Virus genome (UHGV): UHGV-0229940
Strand: one strand, 5' to 3'
DNA from: a virus
Length of the DNA stretch: 46,029 nt
The notes beneath the pieces are model-generated. The model was not told where the DNA came from. It did not search any database and was given only the letters and a program-made list of their open reading frames with translations. Each line of letters starts with the position of its first letter. Positions within the stretch are counted from its first letter, which is position 1. The translations under genes were made by a program, and so were the position numbers. This document shows positions 1-46,029 of the stretch, one piece after another.

Positions 1-149
1 ATTTTGCAAAGTACTTGTAAGGGAGCTGTTAAGGGCTACCAAGCAGATATACATCTTCTACAGATATTTTTCAGTTCCTTCAAAGACCCTAAAAAATGAC
101 TTGATAACCCTATTTTATAAAAATTTTAAAATTCTGAATAATTACCTAT

Positions 150-560
150 ACAGTCTTCTAAAAATACAGGCATAAACAGGCTTATAAGATACCTTGTTAG
201 TACCGTGTTAGACCTTGTGAGATAAGGCCTGTAAAGATATTCCTGTTAAGTTTGTTAAAACAGTCTATATAGAGGCTTAGTAATACCTAGTGAACACCTA
301 TAGAGGGTATCATAGCTTACCTAGAGATTAAGAGGTGTATAGGAGCTTCTAAGAGGATGTAGAGAGATGGTTAAGGTGATTGTATAGATTGTTAAGAAGG
401 CTTGTTAGAAGAGTGTTTAGATGGCTATTTAGAAGGGCTATACAGAGGGCTATTAAGACCACTAGATAGTTACTAAGATACTATATAGTACTATATAACT
501 ATATAGAGAGTAAGATTAAGAAGGTTGTTAAGAAGGATAGATATTTTATTCACATATGAT
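150..560. repeat. Non-coding GA-rich array of degenerate short direct repeats (TTAAGARGG, TAGAGGG, CTATATAG) with almost no C on the plus strand
   Basis: No ORF of 60 aa or more in any frame over 1-640; about 10 copies of AAGAGG-like words spaced roughly 20-30 bp apart; strong strand compositional skew. Confidence 0.7.
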
Positions 561-585
561 GGTGACCCAGAGGTTGGGACAACCG

Positions 586-628
586 ATAAAATTTTATAAA
601 AATTAAAAAGCCCCCAATTAAGGAGGCT
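586..628 (-). terminator. Rho-independent terminator candidate ending the leftward operon
   Basis: Imperfect 7 bp inverted repeat AGCCCCC/GGAGGCT (609-628) followed on the minus strand by a T-rich run (complement of 586-608), just downstream of the stop of CDS 640-1263. Confidence 0.45.
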
Positions 629-639
629 CTTAAGATATT

Positions 640-1263
640 TTAAATCAGGCTTTCTAAAACTGTCTTCAAGGATGACTTAGTTGTCTGGTAAAAATGAGTG
701 AACCCATTATTGTTATCGAATATCTGCATCATGATATCATCTCCCTTGATTGGGTACACTCGGATATCATAGTGAAACCCATTAAAGACAGCAGAACCAT
801 TACAGAACACACTAAAATCACTTGCTGAGATGTACTCTTCATGACCTGTGATTTTTATACAGACACCCTTACTTGGTCTCTTAGGGTTGATATCTTCCAT
901 CACAGACATACTCTGTCCACCAAGAGATACCATAGTGACCACTTTACGGTTCTTCTGTTTAAAGTACATCTTAACTTTCTGCAAAGTGTCTTCATAGAAT
1001 GGATAAGACCTTTCTACAAAGATTCCTTCAAGTGGCTCTTTACCATTTTCAACTTCTCGGTTATGCCGTACTGCAAAGATAATTTGTTCGAACCAGTCAA
1101 GATTTTCTTCGGAGAGTGCTTCCCGAACATCCTTCCAGTCAAGTACTAAGTAGTTACCTTCAACTTCTTTTAAGTTATCTTTTTCCATATCTATCACACC
1201 ATTATCGTAAAACTTGATATTCTGGTACTGCGAATTTATTACTATTGTTCTTGATGAGGTCAT
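640..1263 (-). CDS. hypothetical protein (start may be the internal Met at 1188, which avoids overlap with the upstream gene)
   Basis: 207 aa ORF in six-frame track; overlaps the upstream ORF by 62 nt if the first Met is used. Confidence 0.6.
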   Translation of the reverse strand: MTSSRTIVINSQYQNIKFYDNGVIDMEKDNLKEVEGNYLVLDWKDVREALSEENLDWFEQIIFAVRHNREVENGKEPLEGIFVERSYPFYEDTLQKVKMYFKQKNRKVVTMVSLGGQSMSVMEDINPKRPSKGVCIKITGHEEYISASDFSVFCNGSAVFNGFHYDIRVYPIKGDDIMMQIFDNNNGFTHFYQTTKSSLKTVLESLI

Positions 1264-1666
1264 CCTCTGAAACTAAAAATGTAATACCACATAAGTGTCT
1301 GTAACGACTATCATACTCGAATATCTTAAACAGATATTTACCATCATGATAAACCTGTTGCACTTCACCTTCTGCAACAATCTCGCCTGTAATAAAATTT
1401 TTTAGTTTATACACATTACCAACTTTAGGTACTGTTTTCATCTCAGGCTCTTTTAGTGCTACACCTATTTTTGCATCACCGAGTAAATGAGAACTCTCAA
1501 AAGCTACGTGTTTCATATAAGCTTCTGAGCATTCCCAGATAAAACAATGTACAAGAACCTTAGCAGCATGTCTTGAGCAATTCAACTTATCACAAATCTC
1601 TTTGTACATCTCATCTTTAGTTGAGTTGTCAAGCATTGCTCTTTGCACTACTTCTTTAATTTTCAT
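1202..1666 (-). CDS. hypothetical protein
   Basis: 154 aa ORF; co-oriented and tightly packed with neighbours. Confidence 0.6.
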   Translation of the reverse strand: MKIKEVVQRAMLDNSTKDEMYKEICDKLNCSRHAAKVLVHCFIWECSEAYMKHVAFESSHLLGDAKIGVALKEPEMKTVPKVGNVYKLKNFITGEIVAEGEVQQVYHDGKYLFKIFEYDSRYRHLCGITFLVSEDDLIKNNSNKFAVPEYQVLR

Positions 1667-2084
1667 AAGCTCTCCGAATAACCCTATTAAGCATCTCTAA
1701 AGTCAGCTTTCCAGATTCTAAATGTGGCATAACAAGCTTTAAAGCTTTTTCAACATCATGCACAACATCTATTATACCTTCTGCATAGGCTTCTACAAGG
1801 ATATCTTTTACATTTTGTGATTTACCTTTTTGTGGTATCACTAGACGCATATCAAACTCATTTGCTTGAGGATGGTTCTTACCACGCCAGAAACCGTCCT
1901 TATCAAAGCTTATAAAGTTATCCTCATTAAAATTAATACCACAAACCTTAAACTTATCTAAAACTATGCAGTTGAGAGGGTAATCATCACTTGCATCATT
2001 CATTCCAAGAAACTTAACAGTAGCTATATACCTCTGTGTCTTTGCATCTACAACGTCAAGCTCTTTACCTATAAGTTCTTTCAT
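1656..2084 (-). CDS. hypothetical protein
   Basis: 142 aa ORF; short overlap with the downstream gene typical of phage operons. Confidence 0.6.
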   Translation of the reverse strand: MKELIGKELDVVDAKTQRYIATVKFLGMNDASDDYPLNCIVLDKFKVCGINFNEDNFISFDKDGFWRGKNHPQANEFDMRLVIPQKGKSQNVKDILVEAYAEGIIDVVHDVEKALKLVMPHLESGKLTLEMLNRVIRRAYEN

Positions 2085-2137
2085 TTCGCTACCTTCTAAG
2101 TTTCTACAAAGGGGCTATCAAGTAACCCCTCAAGCTA

Positions 2138-2362
2138 CTACTCAGACTTTTCAGTCTTCTTATCGGATTTCTTACTAGTCTTCTTCTCAGCTTTCTGTTC
2201 AGGCTCCTTCTCAGAAGTTGCCTTAATAACCATATCAAGAAGTTCTGATAAGTCGCTCTTCAGCAAAGTAACAGGCTGCTCATTGTAGAAGTTTTTGTCA
2301 AGATAAACTTTGAACTCTTCAATAGAAGGAAATCCAAAAATTGGTACAGGTGTCTTAATCAT
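2138..2362 (-). CDS. hypothetical small protein with lysine-rich acidic C-terminus
   Basis: 74 aa ORF. Confidence 0.45.
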   Translation of the reverse strand: MIKTPVPIFGFPSIEEFKVYLDKNFYNEQPVTLLKSDLSELLDMVIKATSEKEPEQKAEKKTSKKSDKKTEKSE

Positions 2363-2438
2363 TACTTAGTTTCTCCATAGGCATCTTTTAAGATTGCCTT
2401 GTTAATCATTTCAGCGATTGCAAAACGAACACATACAG

Positions 2439-2972
2439 CTATAATTGTAGGTTGCATTCTTTACTTACCTCTTCAAGTTTAACCTCAGAGTCCTTAAGTC
2501 GTTTCTTATGAACTCTGAATCTCATTAGTGAGATGATGATACCAGCTAAAGGTACAGCATACAAGTACCAAACATCATATACCTTTGCGGTAATCTGTGT
2601 AATGGTCAAGTCTTGAGCTATGTAACTGATTGCTGATACTGCAAGTAATGTTGCTAGGAAAAATGCCAGTACCATGACAATACTTAAACAACCTCTGGCA
2701 TGGTGTTCATGCTTAATGCACTTATTCTTTTCGTCAACAACCCTGTTGTAGTCGTTTGTAAAGTCTCTGTAGAAAGCTTTCAAGTATTCTTTATTGTAGC
2801 CTTCAAAGCAACCTGTACCGTACCAATAATCACCACCAAAATGTGCTATGATACCAGTATCTCCATTTGGTTTTGTTACTCTTAGGGAAGTATGATGGCG
2901 AGTATCCTGATAATCTATCTTGTATCTTTCTTCGTAAATCATTTTCCAACCCCTCTCAATCGTTTGTTCCAC
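2439..2972 (-). CDS. hypothetical membrane protein
   Basis: 177 aa ORF with a long hydrophobic stretch (LSIVMVLAFFLATLLAVSAISYIA ... LYAVPLAGIIISLM) predicting two transmembrane helices. Confidence 0.6.
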   Translation of the reverse strand: MEQTIERGWKMIYEERYKIDYQDTRHHTSLRVTKPNGDTGIIAHFGGDYWYGTGCFEGYNKEYLKAFYRDFTNDYNRVVDEKNKCIKHEHHARGCLSIVMVLAFFLATLLAVSAISYIAQDLTITQITAKVYDVWYLYAVPLAGIIISLMRFRVHKKRLKDSEVKLEEVSKECNLQL

Positions 2973-3172
2973 TCAAGGTCAACAAGTCTTTGCAGGACTT
3001 TCCCTCTAGGTGTTACACCTTTTAAGTCTGCATCGTAGCAACGGTAAAAGTCACCTTCAGCGTGTTTACCATAGCATTTCCTGATATTCTGACTTCTACG
3101 ATATTGTTCTAATAGAGACAGTCTGTAGTAATCTTCAACTGTAGTTAGTTTTTTCATTCTTTCACCACGCAT
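2939..3172 (-). CDS. hypothetical small basic protein
   Basis: 77 aa ORF. Confidence 0.4.
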   Translation of the reverse strand: MRGERMKKLTTVEDYYRLSLLEQYRRSQNIRKCYGKHAEGDFYRCYDADLKGVTPRGKVLQRLVDLEWNKRLRGVGK

Positions 3173-3240
3173 CTTCTTAAGAAACTAAAAAGGGAACTAC
3201 CTCTCGATAGCTCCCATCATAGTTAACATTGTATACTTGG

Positions 3241-3822
3241 TCAAGAGTATTTTTTAGGCAGTAATGCGCTACGCTTGTTGCTCTCTTCACTCAATAGTGC
3301 GATAAAATCGTCACCTTTGCCTTTCCACGGGCTGAATGAAGGGATATGTTCACGAATAGCCTCAATAACCGTCTTAAGTGCTGTATTTTTCATCCACCAG
3401 TCAGAATCTGCTGATGCTACAACATAGTAGCCACCTTCATCAGTCAGAATTGGCTCTGAGATACATGGTGAAATCAGAGTGGTGACGATTGAACCATTAT
3501 TCATGTAGTATGTGCGCTTCATAACCTTTTCAAGAAGCTTGTGAAGGTCACCAAACAGTGTTACAAGCTCTTTATGGTCAATGTCTTTTTCGAGATTTGC
3601 TCGATACTTCAAAAGTGCAGCATCAACTTCTCTGTCATTAAACTTGAAGTACTGGACTTCCTCAACAAGACAAACACTGATGTTGTTGACATTCATAGTC
3701 AACTTGCAGACTTTTGCAGGAGAATTGATATTTGGTTGAAAAAGTGCAATACACCCTTCAATGTTTCCAAAATGTTGTACTAATGTCACTTGTGGAGTGA
3801 TACTCTGTTGCTCTTCGGACAT
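3241..3822 (-). CDS. hypothetical protein
   Basis: 193 aa ORF. Confidence 0.6.
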   Translation of the reverse strand: MSEEQQSITPQVTLVQHFGNIEGCIALFQPNINSPAKVCKLTMNVNNISVCLVEEVQYFKFNDREVDAALLKYRANLEKDIDHKELVTLFGDLHKLLEKVMKRTYYMNNGSIVTTLISPCISEPILTDEGGYYVVASADSDWWMKNTALKTVIEAIREHIPSFSPWKGKGDDFIALLSEESNKRSALLPKKYS

Positions 3823-4166
3823 TACAGTTTCCTCATTAAATACTTTTTAAGTTGTGTGTTAGGTTTCTCAAAAACTTCTATAGAAGATATCTTAACAGAT
3901 TCACCACGCATACCTGTGTGTTTGAATATATAGTACTCTAACATCCCTATGTACTTTGCTGGTAAGTCATGCTTGACATACACCGTTACAGAATCTTCAA
4001 ATTCAACAACCTTTGTACCATCTTTGTAGTTAAACTCTTTAGGATGGTTGTAGTTGTCGATGTCGTACATTAAAAAGAGTCTTTTCCGTTGCATATCAAG
4101 CTTATTTGTTAAAGACTCTTTGATATCTGAGAAGTTTTTGTACACTGTGACATGGAGCTTACTCAT
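3822..4166 (-). CDS. hypothetical protein
   Basis: 114 aa ORF abutting the neighbouring genes. Confidence 0.55.
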   Translation of the reverse strand: MSKLHVTVYKNFSDIKESLTNKLDMQRKRLFLMYDIDNYNHPKEFNYKDGTKVVEFEDSVTVYVKHDLPAKYIGMLEYYIFKHTGMRGESVKISSIEVFEKPNTQLKKYLMRKL

Positions 4167-4452
4167 CGTTAAACTCTCTGACGAAGAAATAGTTGACTTT
4201 GTTATTACCTACCATAAGGTCAAAGCAGGTATTCTCAAAAGGTTTGTTGTAGGCATCATATGAAACATATGGGTCAGCTACTTGCTTAGTAGTGAGCTTT
4301 TTACTTGATGGATTTAAGAGGCCACCATACAGTTTCTTGATAGCCTCTTCTACAACAGACCAGATGATTTCGTCAGTAATTTCTTCGTACAGGTCAAGTT
4401 CACGCTCTAGTGAGAAGTCACAAATAGGGAAAATAACCTGTACTTTACTCAT
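4159..4452 (-). CDS. hypothetical protein
   Basis: 97 aa ORF. Confidence 0.5.
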   Translation of the reverse strand: MSKVQVIFPICDFSLERELDLYEEITDEIIWSVVEEAIKKLYGGLLNPSSKKLTTKQVADPYVSYDAYNKPFENTCFDLMVGNNKVNYFFVREFNDE

Positions 4453-4847
4453 TAACGAATCACCTGTGAGACTTGAATTGCTTCAGTTACTGACAAGTCA
4501 CCTACTTTCTCTTCTTTGATAAAGGTGAAGGTAAGTTCAACAGGCTCTCGCTCTTCTTGCTCAACTGGAATACCATTAAGCTCATCAAAGATTGATTGGG
4601 TTGTCCAATCTTCACCACCATCTGGGTAGTGGATTGCGTAAAGTGGAAACTCTAAATTATACCAAGCAAAAACAGGGCAACCATCTGCATCATCTCGACA
4701 TCTGTGGAGATATGTGTTTGTACCTTCAAAATGCAAATGGAGATTACCATTCTTCTCAAATAGAAGAGCATCTTGCAGGTCTAGTTCCTCATTTTCGCTG
4801 TAACGGCTGACATCAACCTTAACATGGATATGACTGTTATTATTCAT
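4452..4847 (-). CDS. hypothetical protein
   Basis: 131 aa ORF. Confidence 0.55.
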   Translation of the reverse strand: MNNNSHIHVKVDVSRYSENEELDLQDALLFEKNGNLHLHFEGTNTYLHRCRDDADGCPVFAWYNLEFPLYAIHYPDGGEDWTTQSIFDELNGIPVEQEEREPVELTFTFIKEEKVGDLSVTEAIQVSQVIR

Positions 4848-5238
4848 AAAAACCTCTCTCTGCTTGTTCGATTTTTGCTCTTAAAATTTCGCAATGTTGT
4901 AAATGGTAGTTAGCTTCTTGTTCATGTGTTGCTAACTGCCTTTCCAGAACAGTTTTATAGTAACCTGCAAGTTGCTCTTTTGTCAACGGGTGTTCTGAAA
5001 TAATATCAAGTCCACTTTCGCCAAGAGGGTTGAATTGTCCATGCTCATTGACATTGTAAGTCTCAAACTTGAACAGACCATTGTTCACAGACTCAATAGG
5101 CGACAGCTCAACAAGCTCTACAGTAAACCGTGTATATACCTTGTCACCTCTTGAAACCACATTGTTTCCGACAATGCGTACAAGCGAGCCATTACGAGTG
5201 TACTTAAAAGTTCCAAAGTCACTAGCCCAAAGTTTCAT
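4840..5238 (-). CDS. hypothetical protein
   Basis: 132 aa ORF. Confidence 0.55.
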   Translation of the reverse strand: MKLWASDFGTFKYTRNGSLVRIVGNNVVSRGDKVYTRFTVELVELSPIESVNNGLFKFETYNVNEHGQFNPLGESGLDIISEHPLTKEQLAGYYKTVLERQLATHEQEANYHLQHCEILRAKIEQAERGFYE

Positions 5239-5253
5239 AGTTTTCTCCTTAGA

Positions 5254-5280
5254 AAATAAAAAAGGCTCCCGAAGGAGCCT
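5254..5280 (-). terminator. Rho-independent terminator (stem GGCTCC/GGAGCC, UUCG tetraloop on the minus strand, then T-run)
   Basis: Perfect 6 bp inverted repeat at 5264-5279 with CGAA loop on plus strand, preceded on plus strand by A-run 5256-5263; lies just downstream of the endolysin gene. Confidence 0.6.
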
Positions 5281-5289
5281 ATGAAGATA

Positions 5290-5754
5290 TTACTTTGGAT
5301 ATACACTGTCAAGATAAATGTCAGCTTCCATTCTACGTCTGTTTTTCAGGCCGTTTGAAGTGACCTTCTTACCTTTTACTGTAACCTTGTTCCACCACTG
5401 CATAGCTTCTGCGCAACCTACCTTATTACCAGCATTGTGGCGCTTGATAAATGTAGAATCCTGCATAGCTGTGATGCCGATGTTGTATGTTTCACTTACA
5501 AGTGCATCAAACTCGTTCTGAGAAGTTGGAACCTTGATAGCTTTGTTCACTGCTGTAACAAACTTTTCAACATCTGCGAGAAGATAATGTTCAGCTTGTT
5601 CAGCAGTAATTATCATACCCATCTTAACAGGTTTTCCGTCAATACGGATTGTACCATACCCGATTGTATGGATTCCGGCAGAGTCTTCGTAAGCCTCTAA
5701 CTTCAGACCTTCAAAGAACTTAATAGCTTCTAAACCTTTTCTTGAGAGTTGCAT
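5290..5754 (-). CDS. endolysin, glycoside hydrolase family 24 (phage lysozyme)
   Basis: 154 aa; N-terminal EGLKLEAYEDSAGIHTIGYG matches the T4-lysozyme-type catalytic motif (Glu ... Asp ... TIGxG). Confidence 0.85.
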   Translation of the reverse strand: MQLSRKGLEAIKFFEGLKLEAYEDSAGIHTIGYGTIRIDGKPVKMGMIITAEQAEHYLLADVEKFVTAVNKAIKVPTSQNEFDALVSETYNIGITAMQDSTFIKRHNAGNKVGCAEAMQWWNKVTVKGKKVTSNGLKNRRRMEADIYLDSVYPK

Positions 5755-6638
5755 TATGCCTCCCCTGCTGGGTTAACTGTAACTGTTGCCGCATTAGATG
5801 TTACAGAGCCACCTGCGCCAGTCACTACACAGGTGTAGCTTCCTGCATCAGCAGCGGTTGCACCTTCTTTGGTGTAAGTTGCAGCAGTTGCGTCTGGGAT
5901 GACTTCCTCACCTTTCTTCCACTGATAACCTGTCGCACCTGTTGCCACAACATTCAGTGTTAAGGTCTCACCTTCAGTGATTTCTTGATTTGCTGGCTGT
6001 TGAGTGATTACCGGAAGTGCATTCACAGTCACTGTTGCTGCATCTGAGGTAACACTTGTTCCACCCTCTCCAGATACAACACAAGTGTATGAACCAGCGT
6101 CAGAAGGTGCTACTGACTGTTTTGTGTAAGTTGCAGAATTGGCACTAGGGATGTCCTCACCATCCTTCTTCCACTGATATCCAGTGGCGTTAGTTGCTAG
6201 AATGCTTAGAGTAAGTGTGCCACCCTCATTGACTGTTTGACCTGTTGGTTGCTGAGTAATTGCTGGTGGCTTAATAGCATCCTTCAACTTAGCATTCAAC
6301 ATTGAGAACGGCTTAACTCTTGCCAGCCATTCACAATAAACTGTATCAACGTCTTTACCATTGATAATTGCATATTGTAAGTCCATGAAGAAGTCAGACG
6401 TTCTCATTTGAGCACCAACGCTGTAAAGCAACTCATCACTAAATGGAACTTTGTAGTCTGGTTTGTAGTCAAACTTCTTAACTTCTGCAATATCAGCTTC
6501 AGGCCAATACGAACTATAGGTAAGTGGTAAAATAGCCTCTTGATATGTTCTAAAATCATATCTCTTACCAGCCTTTACGTTCGCAATGAAGCCCTTCACA
6601 AACTCTTTAAAGTCTGGGTAAGTCTTTGCTTTAATCAT
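5754..6638 (-). CDS. protein with N-terminal domain of unknown function and two tandem C-terminal Ig-like domains
   Basis: 294 aa; two about 85 aa repeats each containing ITQQP ... GATGYQWKK ... AGSYTCVV, typical of Ig-like domains; N-terminal 110 aa paralogous to the next gene. Confidence 0.7.
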   Translation of the reverse strand: MIKAKTYPDFKEFVKGFIANVKAGKRYDFRTYQEAILPLTYSSYWPEADIAEVKKFDYKPDYKVPFSDELLYSVGAQMRTSDFFMDLQYAIINGKDVDTVYCEWLARVKPFSMLNAKLKDAIKPPAITQQPTGQTVNEGGTLTLSILATNATGYQWKKDGEDIPSANSATYTKQSVAPSDAGSYTCVVSGEGGTSVTSDAATVTVNALPVITQQPANQEITEGETLTLNVVATGATGYQWKKGEEVIPDATAATYTKEGATAADAGSYTCVVTGAGGSVTSNAATVTVNPAGEA

Positions 6639-7006
6639 TTCTTTTTAGCCTCTAAATGTGCGTTTAGTCTAAAATAACCTTTGTGATGCGGAGATACATC
6701 ACCAACAACAATACCTTTAACCTTATAGCCTTTACCAATTACATACTGGATATCCATAAGGAATCTTCCAAGTCCAACAATATGGAACATTGGATATAAT
6801 AGGTTCTCAGAATCTGGAATATTGATTTCAGGTTTGTAGGTACGCTGTTCGATTGTTGGTGTAATATCTTCTTCAGGCCATTTGCTGAGTCTCCATGTCA
6901 AAGGTGTTGGGATAACATCATTAAGGTTGTACCTTTCACCATTTTGCACGGAATTGATATAGGATTGTAGGAAGCAATAAAAGTCTTTTGCACTCTTAGC
7001 TTTCAT
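6635..7006 (-). CDS. hypothetical protein, paralog of the N-terminal domain of the 5754-6638 product
   Basis: 123 aa; shared KDF ... ERY ... YKP ... LLY ... MDIQY pattern with the neighbouring gene. Confidence 0.6.
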   Translation of the reverse strand: MKAKSAKDFYCFLQSYINSVQNGERYNLNDVIPTPLTWRLSKWPEEDITPTIEQRTYKPEINIPDSENLLYPMFHIVGLGRFLMDIQYVIGKGYKVKGIVVGDVSPHHKGYFRLNAHLEAKKK

Positions 7007-7053
7007 TAAGTATCCTTATAAATAGTTAAAGGGGCATCAGCCCCTATTCACAC

Positions 7054-7644
7054 TTAAGCTTTGGTCTTAAGTAGGTTCTTAAGTTTTTTAAGATTCATAC
7101 TCTCATCAAACTTAAAACCAAATCCATTGACATAATCAATGAACTCGGATTTCTTACTGAGTGACAATGCGTAACTCATATCAAAGTTCTTACTTGTTTC
7201 TGCGTCTGGACTAGAGTTCACATCAAATGAAATTTCCGTAGGCTCTTGCTTACTTTTTCTCATATTATCAACCAACAAACATGTATAGTTTGCTGGGTAG
7301 AAATTTACACTACCATCAACGTAGCTGTACTTATTATTATGGATAAGGTTGGAAAATACCTTAAGGAATGTTTCTGAGTCGTGGCAAACAAGTTTGAATT
7401 GGCTGCTCTCTCCAAGCGCAACTAATGAGTACGGACTTTCACTATCAAAGTCATAATTTTGATTCGATGCCGTTACTGTTACACGCATCAAGTTATTAGC
7501 AATAGTCTTCTGTTTAAAAGAATTTTGAACATAGTGAAGACCTCTATCACACTGATTGACTAGCTCTTTAAGCAGGTCATTTGCATATGGTGAATTAATT
7601 GATACAGAGCCATCACTATTGTAATTAAAACTTACTGTTAACAT
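7054..7644 (-). CDS. hypothetical protein
   Basis: 196 aa ORF. Confidence 0.6.
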   Translation of the reverse strand: MLTVSFNYNSDGSVSINSPYANDLLKELVNQCDRGLHYVQNSFKQKTIANNLMRVTVTASNQNYDFDSESPYSLVALGESSQFKLVCHDSETFLKVFSNLIHNNKYSYVDGSVNFYPANYTCLLVDNMRKSKQEPTEISFDVNSSPDAETSKNFDMSYALSLSKKSEFIDYVNGFGFKFDESMNLKKLKNLLKTKA

Positions 7645-7871
7645 TTTTCAGTTCTCCTGCGGTTTATAATTTTGCTGCAATAGAGAAACGAAGTAAACTC
7701 ACTGGAAGAAACCATTAAGTGTTGTTCACTAGATTGAGCCATTGCCCTGAAATACATTCCAGTCAAAGCATCATAGTGACTATTCTTTCCAATTGAGGTT
7801 ATATAGCCATGACTCTTTGCAGTTTGATATAAATCTATAATATCTGCGATTTCTAATTGGGAACTACACAT
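7638..7871 (-). CDS. hypothetical protein
   Basis: 77 aa ORF. Confidence 0.45.
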   Translation of the reverse strand: MCSSQLEIADIIDLYQTAKSHGYITSIGKNSHYDALTGMYFRAMAQSSEQHLMVSSSEFTSFLYCSKIINRRRTEKC

Positions 7872-8035
7872 AGATAATCCTCTTGTCTTCTGTAATTTTG
7901 AAAGAACAGGTACAGACCAATTTCAGAGGATGAATAGTAGATTAACTCTACCCTTTTTGATTCCTTACAGTGATTGGTATTCTTACCTTTCTTCGGTTTA
8001 TTTGATTTTCTCATTAAGTCTCCTTTGTATAACAA
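7853..8035 (-). CDS. hypothetical small basic protein, first gene of the leftward operon
   Basis: 60 aa ORF directly downstream of a leftward promoter candidate. Confidence 0.3.
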   Translation of the reverse strand: MLYKGDLMRKSNKPKKGKNTNHCKESKRVELIYYSSSEIGLYLFFQNYRRQEDYLCVVPN

Positions 8036-8059
8036 GGCAGACCTACAGCTTTAAGTAAG

Positions 8060-8088
8060 ATGGTACAGTAATCCATACAACAAGTCAA
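8060..8088 (-). promoter_or_regulatory. sigma70-like leftward promoter candidate (TTGACT, 17 nt spacer, TACCAT)
   Basis: Reverse complement of 8083-8088 is TTGACT and of 8060-8065 is TACCAT, spaced 17 nt. Confidence 0.3.
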
Positions 8089-8263
8089 GAACTATTGCAA
8101 GTTAAAAAAGTTGTTGACAAAGTACTTGACAAGGTGTAGGCTTATAAATACTTAGAAGATAACTTAAAAGGTTCCTCTAAAAAGGCTATTTAAACAGATA
8201 TCTTTCTGGATATCTATCTTTTATCTTAAAAGCCTTTTAAGAGGTCTTATAAGAGGCATACCA

Positions 8264-8635
8264 ATGAAAAACAGAACAAACAAAGGCCAGTTTAAAAAAG
8301 GCCAATCTGGAAACCCATCTGGAAGACCAAAAGGCTCTCGCAACAAAAGCTCACTTGTAAAAGCTCAACTGACCATTGACAATTCTGCTGAGTTTGCTGC
8401 AAAGTTATTTGAAGCGATTGTTACAAGGGATGCTGCTAAGCTTGCAGAGTTCGGGTTAAACACAGATGACGTAACCATCAAGAGTATGATTGAGGTCGGT
8501 AAAACTATCTTTACTCACTCAGCAGGTGAGATGAAAGCACTTGCAGCAGACACTAAGAAGACTCCTGATAATGGTGGTCAACAACAGACAGATAACAAAC
8601 CAACGTTCTCTGCTGTAGCGACTCTTAAAAAATAA
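8264..8635 (+). CDS. hypothetical protein with N-terminal GNPSGRPKG motif (as I recall, a motif family widespread in phages; not checked)
   Basis: 123 aa; strong SD AAGAGG 8 nt upstream of ATG; motif KKGQSGNPSGRPKGSRNK. Confidence 0.65.
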   Translation: MKNRTNKGQFKKGQSGNPSGRPKGSRNKSSLVKAQLTIDNSAEFAAKLFEAIVTRDAAKLAEFGLNTDDVTIKSMIEVGKTIFTHSAGEMKALAADTKKTPDNGGQQQTDNKPTFSAVATLKK

Positions 8636-8716
8636 TTTTAAAAGGTGTTGACAGACTCTATAAAGTTGCTCTAAAGTCTGTCACATCAAACAACAAATGA
8701 GAGAAGAGAGTAAAAT

Positions 8717-10132
8717 ATGAGCGAGTTATTTAAACATGCGCACCTTCATGCAGGTCGAACTGAAAATGGTGCTGTAAACCATACTTCATCAATGTCTGCT
8801 CTGGTAGACTTCTACAAAGCCGCTGGCTCAAGCCGTAGCAATGTAGAAATCTTACCAGACCTGTTCTACAAAGCTTTGCGTGAGGATGTTGATGTTGCAG
8901 TTCGTATTTTACTGCATATGCGAGATGTACGAGAAGGTATGGGTGAGCGTAAAGCTTTCCGAACTGTTTTACTTCAAGCACTTGAAGACAAGGTTTTAGA
9001 GCCTACGCAGGTTCTTCGCATTATGGATAAGATTGCAGAACTTGGTCGTTTTGATGACTTCAAAATCTTCGTAGGTACTCGTTTCGAGACAGATGCCTTC
9101 AAACACCTAGAAGCAGCATTACTAGAACCTGCAACAGCAGGTTTGGCGGCTAAGTGGTTACCACGAGTCAAACCACGTCATAAGCAGTTTGTAAAACGTT
9201 TCTGCAAGTTTGCCAACTTGAGTGAGAAAGAGTACCGCACACTGTTGTCTGCACTATCTGATACAGTTGAGCAAAAAATCTCTGCTAATGAGTTTGGTAA
9301 GATTGACTACAGTAAGATTCCTTCACTTGCTGCTGCACGTTACCAAAAACTGTTTAACCGCAAAGATGGAGAACGCTACAAAGCTTACATCGAGTCCTTA
9401 TCAAAGGGTGAGACTAAGATTAATGCTGGTGCTGTTTACCCATACGATGTAATTAAATCTGTTAAGCATGGTAATGCAGATGTTGCTAATGAGCAGTGGA
9501 AAGCACTACCAAACTGGATGGCAGATGGTGAAAACATCTTGTGTATGTCTGATGTTTCAAGCTCAATGTCTTGGGTGAATTTTGGTTCAATTACTGCTCT
9601 TGATATTGGTGTTTCACTTGCATTGTATGTAGCAGAACGCAATACAGGTTGCTTCAAGGATGAGTTAATGGTTTATTCAACAAACCCTCACTTCATCGAA
9701 CTGAGTGGTGATTTACGAAACCGTCATCGTCAGGTGATGCGACATGTTGAATATGGCTCAACTAACTTACAAGCAGCTTTTGACCGCATTCTTGAGGTAG
9801 GTAAGAGAAACAACTTGACTCAGAAAGACATGCCAAGTAAGCTTATCATCTTCTCAGATATGGAGTTCAATCAGGTTGATGGAGCTAACGGTCGTACAAA
9901 CTTTGAAGCAATTCAGAGTAAGTACAAAAAAGCTGGGTACGAAATGCCTCAACTGGTATTCTGGTACTTAGCAAACCGTAATGGTACTTGCGAAGTGTCT
10001 GTTAAGGATAACGGTGTAGCAATGGTATCTGGTTTTTCTCCAGCTACTTTAAAAGCTCTGCTTGGTGGTGAGAAGTTTGACCCAATCAGTGTAATGCTCA
10101 AAGCAGTAATGATTGACCGTTACATCTGGTAA
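8717..10132 (+). CDS. von Willebrand factor A (vWA) domain protein with MIDAS motif; Ro60/TROVE-like two-part architecture is a hypothesis
   Basis: 471 aa; DxSxS MIDAS motif in ILCMSDVSSSMSW about residue 275; about 270 aa N-terminal region upstream of the vWA fold. Confidence 0.8.
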   Translation: MSELFKHAHLHAGRTENGAVNHTSSMSALVDFYKAAGSSRSNVEILPDLFYKALREDVDVAVRILLHMRDVREGMGERKAFRTVLLQALEDKVLEPTQVLRIMDKIAELGRFDDFKIFVGTRFETDAFKHLEAALLEPATAGLAAKWLPRVKPRHKQFVKRFCKFANLSEKEYRTLLSALSDTVEQKISANEFGKIDYSKIPSLAAARYQKLFNRKDGERYKAYIESLSKGETKINAGAVYPYDVIKSVKHGNADVANEQWKALPNWMADGENILCMSDVSSSMSWVNFGSITALDIGVSLALYVAERNTGCFKDELMVYSTNPHFIELSGDLRNRHRQVMRHVEYGSTNLQAAFDRILEVGKRNNLTQKDMPSKLIIFSDMEFNQVDGANGRTNFEAIQSKYKKAGYEMPQLVFWYLANRNGTCEVSVKDNGVAMVSGFSPATLKALLGGEKFDPISVMLKAVMIDRYIW

Positions 10133-10150
10133 AAAGTTTTAAAAAGGGTA

Positions 10151-10179
10151 TTGACAATGTGTTTGATACCCTTTAATAT
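10151..10179 (+). promoter_or_regulatory. sigma70-like promoter (TTGACA, 17 nt spacer, TAATAT) overlapping inverted repeat GGGTAT/ATACCC
   Basis: Consensus -35 at 10151-10156 and -10 at 10174-10179; lies upstream of the first tRNA. Confidence 0.55.
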
Positions 10180-10241
10180 GTTCTACATAGAAACGAAATG
10201 AGAGCTTTTCTAAGATACTGAAAAATATTTTAAAAAAGTTC

Positions 10242-10270
10242 TTGACAACCACTAAAAAATAATGTTAAAG
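10242..10270 (+). promoter_or_regulatory. second promoter-like TTGACA box followed by inverted repeat AACCACT/AGTGGTT
   Basis: TTGACA at 10242-10247; weak -10 candidates; 7 bp inverted repeat spanning the -10 region. Confidence 0.3.
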
Positions 10271-10297
10271 TGGTTACATAGAGTTTGAAAAGTTTAT

Positions 10298-10374
10298 CTC
10301 TGTTTAGCTCAGCTTGGTAGAGCGTTCCGTTTGGGGCGGTAAGGCCGGAGGTTCAAGTCCTCCAACAGAGACCA
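10298..10374 (+). tRNA. tRNA-Pro (anticodon TGG)
   Basis: Manual cloverleaf: acceptor CTCTGTT/AACAGAG, T-arm GGAGG-TTCAAGT-CCTCC, anticodon loop TTTGGGG, CCA encoded. Confidence 0.7.
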
Positions 10375-10381
10375 AATTAAT

Positions 10382-10456
10382 GTTCCAGTAGACAAAATGG
10401 TAAAGTCACCACTCTTTCAAAGTGGATATCTGAGGGTTCAAATCCCTTCTGGAACG
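10382..10456 (+). tRNA. tRNA-Glu (anticodon TTC)
   Basis: Acceptor GTTCCAG/CTGGAAC, anticodon stem CCACT/AGTGG, loop CTTTCAA. Confidence 0.7.
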
Positions 10457-10466
10457 CAAGTTTTGA

Positions 10467-10540
10467 CAGAAGACCAATTACAGCAAACTTAATCTACTCA
10501 TCTGACACGAAATCGGACAAAGAAGATATTTGGTCTGGTC
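10467..10540 (+). ncRNA. inter-tRNA structured spacer element, copy 1 (5' box CAGAAGACC-NNN-TACAGCAA, 3' box GGTCTGG; AGACCAAT pairs with ATTTGGTCT)
   Basis: Conserved boxes with a complementary flank whose sequence differs between copies while pairing is kept. Confidence 0.5.
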
Positions 10541-10549
10541 ATTGAGAAT

Positions 10550-10626
10550 TGCGGGTATAGAGAAAGGGCGTCTCACATGTCTCATTAGCATGGTATCGGC
10601 AGGTTCGACTCCTGCACCCGCCTCCA
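10550..10626 (+). tRNA. tRNA-Met (anticodon CAT); position 1:72 is a T:C mismatch
   Basis: T-arm GCAGG-TTCGACT-CCTGC, acceptor 3' ACCCGCC, anticodon loop CTCATTA, CCA encoded. Confidence 0.6.
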
Positions 10627-10632
10627 ATTTTG

Positions 10633-10694
10633 CAGAAGACCGTATTCAGCAACAAAATACTTTTTGCGGATAAAAGAAAAAACACGGTCTGGCA
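10633..10694 (+). ncRNA. inter-tRNA structured spacer element, copy 2 (AGACCGT pairs with ACGGTCT)
   Basis: Same CAGAAGACC ... CAGCAA 5' box and GGTCTGG 3' box as copy 1, with compensatory change in the pairing flank. Confidence 0.5.
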
Positions 10695-10703
10695 ATGTAT
10701 TAA

Positions 10704-10780
10704 GGTTAGGAAGCACATAAGGTATGTGCGGTCGCCTGTTAAGCGAATGGCACAGGGTTCGAATCCCTGACTAACCGCCA
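10704..10780 (+). tRNA. tRNA-Asn (anticodon GTT)
   Basis: T-arm CAGGG-TTCGAAT-CCCTG, anticodon loop CTGTTAA, CCA encoded. Confidence 0.7.
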
Positions 10781-10788
10781 AATTAAAT

Positions 10789-10876
10789 GTGTCGTTATCC
10801 CGTAGATGGTAGCGGTGGGGACTGTAAATCCCTTGTCATTGAGACTCGGTAGGTTCGACTCCTACACGGCACACCA
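10789..10876 (+). tRNA. tRNA-Tyr (anticodon GTA), long variable arm
   Basis: 88 nt; anticodon stem GGGGA/TCCCT, loop CTGTAAA; T-arm GTAGG-TTCGACT-CCTAC. Confidence 0.7.
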
Positions 10877-10881
10877 ATAAA

Positions 10882-10958
10882 GGCTATGTAGTTTAACTGG
10901 AGAAAATACTCCCCTGTCACGGGAGATGATGTGAGTTCAAGTCTCATCGTAGCCGCCA
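10882..10958 (+). tRNA. tRNA-Asp (anticodon GTC)
   Basis: Anticodon stem CTCCC/GGGAG, loop CTGTCAC; acceptor GGCTATG/CGTAGCC. Confidence 0.7.
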
Positions 10959-11019
10959 ATTTTGAGAGGGCTATTTAGCCCCTCCCTTAAAGAGTTCTTA
11001 CGAGTATTCTTTAAAGGAG

Positions 11020-11095
11020 CAGAAGACCAAATACAGCAAGAATGTATGAAATTTCAAGCCAATTTAATTTTGAAAATTTAAAACTTGGTCTGGCT
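11020..11095 (+). ncRNA. inter-tRNA structured spacer element, copy 3 (AGACCAA pairs with TTGGTCT)
   Basis: Conserved 5' and 3' boxes with covarying complementary flank. Confidence 0.5.
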
Positions 11096-11106
11096 CAACA
11101 AATTTA

Positions 11107-11238
11107 CAGAAGACCGTTTACAGCAAAACTTAAACAATCTATTTCTCCGGTAAAGAAAAGGCGAAGGTTCGATTCCTTCACTCGGCAGATGTCGAGTTGG
11201 TGTAATGGTAGCACTTAAGATGATAAACAACGGTCTGG
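11107..11238 (+). ncRNA. inter-tRNA structured spacer element, copy 4 (AGACCGTT pairs with AACGGTCT), enclosing a permuted tRNA-like segment
   Basis: Same boxes as copies 1-3; internal segment 11139-11214 has tRNA anticodon-arm, T-arm and acceptor-3' features followed by acceptor-5' and D-arm features. Confidence 0.45.
11139..11214 (+). pseudogene. permuted or fragmentary tRNA-like sequence (3' two-thirds precedes a complementary 5' acceptor and D-arm)
   Basis: Anticodon-like stem TTTCT/AGAAA, T-arm GAAGG-TTCGATT-CCTTC, acceptor-3' ACTCGGC, then GTCGAGT (pairs with ACTCGGC) and D-arm GTGTAATGGTAGCAC. Confidence 0.35.
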
Positions 11239-11241
11239 TAA

Positions 11242-11257
11242 TTATCTTTGTAGATAA
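11242..11257. repeat. palindromic hairpin TTATCT-TTGT-AGATAA (left copy)
   Basis: Exact reverse complement of the copy at 11366-11381. Confidence 0.6.
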
Positions 11258-11365
11258 GTTATTAAGCTTACCTGTGAGTATGCGACCACAAAGGGTGAAA
11301 GGGTAAATTCTAGATTTAAACCCAAAAAGGCACATCGCTACAGACCTTAAGCAAGTCTGGGTAGC

Positions 11366-11381
11366 TTATCTACAAAGATAA
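11366..11381. repeat. palindromic hairpin TTATCT-ACAA-AGATAA (right copy, inverted relative to 11242-11257)
   Basis: The two copies bracket a 108 bp segment. Confidence 0.6.
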
Positions 11382-11387
11382 TTTAAT

Positions 11388-11463
11388 GGAAGTGTAGCAG
11401 AATGGTGATGCGGCAGACTTTTAATCTGACAGGCGATGGGTTCGAATCCCTCCACTTCTACCA
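11388..11463 (+). tRNA. tRNA-Lys (anticodon TTT)
   Basis: Anticodon stem CAGA/TCTG, loop CTTTTAA; acceptor GGAAGTG/CACTTCT; CCA encoded. Confidence 0.6.
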
Positions 11464-11467
11464 ATAT

Positions 11468-11544
11468 GGTTCAGTCGCAGATAAGGTAATGCAAGGGTCT
11501 CATAAGCCCTATGAATGTGGGTTCGATTCCCATCTGAACCTCCA
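11468..11544 (+). tRNA. tRNA with CAT anticodon (Met, initiator or Ile-lysidine type; GGG/CCC run in anticodon stem)
   Basis: Perfect acceptor GGTTCAG/CTGAACC, anticodon loop CTCATAA, T-arm GTGGG-TTCGATT-CCCAT. Confidence 0.7.
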
Positions 11545-11545
11545 A

Positions 11546-11621
11546 GCTGGTATAGTTAAGAAGGTTATAACACTCCCCTGATAAGGGAACATCGGTGGTT
11601 CGATTCCACCTACCAGTACCA
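11546..11621 (+). tRNA. tRNA-Ile (anticodon GAT)
   Basis: Anticodon loop CTGATAA; T-arm GGTGG-TTCGATT-CCACC. Confidence 0.65.
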
Positions 11622-11636
11622 ATTTCAATAAAGTTG

Positions 11637-11665
11637 TTGACATTGAGATGTGACTACTTTATAGT
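11637..11665 (+). promoter_or_regulatory. strong sigma70-like promoter inside the tRNA array (TTGACA, 17 nt spacer, TATAGT)
   Basis: -35 at 11637-11642, -10 at 11660-11665. Confidence 0.6.
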
Positions 11666-11868
11666 AACCTTAGTTTTCGTTGCGTAGCGTCTATTTTGCA
11701 AATTTAAAATAAATGCAAACGACAATGTTTTTCTGGCAGTAGCTTGATAGGCTAAACACCAGTGAGGTCTTCCAATCCCTCATCAAAGAATTTGGCGTAC
11801 TAGCCCACGGTATGATTAATAAGGTGGGCATCTTTAAGGGCTTTCTAAGAGAGTCTTTAAAGATTAAT
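11666..11868 (+). ncRNA. about 200 nt promoter-proximal non-tRNA spacer; candidate small stable RNA
   Basis: No ORF and no tRNA fold found; contains stem GCCCAC/GTGGGC (about 11789-11814); downstream of the promoter at 11637. Confidence 0.3.
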
Positions 11869-11945
11869 GCACCCTTAGTTCAATTGGATAGAGCAACGGT
11901 CTTCTAAATCGTTAGTTACAGGTTCGAATCCTGTAGGGTGTGCCA
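11869..11945 (+). tRNA. tRNA-Arg (anticodon TCT)
   Basis: D-arm GTTC-AATTGGATA-GAGC, anticodon stem ACGGT/ATCGT, loop CTTCTAA. Confidence 0.7.
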
Positions 11946-12087
11946 ATTAGTTAGCAGATTACTTAGACGACCTAAGCGGGTCTTCCTGTAGGGAGGTGGT
12001 CTGTATCTCATGTTTTCCAGAACATGTAAATAATCTGAGAAGGGGCTTTACAGTGTTGAGATAATACGGTAAGCTTCGAATTATAAT

Positions 12088-12170
12088 ATGGGACGATGTT
12101 AAGACTCTAAGGCATGAGCAACGGCCTCCAAAACCGTTTCAAAGGGGTTCAACTCCTCCGTCCCATGCCA
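12088..12170 (+). tRNA. tRNA-Trp-like (anticodon CCA) with about 7 extra nucleotides between acceptor and D-arm
   Basis: Perfect acceptor ATGGGAC/GTCCCAT, anticodon stem ACGG/CCGT, loop CTCCAAA; total about 80 nt without CCA. Confidence 0.5.
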
Positions 12171-12183
12171 AAGTCTTATTAGG

Positions 12184-12271
12184 GGTAGGTAGCGGCTAAT
12201 GGTAGCCAAACTGTCTTGAAAACAGTTGCCACTGTAGAGATACGGTGAGGGTTCGACTCCTTTACTTACCG
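12184..12271 (+). tRNA. tRNA-Ser (anticodon TGA), long variable arm
   Basis: Anticodon stem ACTGT/ACAGT, loop CTTGAAA; 88 nt. Confidence 0.7.
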
Positions 12272-12429
12272 CCTAATAAGGTTTAAAGCCAAGCTTCATT
12301 CGGATGTTGCTTTGGTATCCCTCGTGTATTGTCGTACAAGCACAGTAAAGCACCTAGTAGGTGTCACGGAGAAGAGATAATATCAAGCTCTCCAAAGGTT
12401 CTAGTCACCGGATTAAACAAGACTATGCA

Positions 12430-12451
12430 AAGACCTTTTTAGGTCTTTTTA
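12430..12451 (+). terminator. terminator-like hairpin inside the tRNA array (AAGACC-TTTTTA-GGTCTT then T-run)
   Basis: 6 bp perfect stem followed by TTTTT. Confidence 0.4.
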
Positions 12452-12529
12452 GAGGGCTTCTAAGGTTATTACAGCTTGTTGTGGAACCTTGTTGCTTAGG
12501 TTCTTAGAAGTTCTCTAAAAAGATTTAAT

Positions 12530-12607
12530 GGGAGATTGACGGTAATTGGTAAACCTACCATCCTTAGAAGTTGGTGTTTGAGGGTTCGAATCCCTTGTCT
12601 CCTACCA
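12530..12607 (+). tRNA. tRNA with anticodon TAG (Leu decoding) but short variable arm
   Basis: Acceptor GGGAGAT/GTCTCCT, T-arm GAGGG-TTCGAAT-CCCTT, anticodon loop CTTAGAA; 78 nt. Confidence 0.5.
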
Positions 12608-12614
12608 AATTAAT

Positions 12615-12690
12615 GCAGGTGTAGCAAAATGGTTATGCGGCTGACTCTTAATCAGTAAGACGATGGGTTCAATTCCCTCCACCTGTACCA
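12615..12690 (+). tRNA. tRNA-Lys (anticodon CTT)
   Basis: Anticodon stem GCTGA/TCAGT, loop CTCTTAA; paralogous to the Lys-TTT gene. Confidence 0.6.
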
Positions 12691-12696
12691 GACATT

Positions 12697-12772
12697 GGGG
12701 ATGTAGTTTACATGGTTAAAACATAAGTTTTGCAAACTTAAGTACAGGGTTCAATTCCCTGCTTCTCCACCA
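12697..12772 (+). tRNA. tRNA-Ala (anticodon TGC) with G3:U70 identity pair
   Basis: Anticodon stem TAAGT/ACTTA, loop TTTGCAA; G at position 3 opposite T at position 70. Confidence 0.7.
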
Positions 12773-12778
12773 ATTAGT

Positions 12779-12853
12779 GCATCCATAGTTTAAACGGGAA
12801 AATTACAGTCTTCCAAACTGAGGTTGAGGGTTCGATTCCCTCTGGATGCTCCA
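12779..12853 (+). tRNA. tRNA-Gly (anticodon TCC)
   Basis: Perfect acceptor GCATCCA/TGGATGC, anticodon loop CTTCCAA. Confidence 0.7.
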
Positions 12854-12860
12854 AATTAAT

Positions 12861-12937
12861 GCTGCTTTCGTATAATTGGCTATTACACATCCCTTGTAAG
12901 GATGGAAATGCGGGTTCGAGTCCTGTGAGCAGCACCA
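12861..12937 (+). tRNA. tRNA-Thr (anticodon TGT)
   Basis: Anticodon stem CATCC/GGATG, loop CTTGTAA. Confidence 0.7.
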
Positions 12938-13032
12938 ATTCAGAGGTCAAGTGAAAGACCGCTGGTGTCAACTGAAGACCGTAACAAATTCCACGGAGTT
13001 GAGTTAGCGGCACAACTTCAGACCTCTTTCAC

Positions 13033-13107
13033 ACTCGCTTAGTTTATATGGTAAAACATCACCCTTACAAGATGAAGAAAAAGGTTCAAGTCCTTTAGTG
13101 AGTACCA
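13033..13107 (+). tRNA. tRNA-Val (anticodon TAC)
   Basis: T-arm AAAGG-TTCAAGT-CCTTT, anticodon loop CTTACAA. Confidence 0.6.
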
Positions 13108-13108
13108 T

Positions 13109-13186
13109 GTTCCAGTATCCCAATTGGCAGAGGATGCAAGCTCAAACCTTGTATTAGTGACGGTTCGAATCCGTCTTGGAACACCA
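13109..13186 (+). tRNA. tRNA with anticodon CAA (Leu decoding) but short variable arm
   Basis: Acceptor GTTCCAG/TTGGAAC, T-arm GACGG-TTCGAAT-CCGTC, anticodon loop CTCAAAC. Confidence 0.5.
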
Positions 13187-13191
13187 ATTTT

Positions 13192-13267
13192 GCAGGATTA
13201 GTTCAAATGGATAGAGCAACAGTCTACGAAGCTGTTAATAGGGGTTCGAATCCCTTATCCTGCGCCA
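13192..13267 (+). tRNA. tRNA-Arg (anticodon ACG)
   Basis: Perfect acceptor GCAGGAT/ATCCTGC, anticodon loop CTACGAA. Confidence 0.7.
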
Positions 13268-13284
13268 GATAAAAAGGTGATACT

Positions 13285-13527
13285 ATGCAAACATTAACAG
13301 TAGTTGAACATGAAAACTGTGAGAATATTGAGTTTGTCAGGGTCATTGGTGTTGAACACCACATTTTCTTAAAAGTAGGGTACTTATGTGACCCCGCTAG
13401 AGTAGAAAGATTTATACGTGATTGTTTTGGTGGTAGACAGCTAAAGAGTGTTATTTTTGAGACAGTTTTACCAGAAGGTTTAGAAACGAATAATAACATT
13501 TATCTCCTTACAAGGATTAGACGATGA
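13285..13527 (+). CDS. hypothetical protein encoded inside the tRNA array
   Basis: 80 aa ORF with SD AAAGGTGA upstream. Confidence 0.5.
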   Translation: MQTLTVVEHENCENIEFVRVIGVEHHIFLKVGYLCDPARVERFIRDCFGGRQLKSVIFETVLPEGLETNNNIYLLTRIRR

Positions 13528-14081
13528 GATATTTAAAATATGCTTCATGGATTTTCCTAGCTTTGCTAGAACCATTAGCAGCAACCTTAGCAGTTATCTT
13601 AGCACCTTTCGTAGTTCCATTTTACAGTGAGAAGAAAGGCCACTTACCTTTCGGATTTAGATGGATGGAGACATATGACAACCCAATTGATGGTGACGAA
13701 GGTCATATCGAACGATGGGCTAAGATTAGAAAGATTGGTAAGCTGGGTGTCTACATGCAGAGAGTCGGATGGCTCTGGAGAAACAAAGCTTATAACTTCT
13801 CTTACCATGTATTAGGAAGAGATGTAAAAGATGTTACTAAGTGGAAAGGTAATATCAACGTAAGTTCTGACCCTGAAGATAATCAGACAGGTTATCTCCT
13901 AATGTGGAACAGTAATGCTTGGGGATTATTCGCTTTTATCCCATCAATTAAAGTCTTTGGTAAACAGTTTTACTGGAGAATTTATATTGGATGGAAACTA
14001 AAAAGTGTTGTCCCAGAAGAAAGAGCATTCTCAAGGGAAAGAGTTATGTTGGCATTCTTTATTCATCCACTGAGAAAGTAA
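13524..14081 (+). CDS. hypothetical membrane-anchored protein encoded inside the tRNA array
   Basis: 185 aa; N-terminal hydrophobic segment ASWIFLALLEPLAATLAVILAPFVVPF; 4 nt overlap with the upstream ORF. Confidence 0.6.
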   Translation: MRYLKYASWIFLALLEPLAATLAVILAPFVVPFYSEKKGHLPFGFRWMETYDNPIDGDEGHIERWAKIRKIGKLGVYMQRVGWLWRNKAYNFSYHVLGRDVKDVTKWKGNINVSSDPEDNQTGYLLMWNSNAWGLFAFIPSIKVFGKQFYWRIYIGWKLKSVVPEERAFSRERVMLAFFIHPLRK

Positions 14082-14089
14082 AGATTTAA

Positions 14090-14165
14090 AGGGGATTAGT
14101 TTACAAGGTTAAAACCTCGGTCTTTGAAATCGAAGAAGTTGGTTCAATTCCAACATCCCCCGCCA
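14090..14165 (+). tRNA. tRNA-Gln (anticodon TTG), weak 1:72 pair
   Basis: D-stem GTTT/AAAC, anticodon stem TCGGT/ATCGA, loop CTTTGAA. Confidence 0.65.
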
Positions 14166-14167
14166 AT

Positions 14168-14246
14168 GCTCCATTACTCCAATTGGCAGAGAGGCCAGAC
14201 TTAAAATCTGTGTTATGTATCGGTTCGAATCCGATATGGAGTACCA
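14168..14246 (+). tRNA. tRNA with anticodon TAA (Leu decoding) but short variable arm
   Basis: Acceptor GCTCCAT/ATGGAGT, T-arm ATCGG-TTCGAAT-CCGAT, anticodon loop CTTAAAA. Confidence 0.5.
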
Positions 14247-14251
14247 AATTT

Positions 14252-14327
14252 AGCGGTATAGCATAACTGGCAATGCAACAGTCTCTGAAGCTGTCCTATT
14301 AAGGTTCAAATCCTTATGCCGCTGCCA
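14252..14327 (+). tRNA. tRNA-Gln (anticodon CTG)
   Basis: Anticodon stem ACAGT/GCTGT, loop CTCTGAA. Confidence 0.6.
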
Positions 14328-14358
14328 CTTCTAAGGGTTCTTACGAGAGTCCTTAAAT

Positions 14359-14434
14359 GTGGCCTTATCATAAATGGTAATGACCCATGCTGTGAACATG
14401 GTCTATACGGGTTCAAATCCCGTAGGTCACCCCA
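14359..14434 (+). tRNA. tRNA-His (anticodon GTG)
   Basis: Anticodon stem CCATG/CATGG, loop CTGTGAA; T-arm ACGGG-TTCAAAT-CCCGT. Confidence 0.7.
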
Positions 14435-14439
14435 ATTTA

Positions 14440-14516
14440 TAGTCCAAGTAGCTTATATGGTTAAAGCGCGTGTCTGAAAAACATGAGAAGAGGGTTCAAA
14501 TCCCACTGGACTACCA
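14440..14516 (+). tRNA. tRNA-Phe (anticodon GAA)
   Basis: Perfect acceptor TAGTCCA/TGGACTA, anticodon loop CTGAAAA. Confidence 0.65.
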
Positions 14517-14532
14517 ATTTCAAAGGTGCTTA

Positions 14533-15267
14533 ATGAAAGAGATGACAGAACAAGGTAAGGAGATTTTTAATCTCTTAAAAACCGGTAAAGGGTTTTCTAA
14601 CCCACTTATTACTGGTGCAGCAGTTCTCGGTGGAACCGTAGCTGCTTCTACATCACTTGTAAGCTCTATTAGTTCTGTAACAGACCCTACAATGCAGGAG
14701 AAACTTGTTGCTGCTGGACTTACAACAGTCCTTCTAAACAGCTTTACAACAAGCCTTACAAGCACTACAGCAACTACTAAGACCCTGACAGACTACGGTC
14801 AAAAATCTATTGATGAGTTTTCATCACGTATGCAGGTAGCAAAGGGATATTCCAATGTTATGGGTGCAGCAGGAGAACAAGTTGGTTGTACACCGTTCAG
14901 TGGTATTATGGGTGTTGCTACAGAATATGGTCAAAAAGCTATTGATACGATTAACAGTACACTAGAGAGTGTTAACGATGTATTAAGTGACTTACAAGAC
15001 GCTATTGACAAGGGTCTTGATACTGTTTCTGATTTAGCTAACCAAGCTGTCAGTAAGATTAATGAAGGTATCTCAAAGATTACAGCTTATGCAGATGAAG
15101 TTGTGCAGATGATTGAAGAAGAAGCTGCCCTTATTGCAGAGTACCTTAAAACGAATATCAATGGGTTCTTAGCAGGTATCTTACCAGACTGGTTTGATGA
15201 TGCCTGTAAAACTGGTGTAATTGACACTATTGCAACACCAGAAATGAAGAACGCATTACAGAAATAA
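14533..15267 (+). CDS. hypothetical Ser/Thr-rich protein encoded inside the tRNA array
   Basis: Six-frame ORF 14470-15267 would overlap two tRNAs, so start is placed at Met 14533 (MKEMTEQ ...); 244 aa. Confidence 0.6.
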   Translation: MKEMTEQGKEIFNLLKTGKGFSNPLITGAAVLGGTVAASTSLVSSISSVTDPTMQEKLVAAGLTTVLLNSFTTSLTSTTATTKTLTDYGQKSIDEFSSRMQVAKGYSNVMGAAGEQVGCTPFSGIMGVATEYGQKAIDTINSTLESVNDVLSDLQDAIDKGLDTVSDLANQAVSKINEGISKITAYADEVVQMIEEEAALIAEYLKTNINGFLAGILPDWFDDACKTGVIDTIATPEMKNALQK

Positions 15268-15361
15268 TGGAAGATTAACCCTAAAAGGTAAGGGAGCAGT
15301 TTGCTAAACTGCCAGTAGCTGAGAAATCGGTGTACCAGTTCAAGTCTGGTATCTTCCTCCA
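15268..15361 (+). tRNA. tRNA-Ser (anticodon GCT), long variable arm
   Basis: Perfect acceptor GGAAGAT/ATCTTCC, anticodon stem GCAGT/ACTGC, loop TTGCTAA; 94 nt. Confidence 0.7.
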
Positions 15362-15365
15362 ATTT

Positions 15366-15441
15366 GAATCCGTGACAGAAATGGCTATGTGCCTGTCTGC
15401 AAAACAGGTTTATAAGGGTTCGAGTCCCTTCGGATTCTCCA
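15366..15441 (+). tRNA. tRNA-Cys (anticodon GCA)
   Basis: Perfect acceptor GAATCCG/CGGATTC, anticodon stem CCTGT/ACAGG, loop CTGCAAA. Confidence 0.7.
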
Positions 15442-15480
15442 AGTTATTTTACTCTCTCTCTCAATTAAAATAATAATAAT

Positions 15481-15542
15481 GCCCTGCTATAAGTATTCTT
15501 CCTTTCGCTACCGAAGAGTATTTTTAGACAGGGCTTTTTTAC
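15481..15542 (+). terminator. long structured rho-independent terminator closing the tRNA array
   Basis: Outer stem GCCCTG/CAGGGC enclosing an imperfect inner hairpin, followed by TTTTTT at 15535-15540. Confidence 0.55.
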
Positions 15543-15665
15543 AGAGTTATACTTTATAGGAAGACTTATACAGTATGTCTCTGACGTACATTGTGGTTTC
15601 TCCTTGACGGTCTCTGTGCCGTCTTTTTTAAGGGGAAACATGGTTAATTATTTGGAGAAAACATA

Positions 15666-15866
15666 ATGAGTGAGACCGTTTACAAAGAACTTTATGAAGC
15701 TAATAAAAAGCTAGAATTTATGCAGAACACTATCATGGCAATTGCAGATAGATTATCTGTAGCAACAGGTATTGATATTAAAGAAGCATCTATGGATGCA
15801 CTTCTTGATGCTGTTGATGCAAAGTTCGAAGTTAAGAAAGAAGAGACTGCTACAGACTCTGAATAA
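15666..15866 (+). CDS. hypothetical small acidic protein upstream of terminase
   Basis: 66 aa ORF with SD GGAGAAAACA; terminase small subunit role not supported by motifs. Confidence 0.5.
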   Translation: MSETVYKELYEANKKLEFMQNTIMAIADRLSVATGIDIKEASMDALLDAVDAKFEVKKEETATDSE

Positions 15867-15887
15867 TTCTATTTGCGGAGGCGCTTA

Positions 15888-17489
15888 ATGGACTTAAATG
15901 CTGTTAAGCAGAAGCGAGTGGAAGATGTTAGGAAAGTCCTAGCTGGAGAGTTGGGGCTTTCTGATGAAGTAAAAGAAATTATTAAATCATTCGGTAAAGA
16001 CCCCTCTAAATTCCTTCCAACTCAAATTCTGACTTTATTAAGATACACACCAGACCAAGTTCGCCTTATCTTTAAATTGATGACTGATAAGAACTATGTA
16101 GCCCCTCAGCCGGGTTCTCAAGAGGTCTTTTTAAATACTAATGCTGACTTGGTTCTCTATGGTGGTGCTGCTGGTGCTGGTAAGACTGCCGCATTGTTAA
16201 TGGACTCTTTAAGATTTATTGAAGACCCTAACTATAATGCTGTATATTTCCGTCGAAATACAACACAGTTACAAGGTGGTTTATGGCCTGCTGCAAAGAA
16301 ACTATTTGGTAAGTTTGGTGGGATTCCTCACGAGCAGAAAATGACTATCACATTCCCTTCTGGGGCAACTATCAAGTTTACCTACCTAGAACTTGAAAAG
16401 CACGCTGAAGGTCATCAGGGTATTGAATACTCAGCTATTTACTTTGACGAAGGTACACACTTCTCTGCTTCACAGATTTCATACCTACAAACCCGTCTAC
16501 GTTCTGGTGCTGAAGGCGATTCATACATGAAGATTTCCATGAACCCAGATAGAGACCACTTTATTTACGATTGGGTAGAACCATTCTTAGACGAAGAAGG
16601 TTATCCAGACCCTGAAAAGTGTGGTCGTATTCGTTGGTATGTAATGAATGATGGTGTGATGGTTTCTGATTGGGAGAGAGACAAGATTCTTGAAATGTTC
16701 CCTCTTGAGATTCCTCAAACATACACCTTCATCTCTGGTACGATTGATGATAACCCAATCCTTGACTTCTTAGAGCCTAAGTACCGTGGTAAGTTGGAAA
16801 ACAACACTCCTGTAAACGTTGCAAGACTTCGTTTCGGTAACTGGAAGGCTCGTGCAGAAGGTTCAAACTATTGGCAAAGACAATGGTGTGAAATTGTTGA
16901 TTCACTCCCAGAAGATGTATTTGATGTTAGAGCATGGGACTTAGCAGCAACTTTACCATCTGAGATTAACCCTAATCCAGACTGGACAGCAGGTGTTAAG
17001 ATGGGTAAATCTAAAAAAGACGGTTGCTATTATATCATTGATGTAGTAAGATTTAGAGATAGACCCTCTGGAGTCGAAACACAAATCAATTTGACTGCTG
17101 AAAGTGACGGTAAGCGAACTGGTATTTTTATCCCTCAAGACCCAGGCGCTGCTGGTAAATCCTACGCAACATCCCTCATCAGGAAACTTGCCGAGAAAGG
17201 TTATCGAGCAAGAGCCAAACCAACAAATAAAGATAAAGTTACCCGCTTTGCGGGATTTTCTGCTGCTTCTGAAGCTGGACTTGTAAAAGTCTTGAGAGGT
17301 AGTTGGAATGAAGCTTACTTTCAAGAACTTGAAGGCTTTTGTGGTGACGGTAAAACTAAAGATGACCAAGTGGATGCTACCAGTGATGCTTTCAACAGTC
17401 TTAACGAAGTTAAATTATTCAAGCCACCATCAATGGGTGCTCACACAGATTTAGTGAGAGGAAACCCATATGAGGGGCTTAGACGTTGA
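15888..17489 (+). CDS. terminase large subunit
   Basis: Walker A motif LYGGAAGAGKT; size and position ahead of the portal; ATG at 15888 with GGAGG SD preferred over the TTG at 15873. Confidence 0.85.
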   Translation: MDLNAVKQKRVEDVRKVLAGELGLSDEVKEIIKSFGKDPSKFLPTQILTLLRYTPDQVRLIFKLMTDKNYVAPQPGSQEVFLNTNADLVLYGGAAGAGKTAALLMDSLRFIEDPNYNAVYFRRNTTQLQGGLWPAAKKLFGKFGGIPHEQKMTITFPSGATIKFTYLELEKHAEGHQGIEYSAIYFDEGTHFSASQISYLQTRLRSGAEGDSYMKISMNPDRDHFIYDWVEPFLDEEGYPDPEKCGRIRWYVMNDGVMVSDWERDKILEMFPLEIPQTYTFISGTIDDNPILDFLEPKYRGKLENNTPVNVARLRFGNWKARAEGSNYWQRQWCEIVDSLPEDVFDVRAWDLAATLPSEINPNPDWTAGVKMGKSKKDGCYYIIDVVRFRDRPSGVETQINLTAESDGKRTGIFIPQDPGAAGKSYATSLIRKLAEKGYRARAKPTNKDKVTRFAGFSAASEAGLVKVLRGSWNEAYFQELEGFCGDGKTKDDQVDATSDAFNSLNEVKLFKPPSMGAHTDLVRGNPYEGLRR

Positions 17490-17505
17490 TAGCTAGGTGA
17501 GAAGA

Positions 17506-18972
17506 ATGGCAGATATTACAGAAACACAAGAAAGCTTACCACCATTTAGAATGGGTGAAGTAGGTTCTTTGGGTCTGAAGGTTAAGAATGGAAGAATCTA
17601 TGAAGAACCTCGTCAGGCACTAAGGTTCCCTGAAAGTATTAAAACTTTCCAATTAATGATGCGTGACCCTGCTGTAGCAGCATCTGTAAATATTATTAAG
17701 ATGTTTGTCAGAAAAGTCAACTGGAGATTCGTACCTCCAAAGGGAAAAGAGCAAGACCCTAAAATGCTTGAAAGAGCAGACTTCTTTAATTCTTTAATGG
17801 ATGACATGGAGCATGATTGGGCAGATTTTATTAATTCTGTAATGTCATTCTGCACTTATGGGTTCTGTGTTAACGAGAAAGTTTATAAGAAGCGACAGGG
17901 TAAAAAAGGAAAGTACCAGTCAAAATTTGATGATGGTCTAATTGGATGGGCTAAATTACCAATCAGAAACCAATCAACACTTGATAAGTGGTATTTTGAC
18001 GAAGACTTTAGAAAAGTTACTGGTGTTAGACAGAATCTGAGAAATGTTTCACATATTGCTGGAGCAATTAATCTCGGAGAAAGGCCACTAACAAGAAAAC
18101 TTCCACGAGCTAAATTCATGCTGTTTAAGTATGATGATGAATATGGAAACCCAGAAGGTCGTTCACCATTACTTAATGCCTATGTACCGTGGAAGTATAA
18201 AGTTCAGATTGAAGAGTACGAAGCCGTTGGTGTTTCAAGAGACTTGGTAGGTATGCCAAAGATTGGTTTACCACCAGATTATCTGGATGAAAATGCAGAA
18301 CCTGAAAAGAAAGCTTTCGTACAATACTGCAAAACTGTTGTTAACGATATGATTGCTAATGATAGAGCAGGTTTAATCTGGCCTAGATATATCGACCCAG
18401 ATACTAAAGAGGATATTTTCGAGTTCTCATTAGTTTCTAGACAGGGTGCTAAAGCATACGATACAGGTTCTATTATTGACAGATATTCCAAGCAGATTAT
18501 GATGGCATTTATGTCAGATGTTCTTGCTATGGGTCAGTCAAAATATGGTTCATTCTCTCTTGCAGATTCTAAGACAAGCTTACTAGCAATGTCGGTAGAT
18601 ATCCTGCTGAAGCAAATTAAGAACGTAATTAACCGTGATTTAGTTGCACAGACTTATGCTCTTAATATGTGGGACGATGAAGAACATGTACAAATCACAT
18701 ATGATGATATCGAAACTCCAGACCTTGAAGCAATTGGTTCTTATATCCAGAAGACTGTTGCAGTAGGTGCTTTGGAAGTTGACAAAGAGCTATCTAACAA
18801 GCTTAGAGAGCATATTGGTCTTCCTCCTGCTGATGAGTCTCAACCAGTATCTGAAAAGCTTTCTCCAAATAGTCAAAGCCGCTCAGGAGATGGTTATAAG
18901 ACCGCTGGAGAAGGTACTGCAAAGACACCTTCAGCGAAAGACCCAAGCACAGCAAATAAGGCAAATAAATAA
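17506..18972 (+). CDS. portal protein
   Basis: About 490 aa ORF immediately downstream of terminase; ATG at 17506 preferred over GTG at 17497. Confidence 0.75.
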   Translation: MADITETQESLPPFRMGEVGSLGLKVKNGRIYEEPRQALRFPESIKTFQLMMRDPAVAASVNIIKMFVRKVNWRFVPPKGKEQDPKMLERADFFNSLMDDMEHDWADFINSVMSFCTYGFCVNEKVYKKRQGKKGKYQSKFDDGLIGWAKLPIRNQSTLDKWYFDEDFRKVTGVRQNLRNVSHIAGAINLGERPLTRKLPRAKFMLFKYDDEYGNPEGRSPLLNAYVPWKYKVQIEEYEAVGVSRDLVGMPKIGLPPDYLDENAEPEKKAFVQYCKTVVNDMIANDRAGLIWPRYIDPDTKEDIFEFSLVSRQGAKAYDTGSIIDRYSKQIMMAFMSDVLAMGQSKYGSFSLADSKTSLLAMSVDILLKQIKNVINRDLVAQTYALNMWDDEEHVQITYDDIETPDLEAIGSYIQKTVAVGALEVDKELSNKLREHIGLPPADESQPVSEKLSPNSQSRSGDGYKTAGEGTAKTPSAKDPSTANKANK

Positions 18973-19472
18973 TGGCTGAAGTTATCTCTATTTCAAATGC
19001 TACACGAGTGCATTCGTATAGAGGTGTTCTTATTATCACTGACAAATTATCTGTAGGGGCTGGCTCAAGGGTCAGCCTTTCAGGTTATGTAAGTGATGGT
19101 GGAACCTCTGACGTTTTCACTATTTGCAGGTTACTTGATGCACCAATGAGTGGAAAACCGTTTATTTCAGGAAATTGTAGTGAAATTGTTAAAATTCCAT
19201 TTGACAGTTCATGCCTTTTGGGTGTAAAGTTATATAACTGCGAGAATAAACGTATCAATGTTAATAGCATTGAAGCCGCTTTCATTACCCTCGACACTGC
19301 ATTTCAATCTCCAATGACAGTTAATAAAGAAACAAACAGACTTGAATACATTTTTTCACAAAATGATTACAAAGTACTTGTCAAAGGTAAAGTATATGAT
19401 ATGATTGTAAATGTGGTAGATGAATCTGGTAACCATTCAACAGTCCTTAAACAAAAAGTAAGGTTTAATTAA
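18972..19472 (+). CDS. hypothetical head-module protein
   Basis: 166 aa ORF translationally coupled to portal. Confidence 0.6.
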   Translation: MAEVISISNATRVHSYRGVLIITDKLSVGAGSRVSLSGYVSDGGTSDVFTICRLLDAPMSGKPFISGNCSEIVKIPFDSSCLLGVKLYNCENKRINVNSIEAAFITLDTAFQSPMTVNKETNRLEYIFSQNDYKVLVKGKVYDMIVNVVDESGNHSTVLKQKVRFN

Positions 19473-19804
19473 TGGGAACATTAACTATTGATGGTAAGAA
19501 TAAAATCCTCGCCACGCTAACCCCAACGACTATTATTTTACACAATGTAGACCCAACGGCAGACCCTACAGCAAATAAGGTTACTCAGCCAGTGGCTATT
19601 TATTTTTCTGAACCGGATAATGGCTTAATTGCCTCAGAAGATACAGTTAATATTACTGTTCCAGCTTCTGCAACGGTCTCACACTATAGCTTGTGGGATG
19701 CTAACGATAAATGCGTGGCAACTGGTGCTCTTAGCAAACCTCAATTCTTTGCTGAAGAAGGTATCTATGTTATCTCTTCAGTCTCTGTAGATTTAAACAA
19801 ATAG
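19472..19804 (+). CDS. hypothetical head-module protein
   Basis: 110 aa ORF. Confidence 0.55.
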   Translation: MGTLTIDGKNKILATLTPTTIILHNVDPTADPTANKVTQPVAIYFSEPDNGLIASEDTVNITVPASATVSHYSLWDANDKCVATGALSKPQFFAEEGIYVISSVSVDLNK

Positions 19805-19815
19805 GGTGAGTAAAA

Positions 19816-21162
19816 ATGAGTTCGAATATCTTCAGACTTGCTGATAGATTATTCAACCAACCTTTACTAGCCACTGAATCATTAGCTCACTCAGCAGCAA
19901 CTTATGTGAATAACAGATTGCTGGGTGATGTCCAAGCAGCAGTAAACTTTGATAAACCCAAAGGTGAAGCAAGAAGTCTTTTAAAAGTAAAAGATGATAT
20001 TGCTATTATCCCCATTATGGGTGGTTTAACCCATCGTATGACATTCATTGATGCAATGTGCACAGGTGGTTTAAGCTCTTATGAAGGTTTGCGTAGAGGC
20101 TTTGACGAAGCTTTAGCAGATGAGTCAATCAAGACTATTGTTCTGCACATCGATTCTGGTGGTGGTGAAGCTTCAGGTTGCTTTGAATTAGCACGTCACA
20201 TTATGGCTTCAAGAGGCCAAAAGAAAATTATTGCTTATGTAGATGAGTTCGCTTGTTCCGCTGCATATGCTCTTGCATCTTCTGCTGAAGAAATTATTGC
20301 ATCACCAGATGCAGATGTTGGTTCTATTGGTGTAATTATGGTTCATCAGGAATTAACTAAGGCATTTGAAAAGAATGGCGTAACAATTAACGTCATCAAA
20401 GCTGGTGAGTTTAAAGGTATGGGTTCACCATTCCAAGCACTTTCAGAAGAAAGCAAAGAAAGACTTCAAAAGAGAATTAATGATACCTACGCAACCTTTA
20501 CAGGTTTTGTAGCTGAATCTCGTAATCTCTCTGAAGAAGCTGTAAAGAATACTGAGGCGAATGTTTATTCTGCTCAGGAAGCTCTTGAACTTGGTTTAAT
20601 TAACTCAATCATGTCTCAAGATGATTTCTTAAATTACTTACAAGGTTCTGAAGAGGCTCCTGTAAGTTTAAACGTTAACAATTCAGGTGAAGAAATGACT
20701 GAACAAGAAAAGCAAGAACTAGAAGCTTTGCGTCTTCAGGTTGCTCAAATGAAAGCTAAAGAACAGGAAGCTGCTTTGTCAGATTTGACTAATAAGATTT
20801 CTGCTTCTGCTGAAGCTTTTGGGTTTGATGCAAAAGAAGCTGCAACGACTATTTTAGGTGCTGGTCTTGATAACCCTCTGAGCGTTCTGTTTATGAATGC
20901 TATGGAAGGTGCTAACCAGAAACTTAATGAAACTATCGCGTCCCATGCTTCTGCAATGGAAGAAAAAGAATCAGAAATTACCAAGCTGAAAGAAACTGCT
21001 GGTGCTGTTCTTGAACATTCTAATGCTATGGAAGAAATGGGTAATGACGGCGAAGCTGATTTGGTTGAAGAAGAAAAAGAACCAGCTAAGAATGCTTCCG
21101 AAGACACCGCTGAACAACGCAAACTGGCTCTCCAGAATGCTCTAAAATCTCTTATCAAATAA
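19816..21162 (+). CDS. prohead protease of the S49 (ClpP/SppA-like) family fused to a C-terminal scaffold-like region
   Basis: IDSGGGEASG serine-protease motif region; C-terminal 150 aa Glu/Ala/Lys-rich predicted coiled coil. Confidence 0.8.
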   Translation: MSSNIFRLADRLFNQPLLATESLAHSAATYVNNRLLGDVQAAVNFDKPKGEARSLLKVKDDIAIIPIMGGLTHRMTFIDAMCTGGLSSYEGLRRGFDEALADESIKTIVLHIDSGGGEASGCFELARHIMASRGQKKIIAYVDEFACSAAYALASSAEEIIASPDADVGSIGVIMVHQELTKAFEKNGVTINVIKAGEFKGMGSPFQALSEESKERLQKRINDTYATFTGFVAESRNLSEEAVKNTEANVYSAQEALELGLINSIMSQDDFLNYLQGSEEAPVSLNVNNSGEEMTEQEKQELEALRLQVAQMKAKEQEAALSDLTNKISASAEAFGFDAKEAATTILGAGLDNPLSVLFMNAMEGANQKLNETIASHASAMEEKESEITKLKETAGAVLEHSNAMEEMGNDGEADLVEEEKEPAKNASEDTAEQRKLALQNALKSLIK

Positions 21163-21173
21163 GGAACACAATA

Positions 21174-21551
21174 ATGGCATATGAAGGTTTTACTCACTTA
21201 GGTAAAAGAGAACCTCTGAATGATATCATTCTTTGGGAACAGGTTACCCCAACAGGTCACTCTCGCAAAGAGTACACTCCAGTTGCTTCAACAGAATACC
21301 GTGTAGGTGAAGTCCTGAAAGCAGATGGTACTAAAGTTGCAGCAGGGGAAGAAGCTCAGGCTGATTCTGTATGTATCGTTAACTTTTACGCAGACCTACA
21401 ACTGTCTTACCACGGTCAGTTGAAAGTTGTTGGTATTTACCGTGACGCAGAACTAAAAGACCTGCTTACTCTTGAATCAGGTGTTGATGCTAATGCAGTC
21501 AAGACAGCTCTGGCTGCTAAAGGTATTGATTTCGTACCAACTGGCCTGTAA
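21174..21551 (+). CDS. head decoration protein (lambda gpD-like)
   Basis: 125 aa ORF directly upstream of the major capsid gene, in the lambda D-E arrangement. Confidence 0.6.
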   Translation: MAYEGFTHLGKREPLNDIILWEQVTPTGHSRKEYTPVASTEYRVGEVLKADGTKVAAGEEAQADSVCIVNFYADLQLSYHGQLKVVGIYRDAELKDLLTLESGVDANAVKTALAAKGIDFVPTGL

Positions 21552-21584
21552 TAACAATAATAAGACATTCTGGAGAATTTTACA

Positions 21585-22691
21585 ATGTTGACTAATTCTG
21601 AAAAAAGCAGATTTTTCCTTGCTGACCTGACTGGTGAAGTCCAGTCTATCCCAAATACTTATGGGTATATTTCCAACTTAGGTCTATTCCGTTCAGCACC
21701 AATCACCCAAACTACTTTCCTTATGGACTTGACTGATTGGGATGTTAGCTTGCTTGATGCGGTAGACCGTGATAGCCGTAAAGCAGAGACTAGCGCACCT
21801 GAGCGTGTTCGTCAAATCAGCTTCCCAATGATGTACTTCAAAGAAGTTGAAAGCATTACCCCTGATGAGATTCAGGGTGTACGTCAGCCAGGCACTGCAA
21901 ACGAACTGACTACTGAAGCTGTAGTACGTGCTAAGAAGCTGATGAAGATTCGTACCAAGTTCGATATTACTCGTGAGTTCCTGTTTATGCAAGCTCTGAA
22001 GGGTAAAGTTGTTGATGCTCGTGGTACTCTGTACGCTGACCTGTACAAGCAGTTCGACGTTGAGAAGAAGACTATTTACTTCGACCTTGACAATCCTAAT
22101 GCTGATATCGACGCTTCTATTGAAGAACTGCGTATGCACATGGAAGATGAAGCTAAGACTGGCACTGTAATCAACGGTGAAGAGATTCACGTAGTTGTTG
22201 ACCGTGTATTCTTCAGCAAACTGGTTAAGCATCCTAAGATTCGTGACGCTTATCTTGCACAGCAGACTCCACTGGCTTGGCAACAGATTACTGGTTCTCT
22301 GAGAACTGGTGGTGCTGACGGCGTTCAGGCTCATATGAATACTTTCTACTACGGTGGCGTTAAGTTTGTCCAGTATAACGGTAAGTTTAAAGACAAGCGT
22401 GGTAAGGTTCATACTCTGGTTAGCATTGATGGTGCTGGTGCAGACGTTGGTGTAGGGCACGCTTTCCCTAACGTATCTATGTTGGGTGAAGCTAACAACA
22501 TCTTTGAAGTTGCATACGGCCCATGTCCTAAGATGGGTTATGCAAATACACTTGGTCAGGAACTATATGTATTCGAATACGAAAAAGACCGTGACGAAGG
22601 TATTGACTTCGAAGCTCACTCTTACATGCTGCCATACTGTACTCGTCCTCAGTTGCTGGTAGATGTTCGTGCTGACGCTAAAGGCGAATGA
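21585..22691 (+). CDS. major capsid protein (lambda gpE-like family)
   Basis: 368 aa; position and size; end-region similarity to lambda E (assessed from memory, not aligned). Confidence 0.75.
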   Translation: MLTNSEKSRFFLADLTGEVQSIPNTYGYISNLGLFRSAPITQTTFLMDLTDWDVSLLDAVDRDSRKAETSAPERVRQISFPMMYFKEVESITPDEIQGVRQPGTANELTTEAVVRAKKLMKIRTKFDITREFLFMQALKGKVVDARGTLYADLYKQFDVEKKTIYFDLDNPNADIDASIEELRMHMEDEAKTGTVINGEEIHVVVDRVFFSKLVKHPKIRDAYLAQQTPLAWQQITGSLRTGGADGVQAHMNTFYYGGVKFVQYNGKFKDKRGKVHTLVSIDGAGADVGVGHAFPNVSMLGEANNIFEVAYGPCPKMGYANTLGQELYVFEYEKDRDEGIDFEAHSYMLPYCTRPQLLVDVRADAKGE

Positions 22692-22712
22692 TATTCTTAA
22701 GGAGGGTTATGA

Positions 22713-23162
22713 ATGTGTTATACAGGCGACCCAGCCAATAACCCTCTTGATAGAGTAAGAATCCTCTGCACAGACACCAATAATGATGAAATTCTTATTG
22801 AACAGTCTGTGCTAGAGTGGTTCTATCTAGAATCTGGAAAGGATGAAAAGAAAGCAGCCATCAAAGCTCTTAAATATTTACTCTTTCAAGTAGCCAAGAT
22901 GGGAGATGAGAAGGTTGGTGGTGTTTATTTACGTAACTCTTCCAGATTCAAGTCTCTGAAAGCTGTTTATGACGACCTTGTTAAAAGCTCTGTTTCAGGA
23001 CTACCCTATGCAGGTGGTATTAATCGGTGTGATATTGACATGCGTCGTCAAAATCCTTGCTCTGTCAAGAAATACACAGAATATGGTGATGCTGCCAGAT
23101 ACGAAGGCAGAGATTACTGCAACCGTGTTAATGGCGTATTTATTATCGAGCGAGATGAATAA
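22713..23162 (+). CDS. hypothetical head-tail joining protein
   Basis: 149 aa ORF between capsid and tail genes. Confidence 0.55.
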   Translation: MCYTGDPANNPLDRVRILCTDTNNDEILIEQSVLEWFYLESGKDEKKAAIKALKYLLFQVAKMGDEKVGGVYLRNSSRFKSLKAVYDDLVKSSVSGLPYAGGINRCDIDMRRQNPCSVKKYTEYGDAARYEGRDYCNRVNGVFIIERDE

Positions 23163-23644
23163 TGGTTAAAAGGGTTATTCACCCCGCTAGAGCAAAATTA
23201 GTCGGGGCTATGAAGAACTTGCAGACGGCTAATGCTCAAGTTGGGTATTTTCAAGAACAAGGTCAACATAGCTCTGGTTTTTCTTACCCTGCTTTAATGT
23301 ATTTACAAGAAGTTATTGGGGTTCCTTCAGCTTCTGGTAAAGTATATCGTAGGTTGTTTGAAATCACTATGATGCTAAACAAACAGACCTTGTTAGAGCA
23401 GACTAAGAAGAATCTATATAAGCAACTTAGCAGTCTCAACACAGACCCTTCAAATACCTTAGAAGCATTTGCAAAGAATGCTCAAAAGGCAATTAAAAGA
23501 GGTTTTGGTAATTCTGCTATCCTCCCTCCTAACGCACCTTCCACAGTCAAGAAAAAAGGCTTTAACGCACCTCTTGTTGAGACAGGTGACTTAAGAGATA
23601 ACCTTGCTTATAAAATTTCTACTAAGAAGGGTATTAAAAAATGA
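23162..23644 (+). CDS. hypothetical head-tail joining protein
   Basis: 160 aa ORF. Confidence 0.55.
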   Translation: MVKRVIHPARAKLVGAMKNLQTANAQVGYFQEQGQHSSGFSYPALMYLQEVIGVPSASGKVYRRLFEITMMLNKQTLLEQTKKNLYKQLSSLNTDPSNTLEAFAKNAQKAIKRGFGNSAILPPNAPSTVKKKGFNAPLVETGDLRDNLAYKISTKKGIKK

Positions 23645-24042
23645 GACTCTTAAACAGACACAGCTTTGTAGTAAAGCGTAAAGTCTCTGAAGATGGTTAT
23701 TATAATGATGATGGTGATTGGGTAGCTTCACAAGATATTGTAGAGGTTAACTGTAAAGGTAATATTCAGCCATATATCAAAGGTTCTGTAAAGAATGGTA
23801 CACAGATTGCTTTACCGGAAGGTATTAGGCTTACCGATACAAGAATCCTGTATACCACATATAAGCTTAGAACTTCAGATGATGTAGAGTGGAATGAGTC
23901 TGACATTGTTATGATTGATGGTCATGAGTATGAAGTATTTATGACTATGGATTGGTCACAGCAATTAGCCCATACGTCCCATTATGAATATATCATTATT
24001 AGAAGGGATAAAATGAATGCAGTTAGAAACAGCAGAACTTGA
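23641..24042 (+). CDS. hypothetical tail completion protein
   Basis: 133 aa ORF. Confidence 0.55.
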   Translation: MRLLNRHSFVVKRKVSEDGYYNDDGDWVASQDIVEVNCKGNIQPYIKGSVKNGTQIALPEGIRLTDTRILYTTYKLRTSDDVEWNESDIVMIDGHEYEVFMTMDWSQQLAHTSHYEYIIIRRDKMNAVRNSRT

Positions 24043-24616
24043 AAAAGGTCTAGTTAGAACCTTAGTGGATGTTATTGGTCACAGATTAGCTCGTGATAAG
24101 AATAATAGACCAAATGTAATTAGAGCTTACCCTTCTGATAACTCAAATGACAAAGGTTTAAAACCTGACCAGCCATTTATTACCGTATACTGTCAAGATG
24201 CTGCAACACCTTATGGTTGGGTTCTTGATAAGTTTGTTGAGGATGATGTAGTTTGCTACAGAATTGCTTTTCAGATTCCTGTATTAATTACGGTGAATGG
24301 TAAAGGTGCTCACAGTATTATGCTTGAGCTTAAACAACGATTAGAGATGAGTTCAGTCAGAGATTTAATCCTTGAAGAAACAGGAGCTACAGTACTGGAC
24401 ACTGGAGCTATCCCGAATGACTATACTTATCTCAATACAGATTTCGAAAATTCTGCACCTCTTGTTGTAACTCTTGTAAAAAACTCAGTCCTGAAGGATG
24501 AACGTGGAAGTATTATTGAGCGTGTCATTGTTGATGGTGAGTTGGTTTATGAAGAAGGACAAGAGCCACCAGAATATACTATCCATCTAGATGTAGACTC
24601 CAAAGGGGTAAAATAA
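24017..24616 (+). CDS. hypothetical tail completion protein
   Basis: 199 aa ORF. Confidence 0.55.
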   Translation: MQLETAELEKGLVRTLVDVIGHRLARDKNNRPNVIRAYPSDNSNDKGLKPDQPFITVYCQDAATPYGWVLDKFVEDDVVCYRIAFQIPVLITVNGKGAHSIMLELKQRLEMSSVRDLILEETGATVLDTGAIPNDYTYLNTDFENSAPLVVTLVKNSVLKDERGSIIERVIVDGELVYEEGQEPPEYTIHLDVDSKGVK

Positions 24617-25969
24617 ATGTGGAATCCAATTGTTAATGTAGATATTACATTGAACACCGCAGGAACTACAAGAGAAGGTTTTGGTTTGCCACTATTCTTA
24701 GCTTCAACAGATAATTTTGAAGAAAGAGTACGTGGTTACACTTCCTTAACTGAAGTTGCTGAAGATTTCGATGAGAATACTGCTGCATATAAGGCTGCTA
24801 AACAACTTTGGAGTCAGACTCCTAAAGTAACTCAGCTTTATATTGGTAGACGTGCTATGCAGTACACTGTCTCAATTCCTAATGCCGTTGCTGAAAGTAC
24901 AGACTACTCAATTACTGTAGCTGCTGGCGGTGGAATTTCTCAACCATATCAGTATACAGCGCAAGCTGAAGACACTGCTGAAAACGTGTTGCAACAGTTT
25001 AAAACACAGATTGAAGCTGACCCAACAATCAAAGATAAGGTTTCTGTGAACGTAACTGGTAGCAATGGCTCTGCCACAATGATTATTACCAAAGCTGGTG
25101 ATAATGACTTTGTGAAAGTAACAACTACAGCACAGACTGTGTATATTGCAAGTACAACTGCCGATACAGCATCAACTGCTCTGGCAGCTATCGAAGCTTA
25201 CTCTACTGACTGGTATTTCATTGCAGCAGAAGACAGAACTCAACAGTTTGTCTTAGCAATGGCTTCTGAGATTCAGGCTCGCAAGAAAATCTTCTTTACA
25301 GCTAACTCCGATGTAACAGCCCTGCAAGGTACAGAATTAGCCAGTGCAAATGATGTTCCAGCACAGCTTGCTAAGAATATGTACACTCGTACAGTTTGCT
25401 TGTGGCATCACGCAGCAGCAGAAGACTATCCAGAGATGGCATACATTGCTTATGGCGCTCCATATGATGCAGGTTCAATTGCTTGGGGTAATGCTCAGCT
25501 AACTGGTGTAGCAGCTTCTCTACAACCATCTAATCAGAGACCTCTGACAAGTATTCAGAAGTCTGCTTTAGATGTACGTCACTGTAACTTTATTGACCTT
25601 GATGGTGGTGTTCCAGTGGTTCGTAGAGGGATTACTTCTGGTGGGGAATGGATTGATATCGTCCGTGGCGTTGACTGGTTAGAATCAGACCTGAAAACTT
25701 CTCTGAGAGACTTGCTAATTAACCAGAAGGGTGGTAAGATTACTTATGATGATACTGGTATTACCCGTATTCGTCAAGTCATTGAAACCTCTCTACAAAG
25801 AGCAGTCAACAGAAACTTCCTGTCATCTTACACAGTTAATGTTCCTAAAGCCTCTCAAGTTGCTTTGGCAGACAAGAAAGCTCGTATCCTGAAAGATGTT
25901 ACCTTCGCAGGTATCTTAGCAGGGGCTATCTTGGATGTTGACTTGAAAGGTACAGTGGCTTACGAATAA
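24617..25969 (+). CDS. tail sheath protein (assignment by size and order)
   Basis: 450 aa ORF immediately upstream of a 148 aa tube-sized ORF. Confidence 0.6.
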   Translation: MWNPIVNVDITLNTAGTTREGFGLPLFLASTDNFEERVRGYTSLTEVAEDFDENTAAYKAAKQLWSQTPKVTQLYIGRRAMQYTVSIPNAVAESTDYSITVAAGGGISQPYQYTAQAEDTAENVLQQFKTQIEADPTIKDKVSVNVTGSNGSATMIITKAGDNDFVKVTTTAQTVYIASTTADTASTALAAIEAYSTDWYFIAAEDRTQQFVLAMASEIQARKKIFFTANSDVTALQGTELASANDVPAQLAKNMYTRTVCLWHHAAAEDYPEMAYIAYGAPYDAGSIAWGNAQLTGVAASLQPSNQRPLTSIQKSALDVRHCNFIDLDGGVPVVRRGITSGGEWIDIVRGVDWLESDLKTSLRDLLINQKGGKITYDDTGITRIRQVIETSLQRAVNRNFLSSYTVNVPKASQVALADKKARILKDVTFAGILAGAILDVDLKGTVAYE

Positions 25970-25984
25970 TAGAGGTAAATTGGA

Positions 25985-26431
25985 ATGGCTATGTATCAGC
26001 AATATTCCCCTAAAGACGTTGTATGTAGCTGGAATGGTATTGCCATTGAAGGCTTTGCCCCAGATTCATTCTTGCGTCTACAGAGAACATCACCGCTTGT
26101 GACACCAGTTGTTGGTGCAGGTGGTCAAGTTGCTCTGACAAGAAATGCAGACAAGACAGGTACTATTGAGATTGAGTTAATGCAGACTTCTCTCTCTAAC
26201 CAGATGCTTTCTGCAATTCAAGCTAAACAAGACAATATGGAACTTGAAGAAGATATCTCTTCTAACTTCGTAATCTACGACCCATCAGGCTCTGTTCTGG
26301 CAACTGGTATTAATGCTTGGTTGCAGGAATTACCGCAGATTGAACTTGGTCGTGACCAGAACTCTAAAACTTGGATTTTTGGTTGTGAGAAGCTAGACTA
26401 CACTTCTACAATTCCAGCGTCAAGTGTTTAA
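25985..26431 (+). CDS. tail tube protein (assignment by size and order)
   Basis: 148 aa ORF followed by a strong terminator. Confidence 0.6.
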   Translation: MAMYQQYSPKDVVCSWNGIAIEGFAPDSFLRLQRTSPLVTPVVGAGGQVALTRNADKTGTIEIELMQTSLSNQMLSAIQAKQDNMELEEDISSNFVIYDPSGSVLATGINAWLQELPQIELGRDQNSKTWIFGCEKLDYTSTIPASSV

Positions 26432-26443
26432 TAAATCCTATAA

Positions 26444-26475
26444 GGGGGAGACTTTAAAAGGTCTTCCCCTTTTTT
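26444..26475 (+). terminator. Rho-independent terminator after the tail tube gene
   Basis: 9 bp stem GGGGGAGAC/GTCTTCCCC with 8 nt loop, followed by TTTTTTGTTT. Confidence 0.7.
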
Positions 26476-26504
26476 GTTTCTTTTAAAAGTATTAAGGAAT
26501 CACA

Positions 26505-26903
26505 ATGAAAACAGAATCTAGAGTAATTAATGGCAAGAAAGTAAATATCGTTCTGCTTGGGGCAAGAGATGGTATTAAGATGTCTATGAAGTTGGGTAAA
26601 ATTGTTGTTCCAACTTTTGCACAGATGCTATCAAGTCTGACTGATAAAGATAAGAAAGAAGCTCCAATGGTTCCATTTAAAGAACTTGTTGAAGCTTGTT
26701 TTGACAGAATTGAAGAAATTAACCTTGAAGAAATGGCTACCCTGTTATTTCAAGGGGCAACTGTTGACGACTTCCCCCTTAATATTGATACGTACTTCCA
26801 AGCAAACTACGGTGAGTTTATTGATTACTTAGCATTTGCGCTGGAGGCAAACTTCGGAAGTTTTTTCGAAGCAAGCATTTTCAAAAGCCTAACTTCTCAG
26901 TAA
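26505..26903 (+). CDS. tail assembly chaperone (upstream frame)
   Basis: 132 aa ORF directly upstream of the tape measure gene; slippery heptamer near its 3' end. Confidence 0.65.
   Translation: MKTESRVINGKKVNIVLLGARDGIKMSMKLGKIVVPTFAQMLSSLTDKDKKEAPMVPFKELVEACFDRIEEINLEEMATLLFQGATVDDFPLNIDTYFQANYGEFIDYLAFALEANFGSFFEASIFKSLTSQ
26861..26867 (+). other. putative -1 programmed ribosomal frameshift site T_TTT_TTC
   Basis: Heptamer in XXXYYYZ form in the zero frame (AGT TTT TTC); the -1 frame is open from here into ORF 26906-27145. Confidence 0.5.
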
Positions 26904-26905
26904 AC

Positions 26906-27144
26906 ATGGGTAACACTCTACAGACACCACTAACTGATGCTGCTGTAGAGGCAACCTATGAAGAAGCAGACGAGATGAAATTTGTGCTTGCTATTTATGG
27001 TATGGAAGGGTGTAAAGAAACACTTGACCAACTCTTTGCTATGACATTCTCTGATTTATTATCATTGAGACAATTTCTTGAGATTCAGAGGTCGTATAAA
27101 GAGGAAATTGCTTACAACGAACTTAGAAGAGCAGGAAAAATGTA

Positions 27145-27145
<1 letters not shown>
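26906..27145 (+). CDS. tail assembly chaperone, downstream frame (likely expressed as a frameshift fusion with 26505-26903)
   Basis: 79 aa ORF in the -1 frame relative to the upstream chaperone. Confidence 0.55.
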
Positions 27146-35164
<8,019 letters not shown>

Positions 35165-35166
35165 TA

Positions 35167-36354
35167 ATGGCAGTAGGTGAAATTCAAATTAGTGCCTTGC
35201 CTCAAGCAGCCTTACCAATTGACCTTAGTGATATCTTCCATCTTAAGCAGGGTATTGAGGATAAGAGATGTACTCTTGAGCAATTACTTGCTCCACACTC
35301 AAGCCTAAGAAATAACCCTCATGGTGTGACTAAAACACAAATTGGTTTAGATAACGTTATTAATGCTCTTCAGTTAGTTGCTGCAAATAACTTATCAGAT
35401 ATTGTTAATGTAGCTGAGGCAAGAGCAAATCTACAGATTATGTCTTCAGAAGAGGTTAATAACCTTGTTCAACAGCATATTCAGGACAAGAGCAACCCAC
35501 ACAATACAACTAAGGCACAGGTAGGATTGAGTAATGTTCAGAACTGGACAACATCTAACCTTTATAATGAAGATGCAGATAAGTATGCTACAGCAAGAGC
35601 AGTAAATAACTTGTACAAGGCTGTTCAGGCTTCCTATCCAGTAGGTACTATCCATCTTTCCATGAACTCTGCAAACCCTTCTACATATTTAATTTGTGGA
35701 GGTACTTGGGAGTTAGTTTCAAAAGGTAGAGCGTTGGTTGGTTATGACTCTGACACAAGACCAGCAGGTTCTGTATTTGGTGCTTCAACTGTCACTTTGT
35801 CAGTTAATAACATGCCTCAACACTCTCACTCTGTGTCTCTTAGTGGTGGTGGTCATACTCATAATGCAACGGTGTCAATTTCAGCTTTTGATTATGGAAC
35901 TAAGACTACTAACTCTTTTGACTATGGAACTAAGACCACTAACACGACTGGTAACCATAACCATGTTGGTAGTGGGTCAACAAGTTCTGCTGGTGCTCAC
36001 AACCACAGATTGACATATGAAGCAGGTGGTGGCCTATCGGAAAGACCTGCAATGGTTTGGTCTACAAGAAATGACCAATCATGGTACTCAGCAGATGCTG
36101 TCTGTGAAGTAGCTGGTGCACACACTCACTCTTTCAGTGTTACTACTAACACAACTGGTGACCATTCTCACTCTGTAGGTATCGGTGCTCACAGTCATAC
36201 GGTTGGTATTGGTTCACATACGCACAATGGTACTGTGACAGTTTCTTCTTCTGAGCATACACATAGCGGGAATACTAACAGTGTTGGTGGTGGACAAGCT
36301 TTCAACATTGAGCAGCCATCCTTCGTACTGTATGTATGGCAGAGAACAGCTTAA
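35167..36354 (+). CDS. tail fiber protein with phage-fiber repeats and His-X-His-rich C-terminal tip
   Basis: 395 aa; repeats NPHGVTKTQIGLDNV and NPHNTTKAQVGLSNV; C-terminal HTHN/HNHV/HTHS/HSHS/HTHT motifs and duplicated SFDYGTKTTN. Confidence 0.8.
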   Translation: MAVGEIQISALPQAALPIDLSDIFHLKQGIEDKRCTLEQLLAPHSSLRNNPHGVTKTQIGLDNVINALQLVAANNLSDIVNVAEARANLQIMSSEEVNNLVQQHIQDKSNPHNTTKAQVGLSNVQNWTTSNLYNEDADKYATARAVNNLYKAVQASYPVGTIHLSMNSANPSTYLICGGTWELVSKGRALVGYDSDTRPAGSVFGASTVTLSVNNMPQHSHSVSLSGGGHTHNATVSISAFDYGTKTTNSFDYGTKTTNTTGNHNHVGSGSTSSAGAHNHRLTYEAGGGLSERPAMVWSTRNDQSWYSADAVCEVAGAHTHSFSVTTNTTGDHSHSVGIGAHSHTVGIGSHTHNGTVTVSSSEHTHSGNTNSVGGGQAFNIEQPSFVLYVWQRTA

Positions 36355-36400
36355 TTTCTTTACAGGGGCTTGATAGCCCCTTTTAAGAGGAAAATTTATA

Positions 36401-38794
36401 ATGGCAGATTACAAGTTGAGTGAATTAAACTCAATCGATACAATCCGTTCAGATGACCTTCTTCATGTCAGGGTTAAAAAGAGACCTGAAATGCTTGGCG
36501 ATGAAGACCGTCGAATGACCTATCAAGACTTCTTAGCATCTTTTAAACTTGAAAGATTTGTTCAGATTGCTGGTAGCACTATGGCTGGTGACTTAGGGAT
36601 TGTTAAGTTACTTTATGGTGGTAAGGCAGTCTTTGACCCAACAGGCTCTTCTGAGGTTACTATTGGGGATGTTTTAAAGACTTTTAAAATCAACGCAAAT
36701 GGCCTTAGACTAACTATTGCAGATGCTTCAAGGTCGGCAACTGTTTATCATACCCTGAATAAGCCAAGTCCTAATGAGCTTGGGATGAGAACTAATGAAG
36801 AGAATGATGCAAGATATGCAAGGTTGGCTGTGAATAATACCTTCAGGGGTGCTCAAACTATTCTATCTGACAATGAAACACTTATTGTTAAGAATATTAC
36901 ACAAGGGACGCCGCTATATATTCGTGGTCAAGATGCAGATGGGACTAACAGATGGTATCTAGGTAATGACCTTAAAGGTACAAATAACCTTGTATTGAAG
37001 AATGTAAAATCTGACGTTTCAATTGCTATTTTAGAAAATTTGGTGACAGTCAACAGAACTCTTCAAATTGCTGGTCAAGTTCAGCCTTCAAGTTTTGCTA
37101 ACTTAGATGCTAGATATTTTACTCAGACAGCAGCTAATCAGAGATTTGCACAGTTAGCTGGCGATAATACATTTAGTGGCGTTAATACATTTAACCAAAC
37201 TTTATCAATTTTAACGAATAGCGGAGCTTTAAGGTTAAAAAATACTATAGCAAATGGTGCACTGTACATTAAAGGTGAAAGTAGCGATGGCTCTGGTAAG
37301 TGGTATGTAGGTAATGGTGATAATACACCTGCTGTATTAATCCACAACTATACGTATGGCTCTAATCTTAGACTTGATAATGGTTATGTTGAAGTTAACA
37401 AGCAGCTTAGGGTTGTTGGTCAAGTTCAACCCTCTGATTGGACTAACATTGACTCTAGATATATTCCTAGTTCTCTGACAAGTGTCCTTGCAAGAACCGA
37501 TTCGGCTAATACTTTCACTAAAGGACAGACTATCCATGCTGGCACTGACAACCCTTTTAGACTACAGACAACAGTACAAGACTCTGGAATCTACATGTCT
37601 GCACATAATGCTGATGGGGGCAGGAGATGGTGGTTAGGTGTAGGTGGCTCAAACTCTAATGTGGTAACCTTAAACAATAGCTACTCTGGTACTCAAATTG
37701 CCCTTGAACCATCAGCAATTGTTGCGAATAAGAATTTAGCCATTACTGGTCAAGTGCAACCCTCTAATTGGGATAACTTAGATGCTAGGTATTTTGTTAA
37801 GACTCAGTTACTGAATCAATCATTGATGACAGTATCTGTAGATAACCTTGAAAACCCTTCAGGGTTTAATCTTGGGTACTCAGGTTTTGTCAGAAACAAT
37901 GCTGTTACTAGTGGACTGAAAGAATTGGCAATTCATGTTGCTCACTCTAATAAGACTGCTGCACATGCAAGAGGAATCTCTTTTGTGTATGGCTCAAATG
38001 GACTGGCAACATTCACCTATGCCTATGACAAAGATGGCAGATATGCTGGAGAAGCACAGATTTATACAACTGCCTTTAAACCAACCCCTTCAGATATTGG
38101 TGCATACACTAAAGCTGAAACTGACCAGAAGATTGCACAGGCAGTAAGTGACTCTACAGACCTTAACAAAATCTATCCAGTAGGTATCGTAACGTGGTTT
38201 AACAGTAATGTTGACCCTAATACAGCACTTCCTGGTCTAACTTGGACGTACCTGAACAATGGTGTTGGTAGAACTATCAGGATTGCAGCAGCAAATGGTT
38301 CAGATGTTGCTACAACAGGTGGTTCAGACTCTGTGACGTTAGCTGTTGGTAACTTACCATCACACACCCATAGTTTCTCTGCTACCACTTCATCTTTTGA
38401 TTATGGTACAAAGGGAACTAATAGTACTGGTGGTCATACTCACTCTGTAAGTGGTACAACAAGTGCTGCTGGTAACCACGCGCACCACTTAGGTCTGCTA
38501 TTAGTTAACGGTGGTGATGCTCAGTACGGTTATACAACTGTTAGCAATAACAAGACAAGAACTCTTGACTGGCTTGACAGAACTGATAACAAGTTCCCTA
38601 ACACTAACACGACTGGTAACCATACACACACATGGTCTGGTACTACAAGTAACACTGGTGCTCACACCCACTCTGTAGGTATCGGTGCTCACACTCATAC
38701 AGTTAGTGGTAACACTGGTGGCACAGGTTCTGGTTCAGCATTTAGTGTTACTAACCAGTTCTACAAGTTAATGGCTTGGGTGAGAACTGCTTAA
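36401..38794 (+). CDS. long tail fiber or tailspike protein with internal repeats and His-X-His-rich C-terminal tip
   Basis: 797 aa; three internal repeats ending in GQVQPS ... D(A/S)RY(F/I); C-terminal module shared with 35167-36354 ([14 protein letters not shown], ending VRTA). Confidence 0.8.
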
Positions 38795-38873
38795 TCCCTT
38801 GTTGACTGATTGTTAAGATGGTGTTAATATTCTTTATGGGTATTCTCACCATCTTGGCTGATGAGGTGATTAA

Positions 38874-39068
38874 ATGCCTACAATCCTAGCAATTCTTCTA
38901 AAAAATCTAGGTAGCTTCTTCTGGAAACTCATTTTATCCCTTCTAAGTGAATACATGATTGAGAAAGTGTTCTTTAAGCTTGCAAGATACCTTGCGAGTA
39001 AAACAGACACACCTATTGATGATGAGTTCGTAGATAACTTAGAAAAAGCTTTTAAGGGGGAGAAATAA
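38874..39068 (+). CDS. hypothetical small membrane protein
   Basis: 64 aa ORF with N-terminal hydrophobic segment ILAILLKNLGSFFWKLILSLL. Confidence 0.45.
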   Translation: MPTILAILLKNLGSFFWKLILSLLSEYMIEKVFFKLARYLASKTDTPIDDEFVDNLEKAFKGEK

Positions 39069-39440
39069 ATGAAGTGGCTAGAGGAAGCTTTTAAAAATAA
39101 TATTGGTGCAATTGTAGTTGGTATTTTTAGTGTTATTGGGATGTATACCACTATGCAAGTTTCAAGTGGTAAACAAGAAGTGTCTGTCACAACAAAGTTA
39201 CAGCAGCTAGATAATTATTCCAAAAGTAACTATTCAGCTATTCGTGATTTACAGTCTGACATGAGACTGATTCAGCTAGGGATGGAGAACCAGAAAGTTC
39301 AGTTAGAGAATGTTAAGGGTGAAAACGCAAAACTTACCAAAACTCTTGATAAATTCTCTGACAGTGTGAATAATCTGGCTCAATCAGTATCAGCCCTCCA
39401 AGCTATTACTGAGAAGAACACAAAGAATACTGAAAAATAA
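39069..39440 (+). CDS. hypothetical membrane-anchored coiled-coil protein
   Basis: 123 aa; N-terminal transmembrane helix IGAIVVGIFSVIGMYTTM followed by heptad-like Q/L/K-rich sequence. Confidence 0.55.
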   Translation: MKWLEEAFKNNIGAIVVGIFSVIGMYTTMQVSSGKQEVSVTTKLQQLDNYSKSNYSAIRDLQSDMRLIQLGMENQKVQLENVKGENAKLTKTLDKFSDSVNNLAQSVSALQAITEKNTKNTEK

Positions 39441-39446
39441 AATTTT

Positions 39447-39480
39447 AAGGCTCCTTTTGACGGGAGCCTTTTTTGTTTTT
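39447..39480. terminator. bidirectional rho-independent terminator between convergent operons
   Basis: Stem GGCTCC/GGAGCC (39449-39468) flanked by an A/T-rich run upstream and TTTTTTGTTTTT downstream. Confidence 0.7.
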
Positions 39481-40378
39481 ACTTACCTACTGACAAAGGC
39501 GCTTCAATCTTTCCTGCATGTTGGTAGTTGTTAATTCCACCGATAAAGTCACTTGCAGTGAGATGTTTTAGGTCACTTAAAGTGTTAAGTGGGATACCAA
39601 TCTCAAAAGTTGGTGCATGGAACTCTTCATTGTTCATCAGTTCATAAACCTGCTTCATATGGTTCTGATAAATCTGAGTATCTCCAAAGACACCTATCAA
39701 ATATCGTGGAGTGTATCCAGTCATCTTACAAAGGACTTCCAGAATAAAACCATAAGATGCAATGTTAAACGGAAGCCCTAAAAAGGTGTCTACAGAACGC
39801 TGATACCATTGTAAGTCAACTTCACCCTCGTTGGTGATATAAATCTGAAACAGAACATGACAAGGTGCTAAAGCCATTGAGTTTGCTGCAATATCTGCTG
39901 CATTCCAAGCGTTAACAAGCATGTAACGGTCTGTGATATCACCCTTCATCTTCGCTACTAAGGTCTCTAACTGGTCTACAACACAACCATCATGACCCTC
40001 AAAGTTTCTCCACTGAACCCCGTAGATTCTACCACCTGCATCCTCTAACCAGTCTTGTTCAGAGGAATAATTAGAGCTTAACCAGCGTTTAAAATCATCT
40101 GACCAGATAGTCCAGCGTTCCCCATCATTTTCACCCCAAGTACGGTAACGAAGTTCACCAAGTTTATTCTCGCCATTCAGGAACCATAAAGCTTCTCCGA
40201 TAACTTGCCGTGTAAACACCTGTTTAGATGTTAAGAGTGGGAAACCAGTTCGCATATCAAAACGGAACTGAGGTGGAGCAAAAGCAGAGATAACATCTCC
40301 AGTTCGTGTAGTACGCAGTTCACCAACTGATAAAACATGGTTCAGGATATTTTTATAACTTGTATCTGCTTGTGACAT
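39479..40378 (-). CDS. thyA: thymidylate synthase
   Basis: 299 aa; conserved motifs RTGxG-like TRTGDV, ALAPCH, LGLPFNIASY; uninterrupted ORF. Confidence 0.9.
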   Translation of the reverse strand: MSQADTSYKNILNHVLSVGELRTTRTGDVISAFAPPQFRFDMRTGFPLLTSKQVFTRQVIGEALWFLNGENKLGELRYRTWGENDGERWTIWSDDFKRWLSSNYSSEQDWLEDAGGRIYGVQWRNFEGHDGCVVDQLETLVAKMKGDITDRYMLVNAWNAADIAANSMALAPCHVLFQIYITNEGEVDLQWYQRSVDTFLGLPFNIASYGFILEVLCKMTGYTPRYLIGVFGDTQIYQNHMKQVYELMNNEEFHAPTFEIGIPLNTLSDLKHLTASDFIGGINNYQHAGKIEAPLSVGK

Positions 40379-40379
40379 A

Positions 40380-40925
40380 TCAAAAGTGTCCTTTTACTTG
40401 TGGTGTATAGATATCAAAAGTTGCTTTTCCATCTGCTGATGGTCTTGACTGAATCTTAGCAAAAATTTTACGGTCATGCAACTTATCAAAGAAGTTCTCA
40501 AAAGGTAGGTACACAGTTGCCTTTTCAGTCACTTCATGGAAAACTGTATGAAACACTACATCAGCATACGGTAAAGCACTGACAAGGATACCTGCACCAC
40601 CAATTACGAAAACATCCTCTTCAATATTACTGTCAAGATACTTTAAAAATGCTCCAAAAGAGTCTTGATGAGCTTTAGCAAACATAACATCATCTTTACT
40701 AAAGTCTATACCGTAATAAGGCACAGAGTTTGTTAAGATAAGGTTTTCACGTTCAGGTAAAGGATTACTTCCCAGAGTCTTGAAAGTCTCGTTACCCATT
40801 ATCACTAAGTTGTCTTTAGTGAGTCTCTTAAACTCTTGCATATCCTCTTTATGTCTAGGCCACGGCATACCAGTTGGAGTACCAAACTCCCCATTTTCAC
40901 CACTTGCAAAGATTAATTTAATCAT
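40380..40925 (-). CDS. folA: dihydrofolate reductase
   Basis: 181 aa; motifs GMPWP, VIMG, LPERENLIL, VIGGAG; immediately upstream of thyA. Confidence 0.85.
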   Translation of the reverse strand: MIKLIFASGENGEFGTPTGMPWPRHKEDMQEFKRLTKDNLVIMGNETFKTLGSNPLPERENLILTNSVPYYGIDFSKDDVMFAKAHQDSFGAFLKYLDSNIEEDVFVIGGAGILVSALPYADVVFHTVFHEVTEKATVYLPFENFFDKLHDRKIFAKIQSRPSADGKATFDIYTPQVKGHF

Positions 40926-41182
40926 TTTGTAAACCCTCTCTTAATGAACCAGTTGATAACAGTCTTCACAGCTTTATTGCTATGATAGATTAAGTGTGGT
41001 GTGGGCTGGTATGAACCATAAGCCCAGAAAGCAATGATTTCACTACACCCTGTACACCTTGTACTCTCTTCAGCAATATGACCGTTGACTATTTCACTCA
41101 CCTCGCCCTGTAAGTCTGTACATCCACAATGTGGACAACGGATAGGTGTTCCATCAGACTCATAGCAGTGTTCAATTTTCAT
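40922..41182 (-). CDS. small zinc-ribbon protein
   Basis: 86 aa with CPHCGC ... CTGC four-Cys pattern. Confidence 0.55.
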   Translation of the reverse strand: MKIEHCYESDGTPIRCPHCGCTDLQGEVSEIVNGHIAEESTRCTGCSEIIAFWAYGSYQPTPHLIYHSNKAVKTVINWFIKRGFTK

Positions 41183-41698
41183 CTATTTAACCTCAAAAAC
41201 TGGCTCAAGAACCAATATAAAGTCTACACAGTCATCTTCTTCATCCAGAATACCATCAAAGTTCTTAGGAACGAAGTCGAAGAGGCTCATAACAAAACAG
41301 TCAGAAGTAACCCTTATAGTGCCTCCCATATTCTCTACAGTCAACACTGTACGGCTTTCTTTTACCTCTCTCAGAAGATTACCCACAAAGTCATCTAAGA
41401 AGTACTTCATTAGTGACTTGAAACCTTTAGGGTAATCTGTACCAGAGTATGTTTCAATCTGAGGCACAAGCTTAACATTTATACTAGTCTTTGTTAAGAA
41501 TGTGTTAGAGAACATACTATCAGGTAACTTACAAACAGTCTTTCCAGTACCTTCATGCTCAATCTCAACAAAACCAGCTTCATCGCCACATGTAACTATT
41601 TTAAAAGATGCTTCATTCTCATACTGTGAAGCCATAAACTTTTTAAGCATCTCTTTAAGGAAATCTGCATGAGCATCTTGTAAGAAGATATCAATCAT
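41183..41698 (-). CDS. hypothetical protein
   Basis: 171 aa ORF. Confidence 0.6.
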   Translation of the reverse strand: MIDIFLQDAHADFLKEMLKKFMASQYENEASFKIVTCGDEAGFVEIEHEGTGKTVCKLPDSMFSNTFLTKTSINVKLVPQIETYSGTDYPKGFKSLMKYFLDDFVGNLLREVKESRTVLTVENMGGTIRVTSDCFVMSLFDFVPKNFDGILDEEDDCVDFILVLEPVFEVK

Positions 41699-41711
41699 AG
41701 TTAATCACCTA

Positions 41712-42071
41712 TTATGGGAACAAGCACTTAATGTCATCGTTTTTGAAAACGAAACTTGTGTAGTTGTGACCATCAACATCTAGCCAAACAGCCTGAACAT
41801 CTACACCATCAAGATTCTGGTAAAGCTCTTTGATGAAGTGGTCTTTCACAATCTGGCTGCTAGTTGTTTCCAGCTTAATGTTCGAGATTGCTGAACCTAC
41901 AGCCATATAACCCATGACACGTTTCTTCTCAGTATGCTTAATCTTACCATCTTTGTAAGCCATAATGAGATTGGAGAGAATCTTCACACCATAATACTTT
42001 TCAAGGTGAGTAGGTACGCCATAAAAGCCTAATGCGAAGTTTTCAGAGTGGATAATGTTTTCACGTTTCAT
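41712..42071 (-). CDS. hypothetical protein
   Basis: 119 aa ORF. Confidence 0.55.
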   Translation of the reverse strand: MKRENIIHSENFALGFYGVPTHLEKYYGVKILSNLIMAYKDGKIKHTEKKRVMGYMAVGSAISNIKLETTSSQIVKDHFIKELYQNLDGVDVQAVWLDVDGHNYTSFVFKNDDIKCLFP

Positions 42072-42072
42072 A

Positions 42073-42402
42073 TTAATCTGCCAACCTTAAATTGAAATTA
42101 ACACCAAATTTTTCACATACTTCCAACATATACTCAAGGGAGACGTTACCAGTGAGATGGATTATGTTGGATACACGAGCCTGAGAGATACCACAAATTT
42201 TAGCAACTTGCTCTTGAGAAAGACCTCTGGATTTAATCTCTCTCTTAAAACGATGTGCAACGAAGTCTCTCATTTCGTCTACATCCATTGGACAAATATA
42301 ACTCTCCATTTCAGCCTCTCTATCAGCCTCCCAATCATCTTGTGGGGCATAAGGGTCAAAAACCTCATTCATCTTTCTTCTTCCGTTTGCGTGAAGTGTC
42401 AA
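42073..42402 (-). CDS. helix-turn-helix (XRE-like) DNA-binding protein; true start probably the Met at 42372
   Basis: HTH segment LSQEQVAKICGISQARVSNI; with first Met the ORF overlaps the upstream gene by 38 nt, with the internal Met MNEVFDPY by 8 nt. Confidence 0.7.
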   Translation of the reverse strand: MTLHANGRRKMNEVFDPYAPQDDWEADREAEMESYICPMDVDEMRDFVAHRFKREIKSRGLSQEQVAKICGISQARVSNIIHLTGNVSLEYMLEVCEKFGVNFNLRLAD

Positions 42403-42577
42403 TTAATGAGTCTATGTTTGTAGCCCTAACCTTTTCACGTTCATCGTTAAGATAATCGTCAAGAGCCTTTTCAATCTGTGAATCATCTTGACAGATAACT
42501 GTAAAGACTGTAAAGCCGTCTGTATCGTCAATTATCTTACCATAACCGCTTCTGGGATGTAACTTTTTAAGAGCCAT
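42365..42577 (-). CDS. hypothetical small protein with basic C-terminal tail, translationally coupled to the HTH gene
   Basis: 70 aa ORF; C-terminus RKRKKKDE. Confidence 0.5.
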   Translation of the reverse strand: MALKKLHPRSGYGKIIDDTDGFTVFTVICQDDSQIEKALDDYLNDEREKVRATNIDSLIDTSRKRKKKDE

Positions 42578-42578
42578 A

Positions 42579-42962
42579 TCAAATACCTGTGCAGCTTCTG
42601 TTTTCTAAGAAATACTCAACACCATATATAGCTTTTTGCATCAAATCTTCTTTAAACTGGATACGGTGGTTGAGCATCGCCTGTACATCAATATCATCAT
42701 GGTGTTTCTCTTTAATGTTTGCAGATTGCAGGAAATACTCTGCAAGAACACGATATTGATAGTCAGTTACCTTATCAGTCATCTCTGTTAAAGATTCTTC
42801 AGAGATTGGTTTAAGTAGCTCACCTTTAGCTAGAGCAACACCTTTTACAATATGGCAAGTGTCTTCTGGAACACCTGATAAGTCCACATTTGGAAGTTCT
42901 GTTGCATTGACTGGTAAATTTATTGCCATAACCATTGCAGCAGCTAATAAAATCTTTTTCAT
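42579..42962 (-). CDS. hypothetical secreted protein with N-terminal signal peptide
   Basis: 127 aa; MKKILLAAAMVMAINLPVNA signal-peptide-like N-terminus. Confidence 0.65.
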   Translation of the reverse strand: MKKILLAAAMVMAINLPVNATELPNVDLSGVPEDTCHIVKGVALAKGELLKPISEESLTEMTDKVTDYQYRVLAEYFLQSANIKEKHHDDIDVQAMLNHRIQFKEDLMQKAIYGVEYFLENRSCTGI

Positions 42963-43010
42963 AATGACCTCAAAGTTATATTAAATTTTGTATTACATTT
43001 AGTATAAAAA

Positions 43011-43051
43011 TAAGCTATAACACCTGACTTGTCAACAGATTTTATAGCTTA
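43011..43051. promoter_or_regulatory. 10 bp perfect inverted repeat TAAGCTATAA/TTATAGCTTA flanking a TTGACA box (candidate promoter/operator for the leftward gene 42579-42962)
   Basis: Reverse complement of 43027-43032 is TTGACA; the inverted repeat arms are 43011-43020 and 43042-43051. Confidence 0.35.
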
Positions 43052-43070
43052 TTTGGCAGATTTTTTATAA

Positions 43071-43470
43071 GGCTACTGCCATCCTTCCATACTTTACCGA
43101 ACATCACCCTACTGAACCCGACCCTACCTCACCCGACCCAACCGAACCGTACCGAGCACAGCCTTATTAAAAGACCCTGTTTAAAGACCTTTTAAAAAGG
43201 CAAGTCTCATTTTAATGTAGCTGAGACTAACTACCCATAACTTACTTCACTAAACCAGACCTTACTTCACTAAACCAAGCATTACTTCACCAAACTATAC
43301 CTTGCATCCCACACCACACCTTACCAAACATCACTTAAAAACCCTTTTAAAAAGCTCTTAAGTAATGTAATCGGATTTTAATGTAGCTCCGATTAACTAC
43401 CCATACCAAATCAGACCTTACCGAACCCTACCTCACAACACACCACCATACCGGACAAAACCACACCTCA
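43071..43470. repeat. repeat family array A: units containing a conserved-loop hairpin, ACTACCCATA box, pyrimidine-rich pentamer repeats and CACTTAAAAACCC / TTAAAAGACCCT boxes
   Basis: Hairpins at 43203-43228 (AGTCTCA/TGAGACT) and 43369-43394 (AATCGGA/TCCGATT) share the loop TTTTAATGTAGC; units are homologous to region 44652-44945. Confidence 0.75.
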
Positions 43471-43487
43471 TTAAAAGACCCTCTTAA

Positions 43488-43520
43488 AGACCTTTTAAAA
43501 AGGAGCCTCCGAAGAGGCTG
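43488..43520 (-). terminator. Rho-independent terminator after gene 43531-43971 (stem AGCCTC/GAGGCT, UUCG loop on minus strand)
   Basis: 6 bp stem at 43504-43519 with CGAA loop on plus strand, preceded on plus strand by TTTTAAAAAGG. Confidence 0.55.
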
Positions 43521-43530
43521 CCTAGTCAAC

Positions 43531-43971
43531 TTAGAAAGGTTTTCTACGTTGCTTGTTAATGTTAGCTTTCATAGCAGCTAAGTGGTTTTGCTGTTCAATC
43601 AGTCGCGAACGTTCTTGATGGCTAAGTGCCATAGTGTTCACATTCTCAATTGCTTGAGTGGCTTGCTTTAAAGCACGACCAATTTTACCAGACATTTTGC
43701 GTTTTGCAATAGTTGCTTGATGCTTAGGTTCAACCACACGATAACCAACACCCATTGAAGCAACCAGATAAATCTTCTCTTCTTTAAGAAGCTTCTCAAT
43801 AAACTTCTCAAGTCGGTTTAGACGTGTAAGTGCATAAGCCTTCATTTCATCTTCGTACTTAACAATGTCACCTTGATAAGTTGGCTTCACAATACCTAAG
43901 AAGGTATCCATCTCAGAGTGTGATACAGTGTCACCGTAACTAAACTTTGCTGCTAATGCTTTTGTATTCAT
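43531..43971 (-). CDS. hypothetical protein
   Basis: 146 aa ORF; second gene of a two-gene unit bracketed by repeat arrays. Confidence 0.6.
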   Translation of the reverse strand: MNTKALAAKFSYGDTVSHSEMDTFLGIVKPTYQGDIVKYEDEMKAYALTRLNRLEKFIEKLLKEEKIYLVASMGVGYRVVEPKHQATIAKRKMSGKIGRALKQATQAIENVNTMALSHQERSRLIEQQNHLAAMKANINKQRRKPF

Positions 43972-43973
43972 AA

Positions 43974-44579
<606 letters not shown>

Positions 44580-44651
44580 TTAGTTGATTGTTAAGTTGTT
44601 TGTAAAGAACCCTCAACAGAAGACTCTTTAGAAACTTGGTAGATTTTTAAC

Positions 44652-44945
44652 GTGGCTACTACCATCCACCCACACTTTACCATACCTCACCGCGCCTTAC
44701 CCGACAGGGCTGCACCTTGCCTTGCCAAACATCACTTAAAAACCCTATGAGATAACCTATCGAGTATAATTTAAAGGCTCTTAAGTGATGCAATCGAATT
44801 TTAATGTAGCTCCGATTAACTACCCATACCCTACTTTACCTTGCCGTACTGTACTTTACCCGACCATACCGGACAATACTTAACCCGACCTCGCCCTACC
44901 GGACATCACTTAAAAACCCTCTTAGAAGACTCTTAAGTGATGCTG
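44652..44945. repeat. repeat family array B, homologous to array A
   Basis: Contains GCTACTACCATCC unit start, CACTTAAAAACCCT boxes, hairpin 44792-44817 with the same loop TTTTAATGTAGC, ACTACCCATACC box. Confidence 0.75.
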
Positions 44946-44972
44946 GTGAGTACCCGTTGGTTTATGCTGCTC

Positions 44973-45000
44973 AGTATACTCACCAAATTTTCTATGTCAA
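44973..45000 (-). promoter_or_regulatory. sigma70-like leftward promoter (TTGACA, 16 nt spacer, TATACT) within an inverted repeat
   Basis: Reverse complement of 44995-45000 is TTGACA and of 44973-44978 is TATACT; overlaps inverted repeat GGTGAGTA/TACTCACC. Confidence 0.55.
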
Positions 45001-45006
45001 CAACTT

Positions 45007-46002
45007 TTATTCATAATCTCGTATAACTAACCCAACAGGGAACTGTAAAGACCCCTTACGAGTCATCTTCTGGAACTGAACCGTTAAAGGTTTCCCGATA
45101 AATTCTTCAGGATGCTCAGCAAGATACTGTTTCTTCTCGTGTGTAGTTTTCCATGAAACATCTACAAAGACGTTAGGAAGAGTCTCTACAACGAACTTAC
45201 CATGACCACGTTTATCAGTCTTTACACCAGTCACTTTAAACTCTTCAGTGTGCATCTTCTTGTGCTTAATCAAGAAGTATGAACGGTGACCACACTCATA
45301 GAAAGATTCTTCAGAGATTGAACGGTACATTGCACCTTCAAACTTAGCTTCAACCCACTTATCATGAGCTTCATCAAACTCTTCCCAAGAATTTACACGG
45401 ATAGTCTGTACAGGAACAACTCTACAGGTATCCCCAAGCTCAACAATAGGTGAGTTATCAATAACTTCACGACGCTCAGGCCAAGATTTTGAATTGTCAC
45501 AGATATCATACCAGTAGAATTTAAGAAGGTGACGGTCTGGATTGTCAGCATTCTTAATCATAGATACAATATCTTCTAAGTCCCAACCATGAGCATAAAT
45601 CTCTCCGTCAAAGTCTTCAACTTGCGGATGTAGTTTAAGCAACAAAAGCAAATCTGGGATTAGTTCTGTTGGAACGTTGTAAACAGTATTCTCACGAGAA
45701 TAAGCTGTGAAACTGACTGAATCAGCATCTCTTGAAATTCTACAACGGACACCATCAAGTTTTGGTTGAGCATCAGCAGGGAACTTCAGATACTTTGCAT
45801 GACTAACCTTTGCAGCATCATGAGCAAGCTGTACACCTACCTTCTCAGTATTCTGTGCAGACTCTTTTGTGTAAGCATAACCTTTGCGGTCAACTTGCTT
45901 TTTATACTTAGCAGCAACTTCAAAGAGGGCTTGCTGTTCAGCGTTACGCTCATTCTTTTTACCGATGTTTTTAGGTTCTGCTGTATACTCTTCAAACATC
46001 AT
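45007..46002 (-). CDS. ATP-dependent DNA ligase
   Basis: 331 aa; nucleotidyltransferase motif I KLDGVR (adenylation lysine) about residue 82. Confidence 0.75.
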   Translation of the reverse strand: MMFEEYTAEPKNIGKKNERNAEQQALFEVAAKYKKQVDRKGYAYTKESAQNTEKVGVQLAHDAAKVSHAKYLKFPADAQPKLDGVRCRISRDADSVSFTAYSRENTVYNVPTELIPDLLLLLKLHPQVEDFDGEIYAHGWDLEDIVSMIKNADNPDRHLLKFYWYDICDNSKSWPERREVIDNSPIVELGDTCRVVPVQTIRVNSWEEFDEAHDKWVEAKFEGAMYRSISEESFYECGHRSYFLIKHKKMHTEEFKVTGVKTDKRGHGKFVVETLPNVFVDVSWKTTHEKKQYLAEHPEEFIGKPLTVQFQKMTRKGSLQFPVGLVIRDYE

Positions 46003-46029
46003 CTTGCCATTTTCTTTACCATAGGTTGT

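Follow-up and report, generated by a model that had tools for sequence, protein, structure and literature searches.

A non-coding array of short repeated words next to the putative terminal repeat of a Felix O1-type phage

The window analysed here is a stretch of 46,029 nucleotides that represents half of a Felixounavirus genome. BLAST searches with positions 1-3000 of the window returned 255 phage records, 177 of which cover at least 80% of the query; identity is 90-95% and nearly all of the matches belong to Felixounavirus or other Ounavirinae. Positions 1-640 alone have matches in 258 records. Mapped onto annotated relatives such as ASO1A, the first position of the window lies in a gene-less stretch of approximately 1.6 kb that is bounded by convergent terminators, one at the end of the rightward operon and the other belonging to the leftward operon. 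The first gene of the leftward operon ends at position 640, and positions 1-640 form the right third of this ORF-free block, which extends approximately 1 kb leftward past the window start in every relative. The intrinsic terminator of the leftward operon is encoded on the minus strand at 606..631, consists of a 10-pair stem and a T-run, and is annotated in ASO1A and AYO145A. The initial annotation had singled out 150-560 as a non-coding array just beyond the terminator of the leftward operon, a placement borne out by the strong minus-strand terminator at 631-606, up to which 150-560 runs rightward. The claim that this region contains no ORF is also supported, the longest being 37 aa, and across 14 relatives the longest ORF shifts its position and strand. 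The feature exists but was drawn too narrowly, because the repeat-rich ORF-free block runs from 1 to approximately 600 and continues leftward. Several records annotate short "hypothetical proteins" within this ORF-free block. No mention of the block is made in the paper on the Felix O1 genome, which only infers short terminal repeats. The accessible literature gives lengths of the terminal repeat (DTR) for a few such phages, and no description of the block or its words was found in it.

The DTR reference set consists of three close relatives from two laboratories that were analysed with PhageTerm, with lengths of 581-613 bp. Pr103Blw has an annotated short DTR of 581 bp determined by PhageTerm (PMC8303462), and both of its copies are identical. 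The DTR of Ro111lw is 613 bp (PMC6454146) and that of I14.1, which was analysed with PhageTerm in a different laboratory (PMC11737134), is 581 bp. All three start with GCCCCCTTAACATTTTC and end with ...TGTTAAGGGCTACC, the sequence found at 27-40 of the window, and the final 40 bp of the Ro111lw DTR match positions 1-40 without a difference. Because positions 1-40 correspond to the end of the DTRs that PhageTerm identified in the relatives, the right DTR boundary of this phage is placed by homology at 40|41, and its candidate ends are GCCCCC... and ...GGGCTACC (position 40). Positions 1..40 on the plus strand would be the last 40 bp of the DTR, ending in ...GCTGTTAAGGGCTACC with a terminal TGTTAAGGG word at 27-35. 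With the boundary at 40|41, 150-560 would therefore be unique DNA located 110-520 bp inside the left genome end. The earlier suggestion of a genome-end or packaging region is thus right about the location, since the ends map in the same block by homology, but 150-560 is not itself the end. The ends reported for these phages differ by 1-3 nt between laboratories. A near-identical hexamer is present at the start and end of the DTR (GCCACT...GCCACT in the Erwinia phage MM7, GCCCCC...GCTACC in Felixounavirus; window 35-46), and it may be speculated that 5'-staggered cuts at two places followed by fill-in would yield such hexamer ends.

The first feature beyond the DTR boundary is a conserved block on the plus strand at 41..75 (AAGCAGATATACA ... 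AGATATTTTT) that is near-invariant among 14 phages of three genera. The next is an AT-rich box at 110..133, identified through the alignment and the repeat families, with an invariant core, CTATTTTATAAAAATTTTA (110-128). The A/T-only run is 23 bp in length at 111-133, and a near-copy of the box is found at 587-603. The most conserved block of the alignment is located at 176..221 on the plus strand and is composed of the palindrome-containing CTTATAAGAT (181-190) followed by a triplet at 191-221 of three tandem 10-11 bp words, ACCTTGTTAG, TACCGTGTTAG and ACCTTGTGAG. An invariant 28-mer from this block is present as an exact match in 21 IMG/VR contigs; its viral-contig matches are all 51-94 kb in length, mostly 81-94 kb, which is the size of Ounavirinae genomes. 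Additional TGT-words in the same single orientation (CTGTAAAG, CTGTTAAG, TTGTTAAA) are present on the plus strand at 229..259. An inverted repeat follows, with its left arm at 263..293 (CTATATAG-AGG-CTTAGTAA-TAC-CTAGTG), which is conserved and imperfect, and its right arm at 459..488 (CACTAG-ATAG-TTACTAAG-ATA-CTATATAG). This 29-bp repeat brackets a variable array, and in the alignment its columns 127-154 pair with 359-387, nearly all of them invariant. The region between the arms is composed of mixed words and purine spacers on the plus strand at 294..387 (CTATAGAGGG, CCTAGAGATTAAGAGG, GTATAGGAG, TTCTAAGAGG, TGTAGAGAG, GGTTAAGG and TTGTATAG, from sequence and alignment) and a plus-strand tandem array at 388..458 that was detected by TRF and has units of approximately 12 bp (TTGTTAAGAAGG, CTTGTTAGAAGA, GTGTTTAGATGG, CTATTTAGAAGG, GCTATACAGAGG and GCTATTAAGACC). 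Beyond the right arm, CTATATAA-CTATATAGAGAG and then TAAGATTAAGAAGGTTGTTAAGAAGGATAG occupy 489..545 on the plus strand (TRF 479-507), and the final feature at 546..570 is a conserved plus-strand block, TTATTCACATATGATGGTGACCCA, containing a match to the DnaA-box consensus (TTATTCACA).

The repeated units of this array are TGTTA(A)G-type words in a single orientation together with CTATANAG/CTAG-type words. A k-mer enrichment run over four complete junction regions from three genera identified two word families, CTTGTTA(G/A) and CTATATAG/CTATACAG/CTATAGAG. Within these four regions CTTGTTA is 39-fold enriched, with 44 copies on one strand and none on the other. In 150-560, YTGTTA(A)G occurs five times against an expected 0.17, and TGT[TA]{1,3}AG has ten plus-strand copies and a single minus-strand copy in the window array, where 1.15 would be expected. 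The TGT-words inside clusters are spaced 9-14 bp apart and the direct-repeat units measure 7-12 bp. The CTATATAG words, which had already been noticed in the initial annotation, were confirmed with three copies in 150-560 and none elsewhere in the 46-kb window. The 12-bp tandem unit CTTGTTAGAAGG at 388-458 differs in copy number between phages, with additional units in phiST56 and one fewer in VpaE1 and BPS15Q2, and TRF reported periods of 12 and 24 for the array. The use of TGTTAAG as a genome-wide polar signal was also considered and rejected. The word is over-represented about 2.5-fold outside the array too, in coding DNA (33 copies window-wide against 11.7 expected), and this is a codon-usage effect, because 17 of the 29 coding copies share a single codon phase (xxT-GTT-AAG) and their orientation is that of the coding strand.

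The same word recurs in the DTR, which opens with three inverted copies (CTTAACA) and closes with a direct array. Within the DTR, a distance of 3 nt separates CCCTTAACA from the left end, and one of 5 nt separates its complement, TGTTAAGGG, from the right end; TGTTAAG adjoins both boundaries in inverted orientation. On both flanks the TATAGAG words point away from the DTR, inverted copies of the CTTATAAGAT word are found beyond the two boundaries, at approximately 137 and 140 bp from them, and the two flanks have opposite GC skew. The T[AT]AG words within the DTR recur with a period of 10.5 bp (0 of 200 shuffles), and in 150-560 their period is approximately 11.5 bp and weakly significant.

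The initial annotation had described 150-560 as a sequence with almost no cytosine that carries roughly ten Shine-Dalgarno (SD)-like words at a spacing of 20-30 bp. The strand asymmetry is present, with 145 A, 127 T, 94 G and 45 C and a GC skew of +0.4 to +0.5, but the description was overstated, since C accounts for 11% of the region against 19% window-wide. The words AAGAGG, AAGAAGG and AGAGGG start at 302, 330, 351, 394, 444, 518 and 530, and 294..387 holds three of these seven exact copies. They are clearly enriched, as dinucleotide shuffles contain 0.76 +/- 0.91 copies, none of 2000 shuffles reaches seven, and only four of 1826 equal-sized windows on both strands of the 46 kb do so; their number, however, is seven and their spacing is 12-74 bp. 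An ATG followed by an immediate stop, said to come after several of the copies, is found in one case (AAGAGGATGTAG, 351-362), and two other ATGs after SD-like words are 2 and 5 codons before a stop. The SD-like words do not hold up as the repeat unit. They are instead the purine spacer or junction of the approximately 12-bp units, for example CTTGTTAG-AAGG and GCTATACAG-AGG, and AAGAAGG is the junction TTAAG|AAGG of the 12-bp tandem unit. The proportion of invariant columns is 56% in the SD-like words and 62% elsewhere in the region, and because they are slightly less conserved than the rest, these words are not what selection keeps. The SD-like purine words are best read as spacers or junctions of the units rather than as the functional element.

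One explanation built on these words is that transcription of the 150-600 plus strand yields a sponge RNA, rich in purines and poor in C, that titrates the 16S anti-SD, ribosomes or a CsrA-type protein. If true, this would be a phage-encoded translation sponge at the genome end with a dozen or so AAGG/GAGG/AAGAGG words. The excess of seven SD-like words is consistent with such an RNA, as is a plus strand that is G-rich and C-poor like a sense transcript, and the hairpin at 606-631 could stop a rightward transcript, although its T-run is on the other strand. Rfam analysis of 1-800 at a permissive threshold (E<=10) provided only chance leader and snoRNA matches far below gathering scores, and a sigma-70 promoter scan of 1-1300 identified no excess and no promoter upstream of the array. 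The single-strand fold has a z-score of only -1.96 for the plus strand and of -3.69 for the minus strand, the latter value coming from the terminator and the palindromic words. The alignment fold exhibits essentially no covariation (a term of -0.69 of -48.9 kcal/mol), and its paired columns are almost all invariant or palindromic words. Only three AGGA motifs were read by eye in 150-560, and the many GGA loops, a promoter and terminator on the same strand and a known family, as in CsrB/RsmZ-type sponges, were not found. No Felixounavirus transcriptome was found in literature searches. The earlier proposal of an RNA titrating a GGA- or anti-SD-binding factor was not upheld by the Rfam, promoter, covariation and AGGA results, and a sponge RNA is considered very unlikely.

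Conservation was assessed with an alignment of 13 phages from Felixounavirus, Suspvirus and Mooglevirus. Invariant columns make up 61% of 150-560 compared with 40% and 28% of the next two genes, and the best codon position of the first adjacent gene is 58% invariant. The highest bins are 181-210 (97%), which covers CTTATAAGAT and the first two words of the triplet, 481-510 (90%), 31-60 at the DTR boundary (80%), 241-270 (77%) and 541-570 (73%); bin 271-300 is 67% invariant and the tandem-array bin is the lowest at 20%. Invariant columns amount to 82% in the CTATANAG/CTAG words and to 58% outside them (p about 0.01), and the TGT-words in 150-560, when averaged, show no conservation above that of the sequence around them (63% against 61%). 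The full 1.6 kb junction is conserved to a similar degree, with the sharpest peaks at both DTR boundaries. The check for conservation in related phages that had been proposed with the initial annotation therefore gave a positive answer, and conservation above that of the neighbouring genes argues that this is not simple spacer DNA. A functionless spacer of slippage-prone, low-complexity DNA between convergent operons would explain why the 12-bp units vary in number and why small inserts come and go. It is nevertheless highly improbable given that 61% of columns are invariant across three genera, above the flanking genes, with individual blocks at 90-97%, and that the word array is kept in a fourth genus without alignable sequence.

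Two such inserts are absent from this phage. A 24-bp insert with the hairpin core TGAGGTAGATTCTACCGAATCAAC is located between 56 and 57 in four aligned phages; it is patchy across genera, has near-copies in the terminator region of Mordin and KPS64, and behaves like a tiny mobile palindromic element. A 32-bp insert, ACCTAATGGGTTACTGTTAAGTAACACAGATA, is present at approximately 320 in five aligned phages that are scattered against the phylogeny, and contains a palindrome, GTTACTGTTAAGTAAC, surrounding a TGTTAAG word.

The fourth genus is Kolesnikvirus, whose member Erwinia phage Tian does not align to this region beyond the terminator. Tian encodes an ORF-free gap of 1.4 kb at the same map position, in which TGTTAAG occurs ten times on one strand (0.18 expected) and not at all on the other. 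The boundary blocks ATTTTGCAAAG and AAGCAGATATACA are kept in Tian, the latter also in MM7, and the order of boundary, A/T box and three words is the same. The left boundary for Kolesnikvirus was set at TTA|GCCAC from homology alone, and independent Kolesnikvirus records start at most 3 nt from it. The DTR of MM7 is 444 bp and runs from TTAGCCAC to GGCCACTAA. The match in the Erwinia phages indicates that the layout holds across the subfamily. In MM7 approximately 45 bp, and not 5 bp, separate the last TGTTAAG from the right boundary, so the link between word and cut site is not universal.

The preferred reading, to which we give about an even chance, is that 150-560 works at the DNA level as an array of sites for cutting the ends and packaging the genome, and forms the DTR-proximal, left-end part of the concatemer junction. 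We infer both the packaging role and the identity of the protein that would bind the array. Packaging is favoured because the same word marks the mapped ends of relatives, because the array is one-stranded, phased and conserved across the subfamily, and because its words are restricted to this part of the genome. The TGTTA(A)G-type words would be recognised by a protein of the phage, for which the terminase or a small accessory or TerS-like subunit is the most likely candidate. Such words would adjoin both DTR boundaries, run through the DTR as an array in phase with the helix, and extend into the flank, where they make up the invariant triplet at 191-221 and the tandem array of 12-bp units. 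The bendable A/T-rich box and the palindromic CTATATAG/CTTATAAG words may help to build the nucleoprotein complex, which would position two cuts approximately 580 bp apart and start packaging with duplication of the DTR. Pfam and PHROGs searches with ten flanking proteins provided no known domain or function, and thus neither an initiator-like gene nor a lead to the binding protein. TerL is encoded at 15873-17489, approximately 15 kb from the array. The 66-aa ORF directly upstream of TerL (15666-15866, plus strand) belongs to phrog_4397, a function-unassigned family with no known fold, and is a candidate small terminase or DNA-recognition subunit. Tian has a 60-aa ORF in the same position upstream of its terminase gene, and tblastn at E<=1e-3 gave no link between the two.

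The main and serious rival to packaging is a replication origin, in which the A/T box at 110-133 would be the site of unwinding and a phage initiator would use the triplet at 191-221 and the 12-bp array as its iterons. The invariant A/T box 55 bp upstream of three invariant direct repeats fits an origin equally well, and the same order of box and repeats is found in Tian. The array words occur only in this part of the genome, a single match to the DnaA-box consensus is located at 546-554, and the position on the DTR flank resembles that of secondary origins near the T7 ends. Iteron origins such as lambda ori, P1 oriR and plasmid oriV similarly feature direct repeats beside an A/T-rich segment. 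The repeats here differ from theirs in length and spacing, however, being 7-12 bp rather than the usual 17-22 bp of iterons, and the initiator gene, DnaA-box cluster and GATC sites of such origins are missing. The DnaA consensus scan gave the single match TTATTCACA, which is not conserved in the other genera; GATC and IHF sites are absent, and no initiator-like gene is encoded nearby. The presence of the same word at the mapped genome ends points to the cutting machinery rather than to an origin. A second region, 42963-43530, is an equally good origin candidate, and an origin at the array is considered unlikely.

This second region is also ORF-free and repeat-rich and is located in the leftward gene cluster. 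It consists of two units of approximately 300 bp, each with ATTTTAATGTAGCT..ACTACCCATA, C-rich tandem repeats of 15-20 bp (43095-43148 and 43241-43303) and a AAAGACCTTTTAAAAAGG hairpin, and might function as an origin, as an array of promoters or as a small-RNA locus. The lack of GATC extends to the whole of positions 1-46029, where there are no sites against 131 +/- 11 expected, and to the 85-kb Tian genome, which looks like a subfamily-wide avoidance of Dam/MboI-type sites.

The array could alternatively be an architectural or entry-related element that is bound by a host nucleoid protein or RNA polymerase, or that has a T5-like injection-stop role; the entry-related version would control DNA ejection, end protection or local compaction. 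The helical phasing of the words fits this explanation, and the block is found at both genome ends, so that one of its two copies enters the cell first. The complement of TGTTAA, TTAACA, is a near-consensus -35 hexamer, and the whole junction has nine promoter-like matches against 4.8 +/- 2.2 in shuffles, most with TTAACA as the first hexamer. These matches are nevertheless all weak, at 9/12, with no excess in the part of the junction within the window, and a scan of 1-700 identified no IHF or Fis consensus sites. The injection-stop region of T5 lies within a 10-kb repeat and is tied to two-step DNA transfer. It is likewise a large non-coding block rich in repeats and palindromes near the terminal repeat of a virulent coliphage, but the array described here has no DnaA-box cluster and two-step transfer is not known for Felix O1-type phages. 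An architectural or entry-related element is regarded as distinctly improbable.

Among sites that terminases are known to bind, lambda cosB and the pac-type sites of SPP1 and P22 provide a comparison for the packaging reading. In lambda cosN-cosB and pac sites, as here, a bendable A/T segment and three direct repeats come within 100-200 bp after the cut site, where the repeated word is present as well; repeated elements are thus adjacent to the cleavage site, as placed by homology in this phage. Here, in contrast, TerS is only a candidate, the terminase genes lie elsewhere in the genome, no IHF site is present, and a DTR requires two cuts approximately 580 bp apart.

By analogy, the closest known counterparts would be the short-repeat arrays SRL and SRR, which Dunn and Studier reportedly described in 1983 as flanking the 160-bp terminal repetition of T7, and the likeness is one of kind. 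At the T7 left end, 12 NNTAAAG words are found in one orientation with 13-bp spacing at 175-357, after the 160-bp repeat, in a sequence with 11% G. Both arrays are ORF-free and directly internal to a short DTR, the one described here filling 41-600. Both use a 7-8 bp word with at least ten copies in one orientation at 11-13 bp spacing, with copies reaching into the repeat and a strong strand asymmetry (11% G in T7 and 11% C here). The T7 word differs from TGTTA(A)G and CTATANAG, there is no sequence homology between the arrays, and the BLAST matches are restricted to Ounavirinae; the two are therefore of the same kind rather than of the same family by descent. The array of this phage is also more heterogeneous than that of T7, with more than one word family, more degenerate words, palindromic words, a 29-bp inverted-repeat bracket and a variable tandem block, and its DTR is 3.6-fold longer and itself mostly array. 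We know of no established function for the T7 arrays, and the analogy is therefore no proof of a packaging role. This phage has no T7-type RNA polymerase (PMC3185647), and the coupling of junction processing to transcription in T7 therefore cannot apply.

Felix O1-type phages are widely used in typing, biocontrol and therapy for Salmonella and E. coli, and hundreds of their genomes have been deposited opened at arbitrary points, with the 1.6 kb block unannotated or filled with spurious small ORFs. The conserved left boundary sequence TA|GCCCCCTTAACA and its counterpart at the right boundary, TGTTAAGGGCTACC|AAGCAG, together with the subfamily-wide TGTTAAG, could serve as a rule for genome orientation. 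The block would also be a cis-element to retain when such phages are engineered or rebooted; a PhageMaP knockout study of the Felixounavirus Bas63 targeted genes only. It may further offer a tractable second system besides T7 for the role of repeat arrays at short terminal repeats, and involves no new principle. Among the deposited records, that of I14.1 (PP892526.1) is Felixounavirus by sequence and Tequintavirus in its taxonomy line.

What the first reader, a model, noticed from the sequence alone, without database searches (positions are those of the whole stretch)
8717..10132. vWA/MIDAS protein encoded immediately upstream of the tRNA array
The 471 aa product has a clear DxSxS MIDAS motif (DVSSSMS) in its C-terminal half and a roughly 270 aa N-terminal domain. 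That layout resembles Ro60/TROVE-type RNA-binding proteins, whose bacterial and phage orthologs are known to sit beside tRNA-like non-coding RNAs. Here the gene is followed by two promoter boxes and then about 27 tRNAs plus several non-tRNA structured RNAs. This could be an RNA quality-control or anti-defence module tied to the phage tRNA repertoire.
Basis: partly seen in the sequence, partly recalled or inferred. Interest (0 to 1): 0.65.

Follow-up and report, generated by a model that had tools for sequence, protein, structure and literature searches.

The report
Phage Ro60-like protein with partner RNAs
The gene encodes a phage relative of the RNA-binding autoantigen Ro60, and the tRNA array beside it holds four small RNAs of a widespread, apparently undescribed phage family whose design matches the "Class I" RNAs so far thought unique to social amoebae.

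Summary
The window is a Felix O1-like coliphage. ORF 8717-10132 (+) encodes 471 aa with an intact MIDAS motif (DVSSSMS) and sits 166 nt upstream of 26 co-oriented tRNAs.

What seems new is the RNA partner. Four modules in the array (10464-10541, 10630-10695, 11017-11096, 11104-11241) share a covarying clamp helix followed by single-stranded UUACAGCAA. The fourth also holds a permuted, YrlA-like tRNA-like domain.

The same module lies beside DUF2828 genes or inside tRNA arrays in phages of Proteobacteria, Firmicutes, Actinobacteria and Campylobacter. It is always on the gene strand (67:0 by strict pattern, 62:0 by covariance model).

Its design equals dictyostelid Class I RNAs. A model built only from amoeba sequences finds 43 phage hits, all on the gene strand. 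Protein-RNA binding and the function remain untested.

The parts
8264..8635 (+). Upstream co-oriented gene, 123 aa, DUF5681, with its own extended promoters at 8107-8131. A neighbour, not shown to belong to the system.
8641..8677 (+). Promoter-like site of the Ro-like gene (AAAGGTGTTGACA, 18 nt, TAAAGT).
8717..10132 (+). Ro60-like protein gene, 471 aa. Family DUF2828+DUF7788, PHROG 850. Orthologue of Bas63 gp130.
8717..9511 (+). N-terminal alpha-helical repeat domain (aa 1-265), the TROVE-like part of the fold. It has many invariant Arg/Lys residues (R40, R69, R72, R78, R111, K146).
9536..10081 (+). vWA domain (aa 274-455, DUF7788). The MIDAS motif DVSSSMS is at nt 9551-9571, with T349 and D381 completing it.
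10143..10271 (+). Two promoter-like sites (10151-10179 and 10242-10271) ahead of the tRNA/sRNA array. The first lies inside a 12-bp hairpin at 10143-10174.
10298..15441 (+). Array of 26 tRNA genes, all on +, interrupted by the RNA modules and three small ORFs.
10464..10541 (+). RNA module 1, between tRNA-Glu and tRNA-Met. Layout: outer stem TGAC/GTCA, AGA bulge, clamp AGACCAA/TTGGTCT, then UUACAGCAA.
   Evidence: (R1 E 2.2e-4)
10630..10695 (+). RNA module 2, between tRNA-Met and tRNA-Asn. Clamp AGACCGT/ACGGTCT, then AUUCAGCAA.
   Evidence: Rfam Dicty_Class_I 24 bits; R1 E 2.7e-5
11017..11096 (+). RNA module 3. Clamp AGACCAA/TTGGTCT, then AUACAGCAA.
   Evidence: R1 E 3.6e-4
11104..11241 (+). 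RNA module 4. It has the same clamp and UUACAGCAA, and encloses a permuted tRNA-like body: anticodon/V-like arm 11142-11158, T arm 11163-11179 (GAAGG UUCGAUU CCUUC), 7-bp acceptor-like hairpin 11180-11197, D arm 11199-11215.
11630..11665 (+). Internal promoter-like site of the array (AAAGTTGTTGACA, 17 nt, TATAGT; 11 of 12 consensus positions).

Best explanation
The gene encodes a phage paralogue of Ro60: a ring of helical repeats closed by a vWA/MIDAS domain. The protein belongs to the DUF2828/DUF7788 family. Its likely ligands are small RNAs encoded next to it.

In this phage, four such RNAs are embedded in the tRNA array. They are transcribed from the array's own promoters and are probably cut out by the enzymes that mature the flanking tRNAs. 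Each RNA has a helix that clamps its 5' and 3' ends. The sequence of this helix varies freely while its pairing is kept. An invariant single-stranded (U)UACAGCAA follows directly after the 5' strand. One of the four also carries a circularly permuted tRNA-like body like that of bacterial YrlA Y RNAs.

I infer that the protein recognises the clamp plus the ACAGCAA element, as Ro60 recognises the conserved Y RNA stem. I infer further that the resulting particles act on RNA turnover or repair, or on host nucleases, during infection, with the tRNA-like domain serving as a handle or decoy for tRNA-directed enzymes.

Shown here by computation: the fold, the intact MIDAS motif, the RNA family with its covariation, and its strand-specific linkage to the gene and to tRNA arrays. 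Shown by others: the 97%-identical Bas63 gp130 overcomes the Ppl defence. Inferred only: that protein and RNAs bind each other, and what the particle does.

For: Orthology: 97% identity and the same synteny as Bas63 gp130. That protein is a Ppl counter.

RNA in the window: 4 motif copies against 0.05 expected, with a common fold.

RNA across phages: by the strict pattern there are 67 modules on the gene strand and 0 on the other strand in 83 loci. Nine decoy hexamers give 0-3, and 50 of the 67 modules lie within 500 nt of the gene. Six of the 7 clamp pairs show double changes. A model trained only on metagenomic loci finds the window's modules (E 2.7e-5 to 3.6e-4) and modules in Yersinia, Aeromonas, Campylobacter, Mycobacterium, Listeria, Staphylococcus and Vibrio phages. 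Its 62 hits in the metagenomic loci are all on the gene strand.

Reverse test: starting from the RNA pattern alone, 29 of 54 stem-forming loci hold the gene on the same strand. Twenty of the other 25 lie in tRNA arrays. Of the 24 chance loci, only 1 has any tRNA.

tRNA-like domain: T arm, then hairpin, then D arm in many long modules, with sub-threshold Rfam YrlA matches.
Against: No binding data exist for any member of this family. gp130 alone, expressed from a plasmid or inserted in T7, restored T7 growth on the Ppl strain, so at least that activity does not need the phage's own RNAs. The Pfam TROVE profile does not match. The RNA motif differs from the GGUCCGA/GNCGAA motif of Y RNAs. Twenty-five of the 54 motif-first loci show no gene in the stored stretch, so another partner is possible. 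The clamp pairing was itself a selection criterion for the covariation alignment. The window's own modules score only 15-30 bits in the covariance models.
Confidence: 0.7

Rival explanations
1. The protein works alone as a protein-level inhibitor of a host defence such as Ppl, for instance through its MIDAS face. On this view the neighbouring hairpin RNAs only regulate or titrate it, for example as autoregulatory operators, and are not functional partners.
For: gp130 alone rescues T7 on the Ppl strain. In some phages a 32-33 nt mini-hairpin with ACAGCAA lies about 30 nt before the gene's start codon (L016, L021, L023). In Vibrio phage XZ1 the motif lies in the 5' leader, as expected for an operator.
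Against: In the window the modules sit 330-1100 nt downstream of the gene, behind separate promoters and between tRNAs. Many loci have 3-9 tandem copies. Some copies carry elaborate tRNA-like domains. Amoebal RNAs of the same design are abundant, stable cytoplasmic RNAs.
Confidence: 0.15
2. The modules are cis-acting punctuation of tRNA arrays, such as processing, folding or termination signals. They would have nothing to do with the Ro-like protein, and the adjacency would only reflect that both sit in the same early region.
For: Modules 1 and 2 are wedged between tRNAs with 3-8 nt spacers. In 20 loci found by motif alone, the modules lie inside tRNA arrays with no Ro-like gene in the stored stretch.
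Against: Of the first 60 metagenomic loci holding the gene, 36 have no tRNA within 4 kb. Across all 75 such loci, the modules cluster within 500 nt of the gene. There is no U tract after the hairpins. The invariant part is single-stranded sequence, which is typical of a protein-binding site. Two of the 'no gene' stretches come from contigs that carry the gene elsewhere.
Confidence: 0.08
3. The protein is an ordinary vWA/MIDAS adaptor, for example a co-chaperone for assembly, and the Ro60 resemblance is superficial.
Confidence: 0.03
4. The likeness to dictyostelid Class I RNAs is convergence or chance, not shared ancestry or a shared protein partner.
For: The RNAs are short and the shared sequence is only about 9-11 nt. 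No phage module reaches the Rfam gathering score for RF01414, which is 41.5 bits; the best is 28.9. I could not check whether Dictyostelium has a DUF2828 protein.
Against: All defining features coincide: the clamp joining the ends, the motif position, the AAG start and CUG(U) end, the 45-65 nt length, and the A-rich 3' interior. A model built only from 27 amoebal sequences gives 43 hits in the phage loci. All are on the gene strand, and nearly all fall at the modules already found.
Confidence: 0.3

Closest known systems
Ro60/Rsr with Y RNAs (Xenopus Ro60-Y RNA; Deinococcus Rsr-Yrn1; Salmonella Rsr-YrlA/YrlB)
   Different: There is no match to the Pfam TROVE profile, and identity to solved Ro60s is 11-16%. 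The conserved RNA element is UUACAGCAA next to a covarying clamp, not GGUCCGA/GNCGAA. The window's module 4 gets no Rfam YrlA hit, and relatives score 22-39 bits against a threshold of 69.
Bas63 (JohannRWettstein) gp130, PhageMaP preprint PMC11482910
   Same: It is the orthologue: 97% identical, same length, and the same position ahead of tRNA-Pro/Glu/Met. That paper already reports the structural likeness to Ro60, the position upstream of the tRNAs, the guess that Y RNAs hide among the tRNAs, and an anti-Ppl phenotype.
   Different: The paper names no RNA. Here the candidate RNAs are located, and they are present in Bas63 as well. They are spacer modules, not any of the annotated tRNAs.
Thermus phage phiLo Ro60 with Yrl1/Yrl2 (PMC12135203)
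   Different: phiLo Ro60 is a canonical TROVE protein, and its RNAs were picked by a CGAA motif. It is not associated with a tRNA array.
Dictyostelid Class I RNAs (Rfam RF01414; Kjellin et al. 2021, PMC7919456)
   Same: The architecture is the same: a 6-7 bp stem joining the 5' and 3' ends whose sequence covaries, the motif (C)CUUACAGCAA directly after the 5' strand, an AAG start, a CUG(U) end, a length of 42-65 nt, and a variable A-rich interior. The models cross-detect in both directions. A few amoebal members even carry a T-arm-like hairpin.
   Different: The amoebal RNAs are stand-alone eukaryotic genes with a DUSE promoter, and they were reported as unique to Dictyostelia and tied to multicellular development. 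The only proven direct binder is the RRM protein Rnp1A/CIBP. Phage modules stay below the Rfam threshold. The window's copies add an outer stem and an AGA bulge.
Mycobacteriophage 'Ro-like RNA binding protein' (e.g. LeBron gp53, Crossroads gp55)
   Same: It belongs to the same protein family: 33% identity over the full length, E 1e-77. Three modules lie directly downstream, including a YrlA-like one.
   Different: Only annotation and an overexpression toxicity phenotype are known. There is no tRNA array next to the gene in Crossroads.

Membership tests
Ro60 / TROVE protein family | Ring of HEAT-like helical repeats followed by a vWA domain | tested here: met
Ro60 / TROVE protein family | Sequence match to Pfam TROVE (PF05731) | tested here: not met
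   No TROVE hit at E<=1 for the protein or at E<=10 for any of 34 homologues. No PDB sequence hit by phmmer or by profile.
Ro60 / TROVE protein family | Ro60-type vWA domain with MIDAS motif | tested here: inconclusive
   The MIDAS signature DxSxS...T...D is invariant. Pfam vWA_Ro60 (PF25045) matches only 7 of 34 homologues, best E 4.7e-4, and not the window protein.
Ro60 / TROVE protein family | Bound to Y RNA through a conserved stem (GGUCCGA / GNCGAA) | tested here: not met
   No Y_RNA or YrlA hit in the window at E<=1 to 10. The adjacent RNAs carry a different conserved element. Physical binding cannot be tested here.
DUF2828 + DUF7788 proteins (PHROG 850) | Pfam PF11443 and PF25043 above gathering score; full-length PHROG match | tested here: met
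   103.7 bits against a cut-off of 29, and 149.3 bits against 27.1. PHROG 850 matches 1-471 of 476, E 5.9e-183. 710 phage records hold a homologue.
Anti-defence protein gp130 of Bas63 (Ppl counter) | Orthology by sequence and synteny | tested here: met
   457 of 471 residues identical; same neighbours on both sides.
Anti-defence protein gp130 of Bas63 (Ppl counter) | Relieves the Ppl defence | not testable with these tools
   Known only from the preprint.
YrlA Y RNA-like family (Rfam RF02553) | Permuted tRNA-like domain: (V), T arm, closed acceptor-like stem, D arm | tested here: met
   Module 4: arms at 11142-11158, 11163-11179, 11180-11197 and 11199-11215. The same order is seen in 8 or more long modules of other phages.
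YrlA Y RNA-like family (Rfam RF02553) | Score at or above the Rfam gathering threshold (69 bits), including the GNCGAA stem | tested here: not met
   Window: no hit. Relatives: 21.6-38.9 bits, in which the tRNA-like core aligns and the outer stems do not.
Class I RNA (Rfam RF01414) | Short stem joining the 5' and 3' ends, structure conserved but not sequence | tested here: met
   Clamps AGACCAA/TTGGTCT and AGACCGT/ACGGTCT in the window. Six of 7 pairs covary across phages.
Class I RNA (Rfam RF01414) | 11-nt motif CCUUACAGCAA directly after the 5' strand; AAG start; CUGU end | tested here: met
   Window: AUUACAGCAA, UAUUCAGCAA, AAUACAGCAA and UUUACAGCAA, each in the same register, with ...GGUCUG at the 3' side. 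Phage consensus: AAAGG....UUACAGCAA....CCUG. Definition taken.
Class I RNA (Rfam RF01414) | Score at or above the Rfam gathering threshold (41.5 bits) | tested here: not met
   Window 10638-10691: 24 bits. Best phage module: 28.9 bits. My own amoeba-only model gives 14.7-14.9 bits, which are the two top hits of the window.

The most novel reading that the evidence does not exclude
The phage ACAGCAA-clamp RNAs and the Class I RNAs of dictyostelid amoebae are one RNA family. They would be the cognate ligands of DUF2828-type Ro60 paralogues wherever those proteins occur, in phages and in eukaryotes; DUF2828 proteins are reported in plants. If so, Class I RNAs are neither unique to Dictyostelia nor intrinsically about multicellularity. 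The uncharacterised protein DDB_G0281243, which was pulled down with Class I RNA DdR-21, may be the amoebal DUF2828 protein. The Arabidopsis and Capsaspora candidates that the authors dismissed may be real.
Probability: 0.4. Interest if true: 0.9.

Novelty: new variant of a known kind. Interest (0 to 1): 0.8.

Why it matters
Ro60 and its Y RNAs are conserved from bacteria to humans, yet what they do is still poorly understood. Phage Ro-like genes are annotated in hundreds of genomes with no known RNA partner.

Pinning down a specific, easily recognised RNA family next to these genes makes three things directly testable:
- the anti-defence activity reported for Bas63 gp130;
- the role of the non-tRNA spacers in phage tRNA arrays;
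- the meaning of the permuted tRNA-like domains.

If the link to amoebal Class I RNAs holds, a 20-year-old orphan RNA class would gain a candidate protein partner and an evolutionary origin. The claim that it is restricted to social amoebae would then fall.

Tried and rejected
- Sequence searches of the protein and of its family profile against PDB chains found nothing relevant, so only fold comparison shows the Ro60 link.
- I first dismissed the Rfam hit 'Dicty_Class_I_RNA' at 10638-10691 (E 0.67) as chance. It proved meaningful only after the motif had been found independently.
- A loose hairpin+CAGCAA scan had a high background (199 against 99 on the two strands; decoy motifs 41-128). A 7-bp rule allowing G-U pairs was still noisy (148 against 42). 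Only the fixed register with an AGR start was clean (67 against 0).
The tRNA-like domain therefore rests on inspection and on sub-threshold Rfam YrlA matches.
- The GGCGAAG string before the T arm of module 4 looked like the YrlA GNCGAA motif. It is part of the T stem and is not conserved in relatives, so I dropped it.
- Avesson 2011 and Aspegren 2004 are not held in the library.
- The supplements of Kjellin 2021 do not describe DDB_G0281243.
- I found no way to pull a Dictyostelium DUF2828 sequence out of the protein search tools, because only the best 120 hits are listed and all of them are phage proteins.
- The neighbouring ORFs are DUFs that add nothing.
- I did not test canonical TROVE phages for the module.

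Full report
**1.

The window is a Felixounavirus (Felix O1-like coliphage). Region 8000-11000 is 96-98% identical to many such phages.

ORF 8717-10132 (+) encodes 471 aa. DVSSSMS is at aa 279-285. In 34 homologues D279, S281, S283, T349 and D381 are invariant, so the MIDAS motif is complete.

Twenty-six co-oriented tRNA genes follow at 10298-15441, and there is one odd tRNA-like element at 12088-12170.

Two promoter-like boxes lie between the gene and the array. They belong to an extended motif, AAARKNNTTGACA, with 6 copies in the window against 0.35 expected. Five of these copies lie at 8107-11642 on +. So the gene and the array have their own promoters.

**2. The protein**

Pfam assigns DUF2828 (1.4e-29) and DUF7788 (1.3e-43), and not TROVE. 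PHROGs gives family 850, 'RNA-binding protein' (5.9e-183). Sequence searches against PDB chains find nothing.

An AlphaFold model built from 34 homologues is confident, with pLDDT 87.5 and pTM 0.88.
- By Foldseek, the 12 best PDB matches are all Ro60/TROVE proteins aligned over their full length (E 5e-9 to 1e-6). After them come only isolated vWA domains.
- Seven of 34 family members weakly match Pfam vWA_Ro60.

The protein is therefore a Ro60-fold protein from a sequence family separate from TROVE. The family occurs in 710 GenBank phage records, among them:
- mycobacteriophages, where it is annotated 'Ro-like RNA binding protein';
- Listeria, Staphylococcus, Enterococcus, Bacillus and Campylobacter phages;
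- Vibrio, Aeromonas and Sinorhizobium phages, and cyanophages.

**3. Already in the literature**

Bas63 gene 130 is 97% identical and lies in the same place. The PhageMaP preprint reports four things:
- gp130 resembles Ro60 structurally;
- it sits just upstream of the tRNAs;
- some 'tRNAs' may in fact be Y RNAs;
- it counters the Ppl defence, also when moved into T7 without any Bas63 RNA.

**4. The partner RNAs in the window**

Four spacers of the array share AGAAGACCNNNTWCAGCAA at their 5' side (4 matches against 0.05 expected) and GGTCTGG at their 3' side. All four fold alike: a 4-bp outer stem, an AGA bulge, a 7-bp clamp (AGACCNN/NNGGTCT), then a 3-nt linker and CAGCAA left single-stranded.

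Modules 1 and 2 are wedged between tRNA-Glu/Met and tRNA-Met/Asn with 3-8 nt to spare. tRNA processing would therefore release them.

Module 4 (11104-11241) encloses, in this order:
- a 5-bp/7-nt arm;
- a T arm (GAAGG UUCGAUU CCUUC);
- a 7-bp acceptor-like hairpin closed by a tetraloop;
- a D arm.

That is a circularly permuted tRNA, the design described for YrlA.

**5. The module travels with the gene**

The same design lies next to the homologous gene in several distant phages:

| Phage | Protein identity to the window | Modules |
|---|---|---|
| Yersinia phage P778 | 54% | 3; clamps GGACTG, GGATTC, GGACTC |
| Aeromonas phage 4_4572 | 43% | about 9 |
| Campylobacter CPX | 37% | 2 |
| Mycobacteriophage Crossroads | 33% | 3 |
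| Listeria LP-124 | 29% | 3 |
| Staphylococcus phage S-CoN_Ph16 | 31% | 3 |

In Vibrio phage XZ1 the motif lies in the gene's own leader.

In 83 loci that are not Felix-like (789 kb), I applied a strict pattern: an AGR-led 7-bp clamp, 3 nt, then CAGCAA. It occurs 67 times on the gene strand and never on the other strand. Nine decoy hexamers give 0-3 hits. Fifty of the 67 modules lie within 500 nt of the gene. In the window the pattern finds exactly the four modules.

In an alignment of 25 short modules, six of the seven clamp pairs show changes on both sides (57 compensated cells). Slid controls pair in only 30-49% of cells. Pairing was a selection criterion, so this shows free variation of the helix sequence rather than independent proof of pairing.

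A covariance model trained only on metagenomic loci (R1) performs as follows:
- It finds three of the window's modules, with E 2.7e-5 to 3.6e-4. The fourth, with its 110-nt insert, is missed.
- It finds modules in seven of eight GenBank loci, and also in Bas63.
- It gives 62 hits in 75 metagenomic loci, all on the gene strand, 37 of them outside the training set.

**6. Reverse test**

I scanned IMG/VR with the RNA pattern alone and obtained 80 loci.
- 54 loci have a closing stem. Of these, 29 hold a DUF2828 homologue in the stored stretch, always on the same strand and usually within 850 nt.
- Of the remaining 25, 20 have 2-12 tRNA genes within 1.5 kb.
- Of the 26 chance matches without a stem, 2 have weak gene hits. 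Only 1 of the 24 stem-less loci without the gene has any tRNA.

The module is therefore tied both to the gene and to phage tRNA arrays. Conversely, only 24 of the first 60 metagenomic gene-bearing loci have a tRNA within 4 kb. The RNA module is thus a steadier neighbour of the gene than tRNAs are.

**7. Relation to YrlA**

Many long modules hold a T arm, then a hairpin, then a D arm. Rfam's YrlA model matches them below threshold:
- L084: 38.9, 28.7 and 25.2 bits;
- L007: 21.6 bits;
- threshold: 69 bits.

In these matches the tRNA-like core aligns and the outer Ro-binding stems do not. The window's module 4 gets only a weak tRNA hit.

These RNAs therefore work like YrlA in their tRNA mimicry, but they carry a different protein-recognition module.

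**8. Relation to Class I RNAs**

Rfam RF01414 (Class I RNA of Dictyostelium) has the consensus GaUcuC CUUACAGCAA ... GagAuC UG. It gives sub-threshold hits on the window's module 2 (24 bits) and on modules of other phages.

Kjellin et al. 2021 define Class I RNAs by these features:
- a short stem joining the ends, whose structure but not sequence is conserved;
- an 11-nt motif next to the 5' strand;
- an AAG start and a CUGU end;
- a length of 42-65 nt.

They report the class as unique to Dictyostelia. The phage consensus, auaAAGGuUgcUUACAGCAA...gcAaCCUGaUa, meets every one of these points.

I built a model from 27 published amoebal sequences only. In 835 kb of phage loci it gives 43 hits at E<=1. 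All are on the gene strand, and nearly all fall at the modules already found; the best is 29.8 bits, E 5.9e-5. In the window its two top hits are modules 2 and 1.

Some amoebal members carry T-arm-like hairpins.

The DdR-21 pull-down recovered GuaB, NdkC, Rnp1A/CIBP and DDB_G0281243, a protein of unknown function. I could not establish whether that protein, or any Dictyostelium protein, belongs to DUF2828. DUF2828 proteins are reported in plants. The authors' own outgroup table lists an Arabidopsis candidate with a high score that they set aside.

**9. Mechanism**

The most likely picture has three steps:
- The ring protein binds the clamp plus the ACAGCAA element of RNAs released from the array.
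- The tRNA-like domain of module 4 recruits or distracts tRNA-directed enzymes.
- The resulting particle alters RNA turnover or a host nuclease, as phiLo Ro60 with its Yrl RNAs attenuates PNPase.

Linkage to RtcB, RNA ligases and a CCA-adding enzyme in other phages fits a role in tRNA damage and repair.

The main caveat is that gp130 alone suffices against Ppl in T7. The RNAs may then regulate the protein, extend its function, or serve another purpose. In several phages a mini-hairpin sits just before the gene's start codon, which suggests autoregulation as one role.

**10. Verdict**

The gene is a known kind, and its orthologue is already characterised. The associated RNA family, its spread through phage tRNA arrays, and its identity of design with amoebal Class I RNAs were not found in Rfam 15 or in the searchable literature.

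Everything about binding and function is inference and needs the experiments listed under next steps.

Noticed in passing
window 12088-12170 (+): A tRNA-like element that ARAGORN misses. It has an 8-bp acceptor stem, an oversized D region, a 5-bp anticodon stem with a 9-nt loop (CCUCCAAAA, containing CCA), and a normal T arm. It is conserved in Yersinia phage P778 (L002, about 12414-12497). It could be an unusual tRNA-Trp or another tRNA mimic.
   Followed up: partly
window 11250-11373, 11946-12089, 12438-12529, 12938-13032 (+): Other spacers of the tRNA array fold into long hairpins with energies well below shuffled controls (z -3.3, -2.75, -3.6 and -3.0). The spacer downstream of the internal promoter (11622-11768 folded, z -1.7; it runs to tRNA-Arg at 11869) has no assignment either. 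None of them carries the ACAGCAA motif.
   Followed up: partly
L091 (Bas63) 10749-11023 and 11450-11590; window 11078-11335 (-) and 11691-11831 (-): Small minus-strand 'hypothetical protein' CDSs annotated in GenBank records lie over the RNA modules and spacers. They are probably spurious calls over non-coding RNA genes. Some records call the same region tRNA-OTHER or a pseudo-tRNA.
   Followed up: no
L016 3950-3990, L021 1760-1799, L023 2855-2894, L003 7960-8010: In some phages a 32-33 nt mini-version of the module, or the bare UUUUACAGCAAUUAAUU, lies about 30 nt upstream of the start codon of the Ro-like gene. This suggests that the protein binds its own mRNA leader.
   Followed up: partly
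L005 (Cronobacter phage S13) 9895-10015 and 10025-10137; L004 5494-5610: These 'tRNAs' of 113-121 nt have a normal acceptor stem with CCA, a D arm and a T arm, but an expanded anticodon/variable region holding (U)AUUCAGCA or UUACAGCAA. They carry the same motif grafted into an unpermuted tRNA body.
   Followed up: partly
L105 about 3940-4080 (-) and L171 332-407 (+): Two contigs labelled as giant-virus MAGs carry modules with closing stems. L105 has two in tandem. L171 has one, followed by a tRNA-like D arm and a 590-aa ORF with an N-terminal vWA domain that is not DUF2828.
   Followed up: partly
window 41850-41909 (-): The phage-trained model gives one extra hit (E 0.0086): GGCUGU AGG UUCAGCAA ... 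GCAGCCAG, inside the coding ORF 41712-42071 (-). It is either chance or a binding site within an mRNA.
   Followed up: partly
Supplement of PMC7919456 (files 48 and 56): Dictyostelid Class I RNAs asu_can_20 and ppa_can_99 contain T-arm-like hairpins (GGUUCGAUCC, GGUUCGAAUCC). The outgroup candidates ath_can_1 (Arabidopsis, CM score 40) and cow_can_1 (Capsaspora) have the clamp plus UUACAGCAA but were dismissed by the authors.
   Followed up: no
window 8107-8131, 8641-8653, 10235-10247, 11630-11642 (+), 44995-45007 (-): An extended promoter signature, AAARKNNTTGACA (6 copies against 0.35 expected), marks this early region. The upstream DUF5681 gene (8264-8635) has two overlapping copies.
   Followed up: partly
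L008 (Listeria LP-124) 9404-13116; L004 13071-13994; L005 14280-15320: RNA repair and tRNA maturation genes (an RtcB-like ligase, RNA ligases, a CCA-adding enzyme) lie within a few kb of the Ro-like gene in other phages. This echoes the bacterial rsr-yrlA-rtcBA operon. No such gene was found in the part of the window examined here (about 5.7-17.5 kb).
   Followed up: no

What the first reader, a model, noticed from the sequence alone, without database searches (positions are those of the whole stretch)
10467..11238. Four paralogous spacer elements with conserved boxes and covarying stems between tRNA genes
Four inter-tRNA spacers each begin with CAGAAGACC-N3/4-(T)ACAGCAA and end with GGTCTGG. 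The flank of the 5' box pairs with the flank of the 3' box, and the pairing bases differ between copies while staying complementary: AGACCAAT/ATTTGGTCT, AGACCGT/ACGGTCT, AGACCAA/TTGGTCT and AGACCGTT/AACGGTCT. Compensatory change of this kind is strong evidence for a selected secondary structure. Candidate roles are processing signals, small regulatory RNAs, or recombination sites that shuffle tRNA genes.
Basis: seen in the sequence. Interest (0 to 1): 0.6.

Follow-up and report, generated by a model that had tools for sequence, protein, structure and literature searches.

The report
Phage Y-like RNAs beside Ro60-like gene
The four "spacers" in this Felix O1-type phage's tRNA cluster are probably small RNA genes that partner the Ro60-shaped protein encoded just upstream, and they carry the same sequence and structure signature as the Class I RNAs of Dictyostelium, whose function is unknown and which were thought unique to social amoebae.

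The parts
8717..10132 (+). Gene for the proposed protein partner: 471 aa, Pfam DUF2828 + DUF7788, with a Ro60-like fold (helical ring domain plus vWA domain with a MIDAS-type D279-x-S281-x-S283 motif).
10151..10271 (+). Two sigma-70-like promoters (10151-10179 and 10242-10271) at the head of the tRNA/sRNA array. An inverted repeat at 10143-10174 may terminate the upstream gene.
   Evidence: Consensus scan only; function not shown.
10464..10541 (+). Element 1 (short form). Outer stem 10464-10467/10538-10541; AGA/G loop; inner helix AGACCAA 10471-10477 / UUGGUCU 10530-10536; box UUACAGCAA 10478-10486; invariant G at 10537. The Class I-like core is 10472-10537.
   Evidence: Fold. Phage-only scaffold model R1: 28.4 bits, E 2.3e-5. 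Dictyostelid-only model R3: 20.5 bits, E 0.0037.
10630..10695 (+). Element 2 (short form). Outer stem UUGC/GCAA; inner helix AGACCGU 10637-10643 / ACGGUCU 10684-10690; box AUUCAGCAA 10644-10652; invariant G at 10691.
   Evidence: Fold z -2.9. R1: 33.9 bits, E 6.7e-7, the top hit in the window. R3: 19.4 bits, E 0.0072. Rfam RF01414: 24 bits.
11017..11096 (+). Element 3 (short form). Outer stem GAGC/GCUC; inner helix AGACCAA 11024-11030 / UUGGUCU 11085-11091; box AUACAGCAA 11031-11039; internal hairpin whose loop begins CCAAU, like the 3' end of the array's tRNAs.
   Evidence: Fold z -2.5. R1: 25.6 bits, E 1.4e-4.
11104..11241 (+). Element 4 (tRNA-mimic form). Outer stem 11104-11107/11238-11241; inner helix AGACCGUU 11111-11118 / AACGGUCU 11229-11236; box UACAGCAA 11119-11126; V hairpin 11142-11158; T arm 11163-11179 (loop UUCGAUU); closed acceptor-like hairpin 11180-11197 (ACUCGGC-AGAU-GUCGAGU); D arm 11199-11215 (loop AAUGGUA).
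   Evidence: Fold. Orphan T-arm scan. ARAGORN calls no tRNA here. Class A model R2, built from 13 distant phages: 57.7 bits, E 5.8e-9, full length, against 29 bits or less for tRNA junctions.

Best explanation
The four elements are genes for small non-coding RNAs that act as Y-RNA-like partners of the Ro60-fold protein encoded immediately upstream.

Each RNA has a constant module and a variable interior. The constant module is a closing helix that starts with a conserved G-C pair, a 3' CUG, and a single-stranded U(U/A)C(A/C)GCAA box directly 3' of the 5' strand. This module is the likely protein-binding site. The interior is the likely effector part: a small hairpin in E1-E3 and a permuted tRNA mimic in E4.

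In this phage the RNAs are embedded in the tRNA operon. They are presumably co-transcribed from the promoters near 10151 and 10242 and released when the flanking tRNAs are processed. By analogy with Ro60/Y RNA particles, the RNA would tether or gate the ring-shaped protein towards RNA substrates or host RNA enzymes. Plausible roles are tRNA surveillance or repair, or decoying or hijacking host tRNA-directed nucleases or exonucleases.

Shown here: the conserved structured RNA family, its strand-specific linkage to the gene across distant phages, the Ro60-like fold of the protein model, and the tRNA-like and Class I-like architecture. Inferred: expression as discrete RNAs, binding to this protein, and the downstream function.
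For: Protein:
- Ro60/TROVE+vWA fold.
- The family is widespread in large phages.

Linkage between gene and RNA:
- In 75 loci whose protein is 38-47% identical, 88 of 178 strict boxes on the gene's strand have a 7-bp partner plus G, against 2 of 100 on the other strand.
- By these criteria 51 of 75 loci have at least one element. Median distance to the gene is 219 nt, and 76 of 88 lie within 1 kb.
- A looser scan gives 112 hits on the gene's strand, 20 on the other strand and 14.7 in shuffles.
- All 73 R1 hits at E<=0.01 are on the gene's strand.
- Elements are present in loci with no tRNA genes.

Membership of the window's copies, tested non-circularly:
- Models trained without any Felix-like sequence rank E2, E1 and E3 as the top three hits in the 46-kb window.
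- The class A model ranks E4 first at 57.7 bits.

Stem diversity: 3-4 pair types at the inner positions and an invariant G-C at position 2 (descriptive only, because that set was selected for pairing).

Y RNA parallel:
- E4 has the V-T-AS-D order that defines YrlA (Chen 2014, PMC4201824).
- Rfam YrlA RF02553 hits class A relatives at 29-39 bits through the T, AS and D arms.
- Canonical phage Ro60 binds adjacent Y-like RNAs and host PNPase in vitro (PMC12135203).
Against: - There are no expression or end-mapping data, and no binding data for any DUF2828 protein.
- The protein matches no TROVE model by sequence, so the fold similarity rests on a predicted structure.
- The canonical Ro-binding motif (GNCGAAN0-1G / GGUCCGA) is absent.
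- Rfam YrlA and Y_RNA do not hit E4 even at E<=10.
- About 20 of 75 distant loci show no element with the methods used.
- E1-E3 fold only modestly better than shuffles (z -1.3 to -2.9).
- Elements lying tens of nucleotides from the gene in other phages could instead be UTR-borne autoregulatory sites.
Confidence: 0.7

Rival explanations
1. The elements are cis-acting processing or insulator structures of the polycistronic tRNA transcript. They would guide RNase P, E or III cleavage or keep neighbouring tRNAs folding independently, with no life of their own as RNAs.
For: They lie between tRNA genes in one operon. The Felix-specific covarying 4-bp outer stem and AGA/G loop flank the core and are not seen in distant members, so this outer part could well be a processing feature.
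Against: The core scaffold occurs next to the Ro60-like gene in phages with no tRNA within 5 kb (L008, L010, L013, L023). A conserved single-stranded 8-9-nt box and a permuted tRNA mimic are not needed for spacer processing. Most spacers of the same array lack the elements. The same signature defines abundant free-standing RNAs in Dictyostelium (PMC7919456).
Confidence: 0.1
2. The elements are protein-binding operators in the mRNA or UTRs, through which the DUF2828 protein regulates itself or neighbouring transcripts. They would not be separate sRNAs.
For: In many distant loci the element starts 30-70 nt after the stop codon or just before the start codon, on the same strand.
Against: In this window the elements are separated from the gene by two promoter-like sites and two tRNAs, and there are four copies. 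Up to 5-6 tandem copies occur in other loci (L076, L068). Interiors carrying tRNA-like domains suggest trans-acting effector RNAs, as with Y RNAs.
Confidence: 0.1
3. The elements are DNA-level repeats, either recombination sites or miniature mobile elements, that shuffle tRNA genes.
For: The four copies share about 20 nt of near-identical sequence in direct orientation. The tRNA content between E2 and E3 differs among Felix-like genomes, with spacing from 305 to 836 nt. HNH endonuclease genes sit in the Felix O1 array.
Against: Strict strand specificity. Compensatory changes preserve RNA pairing, while the stem sequence differs in every lineage. There are no target-site duplications and no transposase. 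The elements keep a fixed order in seven genomes. Homologous recombination between copies may occur, but as a by-product.
Confidence: 0.04
4. The elements are decayed tRNA genes (pseudo-tRNAs) with no current function.
For: E4 contains a T arm, a D arm and acceptor strands, and Rfam tRNA gives a partial 22-bit hit.
Against: The permuted order with a closed acceptor hairpin is conserved in phages whose protein is only about 40% identical, and a model built from them scores E4 at 57.7 bits. E1-E3 have no tRNA remnants. The element is nearly invariant across Felix-like genomes.
Confidence: 0.03

Closest known systems
Bacterial and phage YrlA-type Y RNAs with Ro60/Rsr (Rfam RF02553; Chen et al. 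2014, PMC4201824; Thermus phage phiLo Ro60-Yrl1/2, PMC12135203)
   Same: Small RNAs encoded within about 1 kb of a ring-plus-vWA Ro60-fold protein, on the same strand and often in several copies. A terminal helix plus conserved motif forms the presumed protein-binding module, and the interior is a variable effector. One paralogue (E4) carries a tRNA-like domain in the order V hairpin, T arm, closed acceptor stem-loop, D arm, and shorter paralogues lack it, as YrlB does. Rfam YrlA aligns to class A relatives through the T, AS and D arms.
   Different: The protein belongs to a different sequence family (DUF2828/DUF7788, no TROVE hit). The RNA lacks the GNCGAAN0-1G / CGAA Ro-binding motif and has U(U/A)C(A/C)GCAA plus a 3' CUG instead. 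Rfam scores are below gathering, and E4 gets no hit. In this phage the RNAs are embedded in a tRNA operon. No binding has been shown.
Dictyostelid Class I RNAs (Rfam RF01414; Aspegren 2004; Avesson 2011; Kjellin et al. 2021, PMC7919456)
   Same: Length of about 50-70 nt. A short covarying helix joins the 5' and 3' ends. A conserved 5' G pairs with the C of a conserved 3' CUG(U). The unstructured motif (CC)UUACAGCAA lies directly after the 5' strand, the interior is variable, and there are many paralogues. Some amoeba members also contain T-arm modules (asu_can_20, ppa_can_99). Model hits are reciprocal: RF01414 and my dictyostelid-only model R3 hit only the phage elements.
   Different: Class I RNAs are eukaryotic, with their own DUSE promoter, and were reported as unique to Dictyostelia. 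The known direct binder is an RRM protein (Rnp1A), not a Ro60-like protein. In most species the box sits 2 nt from the stem rather than 1 nt. Scores on the phage elements are sub-threshold for Rfam (12.8-26 bits against 41.5). Whether Dictyostelia encode a DUF2828 protein was not testable here.
Metazoan Y RNAs (Rfam RF00019) with Ro60
   Same: General logic: a 5'/3' terminal helix with a conserved protein-binding site flanked by an internal loop, a variable loop region, and a Ro60-fold partner.
   Different: No sequence or model similarity (no RF00019 hit at E<=1), and a different binding motif.
Stable non-tRNA RNAs in phage tRNA clusters (e.g. T4 rnaC/rnaD; from my own knowledge, not tested)
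   Same: Small structured RNAs co-transcribed and co-processed with phage tRNAs, function unknown.
   Different: No sequence relationship was examined, and no linked Ro60-like gene is known to me in T4.

Membership tests
YrlA-type bacterial Y RNA (RF02553) | Encoded within 4 kb of, and on the same strand as, a Ro60 orthologue | tested here: met
YrlA-type bacterial Y RNA (RF02553) | The partner protein is a TROVE-domain protein by sequence | tested here: not met
   Pfam finds only DUF2828 and DUF7788. phmmer against PDB finds no Ro60.
YrlA-type bacterial Y RNA (RF02553) | tRNA-like domain in the order V, T arm, closed acceptor stem-loop (AS), D arm | tested here: met
   Met for E4 only: fold, orphan T-arm scan, class A model 57.7 bits. 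E1-E3 lack it, as YrlB does.
YrlA-type bacterial Y RNA (RF02553) | 5' GNCGAAN0-1G (CGAA) Ro-binding motif | tested here: not met
   Direct reading: the 5' region is (G)(A)CAGAAGACC. Distant members have AG-N5 and no CGAA.
YrlA-type bacterial Y RNA (RF02553) | Reaches the Rfam gathering score (69 bits) | tested here: not met
   No YrlA hit on E4 at E<=10. Class A relatives score 28.7-39.2 bits.
Dictyostelid Class I RNA (RF01414) | Short covarying stem joining the 5' and 3' ends; conserved 5' G paired with the C of a 3' CUG(U) | tested here: met
   GACC.../...GGUCUG in all four copies. G-C is invariant and the following G is invariant in 34 distant phage members. Defined in PMC7919456.
Dictyostelid Class I RNA (RF01414) | Conserved, unstructured 11-nt motif (Rfam consensus CCUUACAGCAA) next to the 5' strand | tested here: met
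   UUACAGCAA in E1 and E4, AUACAGCAA in E3, AUUCAGCAA in E2, unpaired in the folds. That is 8-9 of the 11 positions, placed 1 nt closer to the stem.
Dictyostelid Class I RNA (RF01414) | Reaches the Rfam gathering score (41.5 bits) | tested here: not met
   E2 scores 24 bits and E4 12.8 bits. Distant phage members score 16-26 bits. My dictyostelid-only model R3 gives E1 20.5 bits (E 0.0037) and E2 19.4 bits (E 0.0072), and does not hit E3 or E4.
Dictyostelid Class I RNA (RF01414) | Own eukaryotic promoter (DUSE about 60 nt upstream); occurrence in Dictyostelia | tested here: not met
   The window is a Felixounavirus. The elements lie in a tRNA operon behind sigma-70-like promoters.
Ro60/TROVE protein (for ORF 8717-10132) | Helical-repeat ring domain followed by a vWA domain with a MIDAS motif | tested here: met
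Ro60/TROVE protein (for ORF 8717-10132) | Binds Y RNA on the outer surface and misfolded RNA ends in the central hole | not testable with these tools
   Needs biochemistry or a structure of the complex.
Canonical tRNA | Cloverleaf with paired 5' and 3' termini and an anticodon loop, called by tRNA finders | tested here: not met
   ARAGORN makes no call at E4. Rfam tRNA gives a partial 22 bits against 29. The acceptor is closed by an AGAU loop. The V-hairpin loop is 6 or 7 nt in different Felix-like genomes.
Metazoan Y RNA (RF00019) | Match to the Rfam model | tested here: not met
   No hit at E<=1 over 9000-16500.

The most novel reading that the evidence does not exclude
The phage RNAs linked to DUF2828 and the Class I RNAs of dictyostelid social amoebae are one RNA family. 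They would be the dedicated ligands of DUF2828-type Ro60-like proteins, a protein family found in phages, giant viruses of protists and eukaryotes. Class I RNAs would then be a cryptic eukaryotic Y-RNA analogue, not an invention unique to Dictyostelia. Their unknown function could be approached through a Ro60-like RNP, with tRNA-mimic variants at both ends of the distribution.
Probability: 0.4. Interest if true: 0.92.

Novelty: new variant of a known kind. Interest (0 to 1): 0.85.

Why it matters
**A large missing branch of Ro60/Y RNA biology.** Ro60/Y RNA particles are known from animals, about 5% of bacteria and a few phages with recognisable TROVE genes. This locus indicates a second, sequence-unrecognisable branch. 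A large family of Ro60-fold proteins (DUF2828/DUF7788; 2,571 database clusters at E<=1e-5 in one capped search) comes with its own RNA family, spread across many large phages and often next to tRNA arrays.

**Function for unannotated sequence.** It gives a testable function to a very common "RNA-binding protein / hypothetical" phage gene and to unannotated spacers in Felix O1-type therapeutic and typing phages.

**An open eukaryotic question becomes testable.** The RNA signature matches dictyostelid Class I RNAs, which are abundant, developmentally important, of unknown mechanism, and reported as absent outside Dictyostelia. The experiment is clear: does a DUF2828-type protein bind the G-stem/UUACAGCAA/CUG module, in the phage and in the amoeba?

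**Phage tRNA biology.** tRNA-mimic modules attached to a Ro-like scaffold in tRNA-rich phages point to tRNA surveillance, repair, or a counter-measure against host tRNA-cleaving defences.

Tried and rejected
**Sequence and database searches**
- Sequence search of the ORF against PDB gave nothing useful.
- The first literature search was swamped by the English word "trove".
- DUF2828 and PF11443 searches found no functional paper.
- Rfam at E<=1 gave no family over E1, E3 or E4 apart from a partial tRNA hit.

**Leads that could not be followed**
- afdb50 Foldseek was unavailable. I wanted it to ask whether Dictyostelium has a DUF2828 protein.
- A peptide-word search of the truncated dictyostelid proteomes in the Kjellin supplement was negative and uninformative.
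- Avesson 2011, which lists the Class I pull-down proteins, and the 2020 Ro60 review are not held.
- No supplement is held for Chen 2014, so I could not check its phage list.

**Technical dead ends and rejected hits**
- The exact Felix box AGAAGAC is not conserved in distant loci. The motif had to be redefined as AG-N5 / box / N5-CUG.
- The R1 hit at 41850-41908 (- strand) lies inside a 119-aa ORF and is treated as chance.
- The first dictyostelid alignment (A4) had a register shift and was rebuilt as A5.

**Readings rejected:** pseudo-tRNA remnants, recombination sites and pure processing signals; reasons are given under the rival explanations.
Full report
**What is in the window.** The window is a Felix O1-type myovirus (Felixounavirus), 99.1% identical over the region to Escherichia phage vB_EcoM-Ro111lw. 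It carries 26 tRNA genes on the + strand between 10298 and 15441. AGAAGACC occurs 5 times against 1.45 expected, four of them here. The composite 5' pattern has 3 matches against 0 expected. GGTCTGG closes each element.

**Shared architecture.** RNA folding gives the same build for all four:
- a 4-bp outer stem that differs in every copy (UGAC/GUCA, UUGC/GCAA, GAGC/GCUC, UUAC/GUAA);
- an AGA/G internal loop;
- a 7-8-bp inner helix AGACC-NN(N)/(N)NN-GGUCU;
- an unpaired U(U/A)CAGCAA box directly after the 5' strand.

E2's box is AUUCAGCAA. E3 and E4 share one spacer and are not each flanked by tRNAs. In the window and six other Felix-like genomes, including Felix O1 itself, all four elements are present in the same order with the outer stem always 4/4 paired. 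E2 occurs as two alleles that differ by a two-sided swap, UUGC/GCAA against UUAC/GUAA. The Felix O1 RefSeq record leaves these spacers unannotated.

**Element 4 is a permuted tRNA mimic.** Inside its closing helix E4 has a 5-bp hairpin (V, 11142-11158) and a canonical T arm (GAAGG-UUCGAUU-CCUUC, 11163-11179). These are followed by a 7-bp acceptor-like helix closed by a 4-nt loop (ACUCGGC-AGAU-GUCGAGU, 11180-11197) and a D arm with the GG loop (11199-11215). ARAGORN does not call it, and Rfam tRNA gives only a partial 22 bits. V-T-AS-D is the domain order that defines bacterial YrlA Y RNAs, the tRNA-mimicking partners of the Ro60 orthologue Rsr, which are encoded within 4 kb of rsr on the same strand (Chen et al. 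2014, PMC4201824).

**The upstream gene has a Ro60 fold.**
- ORF 8717-10132 (471 aa) ends 332 nt before E1. By sequence it matches only DUF2828 + DUF7788, with nothing in PDB.
- An AlphaFold2 model built on 37 homologues is confident (pLDDT 85.5, pTM 0.86).
- Foldseek against PDB returns Ro60/TROVE chains as the twelve best hits, all full length: Xenopus and human Ro60, Deinococcus Rsr and Thermus phage phiLo Ro60. E goes down to 2.7e-8 and TM is 0.65/0.60. Isolated vWA domains come next.
- A MIDAS-type DxSxS motif (D279, S281, S283) is invariant.
- PHROG 850 and RefSeq call the protein "RNA-binding protein" and nothing more.
- In the viral structure library the same fold appears in giant viruses of protists (Pithovirus TM 0.88, CroV, Marseillevirus, Mimiviridae). 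Annotated TROVE / "Ro-like" phage proteins appear at E of about 1e-8 to 1e-9.

**The RNA travels with the gene.** I fetched 80 viral contigs that encode a relative of the protein. Five are Felix-like, and in the other 75 the protein is 38-47% identical. A scan for T arms outside called tRNAs found the same permuted module next to the gene in many unrelated loci. Each was preceded by UUUCAGCAA, UUACAGCAA or UACCGCAA directly after a 5' strand whose complement lies downstream and ends in CUG. This defines a scaffold: AG-N5, one nucleotide, U(U/A)C(A/C)GCAA, interior, N5-CU, G.

Counts that do not depend on how elements were chosen:
- On the gene's strand, 88 of 178 strict boxes have a 7-bp partner followed by G. 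On the opposite strand, 2 of 100 do.
- By these criteria 51 of 75 loci carry at least one element. Median distance to the gene is 219 nt, 76 of 88 lie within 1 kb, and they are split evenly between upstream and downstream.
- A looser scan gives 112 hits on the gene's strand, 20 on the other strand and 14.7 in shuffles.
- Loci with no tRNA gene within 5 kb still carry the element right after the gene (L008, L010, L013, L023). The link is therefore to the gene, not to tRNA arrays.

The stem sequence differs in almost every phage, while the second pair is always G-C and the nucleotide after the helix is always G. The 100% pairing in that set is by construction; only the diversity is informative.

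**Non-circular membership tests.**
- A covariance model of the scaffold built from 34 short forms of distant loci (R1, no Felix-like sequence) was searched over the whole 46-kb window on both strands. Its three best hits are E2 (33.9 bits, E 6.7e-7), E1 (28.4 bits, 2.3e-5) and E3 (25.6 bits, 1.4e-4), all full-length matches.
- A fourth hit at 41850-41908 on the - strand lies inside an ORF and is probably chance.
- Over the 75 loci (769 kb, both strands), all 73 R1 hits at E<=0.01 are on the gene's strand, and 39 of them were not in the training set.
- A model of the tRNA-like class built from 13 distant sequences (R2) hits E4 over its full length at 57.7 bits (E 5.8e-9). tRNA-tRNA junctions, the false-positive type Chen et al. 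warned about, score 29 bits or less.
- E-values from these models are rough because calibration is shortened.

**Anatomy of the family.** The scaffold is constant and the interior varies:
- short forms of 47-77 nt, often with one hairpin whose loop begins (G)CCAAU, the sequence that follows the acceptor stem of the real tRNAs in these arrays;
- class A, the permuted cloverleaf, as in E4;
- class B, with D, anticodon and T arms in normal order and the scaffold replacing the acceptor stem (L037:4734, L042:4758);
- other recurring interiors.

A constant protein-binding stem with a variable effector module is how Y RNAs are organised. Both tRNA topologies are also known among bacterial Y RNAs (YrlA and Yrn1).

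**Comparison with YrlA.** Rfam holds YrlA (RF02553). It hits class A members in distant loci below its 69-bit gathering score: L025 at 39.2 bits, L076:9497-9612 at 38.9 bits over the full model, and L076:6816-6928 at 28.7 bits. The alignments match through the T, AS and D arms but mismatch in the Rsr-binding stem. E4 itself gets no YrlA hit at E<=10. The CGAA-type Ro-binding motif is absent. So this works like a YrlA/Rsr pair but does not belong to that family by sequence, on either the protein or the RNA side. Canonical phage Ro60 with CGAA-type Y-like RNAs is documented, and for phiLo binding to the RNAs and to host PNPase has been shown (PMC12135203). None of these papers mentions DUF2828 or this box. 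The jumbo-phage survey notes only a ROT/TROVE protein in a few phages (PMC7824862).

**Unexpected match to Dictyostelium Class I RNAs.** The only other Rfam model that touches the elements is RF01414, Class I RNA from Dictyostelium. Its consensus is GaUcuC-CUUACAGCAA...GagAuC-UG.

Kjellin et al. 2021 (PMC7919456) define Class I RNAs as follows:
- 42-65 nt long;
- a short covarying stem joining the ends;
- a completely conserved 5' G that pairs with the C of a conserved 3' CUGU;
- an unstructured 11-nt motif next to the 5' strand, with a variable remainder;
- many paralogues per genome.

They report that function is unknown and that no members exist outside Dictyostelia. Only an RRM protein, Rnp1A, is named among four interactors.

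The phage scaffold matches each structural feature. The box lies 1 nt from the stem, as in D. fasciculatum-type members, rather than 2 nt as in most dictyostelids.

RF01414 hits are sub-threshold (12.8-26 bits against 41.5), but every one falls on an element already defined: window E2 and E4, three in L076, and one each in L053, L063 and L055. In those scans none fell elsewhere.

I then built a model from 27 curated dictyostelid sequences of six species only (R3):
- In the whole window it gives exactly two hits at E<=10: E1 (20.5 bits, E 0.0037) and E2 (19.4 bits, E 0.0072), bounded precisely by G...CUG.
- In the 75 phage loci it gives 28 hits at E<=1. Of these, 27 are full-length and on the gene's strand; the ones I compared share their coordinates with R1-defined elements. 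The only minus-strand hit is partial.
- In the other direction, the strict phage template is satisfied by 14 of 37 dictyostelid sequences and a relaxed one by 28 of 37, against 0 in shuffles.

Some amoeba Class I RNAs also carry T-arm modules inside the scaffold (asu_can_20, ppa_can_99), paralleling the phage classes. DUF2828 occurs in plants and in mimivirus-like sequences and in giant viruses. Whether dictyostelids encode it could not be tested. No paper in the library links Class I RNA with Ro60.

**Mechanism, with steps marked.**
- Shown: a conserved, strand-specific, structured RNA family physically linked to a gene whose predicted fold is Ro60-like; four paralogues in this phage, one of them a tRNA mimic.
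- Inferred: the RNAs are co-transcribed with the tRNAs from the sigma-70-like promoters at 10151-10179 and 10242-10271 and are released by tRNA processing.
- Inferred: the G-C/CUG helix plus the single-stranded box is the binding site for the protein.
- Inferred: the interiors recruit or mimic tRNA-handling factors.
- Inferred: the particle acts in RNA surveillance or repair, or subverts host RNases or anticodon nucleases, by analogy with Rsr-Y RNA-PNPase and phiLo Ro60.

**Verdict.** The best explanation is a Y-RNA-like set of sRNAs partnered with a Ro60-like DUF2828 protein (confidence about 0.7 for the partnership; the existence of the linked RNA family is much more certain). It is a new variant of a known kind, a Ro60/Y RNA-type system with a different protein family and a different RNA recognition module. 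The link to Dictyostelium Class I RNAs is the most novel reading still open (probability about 0.4).

Noticed in passing
window 11239-11387 (+): Directly 3' of E4 lies a separate, very stable structured RNA (-48.3 kcal/mol, z -7.2) closed by a stem of about 24 bp. One internal hairpin is CAGAC-CUUAAGCAA-GUCUG, whose loop resembles the family box and whose stem resembles the AGAC/GUCU helix. It could be a fifth, minimal binding site or an unrelated sRNA.
   Followed up: partly
window 41850-41908 (-): The scaffold model R1 hits AUAUGGCUGU-agGUUCAGCAA...CAGCCAG at 22.2 bits (E 0.0012). It lies inside a 119-aa ORF (41712-42071, - strand), far from the Ro60-like gene, and is probably a chance match.
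   Followed up: partly
window 11622-11868, 11946-12183, 12274-12529, 12938-13032 (+): Other long spacers of the tRNA array do not belong to this family and are unexplained. 11622-11868 has a strong promoter-like site (11637-11665) and weak tmRNA-like partial hits. 11946-12183 has a weak tRNA-like hit at 12090-12164. 12938-13032 is closed by AGAGGUC/GACCUCU.
   Followed up: no
L001-L005, L081 (Felix-like loci), between E2 and E3: The distance between E2 and E3 ranges from about 305 to 836 nt among Felix-like genomes, so the tRNA content between two near-identical direct repeats varies. Felix O1 also has HNH endonuclease genes inserted in the array. Recombination between element copies could contribute to tRNA gain and loss.
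   Followed up: partly
Kjellin 2021 supplement file 48: asu_can_20, ppa_can_99: Some curated dictyostelid Class I RNAs contain canonical T-arm sequences (CCUAGGUUCGAUCCCUAGC; UUUGGUUCGAAUCCGAU). In asu_can_20 this is followed by a hairpin with a GGCAAC loop, similar to the closed acceptor hairpin of phage class A members such as L015.
   Followed up: partly
L037:4734-4834, L042:4758-4854; L007:4276-4371, L009:3133-3233, L012:149-281, L015:1265-1374, L026:4734-4829: Two further interior types share the same scaffold. Class B has D, anticodon and T arms in normal order with the scaffold replacing the acceptor stem. Class C has a conserved ...CCUUUCUGGAGGGGAAAGCAAAAACUCGCCAAAAC interior of unknown nature.
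   Followed up: no
L028:1293-1616; L025:10696-10922; L063:3253-3443: Other RNA genes lie near the Ro60-like gene in distant phages: a permuted tmRNA (71.7 bits) and group I introns (71.5 and 40.9 bits). This suggests these neighbourhoods are RNA-gene islands.
   Followed up: no
window 5754-6638 (-): A 294-aa ORF contains two tandem repeats of about 90 aa (…ITQQP..Q…EG.TLTL.V.AT.ATGYQWKK…SYTCVV.G..G…S..A.VTV) that look like Ig-like domains. This was seen only in the ORF listing.
   Followed up: no
window 11898-11905 (-) / tRNA-Arg(UCU) 11869-11945: The only other AGAAGACC in the window is the reverse complement of the anticodon stem-loop of tRNA-Arg(UCU) (GGUCUUCU). The 5' box of the elements is therefore complementary to that anticodon arm, which may be coincidence.
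   Followed up: no

What the first reader, a model, noticed from the sequence alone, without database searches (positions are those of the whole stretch)
11139..11214. Permuted tRNA-like segment: 3' portion precedes its complementary 5' acceptor and D-arm
Within spacer copy 4 there is an anticodon-arm-like hairpin (TTTCT-CCGGTAA-AGAAA), a canonical T-arm (GAAGG-TTCGATT-CCTTC) and an acceptor 3' strand ACTCGGC. Four bases later comes GTCGAGT, which pairs with that acceptor strand, followed by a D-arm (GTGT-AATGGTA-GCAC). This order is that of a circularly permuted tRNA gene. It could equally be the junction of two decayed tRNA genes.
Basis: seen in the sequence. Interest (0 to 1): 0.5.

Follow-up and report, generated by a model that had tools for sequence, protein, structure and literature searches.

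The report
Phage Y-RNA-like tRNA mimic
The "permuted tRNA" is real, but it is most likely the tRNA-shaped part of a small non-coding RNA resembling bacterial Y RNAs (YrlA), encoded 1 kb downstream of the phage's Ro60-like protein gene and recurring in many unrelated phage tRNA clusters; it is neither a decoding tRNA nor gene debris.

Summary
Observation confirmed. Every motif sits at the stated coordinates, and the 3' acceptor strand (11180-11186) pairs 7/7 with the strand four bases later (11191-11197).

Interpretation partly right. The topology is a circularly permuted cloverleaf, but it is neither a permuted tRNA gene nor a junction of two dead tRNAs.
- The window is a Felix O1-like phage (Felixounavirus).
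This is the architecture of YrlA-type bacterial Y RNAs.
- All helices covary. In a motif-anchored alignment 94.7% of cells pair and 17 of 23 pairs show double changes. In a protein-anchored alignment 92.8% pair and 25 of 26 show double changes.
- The "anticodon" loop varies freely and is 6 nt in many relatives.
- The ORF directly upstream of the tRNA array (8717-10132, DUF2828+DUF7788) has a Ro60 fold. It is the orthologue of Bas63 gp130, which a 2024 preprint reported as Ro60-like and as a counter to the ppl defence. That preprint only guessed that Y RNAs exist.
- The RNA family recurs next to such genes, always on the same strand, in many unrelated phages.

Verdict: new variant of a known kind. 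RNA-protein binding and function are inferred.

The parts
8717..10132 (+). Gene for a 471-aa Ro60-fold protein (Pfam DUF2828 + DUF7788; PHROG 850 'RNA-binding protein'). It is the candidate protein partner and the orthologue of Bas63 gp130.
   Evidence: Domain and family hits. AlphaFold model with pLDDT 87.9 and pTM 0.87, helical repeat 28-263 plus alpha/beta domain 274-464. The top 11 Foldseek PDB hits are all Ro60/Rsr/phage phiLo Ro60 over the full length, E 4e-8 to 4e-6, TM up to 0.67. hhalign aligns the DxSxS region to the vWA domain of TROVE proteins. Same position as bas63_0130.
10151..10271 (+). Two sigma-70-like promoter matches (10151-10179 and 10242-10271) ahead of the first tRNA. 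They are the likely start of the transcript that carries the units.
   Evidence: Consensus scan, 10 of 12 matches each. Consensus match only, no evidence of function.
10467..10543 (+). Short unit 1. Framework only: P1 AGACCAA 10471-10477 / TTGGTCT 10530-10536, box TTACAGCAA, tail GGTCAT. It lies between tRNA-Glu and tRNA-Met.
   Evidence: Covariance model R1 matches end to end with the tRNA-like module deleted, 32.3 bits, E 5e-6. RNAfold predicts P1.
10633..10697 (+). Short unit 2. Framework only: P1 AGACCGT 10637-10643 / ACGGTCT 10684-10690, box TTCAGCAA, tail GGCAAT. It lies between tRNA-Met and tRNA-Asn.
   Evidence: R1 match of 30.4 bits, E 1.5e-5. RNAfold predicts P1. P1 covaries between the paralogous units: CAA/TTG versus CGT/ACG.
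11020..11098 (+). Short unit 3. Framework only: P1 AGACCAA 11024-11030 / TTGGTCT 11085-11091, box TACAGCAA, tail GGCTCA. It lies directly before unit 4.
   Evidence: Motif positions and RNAfold P1. Nearly invariant across three genera. It was not reported as a separate hit by R1.
11107..11243 (+). Long unit 4: the complete YrlA-like RNA element that contains the finding.
   Evidence: R1 match of 113.3 bits, E 2e-26, all model positions. Unconstrained RNAfold gives P1, V, T, AS and D.
11111..11117 (+). P1 5' strand, AGACCGT. It pairs with 11230-11236.
   Evidence: At least 15 distinct P1 sequences in the family, all complementary. All 7 pairs show double changes.
11118..11126 (+). Conserved single-stranded box TTACAGCAA (family consensus TTNC(A/C)GCAA).
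   Evidence: Invariant C15, G17, C18, A19 in alignments A4 and A5. In A5 the box was part of the search pattern. It is also recovered in protein-anchored hits.
11142..11158 (+).
   Evidence: The stem is kept while the loop varies in sequence and length. In the protein-anchored alignment all 5 pairs covary and 83% of cells pair.
11163..11179 (+). T arm GAAGG-TTCGATT-CCTTC.
   Evidence: Rfam tRNA partial match. 97% of cells pair, and 3 of 5 pairs show double changes in A5, 4 of 5 in A7.
11180..11197 (+). Closed acceptor-like stem (AS): ACTCGGC, loop AGAT, GTCGAGT.
   Evidence: Three sequence types in Ounavirinae, all paired. 29 distinct strands in the family, and all 7 pairs covary in a register fixed only by the T-loop and D-arm anchors.
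11200..11214 (+). D arm GTGT-AATGGTA-GCAC, preceded by T11198 in the position of U8.
   Evidence: Sequence read. Invariant in pattern-selected sets by construction. Covaries in the protein-anchored set.
11230..11242 (+). P1 3' strand ACGGTCT (11230-11236) and tail GGTAAT (11237-11242). Family tail consensus is CTG(G/T)T(A)AT.
11240..11383 (+). Conserved ~145-nt hairpin between unit 4 and tRNA-Lys. It is specific to Ounavirinae, its role is unknown, and it may be part of the same transcript product.
   Evidence: Whole 11125-11390 region folds with z-score -3.7. RNAalifold gives a basal stem of about 24 pairs, 6 pairs with compensatory changes between two clades.

Best explanation
The segment is the tRNA-mimicking module of a small non-coding RNA of the Y-RNA (YrlA-like) kind.

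Proposed mechanism, with shown and inferred steps marked:
1. The RNA is transcribed as part of the phage's tRNA-array precursor (inferred).
2. It is released by the enzymes that cut out the flanking tRNAs (inferred).
3. It folds into a terminal 7-bp stem (P1) flanked by conserved single-stranded boxes. The stem encloses a four-way module: V hairpin, T arm, loop-closed 7-bp acceptor-like stem and D arm. The module imitates the elbow and acceptor/T stack of a tRNA. The fold is supported by covariation (shown computationally).
4. The stem-and-box framework occurs four times in the array, three times without the tRNA-like module. It is most likely the binding site for the Ro60-fold protein encoded directly upstream, the orthologue of Bas63 gp130 (inferred from gene linkage and from the Ro60/Y-RNA precedent).
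5. The tRNA-like module most likely recruits, or acts as a decoy for, a tRNA-recognising host factor. [quoted passage not shown] This would contribute to the anti-defence role reported for gp130 (speculative).
For: - Architecture. Unconstrained folding gives P1, V, T, AS and D. The order matches the published description of YrlA (PMC4201824).
- Covariation, motif-anchored. In a gap-free register of 53 sequences, 94.7% of cells pair against 68% in shuffles and 38-48% when partners are slid. 17 of 23 pairs show double changes, and 0 of 500 shuffles reach the covariation score.
- Covariation, protein-anchored. In an alignment obtained by starting from the protein, 92.8% pair against 57.5% in shuffles, and 25 of 26 pairs show double changes.
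- Protein. The ORF at 8717-10132 has a Ro60 fold.
- Linkage, RNA to protein. 19 of 50 unrelated family loci hold a DUF2828 ORF on the same strand within 0-4.7 kb, against 5 of 94 control tRNA-array loci.
- Linkage, protein to RNA. In 80 loci chosen by the protein alone, model R1 finds 83 hits, all on the gene's strand, in about 40 of the 75 non-Ounavirinae loci. Some lie directly in front of the start codon.
- Validation of the search. The same T-loop/D-arm pattern also recovers bona fide elements next to Pfam TROVE genes in L143, L071 and L116.
- Distribution. The family pattern hits 116 viral contigs but only 2 of 185,579 prokaryotic genomes.
- Literature. Bas63 gp130 is reported as Ro60-like and as a counter of the ppl defence, with Y RNAs only conjectured among the tRNAs (10.1101/2024.10.10.617714).
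Against: - No expression, end-mapping or binding data were available, so RNA-protein association is inferred from linkage alone.
- The conserved Rsr-binding motif of YrlA (GNCGAAN0-1G) is absent from the family. The window's GGCGAAG at 11159-11165 lies at the V/T junction and reads GGAGAAG or GGAGAGG in close relatives.
- The protein is not recognised by Pfam TROVE. The profile comparison with TROVE proteins aligns only the vWA region, at 75% probability.
- Alignment A5 was filtered for P1 of at least 6 of 7 pairs, with the 3' anchor chosen among tail motifs, so its P1 figures are inflated. A7 was aligned to the model and therefore leans towards the structure.
- About half of the protein-selected loci show no hit within 6 kb.
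- In Ounavirinae the gene lies upstream of the RNA. In most other loci it lies downstream.
Confidence: 0.7

Rival explanations
1. Two-piece tRNA-like RNA. RNase P cuts the loop of the 7-bp acceptor-like stem just 5' of G11191. The new 3' end is trimmed and ends in, or receives, CCA. The result is a nicked tRNA-like molecule with free acceptor ends that could be aminoacylated or bind EF-Tu, as in two-piece tmRNA or M. smegmatis YrlA. This is compatible with the best explanation as an added maturation step.
For: - The stem is 7 bp and stacks on a 5-bp T stem, the 12-bp unit that RNase P measures.
- M. smegmatis YrlA, which has a 7-bp stem, is cut by RNase P and receives CCA (PMC4201824).
- HP1-type relatives encode ACCCTTC-G-CCA-AACA-GAAGGGT, that is, a discriminator plus CCA followed by a 4-nt trailer.
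Against: - The window's loop is only 4 nt (AGAT) and has no CCA.
- Mooglevirus and Suspvirus have a 6-bp stem closed by a UACG tetraloop, which suggests selection for a closed hairpin.
- The subgroup directly upstream of DUF2828 genes has stems of only 4-5 bp or of 9 bp.
- In another subgroup the loop TTGGTC is sequence-conserved, which suggests a function other than being a cleavage site.
Confidence: 0.15
2. A stand-alone tRNA mimic or processing signal, independent of the Ro60-like protein. One version is a decoy for tRNA-targeting defence nucleases or tRNA-modifying enzymes. Another is punctuation that guides RNase P, RNase E or RNase Z processing of the array precursor.
For: - The element always lies inside tRNA arrays, often abutting tRNA genes on both sides.
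- About half of the protein-selected loci lack a hit, and 31 of the 50 non-Ounavirinae family loci show no DUF2828 gene in the fetched stretch.
Against: - The framework also occurs without any tRNA-like module: 40 short units and units 1-3 here. That is hard to explain as a tRNA decoy.
- Strict same-strand linkage with DUF2828 genes, with some elements 10-100 nt in front of the start codon.
- Many loci are short windows of larger contigs, so absence of the gene from a locus is weak evidence.
Confidence: 0.1
3. A genuine circularly permuted tRNA gene. The transcript's ends at cloverleaf position 26/27 are joined, the acceptor loop is opened, and a decoding tRNA (Thr-GGU or Arg-CCG) results.
For: - The permuted order and perfect acceptor complementarity.
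- De-permuted sequences are called tRNAs by ARAGORN.
- tRNAscan-SE users have annotated a 129-nt 'tRNA-Thr-GGT' here in another phage.
Against: - The loop is not conserved and is 6 nt in many genomes. The window has C33.
- ARAGORN gives a different or no identity in each lineage.
- The flanks form a plain 7-bp helix with conserved boxes, not a bulge-helix-bulge junction.
- The same framework exists without any tRNA-like insert.
- From general knowledge, no permuted-tRNA maturation pathway is known in bacteria or phages.
- ARAGORN also of 25 chimeras of unrelated neighbouring tRNAs, so its call is weak evidence.
Confidence: 0.03
4. Non-functional debris: the 3' part of one decayed tRNA gene followed by the 5' part of another, or of a tandem duplicate.
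For: - HP1-type relatives keep G-CCA plus a 4-nt spacer between the halves. That fits an origin from a tandem dimer of one tRNA gene.
- Phage tRNA arrays do contain pseudogenes.
Against: - Compensatory changes keep every helix paired across three genera and many unrelated phages.
- The surrounding spacer is more conserved than many genes.
- The element forms a family with defined boxes and gene linkage.

A tandem-dimer origin may well be true, but the present element is under selection.
Confidence: 0.02

Closest known systems
YrlA-type bacterial Y RNAs (Chen et al. 2014, PMC4201824), including the phage examples next to TROVE genes
   Same: - Same order of elements: optional V stem-loop, T arm, loop-closed acceptor-like stem and D arm, all enclosed by a stem made from the 5' and 3' regions.
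- Same T-loop (GGTTCGANTCC) and D-arm (GTGTAATGGNAGCAC) core as TROVE-linked elements recovered here in L143, L071 and L116.
- Encoded on the same strand next to a Ro60-fold gene.
- Several Y-like RNAs per locus, as with YrlA plus YrlB.
   Different: - The partner protein is a very divergent Ro60 (DUF2828+DUF7788, 11-16% identity to solved Ro60s, no Pfam TROVE hit).
- The GNCGAAN0-1G or CGAA motif is absent. It is replaced by a TTNC(A/C)GCAA box and a CTG(G/T)TAAT tail.
- The enclosing stem is only 7 bp.
- The units are interleaved with tRNA genes inside a tRNA array.
- There are 'short' versions without the tRNA-like module.
Mycobacterium smegmatis YrlA
   Same: A 7-bp acceptor-like stem stacked on the T arm. 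That RNA is cleaved by RNase P in the stem's loop and receives CCA (PMC4201824). HP1-type relatives of this element even encode G-CCA at the corresponding place.
   Different: Cleavage is untested here. The window's loop is 4 nt without CCA. Other subgroups have stems too short or too long for this.
Circularly permuted tRNA genes of Cyanidioschyzon merolae and other algae (from general knowledge; reviewed in PMC4090602, listed)
   Same: The 3' half is encoded upstream of the 5' half, with a short linker between the acceptor 3' end and 5' end.
   Different: The algal genes mature through a circular intermediate made at a bulge-helix-bulge motif by the splicing endonuclease and ligase, and they yield decoding tRNAs with conserved anticodon loops. 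Here there is no such motif, no conserved anticodon loop, and the break lies at position 26/27 inside a conserved framework.
Two-piece (permuted) tmRNA (from general knowledge)
   Same: Permuted gene order: T arm and acceptor 3' strand with CCA, then an intervening segment, then the acceptor 5' strand.
   Different: No tag reading frame and no pseudoknots. ARAGORN finds no tmRNA. A true 4-bp D arm is present. The short ORF starting at ATG 11222 is lost in Mooglevirus.
Thermus phage phiLo Ro60 with Yrl1/Yrl2 (PMC12135203)
   Same: A phage-encoded Ro60 with two or more Y-like RNA genes beside it. An anti-defence role is proposed through hijacking of host PNPase. phiLo Ro60 is among the best structural matches to the window's protein.
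   Different: The phiLo RNAs carry the CGAA motif and a stem-bulge-stem shape. The paper's text, as searched, does not describe a tRNA-like module. The phiLo protein is a recognisable TROVE protein.

Membership tests
YrlA-type Y RNA | T arm, loop-closed acceptor-like stem and D arm in that 5'-to-3' order (optional V hairpin first), enclosed by a stem formed by the RNA's two ends | tested here: met
   Unconstrained fold. Covariation in all helices. Published description read.
YrlA-type Y RNA | Encoded adjacent to a Ro60/Rsr (TROVE + vWA) gene | tested here: met
   The ORF at 8717-10132 has a Ro60 fold by Foldseek (top 11 hits) and lies 1 kb upstream on the same strand. Linkage is reproduced in unrelated phages. 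Caveat: Pfam calls it DUF2828/DUF7788, not TROVE.
YrlA-type Y RNA | Conserved GNCGAAN0-1G (CGAA) motif in the Ro60-binding stem region | tested here: not met
   The family carries a TTNC(A/C)GCAA box instead. GGCGAAG at 11159-11165 is at the V/T junction and is not conserved, reading GGAGAAG or GGAGAGG in relatives.
YrlA-type Y RNA | Match to a curated covariance model | tested here: inconclusive
   There is no Rfam hit other than a partial tRNA match. The TROVE-linked elements in L143, L071 and L116 also gave only tRNA hits, so Rfam 15 appears to hold no model that detects such RNAs.
YrlA-type Y RNA | Physical binding to Ro60, and tRNA-type modifications (pseudouridine 55, dihydrouridine) | not testable with these tools
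   Needs immunoprecipitation, gel shift and modification mapping.
Circularly permuted tRNA gene | 3' half upstream of the 5' half, with complementary acceptor strands | tested here: met
Circularly permuted tRNA gene | Conserved functional anticodon loop (7 nt, U33, purine 37) giving one decoding identity | tested here: not met
   Loop variants are CCGGTAA, CGGTAA (6 nt), CTGGTAA, CTGATAA and CTATGAA, with no clear hairpin in the HP1 type. ARAGORN identities differ between lineages.
Circularly permuted tRNA gene | Bulge-helix-bulge motif formed by the transcript's flanks, for endonuclease and ligase processing | tested here: not met
   The flanks form a plain 7-bp helix P1 with single-stranded boxes. 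The same flanks occur without any tRNA-like insert.
Two-piece tmRNA | Tag-peptide reading frame with resume codon, pseudoknots, and an encoded CCA after the acceptor 3' strand | tested here: not met
   ARAGORN finds no tmRNA. There is no conserved ORF downstream. CCA is present only in HP1-type relatives.
Ro60/TROVE protein family (for the partner ORF) | Ring of helical (HEAT-like) repeats followed by a vWA domain with a MIDAS motif | tested here: met
   Model secondary structure. Full-length structural alignment to 1yvr, 2i91, 2nvo, 9kop and 9l5y. DxSxS motif aligned to TROVE proteins. Whether the ring is closed in the model was not inspected.

The most novel reading that the evidence does not exclude
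Phage tRNA arrays widely hide a previously unrecognised class of Ro60-partner RNAs. Their tRNA-shaped module would be opened by RNase P into a two-piece molecule ending in CCA, already encoded in HP1-type phages. That molecule would then be charged, or bound by tRNA-targeting defence nucleases or translation factors. The phage would thus use a Ro60-tethered, nicked pseudo-tRNA to sense or neutralise tRNA-directed immunity.
Probability: 0.12. Interest if true: 0.85.

Novelty: new variant of a known kind. Interest (0 to 1): 0.62.

Why it matters
Ro60-Y RNA particles are conserved from bacteria to humans, but their bacterial and viral roles remain poorly understood.

What this result adds:
- A large phage protein family carries the label 'DUF2828'. 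The family is Ro60-like by fold.
- In the E. coli phage Bas63, its member gp130 was reported to counter the ppl defence. No RNA partner had been pinpointed.
- The present result gives exact coordinates, a covariation-supported structure and a covariance model for the likely partners: one tRNA-mimicking 'long' unit and three 'short' units in Felix O1-like phages.
- The same RNA family recurs in many unrelated phages, always inside or beside tRNA arrays.

This turns a conjecture into directly testable experiments in a tractable system (E. coli K-12 with Bas63, or Salmonella with Felix O1).

It also explains recurrent mis-annotations at this locus: a 129-nt 'tRNA-Thr-GGT', pseudo-tRNAs and small antisense ORFs.

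Tried and rejected
- **Insertion hiding an intact tRNA.** Relatives with longer matches (H1, H8, H9, H20) carry the extra ~72 nt between tRNA-Lys and tRNA-Met, not in this spacer.
- **Known RNA family.** Rfam at gathering and at permissive thresholds gave only a partial tRNA match.
- **tmRNA.** ARAGORN reports none. The short ORF from ATG 11222 is not conserved.
- **Flank pairing CTTAA/TTAAG next to the D arm.** Not conserved in Mooglevirus or Suspvirus, so dropped.
- **MAFFT alignment A4 for pair counting.** Variable loops were mis-registered. I replaced it with an anchor-defined, N-padded, gap-free alignment. A4 was used only as the seed for the covariance model.
- **Direct sequence link from DUF2828 to TROVE.** phmmer against PDB found nothing, Pfam gave no TROVE hit, and hhalign aligned only the vWA motif. 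The link rests on the predicted fold.
- **ARAGORN on chimeras of neighbouring tRNAs, as a negative control.** The control is weak because 9 of 25 chimeras are still called tRNA. The direct count of acceptor pairs (1-5 of 7) is the more useful control.
- **Literature search for 'DUF2828'.** It returned only unrelated plant and tardigrade papers.
- **The Annual Review on bacterial Ro60 (PMC10870794).** Not held in the library.
- **Not attempted.** I did not search the phage for RNA ligase genes, and I did not use the metagenome collection.
Full report
**Context.** The window is a Felix O1-like phage (Ounavirinae, Felixounavirus). A 601-base query around the finding matches 351 phage records, most at 95-100% identity. 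ARAGORN finds 26 tRNA genes at 10298-15441 and Rfam confirms 24 of them. The finding lies in the 430-nt gap between tRNA-Asp (ends 10958) and tRNA-Lys (starts 11388).

**Observation.**
- Hairpin TTTCT-CCGGTAA-AGAAA at 11142-11158.
- T arm at 11163-11179.
- ACTCGGC at 11180-11186, then AGAT, then GTCGAGT at 11191-11197.
- TG, then the D arm at 11200-11214.

The two acceptor strands pair 7 of 7. Rfam's tRNA model matches 11130-11180 at 22 bits, below its threshold of 29. ARAGORN accepts the de-permuted sequence as a cloverleaf. Across the 25 junctions between real neighbouring tRNA genes in this window, the corresponding strands form only 1-5 of 7 pairs. Other annotators have stumbled over this spot. 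There is a 129-nt 'tRNA-Thr-GGT' in phage ASO1B, an antisense 'ORF94' in Felix O1, and two small antisense ORFs in Bas63.

**Comparative evidence within Ounavirinae.** I aligned the spacer from Felixounavirus, Mooglevirus and Suspvirus and tabulated 35 loci. The acceptor-like helix comes in three sequence versions, each complementary:
- ACTCGGC/GTCGAGT with loop AGAT, AGGT or AGAG.
- ACACGT/GCGTGT closed by UACG.
- ACCCTTC/GAAGGGT with the loop GCCAAACA, that is, a discriminator plus CCA plus a 4-nt spacer.

The last version points to an origin from a tandem dimer of one tRNA gene. By contrast the 'anticodon' loop is unconstrained: CCGGTAA, the 6-nt CGGTAA, CTGGTAA, CTGATAA, CTATGAA, or no convincing hairpin. 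ARAGORN gives Thr, Pro, Arg, Ser or no identity to de-permuted homologues. So the shape is selected but no decoding identity is.

**A repeated framework.** The box CAGAAGACC occurs exactly four times in the window, all in the array. Each copy is followed 60-125 nt later by GGTCTGG. The two boxes pair over 7 bp. That pairing covaries between the paralogous units: AGACCAA/TTGGTCT in units 1 and 3, and AGACCGT/ACGGTCT in units 2 and 4. The finding sits inside unit 4. Unconstrained RNAfold of unit 4 returns this enclosing stem (P1) plus four hairpins: V, T, the closed acceptor-like stem (AS) and D.

**The same element in unrelated phages.** A pattern demanding only a T-loop and this D arm 15-35 nt apart hit many viral contigs. 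In 50 of 151 hits the intervening strands are 7/7 complementary, 16 of them outside the Ounavirinae.

Many of those 16, together with further hits whose stems are shorter or less perfectly paired, share the whole framework. It runs P1, TTNC(A/C)GCAA box, A-rich linker, V hairpin, T arm, AS, D arm, P1, CTG(G/T)TAAT tail. P1 and AS sequences differ between contigs. Rfam sees only ordinary tRNAs in these contigs, and the elements fall in gaps between called tRNAs. Framework-specific patterns then gave 116 and 25 viral loci, but only 2 hits in 185,579 prokaryotic genomes.

**Covariation.** I fixed registers by invariant anchors only:
- The T stem around the T-loop.
- AS as the 7 nt after the T stem and the 7 nt ending 2 nt before the D arm.
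- P1 as the 7 nt ending 3 nt before the box and the 7 nt ending at the tail motif.

Under these rules 64 of 84 unique sequences have 7/7 P1 pairs, with 15 distinct P1 strands and 29 distinct AS strands. On a gap-free alignment of 53 of them:
- 94.7% of cells pair, against 68.4% in shuffles and 38-48% with slid partners.
- 17 of 23 pairs show double changes.
- The covariation score is 0.674 against 0.181, reached by 0 of 500 shuffles.

Caveat: the set was filtered for P1 of at least 6 pairs, so P1's 99.5% is inflated. AS was not used for selection, and all 7 of its pairs covary. Its 85% paired figure includes rows whose AS is physically shorter than 7 bp.

**The neighbouring protein.** The 471-aa ORF at 8717-10132 ends 165 nt before the first tRNA.
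- It is Pfam DUF2828 + DUF7788 and PHROG 850 'RNA-binding protein'.
- It has more than 2,500 scored homologues, largely from large phages.
- A confident AlphaFold model (pLDDT 87.9) has a helical-repeat domain followed by an alpha/beta domain with a DxSxS motif.
- Its 11 best PDB matches are all Ro60 proteins aligned over the full length: Xenopus Ro60, Deinococcus Rsr and Thermus phage phiLo Ro60 (E 4e-8 to 4e-6, TM up to 0.67). Isolated vWA domains follow.
- Sequence methods alone do not make the link.
- The ORF is the positional orthologue of bas63_0130.

The PhageMaP preprint reports gp130 as structurally similar to Ro60 and as a counter of the ppl defence system. [quoted passage not shown]

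**RNA-protein linkage.**
- Three pattern hits (L143, L071, L116) lie beside true Pfam TROVE genes. The search therefore recovers bona fide phage YrlA loci, and the window's element shares their T/AS/D core.
- Among 50 non-Ounavirinae family loci, 19 hold a DUF2828 ORF, always on the same strand and 0-4.7 kb downstream. The figure is 5 of 94 for control tRNA-array loci.
- In one subgroup the element ends 10-100 nt before the DUF2828 start codon.
- For the reverse test I fetched 80 loci by the protein alone and searched them with a covariance model built from 28 elements. This gave 83 hits at E no greater than 0.01, all on the gene's strand, in about 40 of the 75 non-Ounavirinae loci.
- Those hits comprise 43 units of at least 100 nt, most with a recognisable T-loop, and 40 shorter units that are nearly all framework-only.
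- Pair counts on this independent alignment give 92.8% paired against 57.5%, with 25 of 26 pairs showing double changes, including V and D. This alignment was fitted to the model.
- In the window the model scores 113 bits at 11107-11243. It matches units 1 and 2 end to end with the tRNA-like module deleted.

**Interpretation.** The architecture is the one described for YrlA: 'V', 'T', acceptor-stem-like and 'D' stem-loops on a Ro60-binding stem (PMC4201824). I therefore read the finding as the tRNA-mimic module of a YrlA-like Y RNA. Units 1-3 would be module-less siblings, comparable to YrlB, all likely bound by the upstream Ro60-fold protein.

The fold and the linkage are shown computationally. 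Transcription from the sigma-70-like promoters at 10151 and 10242, release by tRNA-processing enzymes, protein binding and the effector role are all inferred.

The 7-bp AS stacked on the 5-bp T stem, and the encoded CCA in HP1-type phages, leave open RNase P cleavage into a two-piece RNA, as shown for M. smegmatis YrlA. Tetraloop-closed and shorter stems in other lineages argue that this is not general.

**Membership.** The element works like a YrlA. It fails one defining feature, the GNCGAA motif, and its partner is a non-TROVE-annotated Ro60. I file it as a new variant of the Y RNA kind, not as a member of the published YrlA family. It is not a permuted tRNA gene in the algal sense: it has no conserved anticodon loop and no bulge-helix-bulge junction. 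It is not a tmRNA either.

**Novelty.** Known phage Ro60/Y-RNA pairs involve canonical TROVE proteins: mycobacteriophages, CcrColossus, Bacillus phage G (citing Chen 2014) and phiLo (PMC12135203). For Felix O1-like phages only the protein's fold and an anti-defence phenotype have been reported. I found no description of this RNA family in Rfam or in the searchable literature. The library is incomplete, so prior description elsewhere cannot be excluded.

Noticed in passing
window 11240-11383: A ~145-nt hairpin fills the space between unit 4 and tRNA-Lys. Its ~24-bp basal stem is conserved, with 6 compensatory pairs between the Felixounavirus and Mooglevirus/Suspvirus clades. The interior diverges except for ATTCTAGATT. 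It is not seen in the non-Ounavirinae families, where the tail abuts the next tRNA.
   Followed up: partly
window 12090-12164: Trp is the only amino acid with no called tRNA in the array. This stretch has a T arm and a CTCCAAA loop (anticodon CCA). It scores only 23 bits, against the tRNA-Sec model of the tRNA clan, and ARAGORN does not call it. It is a possible divergent or decayed tRNA-Trp.
   Followed up: partly
window 12435-12534: Another long hairpin lies just upstream of tRNA-Leu(tag). It was picked up as a chance match to a plant microRNA precursor model. It ends in AAAGATTTAATGG, which resembles the AAAGATAATTTAATGG that ends the hairpin before tRNA-Lys. Long hairpins with this leader may be a recurrent feature before some tRNAs of the array.
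   Followed up: no
window 10966-11014 and 14333-14357: A G+C-rich hairpin, GAGAGGGCT-ATTT-AGCCCCTCCC, follows tRNA-Asp. After it comes the box AAGAGTTCTTACGAGTATTCTTTAA, which recurs at 14333 (80% identical). Both are invariant across three genera. They could be a processing site, a terminator without a T run, or a phage-specific promoter.
   Followed up: no
L004 370-498 (ASO1B); L003 505-735 (Felix O1 ORF94); L324 3449-3723 (bas63_0137/0138): Public records annotate this spacer inconsistently. Examples are a 129-nt 'tRNA-Thr-GGT' from tRNAscan-SE and small antisense hypothetical ORFs lying over the structured RNA. These are probably mis-annotations.
   Followed up: partly
L143 (~3280-3340, minus strand), L071 6231-6280, L116 (~5010-5070, minus strand): These viral contigs carry T arm, closed stem and D arm elements beside genuine Pfam TROVE genes. 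They are apparently classical phage YrlA loci, yet Rfam 15 reports nothing but tRNAs in these contigs.
   Followed up: partly
L042, L046, L072, L074, L078, L093, L103, L112, L113, L126: In one large subgroup the loop of the closed acceptor-like stem is the conserved hexamer TTGGTC, although the stem below it varies freely. This suggests a sequence-specific contact at that loop. Tails of preceding units (..ATCCTGTTAT) lie directly upstream, so these arrays also carry tandem units.
   Followed up: no
window 13524-14081 and 14533-15267: Two protein genes of unknown function (Pfam DUF7338 and DUF7217) are embedded inside the tRNA array on the same strand.
   Followed up: no
GU169904.1 (hit H69): A record named Staphylococcus phage SA1 carries this Felix O1-type spacer at 98.7% identity. 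That is odd for a staphylococcal phage and suggests a mislabelled or chimeric record.
   Followed up: no

Follow-up and report, generated by a model that had tools for sequence, protein, structure and literature searches.

A tmRNA-related phage RNA with a start-less tag frame and a 5´ arm complementary to host tmRNA

The window analysed here, a 46,029-nt stretch of the virus genome UHGV-0229940, belongs to a Felix O1-like phage that matches phage HY02 at 98.9%, and raises the question of what the tRNA-free spacers within its tRNA cluster encode. The initial annotation described a near-consensus promoter followed by ~200 nt with neither a tRNA fold nor an ORF and by two further tRNA-free stretches, and proposed that these may encode small stable RNAs comparable with those of T4, non-tRNA RNAs of unknown function that are co-transcribed with phage tRNAs. 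ARAGORN, and Rfam at the gathering score, likewise detect nothing in spacer 1 (11666–11868), spacer 2 (11946–12087) or spacer 3 (12272–12529), and no Rfam family matched the spacers at that score to give them a T4-type identity. The core of the small-RNA proposal holds for spacer 1, which is promoter-driven, non-tRNA and non-protein and has a conserved structure; conservation and structure are also seen in spacers 2 and 3, which are confined to Ounavirinae.

The promoter, TTGACA-17-TATAGT at 11637–11665 on the plus strand, is of the sigma-70 type and matches 11 of 12 positions, is the best site in 9500–16500, and is conserved in Felix-like relatives, in agreement with its initial description. 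The number of promoter-like sites in this region is not above chance (17 versus 15.5 ± 4.0 in shuffles), and the site is credible because it is conserved in relatives and because two promoter contexts in other phages share the +1 AGUUUUCG; all three contexts place the RNA start at this sequence. The promoter geometry puts the predicted +1 at ~11672. RNase P cleavage (5´ processing) of tRNA-Arg(UCU), located at 11869–11945 on the plus strand, would leave the RNA 3´ end at 11868. The gene is thereby delimited to ~11672–11868 on the plus strand (~197 nt).

Spacer 1 is a discrete gene for a phage RNA. An nhmmer family match covers 11670–11834, with homologues across phage families, and blastn returns homologues at 70–81% identity in prophages and in unrelated phage groups. 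Copies occur in 600–800 records of phages of enteric bacteria that belong to unrelated groups (Felix-like, Vi1-like, N4-like, Webervirus-like and the lambdoid HK620/HK633), and prophages bearing the element are found in 157 of 5426 E. coli genomes (~3% of complete genomes). Escherichia, Salmonella, Klebsiella and Erwinia are the hosts of the carriers, some of them under consideration as agents of therapy or biocontrol. The element sits within a long late transcript in lambdoid phages; the HK633 copy lies between PR´/qut and the holin gene in a phage that has no tRNA cluster. The T4 analogy is unnecessary for spacer 1, because its RNA belongs to a tmRNA-related family that, in contrast to the T4 small stable RNAs, is also present in phages without any tRNA cluster. 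The copies in phage records are unannotated or mis-annotated as tiny hypothetical proteins, and no Rfam family covers the RNA. Spacer 1 scores 15.2 bits to the tmRNA model (RF00023) and 29.2 bits to permuted tmRNA (RF04321), the best family, and does not reach the gathering score of 47; both models align AAAAUAAAUGCAAACGACAA with high posterior probability.

The tmRNA-like character of the RNA shows in its tag frame, which was compared across 125 full copies. At 11715–11750 on the plus strand the window reads GCA AAC GAC AAT GTT TTT CTG GCA GTA GCT (ANDNVFLAVA), followed by TGA TAG and not preceded by a start codon. The context AUAAAU|GCA AAC GA, exactly 10 codons and a stop are found in 125 of 125 copies, and the frame itself varies (18 peptides, 36 nucleotide variants). 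Single-nucleotide codon differences are synonymous to non-synonymous at 562:422 in the GCA frame, a synonymous share of 57% against an expected 21.7%, compared with 26:1006 (2.5%) and 228:756 (23%) in the other two frames, a coding-type constraint on the GCA frame. Most copies carry an in-frame stop 4–10 codons upstream of the frame, and the stretch between the two contains no ATG, GTG or TTG. The start-less frame, the GCA resume codon that an A-rich linker precedes and the hydrophobic, Ala-rich C-terminus are hallmarks of tmRNA; among full tmRNAs, the nearest that were found are of the permuted kind and have tags of 10 residues (ANDNAFLMAA and ANDERFLMAA). A recent copy of the host ssrA is excluded, as sense-strand similarity extends over just ~18 nt around the resume codon.

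The spacer 1 RNA folds with a minimum free energy of −57.7 kcal/mol (z −4.12 versus shuffles), and its helices covary across the family, which bears out the structure conservation that the initial annotation proposed to look for. A small hairpin and A-rich linker directly 5´ of the resume codon (11692–11711, plus strand) are predicted from the single-sequence fold only; the counterpart of this hairpin in other types (helix 1) shows weak covariation. Downstream, an H5-like hairpin (helix 2; 11733–11762) pairs CUGG at 11733–11736, within codons 7–8, with CCAG at 11759–11762 and holds the stops in its loop; it is paired in 94.8% and changes from GC to AU in 10 sequences. Pseudoknot A (11763–11795) comprises UGAGG/CCUCA (helix 4; 11763–67/11778–82) and the loop pairing CCAA/UUGG (helix 5; 11772–75/11792–95), which are 99.2% and 96% paired, respectively, with three compensatory pairs each. 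Pseudoknot B (11796–11829) comprises CGUAC/GUAUG (helix 6; 11796–800/11810–14) and GCCCAC/GUGGGC (helix 7; 11803–08/11824–29), and its variants can also be read directly in the sequences. The fold ends in a 16-bp hairpin, AUCUUUAAGGGCUUUC-UAA-GAGAGUCUUUAAAGAU (11830–11864), followed by UAAU and tRNA-Arg; all of these elements lie on the plus strand. In other lineages, pseudoknot B is followed by a homologous stem that carries the motif yUAAGrGyAUU and whose loop often contains inserted modules. Over the family, 91.3% of cells pair, versus 34–44% when the partners are slid, and compensatory changes involve 14 pairs and 83 cells, a level reached by 0 of 500 shuffles. RNAalifold independently recovers three helices, including the H5-like hairpin. 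The stop in a helix-5-like loop and the pseudoknots 3´ of the frame again follow tmRNA, with support for two pseudoknots, not three.

No tRNA-like domain (a 7-bp acceptor stem with G3-U70, a T-arm and a 3´ CCA) is found in spacer 1 by ARAGORN at default settings, in the window or in relatives. Calls made at a lowered threshold, in the window and four other lineages, are weak or are artefacts that borrow halves of the neighbouring tRNA-Ile or tRNA-Arg. Neither a conserved 5´ acceptor strand nor an acceptor piece is found near the element, and the neighbouring modules differ by lineage.

The 5´ arm of the RNA, AGUUUUCGUUGCGUAGCGUCUAUUUU (11672–11697, plus strand), is antisense to nt 81–105 of the host tmRNA, which comprise the A-rich linker, the resume codon and codons 1–6, and it outranks every other antisense match to tmRNA nt 60–110 on both strands of the 46-kb window. 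Across the family, the 5´ 26–40 nt are antisense to tmRNA nt 68/81–105, and in other lineages the match reaches the 3´ strand of pseudoknot 1 (PK1). The arm is unpaired in the consensus fold, although in a single-sequence fold it is also able to pair partly with the GCAAACG of the RNA itself. Aligned with the reverse complement of E. coli ssrA, phage nt 1–36 score 39–47 against tmRNA nt 68–105, versus a null maximum of 28–34 (0 of 300 shuffles). The shorter match of the window type (nt 1–26 against tmRNA nt 81–105) scores 29, which is marginally above shuffles (2 of 300). In 23 of 25 distinct arms, tmRNA nt 105/106 marks the end of the best duplex; the arms are mutually homologous, and agreement among their variants is therefore not independent evidence. 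The divergent variants L045, L090 and L052 keep little beyond a 9–10-nt seed. Whole-length RNAduplex energies against E. coli tmRNA are no better than those of shuffles, a comparison that is uninformative because of the lengths involved, and arm-only duplexes and antisense alignment were used instead.

Two other accounts of this complementarity fail. It is not a general property of tmRNA 5´ regions, since E. coli tmRNA scores 17 against itself and genuine permuted tmRNAs score 10–14. Pairing of the arm with the frame of its own RNA is also excluded as the main explanation, with scores of 12–22 against the downstream RNA versus 27–46 against the host tmRNA. The target site does not differ between Escherichia, Erwinia, Pectobacterium, Serratia, Citrobacter, Raoultella and Enterobacter (Salmonella and Klebsiella lie outside the set inspected), and these genera match the listed hosts of phages that bear the element; the target is invariant across the genera inspected, which leaves no covariation between phage and host to look for. 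The complementarity was noticed post hoc, after inspection of the sequences. Taken with the scores above, these alignments argue for complementarity to host tmRNA beyond chance at a conserved, apparently single-stranded 5´ end.

The sequence features suggest that phages with the spacer 1 RNA block or reprogram host ribosome rescue. We tentatively favour a reading, to which we give slightly less than an even chance, in which the RNA docks on the host tmRNA, masks its template and supplies its own resume codon and tag frame. The RNA transcribed from its own sigma-70 promoter would have two functional halves. The single-stranded 5´ arm would seed on host tag codons 3–6, where AGUUUUCGU can pair with ACGAAAACU, and from there the pairing would zip across the resume codon and A-rich linker, reaching the 3´ strand of pseudoknot 1 in other lineages. 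The body would act as a tmRNA-type mRNA-like domain without a tRNA-like domain, with its linker, AUAAAU|GCA, start-less frame, stop hairpin and two pseudoknots, and would present the phage resume codon beside SmpB and the tRNA-like domain of the host. Translation by rescued ribosomes would end on the phage frame, so that the phage tag probably replaces the host tag, with A-ANDNVFLAVA in place of A-ANDENYALAA. That the arm pairs in vivo and that the phage frame is decoded is what we infer from these comparisons. Slightly less probable than this reading as a whole is a non-covalent chimera, a host tmRNA re-templated by the phage RNA, in which rescue continues with a phage-chosen C-terminal tag and the tagged product meets a different fate. 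We know of no precedent for a ribosome that resumes on a template tethered to tmRNA solely by base pairing outside helix 2 and the acceptor stem. At a minimum, host tagging would be blocked, as when an antisense oligonucleotide to tmRNA's mRNA-like domain stops trans-translation in vitro (PMC8012679).

This in vitro inhibition, together with the presence of the antisense arm and the missing tRNA-like domain, is also what would be expected of a pure antisense inhibitor or decoy. The arm would then shut off trans-translation or tagging, possibly via cleavage of the duplex, and the body would never be decoded, its tmRNA-like features only mimicking the host domain for stability or for S1/SmpB binding. 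We regard this as unlikely, though the strongest of the alternatives, for it leaves unexplained the fixed 10 codons, the conserved stop and a synonymous excess that the 36 nucleotide variants show only in the GCA frame.

It is rather doubtful that the RNA instead forms the coding part of a permuted-type phage tmRNA made of two pieces, with an acceptor piece (T-arm, acceptor stem and CCA) located elsewhere or in a neighbouring module. The Rfam ranking and the permuted nature of the closest full tmRNAs point in this direction, as do T-arm modules that often adjoin the element in prophages and the similarity, by reading, of GUUUUCGUC to the tmRNA D-loop motif GGUUUCGAC. However, the start at AGUUUUCG in all three promoter contexts comes without a 7-nt acceptor strand, and the neighbouring modules, besides varying, are missing from several lineages. 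ARAGORN calls nothing by default and at low threshold borrows halves of intact neighbouring tRNAs, and the complementarity to host tmRNA would be left unexplained.

Equally doubtful is that the spacers serve the tRNA operon mainly as elements for processing or protein binding and not as effectors, being either guide stems for RNase III/RNase P or Y-RNA-like partners of a Ro60-like protein, with the tmRNA resemblance of spacer 1 a decaying relic. The confinement of spacers 2 and 3 to Ounavirinae speaks for such a role. Spacer 2 (plus strand) has a fold z of −2.55, and a hairpin loop within it accepts an inserted hairpin in phage ESh22. Spacer 3 (plus strand, mapped here to 12274–12529, fold z −3.58) combines a 5´ hairpin that varies with a ~75-nt block that is invariant, a weak terminator-like hairpin at ~12429–12451 and a long hairpin at ~12440–12525 that adjoins tRNA-Leu. 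The hairpin that the initial annotation called terminator-like is present as AAAGACC/GGTCTTT followed by TTTTA, but a terminator scan makes no call there, and in the minimum-energy fold it competes with the long hairpin. In relatives, both spacers show G-U to A-U and compensatory changes. Between them, the tRNA that the annotation implied at ~12088–12171 (plus strand) is missed by ARAGORN and by Rfam at the gathering score (23 bits to the tRNA-Sec model); the region nevertheless folds as a cloverleaf with an enlarged D region, an atypical tRNA-Trp(CCA)-like gene at 12088–12170, and in Mooglevirus relatives compensatory changes turn its anticodon stem, AACGG/CCGUU, into GUAAG/CUUAC. No homologues of spacer 2, spacer 3 or the 10959–11387 gap were found outside Ounavirinae, and sequence comparison and folding give no sign that spacers 2 and 3 are separate stable RNAs as against processing elements.

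The processing-element account also draws on the three long stems, each followed, by reading, by AAAGAT(N)TTAAT and a tRNA, and on the report that an ortholog of the ORF at 8717–10132 is Ro60-like, with nearby annotated tRNAs suggested as Y RNAs (PMC11482910). The Ro60 similarity rests on this preprint; the ORF sequence gave no relevant match to PDB chains. Against this account, most phage families with the spacer 1 RNA have neither a Ro60-like gene nor a tRNA cluster, inspection by eye did not pick out the published YrlA motif GNCGAAN0-1G, and none of the Rfam Y RNA families matched. In a relic, the frame length, stop, synonymous bias and pseudoknot covariation of spacer 1 would not be maintained in phage families that are unrelated. 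The prophage modules that adjoin the element are likewise unsupported as YrlA Y RNAs, the same motif not being seen in them.

That the spacers encode small proteins is highly improbable: the earlier statement of a stretch with no ORF is true only loosely, as mechanical ORFs of 46 aa (minus strand, 11691–11831) and 48 aa (plus strand, 12361–12507) exist and are annotated in Bas63 and other records, but ORF lengths are not kept across family representatives (longest 0–65 aa on the minus and 5–44 aa on the plus strand), on which ground protein-coding readings are rejected, and the pattern of substitutions is that expected of the start-less GCA frame.

Almost all bacteria have tmRNA, which is a drug target, and to our knowledge no natural RNA antagonist or re-programmer of it has been described. 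A literature search on the tag peptides, on tmRNA-like RNA in these phage groups and on anti-tmRNA activity returned nothing beyond two genome notes that give an ARAGORN 'ssrA' call in Felix O1-like genomes. If docking and re-templating on the host tmRNA are correct, the RNA would represent the first natural re-templating of trans-translation in trans as well as tmRNA's first natural antisense regulator, and phages would be seen to manipulate ribosome rescue and tag-directed proteolysis. The stray 'ssrA' calls would be explained, and the RNA would offer a compact natural tool to alter the tmRNA tag in trans.

Several known systems share parts of this arrangement. The setting resembles that of the bacterial Y RNAs YrlA/YrlB, which Ro60 binds, with a Ro60-like gene directly upstream of the cluster and long stems in the spacers; their motif was not picked out by eye, Rfam gave no match, and the tmRNA-like family extends to phages without a Ro60-like gene. 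AgvB and AsxR are described as phage-encoded anti-sRNAs of EHEC prophages that base-pair with host non-coding RNA (PMC4104026); these are sponges for Hfq-dependent sRNAs, and none is known to target tmRNA or to bear a reading frame. Mycobacteriophage DS6A encodes a partial tmRNA, with the tRNA-like domain only, that is thought to interfere with host trans-translation (PMC4131195). DS6A thus keeps the tRNA-like half, which may titrate SmpB, whereas the half retained by the spacer 1 family is the other one, with an antisense arm in addition. Like tmRNA itself (SsrA, RF00023), the spacer 1 RNA has an A-rich linker, the UAAAU|GCA AAC GA resume context, a 10-residue tag of the form AN(D/E)xxxLxxA (ANDENYALAA in E. 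coli), a stop in a helix-5-like loop and pseudoknots after the frame; what sets it apart from tmRNA is that no acceptor stem, T-arm or CCA is found, together with the antisense match of its 5´ end to host tmRNA. The RNA also resembles the coding piece of two-piece tmRNA (RF04321 and relatives) as a separate frame-bearing RNA for which another RNA provides, here as proposed, the acceptor function. In genuine two-piece tmRNAs the coding piece starts with a 5´ acceptor strand and its partner is a dedicated acceptor piece, neither of which was found for the spacer 1 RNA; the partner to which its sequence points is the one-piece tmRNA of the host, engaged at the template region and not at the acceptor stem.

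The source of the window is, as judged from its sequence, a Felix O1-like myovirus; the region 11600-12560 shares 98.9% identity with Escherichia phage HY02 and is matched by 279 Ounavirinae records in blast searches. ARAGORN places 26 tRNA genes in 10298-15441, 24 of which are confirmed by Rfam, with no other family at gathering score. The initial annotation had singled out three tRNA-free stretches of this cluster, spacer 1 (11666-11868, with the RNA gene from about 11672), spacer 2 (11946-12087) and spacer 3 (12272/12274-12529), and neither ARAGORN nor Rfam yields a tRNA in any of them. The promoter it placed before spacer 1 (TTGACA-17-TATAGT, 11637-11665) holds up, with 11 of 12 matches and the top rank among promoter-like sites in 9500-16500, a class that shows no enrichment there (17 vs 15.5 in shuffles). 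The first stretch had also been described as free of ORFs, which needs relaxing: short mechanical ORFs overlap the stretches, and some records label such ORFs hypothetical proteins.

Spacer 1 is a predicted RNA gene that is widespread among phages. With 11622-11868 as the query, distant blastn found 625 phage records, and 11706-11830 is 70–81% identical in unrelated phages, which include the lambdoid HK633, the Klebsiella siphovirus KpV2811, the N4-like SP-076 and EC1-UPM, Erwinia phages, and, within the Ackermannviridae, Klebsiella phage T751 and Salmonella Vi1-like phages. The element is flanked by the PR'/qut site and the holin gene in HK633, lies downstream of a tRNA cluster in SP-076 and amid small ORFs in KpV2811, and is annotated neither in these three nor in the other loci inspected. 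With the HK633 version as the query, matches came from 825 phage records and from prophages, again unannotated, in 157 of the 5426 complete E. coli genomes. Viral contigs were scanned with two patterns and then with an nhmmer profile, which yielded 125 full-length copies (window copy, 11670-11834).

Several carriers show further features nearby. In T751, a 3.3-kb unannotated region that bears the element also contains an Rfam STnc100 match (L004 4117-4331; 48.8 bits vs a gathering score of 47). The late-operon leaders of HK633 (L003 2150-3170) and of prophage-like viral contigs (L037, L100, L045, L033, L046, L092) carry arrays of RNA modules that are delimited by the complementary motifs ACAACAGGTAAGAGCATT ... 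AGTGCTCTTTCC(GTTGTGG); among these modules are tRNA-like units with a T-arm, and cloverleaf-like units that GTTGTGGTG/CACCACAAC close. Bas63-type phages (L001 about 2523-2680; compare window 11622-11671) have an insertion of ~88 bp after tRNA-Ile and ahead of the RNA gene, with a TATACT-bearing upstream sequence in place of the TTGACA/TATAGT promoter and AGTTTTCG at an unchanged distance.

The 5' arm of the spacer 1 RNA, its first 26–40 nt, is by complementarity antisense to host tmRNA. At the 5' end, the invariant motif AGUUUUCGU is exactly reverse-complementary to ACGAAAACU, the sequence of codons 3–6 of the E. coli tag frame. Whole phage RNAs were aligned to the reverse complement of E. coli ssrA, with 300 shuffles as the null. 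In the common types, nt 1–36 match tmRNA nt 68–105, which spans the 3' strand of pseudoknot 1, the A-rich linker, the resume codon and codons 1–6, with scores of 39–47 vs null maxima of 28–34 (0/300 shuffles as high). The window type matches tmRNA nt 81–105 through its nt 1–26 (11672-11697) with a score of 29, attained by 2/300 shuffles, and three divergent variants retain little beyond the seed. The best duplex of the first 26 nt ends at tmRNA nt 105/106 in 23 of 25 distinct arms (-20 to -30 kcal/mol). The arms score 27–46 against host tmRNA vs 12–22 against their own downstream RNA; same-site scores for genuine tmRNAs are 17 (E. coli tmRNA, own 5' region) and 10–14 (permuted tmRNAs). Over both strands of the whole 46-kb window, the arm is the top antisense match to tmRNA nt 60–110. 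The host stretches covered by the Felix type and by the common type differ in part, with the same seed kept, a pattern expected from selection for pairing rather than from mere common descent. Escherichia, Erwinia, Pectobacterium, Serratia, Citrobacter, Raoultella and Enterobacter share an identical target, AAAGCCGCAAAAAA(A)UAGUCGCAAACGACGAAAACUAC, which is divergent in Pasteurellaceae and a Yersinia variant. Some Enterobacterales tmRNAs (bacterial loci L235, L239, L256, L302, L241 and L263; Yersinia, Sodalis and others) have another template region, AATAATTGCAAACGACTCGCAATACGAA, without the arm-matched site.

Downstream of the arm, the body of the RNA resembles tmRNA: the Rfam tmRNA and permuted-tmRNA models both align UUAAAAUAAAUGCAAACGACAA at high posterior probability, with 15.2 and 29.2 bits, respectively, for spacer 1 (gathering score of 47 not reached); no Rfam family matched the RNA. 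From a GCA (window 11715), exactly ten sense codons precede a stop in 125/125 copies, whose 36 nucleotide variants encode 18 tag peptides, such as ANEEMYLAVA, ANDDVVLMAA, ANDDLMLMAA and ANDEQFLAVA (ANDNVFLAVA in the window). For codon differences of one nucleotide among unique sequences, the ratio of synonymous to non-synonymous is 562:422 in this frame (21.7% synonymous expected), compared with 26:1006 and 228:756 in the remaining two; these counts are pairwise and phylogenetically non-independent, but the contrast between frames is large. Most copies have an in-frame stop 4–10 codons upstream of the GCA, with no intervening ATG, GTG or TTG. Coding-type constraint without a start codon is what characterizes a trans-translation template. 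Neither the tag peptides nor any account of a phage RNA that mimics tmRNA or is antisense to it were found in the literature, where subscription journals were thinly covered and an earlier description is possible.

Seven helices were tested on 25 diverse sequences (alignment A3). Codons 7–8 pair with a segment past the stop, so that the stop codons are looped, as is the stop codon in tmRNA helix 5. The loop of the next hairpin pairs downstream to form pseudoknot A, for which CCAG/CUGG, CCGA/UCGG and CCAA/UUGG loop/partner pairs are all found, and pseudoknot B follows directly. Overall, 91.3% of cells are paired vs 34–44% with partners slid by 1–3 columns; double changes affect 14 pairs (83 cells), and 0/500 shuffles reach the observed pairing and double-change values. 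RNAalifold independently finds three of the helices, with the first 20 columns free of pairing, and the window RNA has a folding z of -4.12. Pseudoknot B is succeeded by a long A/U-rich stem (11830-11864 in the window), and in prophage versions the loop of this stem often holds other modules.

This stem is one of three (11242-11381, 11830-11864 and 12440-12525) after each of which come AAAGAT(N)TTAAT and a tRNA (Lys, 11388; Arg, 11869; and Leu, 12530, respectively). They resemble a recurring module for processing or protein binding, and could be processing signals or partners of the Ro60-like protein encoded on the plus strand at 8717-10132 (471 aa; DUF2828 and DUF7788 domains; no sequence-level PDB match). 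According to a preprint (PMC11482910), its ortholog gp130 of Bas63 resembles Ro60 in structure and counters the Ppl defence system; the preprint also suggests that part of the tRNA annotations downstream are Y RNAs. A tRNA-free gap of 430 nt (10959-11387; homologues in Ounavirinae only) surrounds the first stem and its inverted repeat of 17 bp (11242-11258 with 11365-11381). In this gap, a T-arm and 3'-acceptor-like piece (~11160-11190) directly precedes a 5'-acceptor and D-arm-like piece (11191-11220), which is reminiscent of the order in a permuted tRNA.

Homologues of spacers 2 and 3 were found only within Ounavirinae. Alignment with Mooglevirus and other relatives reveals conserved hairpins that show compensatory as well as G-U to A-U changes, one loop that tolerates an additional hairpin, and an invariant block of ~75 nt in spacer 3; folding z is -2.55 for spacer 2 and -3.58 for spacer 3. 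Both are insertion sites, as relatives carry ORFs at the equivalent positions (an annotated HNH endonuclease in Michonne, L007 4070-4522; hypothetical proteins in L226 262-609 and L223 1255-1659). A hairpin is present near the suggested terminator (12430-12451), at about 12429-12451, although the terminator scan makes no call; it competes with the long hairpin abutting tRNA-Leu. Between the two spacers, a tRNA implied by the initial coordinates at 12088-12171 does fold as a cloverleaf, but is missed by ARAGORN and by Rfam at gathering score (23 bits to the tRNA-Sec model). It is listed as an atypical tRNA-Trp(CCA)-like gene (12088-12170) with a 7–8-bp acceptor stem and GCCA, a T-arm of normal form, an enlarged D region and an anticodon loop of 9 nt (or 7 nt, C-A closed); where the anticodon stem here is AACGG/CCGUU, Mooglevirus relatives have GUAAG/CUUAC.

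The spacer 1 RNA appears to lack a tRNA-like domain. ARAGORN run at default settings gives no tmRNA call for the window or for eight related loci; at lowered thresholds it reports the tag, but with a domain made of halves of intact neighbouring tRNAs or of weak matches. Such calls probably explain the ARAGORN 'ssrA' mentioned in two genome notes, on Moogle and Felix O1 (PMC4319497, PMC4392139); a 2014 census listed phage ssrA genes only in mycobacteriophages and Bacillus phage G (PMC4131195). In three promoter contexts (TTGACA-17-TATAGT in the window, TTGACA-17-TAGATT in the KpV2811 type and TATACT in Bas63), the promoter geometry would place the RNA start at or just before AGUUUUCG, which would leave no room for an acceptor strand. 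The closest full-length relatives are permuted tmRNAs in viral contigs (L047 309-788 and L019 7154-7563; tags ANDNAFLMAA and ANDERFLMAA), which ARAGORN calls at default settings, and the phage family may therefore have a two-piece tmRNA's coding piece as its ancestor.

A synthetic antisense oligonucleotide against tmRNA's mRNA-like domain blocks trans-translation in vitro (reviewed in PMC8012679), which makes masking of the host template by the phage RNA plausible. We tentatively favour a model in which the phage RNA would dock on host tmRNA and mask its template, the host Ala-tRNA-like domain and SmpB would enter the stalled ribosome, and translation would resume at the phage GCA, 17–24 nt past the duplex end, on the phage frame. 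This is the single model that covers the antisense arm, the constrained start-less frame and the absent tRNA-like domain together. A pure inhibitor of host tmRNA would account for the arm and agree with the oligonucleotide effect, and is rather unlikely given the constraint on the tag frame. A two-piece tmRNA would suit the permuted relatives and is improbable; the searches turned up no conserved acceptor piece.

If docking is followed by use of the phage frame, the fate of the tagged proteins may change. The C-terminal LAA of the host tag is read by ClpX, and AANDxxY is read by SspB; the phage tags retain AAND, with altered ends of LAVA, LMAA or LAAA. The retrieved E. coli ssrA encodes ANDENYALAA, in contrast to ANDNVFLAVA in the window.

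Follow-up and report, generated by a model that had tools for sequence, protein, structure and literature searches.

The phage analyzed here carries, within an array of tRNA genes, three tRNALeu genes with the anticodons UAG, CAA and UAA, all of which have class I bodies and lack the long variable arm. We consider it likely that these genes are functional, being transcribed with the array, charged with leucine by the host leucyl-tRNA synthetase (LeuRS) and decoding UUA, UUG and CUN codons, and that the arm is dispensable for them. Gene structure, conservation, covariation, the identity elements, distribution and codon usage were observed directly, and expression, leucine charging and the reason for the loss of the arm are inferred.

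The window (the whole analyzed stretch of 46,029 nts, UHGV-0229940) belongs to a Felixounavirus, i.e., a Felix O1-like lytic phage. All genes of its tRNA array are located on the plus strand with a spacing of mostly 2-10 nts (Table 1), and their order matches that of Shigella phage Sf14 and phage ASO1B. Almost all array tRNAs displayed by ARAGORN have an encoded CCA, and Ser(uga) at 12184-12273 has a partial CC tail. A low-threshold, intron-aware ARAGORN scan detected no further tRNA genes in the gaps of the array. In addition, a T-arm-like fragment is present within the array at 11161-11181. One candidate promoter immediately precedes the first tRNA gene, and another lies upstream of the second array block, which holds all three Leu genes. 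In phage ASO1B, the site equivalent to the latter carries a promoter annotation; promoter-like matches in the region are no more numerous in total than in shuffled sequences. A putative terminator hairpin is found downstream of the last tRNA gene (Cys).

Table 1. Positions of the tRNA array, the three tRNALeu genes and candidate regulatory elements in the window
Feature	Position	Strand	Details	Basis
Candidate sigma-70-like promoter	10242..10271	+	TTGACA-18-TAAAGT, extended -10 TG	Consensus match only
Array of 26 tRNA genes, including three Leu	10298..15441	+		ARAGORN, Rfam
Candidate sigma-70-like promoter	11637..11665	+	TTGACA-17-TATAGT	11/12 consensus match only
tRNA-Leu(UAG)	12530..12607	+	78 nts; anticodon 12565-12567; variable region 12575-12579, TGTTT (5 nts)	ARAGORN, Rfam (40 bits), segment parse
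tRNA-Leu(CAA)	13109..13186	+	78 nts; anticodon 13143-13145; variable region 13153-13158, ATTAGT (6 nts)	ARAGORN, Rfam (44 bits), segment parse
tRNA-Leu(UAA)	14168..14246	+	79 nts; anticodon 14202-14204; variable region 14212-14218, GTTATGT (7 nts)	ARAGORN, Rfam (47.5 bits), segment parse
Intrinsic-terminator-like element	15606..15623	+	Hairpin, then T run	Consensus match only

The tRNA genes were located by ARAGORN, by the Rfam RF00005 model (Infernal) and from published tRNAscan-SE calls on identical or near-identical genes. The coordinates and the anticodons TAG, CAA and TAA, which a previous sequence-only reading had proposed, were the same from all three sources. ARAGORN, whose gene lengths count the encoded CCA, draws cloverleaves for each of the genes, and the gathering score of the Rfam model is 29 bits. 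In the Infernal alignment, the anticodon loops are CUUAGAA (UAG), CUCAAAC (CAA) and CUUAAAA (UAA), all of 7 nts with U33. The same reading had allowed for an error in its anticodon-loop register; this is refuted by the agreement of ARAGORN, Infernal and tRNAscan-SE, the last on the identical Felix O1 and near-identical Sf14 genes.

A class II tRNA has a variable region of >10 nts that forms a stem-loop, whereas a class I tRNA has an armless short variable loop, canonically of 4-5 nts. The segment parse gave variable regions too short for a stem-loop in all three Leu genes, which places them in class I, with CAA and UAA slightly above the canonical length, and the proposed absence of the long arm was thus borne out. 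In the same array, the tRNAs for Tyr (88 nts) and Ser (two genes, 90 and 93 nts) retain long variable arms. The D arms of the Leu genes are of the class II Leu/Tyr type, with a 3-bp stem, unpaired 13/22 and an enlarged loop. The CAA and UAA genes have the stem UCC or CUC with GGA or GAG and the 11-nt loop CAAUUGGCAGA, and their 20-nt D region shares its layout with that of E. coli leuZ, leuW and leuX. These tRNAs are thus hybrid in body, the D arm being of class II type and the variable region of class I type. Each of them also has A73 and an encoded CCA.

The UAG gene has an irregular D arm. Its anticodon stem contains a U.U mismatch (30.40), its anticodon loop has A37, and one extra nucleotide is present near positions 7-14; its D region measures 21 nts. 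ARAGORN and Infernal place this nucleotide at the acceptor/D junction, with the D stem GGU/ACC. Aligned with the T5 homologue, it falls inside the D loop instead, and the D stem then contains a C.C mismatch; the stem has 3 bp under either register. An alternative acceptor register offered by Rfam (12531-12603) was rejected, since its discriminator would be U and would break the A73-CCA end of the other Leu genes and of the homologues. In some records, this gene is labelled tRNA-OTHER or pseudo. G1.U72, which the UAG and UAA genes contain, was considered as a hallmark of armless tRNALeu and also rejected: it occurs in 92/188 short versus 3/31 long tRNALeu in a biased sample, but in 7/21 versus 17/36 in a Leu-independent one, and is found in E. 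coli leuZ as well.

Across hundreds of records of Felixounavirus and Mooglevirus, the three Leu genes show 99-100% conservation. For the CAA gene, at least 160 phage records contain a 100% identical copy; the UAA gene recurs unchanged in at least 216 records and in Felix O1 (AF320576, 28906-28984). In hundreds of records, Felix O1 (2010) among them, identical genes carry the annotation tRNA-Leu. Moreover, short-arm tRNALeu are present in T5-like, Seunavirus, Erwinia, Aeromonas, Xanthomonas, Rhodococcus, Lactobacillus and Enterococcus phages, and the T5-like phages have short-arm Leu genes exclusively. Two body types can be told apart among the short tRNALeu, UA/C13/CAAUUGGCAGA and UG/G13/GAAUUGGYAUA. 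Class I and class II tRNALeu occur together in the single genomes of phages Wc4, SalP219 and X1. Scans of IMG/VR were made as samples of 120 loci each. In the Leu-independent sample, which consists of tRNAAsn-anchored loci and compares 21 short with 36 long tRNALeu, about 37% of tRNALeu are short. In many Actinomycetota, a short tRNALeu(UAA) is a single-copy chromosomal gene and the sole tRNALeu(UAA) at the loci sampled. The sequence-only reading had regarded the long arm as normal for bacterial tRNA-Leu. This holds for E. coli leuZ, leuW and leuX, whose variable regions are 13-15 nts, but 'always' would be too strong, as the short arm is common in phages and native in many Actinomycetota. In summary, the three Leu genes are old, annotated and individually ordinary, and it is the wider armless pattern that is under-described.

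The origin of the genes was examined by core identity: comparison with tRNALeu from Rhodococcus, Lactobacillus and T5-like phages gave 0.74-0.84, and comparison with the E. coli isoacceptor of matching anticodon gave 0.51-0.61. For example, the tRNALeu(UAA) of Rhodococcus phage Dorin matches the UAA core at 84% identity. A recent capture of host genes with subsequent arm deletion was rejected on this ground, the higher values being those to phages of unrelated hosts. The genes would rather belong to short-arm tRNALeu lineages moving among phages whose hosts differ widely than be recent host copies with a fresh deletion. The UAA gene had no match in 5,426 complete E. coli genomes in a search too insensitive for similarity to host tRNAs, which indicates that it is not prophage-borne in E. 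coli.

Folding of the single sequences gave z values of -0.3 to -1.8 and minimum-energy structures that are not clean cloverleaves. As such folding does not favor the cloverleaf, we relied on comparative evidence. We aligned 24 distinct short tRNALeu sequences, drawn from 13 loci and about 10 phage lineages; 97.3% of the stem cells are paired, compared with 58% when shuffled and 38-48% with slid partners. Changes on both sides were found in 18/20 pairs, with a covariation score of 1.02 versus 0.25. These results argue against the genes being decaying or non-functional relics whose arm was deleted and that are carried passively in the array, which we regard as highly improbable. Such relics might be expected given that phage arrays hold degenerate copies, such as the T-arm-like fragment mentioned above, that chimeric CAA/UAA genes occur in Si3 and FG1m, that some annotators call the UAG gene a pseudo-tRNA and that the folding energies are unremarkable. 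However, besides the widespread compensatory change, near-perfect conservation over hundreds of genomes, the invariance of the identity nucleotides and the encoded CCA all speak for maintained function, as do the T5-like phages, whose only tRNALeu has this design, and the sampled Actinomycetota loci, where it provides the sole tRNALeu(UAA).

The leucine identity set of E. coli, as given in published work including PMC9976931, comprises A73, U8-A14, A15-U48, G18-U55, G19-C56 and A20a; according to the same work, leucylation is not correlated with the sequence or folding of the long arm, and armless variants remain active. All three phage genes carry the full set in a Leu-type D arm, as judged by nucleotide identities only, and their T loops read UUCGAAU. 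Among the 24 aligned sequences, U8, A14, A15, U17, G18, G19, A20a, U33, A35, U48, G53, U54, C56, A58, C61 and A73 are invariant. A73 was thus found in 24/24 of these, in 188/188 short tRNALeu from IMG/VR and in 21/21 of the Leu-independent sample. The 188 IMG/VR sequences also have U48 (187/188), an encoded CCA (164/188) and a 5-nt variable region (147/188), the last feature being present in 19/21 short tRNALeu of the Leu-independent sample. In the phage loci that hold short tRNALeu, tRNASer is always 84-95 nts and tRNATyr almost always 80-93 nts long. The idea that these are class I Leu tRNAs with unusual identity rules therefore stands in its first half; unusual rules are not needed, since the ordinary E. 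coli identity set is present.

Charging with another amino acid, also considered in that reading, found no support. If it or mischarging took place, UUA, UUG and CUN would be partly recoded during infection, and we judge this to be very unlikely. Without the arm, one of the distinctions between tRNALeu and class I tRNAs does disappear, and the UAA and CAA tRNAs share A35 and A36 with tRNAPhe, with A73 in both. Furthermore, the isotype scores of the UAG gene of Sf14 are close for several amino acids (Leu 67.4, Ile2 65.7, Lys 63.4, Arg 60.0). Nevertheless, the leucine isotype model of tRNAscan-SE gives the top score for all three of the near-identical Sf14 genes, and the leucine identity elements are invariant in the alignment and nearly so in IMG/VR. 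G3.U70, G34 and other strong determinants for foreign synthetases are absent from all three genes, as is the arm required by SerRS, and the anticodons fit no anticodon-reading synthetase. Leu codon usage is also ordinary in the conserved structural genes.

The Leu codons in the window are TTA (29.8%), CTT (28.9%), CTG (12.4%), TTG (11.6%), CTA (11.4%) and CTC (6.0%), with TTA reaching 31.7% in the structural block, and the GC content of the phage genome is 39%. In E. coli, CTG makes up about 50% of Leu codons, TTA 13% and CTA 4%. CTT, the second most common Leu codon of the phage, has no Watson-Crick cognate among the phage tRNAs. In the explanation we favor, the Leu genes would be transcribed within the 26-gene array and processed by host enzymes, and host LeuRS would attach leucine to all three tRNAs. 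The UAA and CAA tRNAs would read UUA and UUG, and the UAG tRNA would read CUA and CUG and probably CUU too; the phage, at 39% GC, relies on these codons much more heavily than does its host, which is rich in CUG. The absence of the long arm would reflect that leucine identity does not need it. The Ser and Tyr synthetases do use the arm, and the Ser and Tyr tRNAs would keep theirs for this reason. Counting against this explanation are the irregular UAG gene with its U.U mismatch and occasional tRNA-OTHER or pseudo labels, the unremarkable single-sequence folding, the missing cognate for CTT and the reported failure of E. coli LeuRS on a Streptomyces type I tRNALeu (see below).

A different reason for the missing arm would be selection for counter-defence, in that host effectors reading class II tRNAs through the arm could not engage the phage tRNAs, and the leucine supply of the phage would persist even after inactivation of host tRNALeu. 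Nucleotidyltransferase toxins belonging to the AbiEii/MenT family are candidates for such effectors, as are Schlafen-like or other tRNases. MenT3, whose family includes the abortive-infection toxin AbiEii, anchors on the long variable loop: tRNASer without the loop is not modified, and grafting the loop onto tRNAMet confers modification. Rescue of infection by phage tRNAs is known for hosts with tRNA-targeting systems, and the anticodon loops of phage tRNAs are often unlike those of the host. Consistent with this, the loop of the UAG tRNA differs from that of host leuW at 32, 37 and 38, and its anticodon stem occurs in at least three fully compensated versions among Felixounavirus arrays that are otherwise ~97% identical. 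On the other hand, no effector of Enterobacteria is known to target tRNALeu through the arm, MenT3 prefers tRNASer over tRNALeu, and the phage Ser and Tyr tRNAs retain their arms. The sharing of genomes by class I and class II tRNALeu does not fit well either, and an ordinary chromosomal gene of the same design in many Actinomycetota argues against a phage-specific adaptation. Overall, we find counter-defence an unlikely reason for the short arm.

A broader reading, which we treat as doubtful, is that armless tRNALeu form a major overlooked class, approximately a third of phage tRNALeu and including those of T5 and Felix O1, that works with host LeuRS described as charging long-arm tRNALeu only, and that has shed the arm under selection against effectors and enzymes that read it, such as SerRS, AbiEii/MenT-type nucleotidyltransferases and tRNases. 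If so, arm loss would be a counter-defence or insulation trait and not neutral decay, and body shape would be a new axis, beside the anticodon loop, in the contest between phage tRNAs and tRNA-targeting defence. If host LeuRS charges armless tRNALeu efficiently, the claim that E. coli LeuRS accepts 'type II only' would need to be qualified, natural compact tRNALeu scaffolds would be available for engineering, and annotation tools that assign the labels 'pseudo' or 'OTHER' would need to be adjusted.

Several known systems can be compared with the preferred reading of functional, leucine-charged class I tRNAs. A literature search found no description of armless tRNALeu in phages. In 2019, a Streptomyces study offered one bacterial exception as a first (PMC6614811); the genes of the window point to a far larger set of exceptions, comprising enterobacterial phages, the IMG/VR sample and Actinomycetota chromosomes. 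In S. coelicolor, a type I tRNALeu(CAA) with a naturally short variable loop exists beside long-arm tRNALeu, and one LeuRS charges both (PMC6614811). In this tRNA, identity rests on C74 and not on A73, and its charging needs the leucine-specific domain of the S. coelicolor LeuRS (PMC6614811). Acceptance of armless tRNALeu by a LeuRS of the same cell has been shown only for S. coelicolor and human mitochondria (PMC6614811), and the data on enterobacterial LeuRS come from engineered substrates (PMC9976931). E. coli LeuRS was reported to charge type II tRNALeu only, leaving this type I tRNA without leucine (Fan et al. 2019, PMC6614811). The C-terminal domain of E. coli LeuRS touches the arm and its leucine-specific domain favors a large arm loop, so the charging efficiency of armless tRNAs may be lower. 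The CAA and UAA genes of the window have 68-72% core identity to Streptomyces-type short tRNALeu, and the Actinomycetota tRNALeu(UAA) resembles the S. coelicolor body, with U8A9, the D loop CAAUUGGCAGA, a 5-nt variable region ending in U, and A73. Unlike the S. coelicolor type I tRNA, the genes of the window are phage-borne, lie in an array and would act in Enterobacteria, whose leucine identity is set by A73 and the elbow.

The phage tRNAs resemble natural versions of engineered armless E. coli tRNALeu (Asahara 1993/1998; Tocchini-Valentini 2000; Larkin 2002), for which PMC9976931 states that E. coli LeuRS depends on A73 and the D/T-loop tertiary core and requires neither the arm nor the anticodon. 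Those are laboratory constructs, whereas the phage tRNAs are natural and conserved and must also serve the ribosome. Animal mitochondrial tRNALeu(UUR), which according to the same source is a class I tRNA with identity from A73 and A14 without the long arm, differs from the phage genes in having a dedicated LeuRS, a loosened structure and another lineage; its cross-charging with cytoplasmic systems is blocked (PMC6614811). For array-borne or mobile tRNAs, the sole explicit prior remark on the short arm that we found is in Behra et al. 2019 (PMC6582537), describing a mobile tRNA cluster of Mycobacterium mucogenicum/phocaicum with a short-variable-loop tRNALeu(TAG) and an HNH endonuclease, where a normal long-arm chromosomal tRNALeu(TAG) isoacceptor coexists. 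It is a single sentence about a bacterial genome, with no tie to phages in general, identity elements or Enterobacteria.

Among phages, the T5-like (Demerecviridae) tRNALeu(UAG) and tRNALeu(UAA) share hosts and body plan with the window genes, including A73, an encoded CCA and a Leu-type D arm; a summary of older biochemical work credits T5 with a tRNALeu species. Their variable region is 5 nts (GUUUU), and the T5-like UAG gene is 83-85% identical to that of the window (83% in the core), with the U30.U40 mismatch and the CUUAGAA loop common to both. In the T5 versions, by contrast, the D arm (UG-AUG-GAAUUGGCAUA-CAU) is regular and lacks the additional nucleotide of the window UAG gene, and the T5-like loci examined have no CAA isoacceptor. 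The tRNALeu(UAA) of phage T4 is, like its counterpart in the window, a UUA/UUG decoder in a tRNA cluster of an E. coli phage, with a 20-nt D region and A73, but at 87 nts with a 15-nt variable arm it is a classical class II tRNA.

ARAGORN called 26 tRNA genes in the array, all in the same orientation, and its coordinates and anticodons for the three tRNALeu genes (named UAG, CAA and UAA by anticodon; lengths count an encoded CCA) agreed exactly with those of the sequence-only reading (Table). Against the Rfam tRNA covariance model, the UAG, CAA and UAA genes scored 40, 44 and 47.5 bits, respectively (gathering score 29). The Rfam alignments gave anticodon loops CUUAGAA (UAG), CUCAAAC (CAA) and CUUAAAA (UAA) in the register of ARAGORN, so that a misplaced anticodon loop, which that reading had considered, can be dismissed. 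The missing long arm was also borne out, since none of the three variable regions can accommodate a stem-loop. Long forms do occur elsewhere in the array, namely a tRNATyr of 88 nt and two tRNASer of 90 and 93 nt.

Felix O1-like myoviruses (Felixounavirus) infecting Salmonella and E. coli match the region at 95-98% identity. Perfect matches to the UAA gene were found in Felix O1 and at least 216 other records, to the CAA gene in at least 160 and to the UAG gene in about 70, and public records annotate all three genes as tRNA-Leu. The proposed tRNAscan-SE check is supplied by the 2010 Felix O1 genome paper, which called the same three genes as tRNALeu of 78, 78 and 79 nt (Cove scores 52.2, 46.2 and 57.9) and passed over the arm without comment. 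In Shigella phage Sf14, whose 26 tRNA genes are arranged identically, a 2025 study ranked the leucine isotype model of tRNAscan-SE first for all three (67.4, 49.1 and 60.2) and nowhere mentioned the variable region. The genes have been known, and annotated, for many years, and type I tRNALeu as such is also a known kind. Behra et al. (PMC6582537) noted in one sentence short-variable-loop tRNALeu in a mycobacterial tRNA cluster; our literature search found no other explicit mention of short-arm tRNALeu in mobile tRNA arrays, and no published account of type I tRNALeu prevalence in phages, enterobacterial included.

Table. Coordinates of the tRNALeu genes, their parts and other features (window positions unless a genome is named; L-numbers denote loci of other genomes)
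Feature	Position	Strand	Length	Basis or remark
tRNA array	10298-15441	+		ARAGORN
tRNA-Leu(tag), UAG	12530-12607	+	78 nt	ARAGORN
tRNA-Leu(caa), CAA	13109-13186	+	78 nt	ARAGORN
tRNA-Leu(taa), UAA	14168-14246	+	79 nt	ARAGORN
Variable region UAG, TGTTT	12575-12579		5 nt	arm-by-arm parse
Variable region CAA, ATTAGT	13153-13158		6 nt	arm-by-arm parse
Variable region UAA, GTTATGT	14212-14218		7 nt	arm-by-arm parse
UAG anticodon loop	12563-12569
Exchanged UAG anticodon stem	12558-12574; L004 and L005, around 3001-3079; Si3 (L006), 4001-4078
Chimeric Leu genes	Si3 (L006), 4579-4657; FG1m (L011), 4999-5076			correspond to window 13109-14246
Promoter-like site, near-consensus	10242-10271			pattern match only
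Promoter-like site, near-consensus	11637-11665			pattern match only; annotated promoter in phage ASO1B
Terminator-like hairpin	15606-15623			pattern match only
ORFs within the array	13285-13527, 13524-14081, 14533-15267	+
tRNA genes with anticodon CAT	10550-10626, 11468-11544
T-arm-like element	11161-11181	+
DUF2828/DUF7788 protein gene	8717-10132	+	471 aa
tRNALeu (AAG), Erwinia phage Rouille (L008)	2192-2269
Actinomycetota tRNALeu(UAA), examples	Nocardia mikamii (L138), 2384-2432; Mycobacterium sp. (L139), 7514-7562			scan loci L136-L255

Several other features accompany the array. The gene directly upstream, which also precedes the tRNA array in VpaE1, ASO1B, Si3 and FG1m, encodes a protein that combines DUF2828 and DUF7788 (PHROG 850, labelled 'RNA-binding protein'). 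The ORFs within the array encode a small protein (PHROG 14202), one with DUF7338 and one with DUF7217; many T4-like phages of Escherichia and Klebsiella match the DUF7338 ORF region at the DNA level, with about 67-76% identity. The two genes with anticodon CAT, one with an unusual loop that reads CTCATTA in its near-identical Sf14 counterpart, may be elongator Met, initiator or lysidine-dependent Ile2 tRNAs. The 430-nt gap from tRNA-Asp to tRNA-Lys holds a perfect T-arm-like element, GAAGG-TTCGATT-CCTTC, and on its 3' side GTCGAGTTGGTGTAATGGTAGCAC, which resembles a tRNA 5' half. ARAGORN called no tRNA gene in this gap, intron mode included, and the equivalent gap of ASO1B carries an annotated 129-nt 'tRNA-Thr-GGT'; the element may represent a tRNA that is broken, permuted or interrupted by an intron.

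We then aligned 24 distinct short tRNALeu sequences from 13 phage loci and imposed a class I cloverleaf. Standard pairs filled 97.3% of stem cells, compared with 58% after shuffling and 38-48% when partners were displaced by one to three columns; 18 of the 20 pairs had changes on both sides, and the covariation score was 1.02 versus 0.25. Single-sequence folding of the three genes did not pick out the cloverleaf (z -0.3 to -1.8). The UAG anticodon stem is an example of the pairwise covariation: the window has CCAUC/GUUGG, VpaE1 and ASO1B have UCUCG/CGAGA, and Si3 has CCUCG/CGAGG, compensated versions within arrays that are otherwise near-identical. UAG is the least regular gene: it has an additional nucleotide around positions 7-14 and also a U30.U40 mismatch that its T5-like, Seunavirus and Pectobacterium phage homologues share. 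It is also a local divergence hot spot, its versions being 85-92% identical inside arrays about 97% identical overall; the anticodon stems are swapped whole yet compensated, apart from the U.U mismatch of the window version, and the ASO1B gene has a variant D loop as well.

With regard to charging, the tRNA identity review and the Aquifex study define E. coli leucine identity by discriminator A73, A20a in the D loop and a tertiary core (U8-A14, the A15-U48 Levitt pair, G18-U55 and G19-C56); according to both, anticodon and long arm are immaterial and arm-less variants stay active. None of these identity nucleotides varies in the 24-sequence alignment. Thus, the suggestion of class I Leu tRNAs with unusual identity rules holds for the class, and unusual rules need not be invoked. 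Charging with another amino acid, also suggested, finds no support for alanine, phenylalanine or serine, since G3.U70, G34 and the long arm are all absent. The D region is laid out as in E. coli tRNALeu, its 3-bp stem closing an 11-nt loop (e.g., CAAUUGGCAGA); because this layout occurs with a short variable region, the body is a hybrid that joins a D arm of the class II Leu type to a variable region of class I. In E. coli leuZ, leuW and leuX, the variable regions are 13-15 nt long, and the 20-nt D region is otherwise laid out identically. Fan et al. 2019 (PMC6614811) reported that E. coli LeuRS, described as type II-only, failed to charge Streptomyces coelicolor type I tRNALeu(CAA). However, that tRNA has C74 as identity element instead of A73 and is therefore a poor stand-in for the phage tRNAs. 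From the nucleotides present, we infer that enterobacterial LeuRS probably charges the phage tRNALeu. A secondary source on earlier biochemistry includes tRNALeu in the species encoded by T5.

The UAG loop differs from its host counterpart, being CUUAGAA (C32, A37, A38) in the phage and UUUAGGU (U32, G37, U38) in leuW; with A37, it has no G37, the base normally methylated in tRNALeu that reads CUN. Genes of T5-like, Seunavirus and Xanthomonas phages have the CUUAGAA loop too. In the CAA gene, C38 interrupts the A36-A37-A38 motif.

The window has a GC content of 39.2%, and leucine codons in 50 ORFs are distributed as TTA 29.8%, CTT 28.9%, CTG 12.4%, TTG 11.6%, CTA 11.4% and CTC 6.0%. In the structural block, TTA rises to 31.7% and CTA to 12.3%. 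E. coli uses about 50% CTG, 13% TTA and 4% CTA and has one gene each for the UAA, CAA and UAG isoacceptors; thus, the phage provides exactly those minor isoacceptors that its codon usage demands. CTT would depend on the UAG tRNA, by U34 wobble.

The short-arm design is not peculiar to Felix O1. The only two tRNALeu of T5-like phages are both 77 nt, Erwinia phage Rouille has three of 77-78 nt and Aeromonas phage AhP_Mru1 three of 77 nt; those of Rhodococcus phage Dorin, Lactobacillus phage LpeD and Enterococcus phage EFGrKN are short, and Pectobacterium Wc4, Seunavirus SalP219 and Xanthomonas X1 carry short and long forms side by side, whereas T4 tRNALeu has the classical form (87 nt). One short-arm tRNALeu of Rouille has anticodon AAG, unusual for bacteria, and one T-stem mismatch. 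Scanning IMG/VR with a short-arm UAA pattern yielded at least 120 loci with at least 188 short tRNALeu (163 distinct). Among the 188 in the matches listed, the variable region was 5 nt in 147, 6 nt in 29 and 7 nt in 12, with A73 in all, U48 in 187 and an encoded CCA in 164; the Ser tRNAs at these loci were all 84-95 nt. When 120 IMG/VR loci were instead sampled independently of Leu, by means of a tRNAAsn pattern, 21 of 57 parsable tRNALeu (37%) had a variable region of at most 8 nt.

The cores of the window genes are 0.74-0.84 identical to tRNALeu of phages of unrelated hosts and 0.51-0.61 to the E. coli isoacceptor of matching anticodon; recent host capture is therefore excluded. Two body types can be distinguished: UA/C13/CAAUUGGCAGA, which takes in the window CAA and UAA genes, and UG/G13/GAAUUGGYAUA with variable region GUUUU, which takes in T5 and of which the window UAG gene is a derivative. 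Felixounaviruses of the Si3 type have CAA and UAA merged into one chimera with one or two stem mismatches; the two genes join within their shared D loop in Si3 and within the T loop in FG1m, and the fusion removes the Arg and Gln tRNAs between them plus two ORFs. Such chimeras point to recombination between paralogous Leu genes.

Across all samples, the arm was never lost in Ser tRNAs and almost never in Tyr tRNAs. Arm size is the major serine identity element and irrelevant to leucine identity, according to the tRNA identity source, and its loss by Leu and retention by Ser and Tyr fits synthetase constraints, which show that loss is permitted and not what drives it. It is conceivable that evasion of host defence is the driver, as an AbiEii/MenT-family toxin uses the long variable loop as an anchor. 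However, we know of no effector in Enterobacteria that targets tRNALeu via its arm, and chromosomal armless genes in actinomycetes speak against a phage-specific adaptation.

These genes came from a scan of species-representative bacterial genomes with the short-arm pattern used on IMG/VR, which gave at least 118 loci among the matches listed, mostly in Actinomycetota (e.g., Nocardia, Mycobacterium, Gordonia, Rhodococcus and Arthrobacter). At 104 of these 118, the short-arm gene was the sole tRNA within 8 kb and is therefore an ordinary chromosomal tRNALeu(UAA). Among the matches listed, the Actinomycetota gene is single-copy, with U8A9, D loop CAAUUGGCAGA, a 5-nt variable region and A73. As many Actinomycetota carry such a chromosomal gene, armless tRNALeu is native to a large bacterial phylum and extends beyond the tRNALeu(CAA) of S. 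coelicolor.
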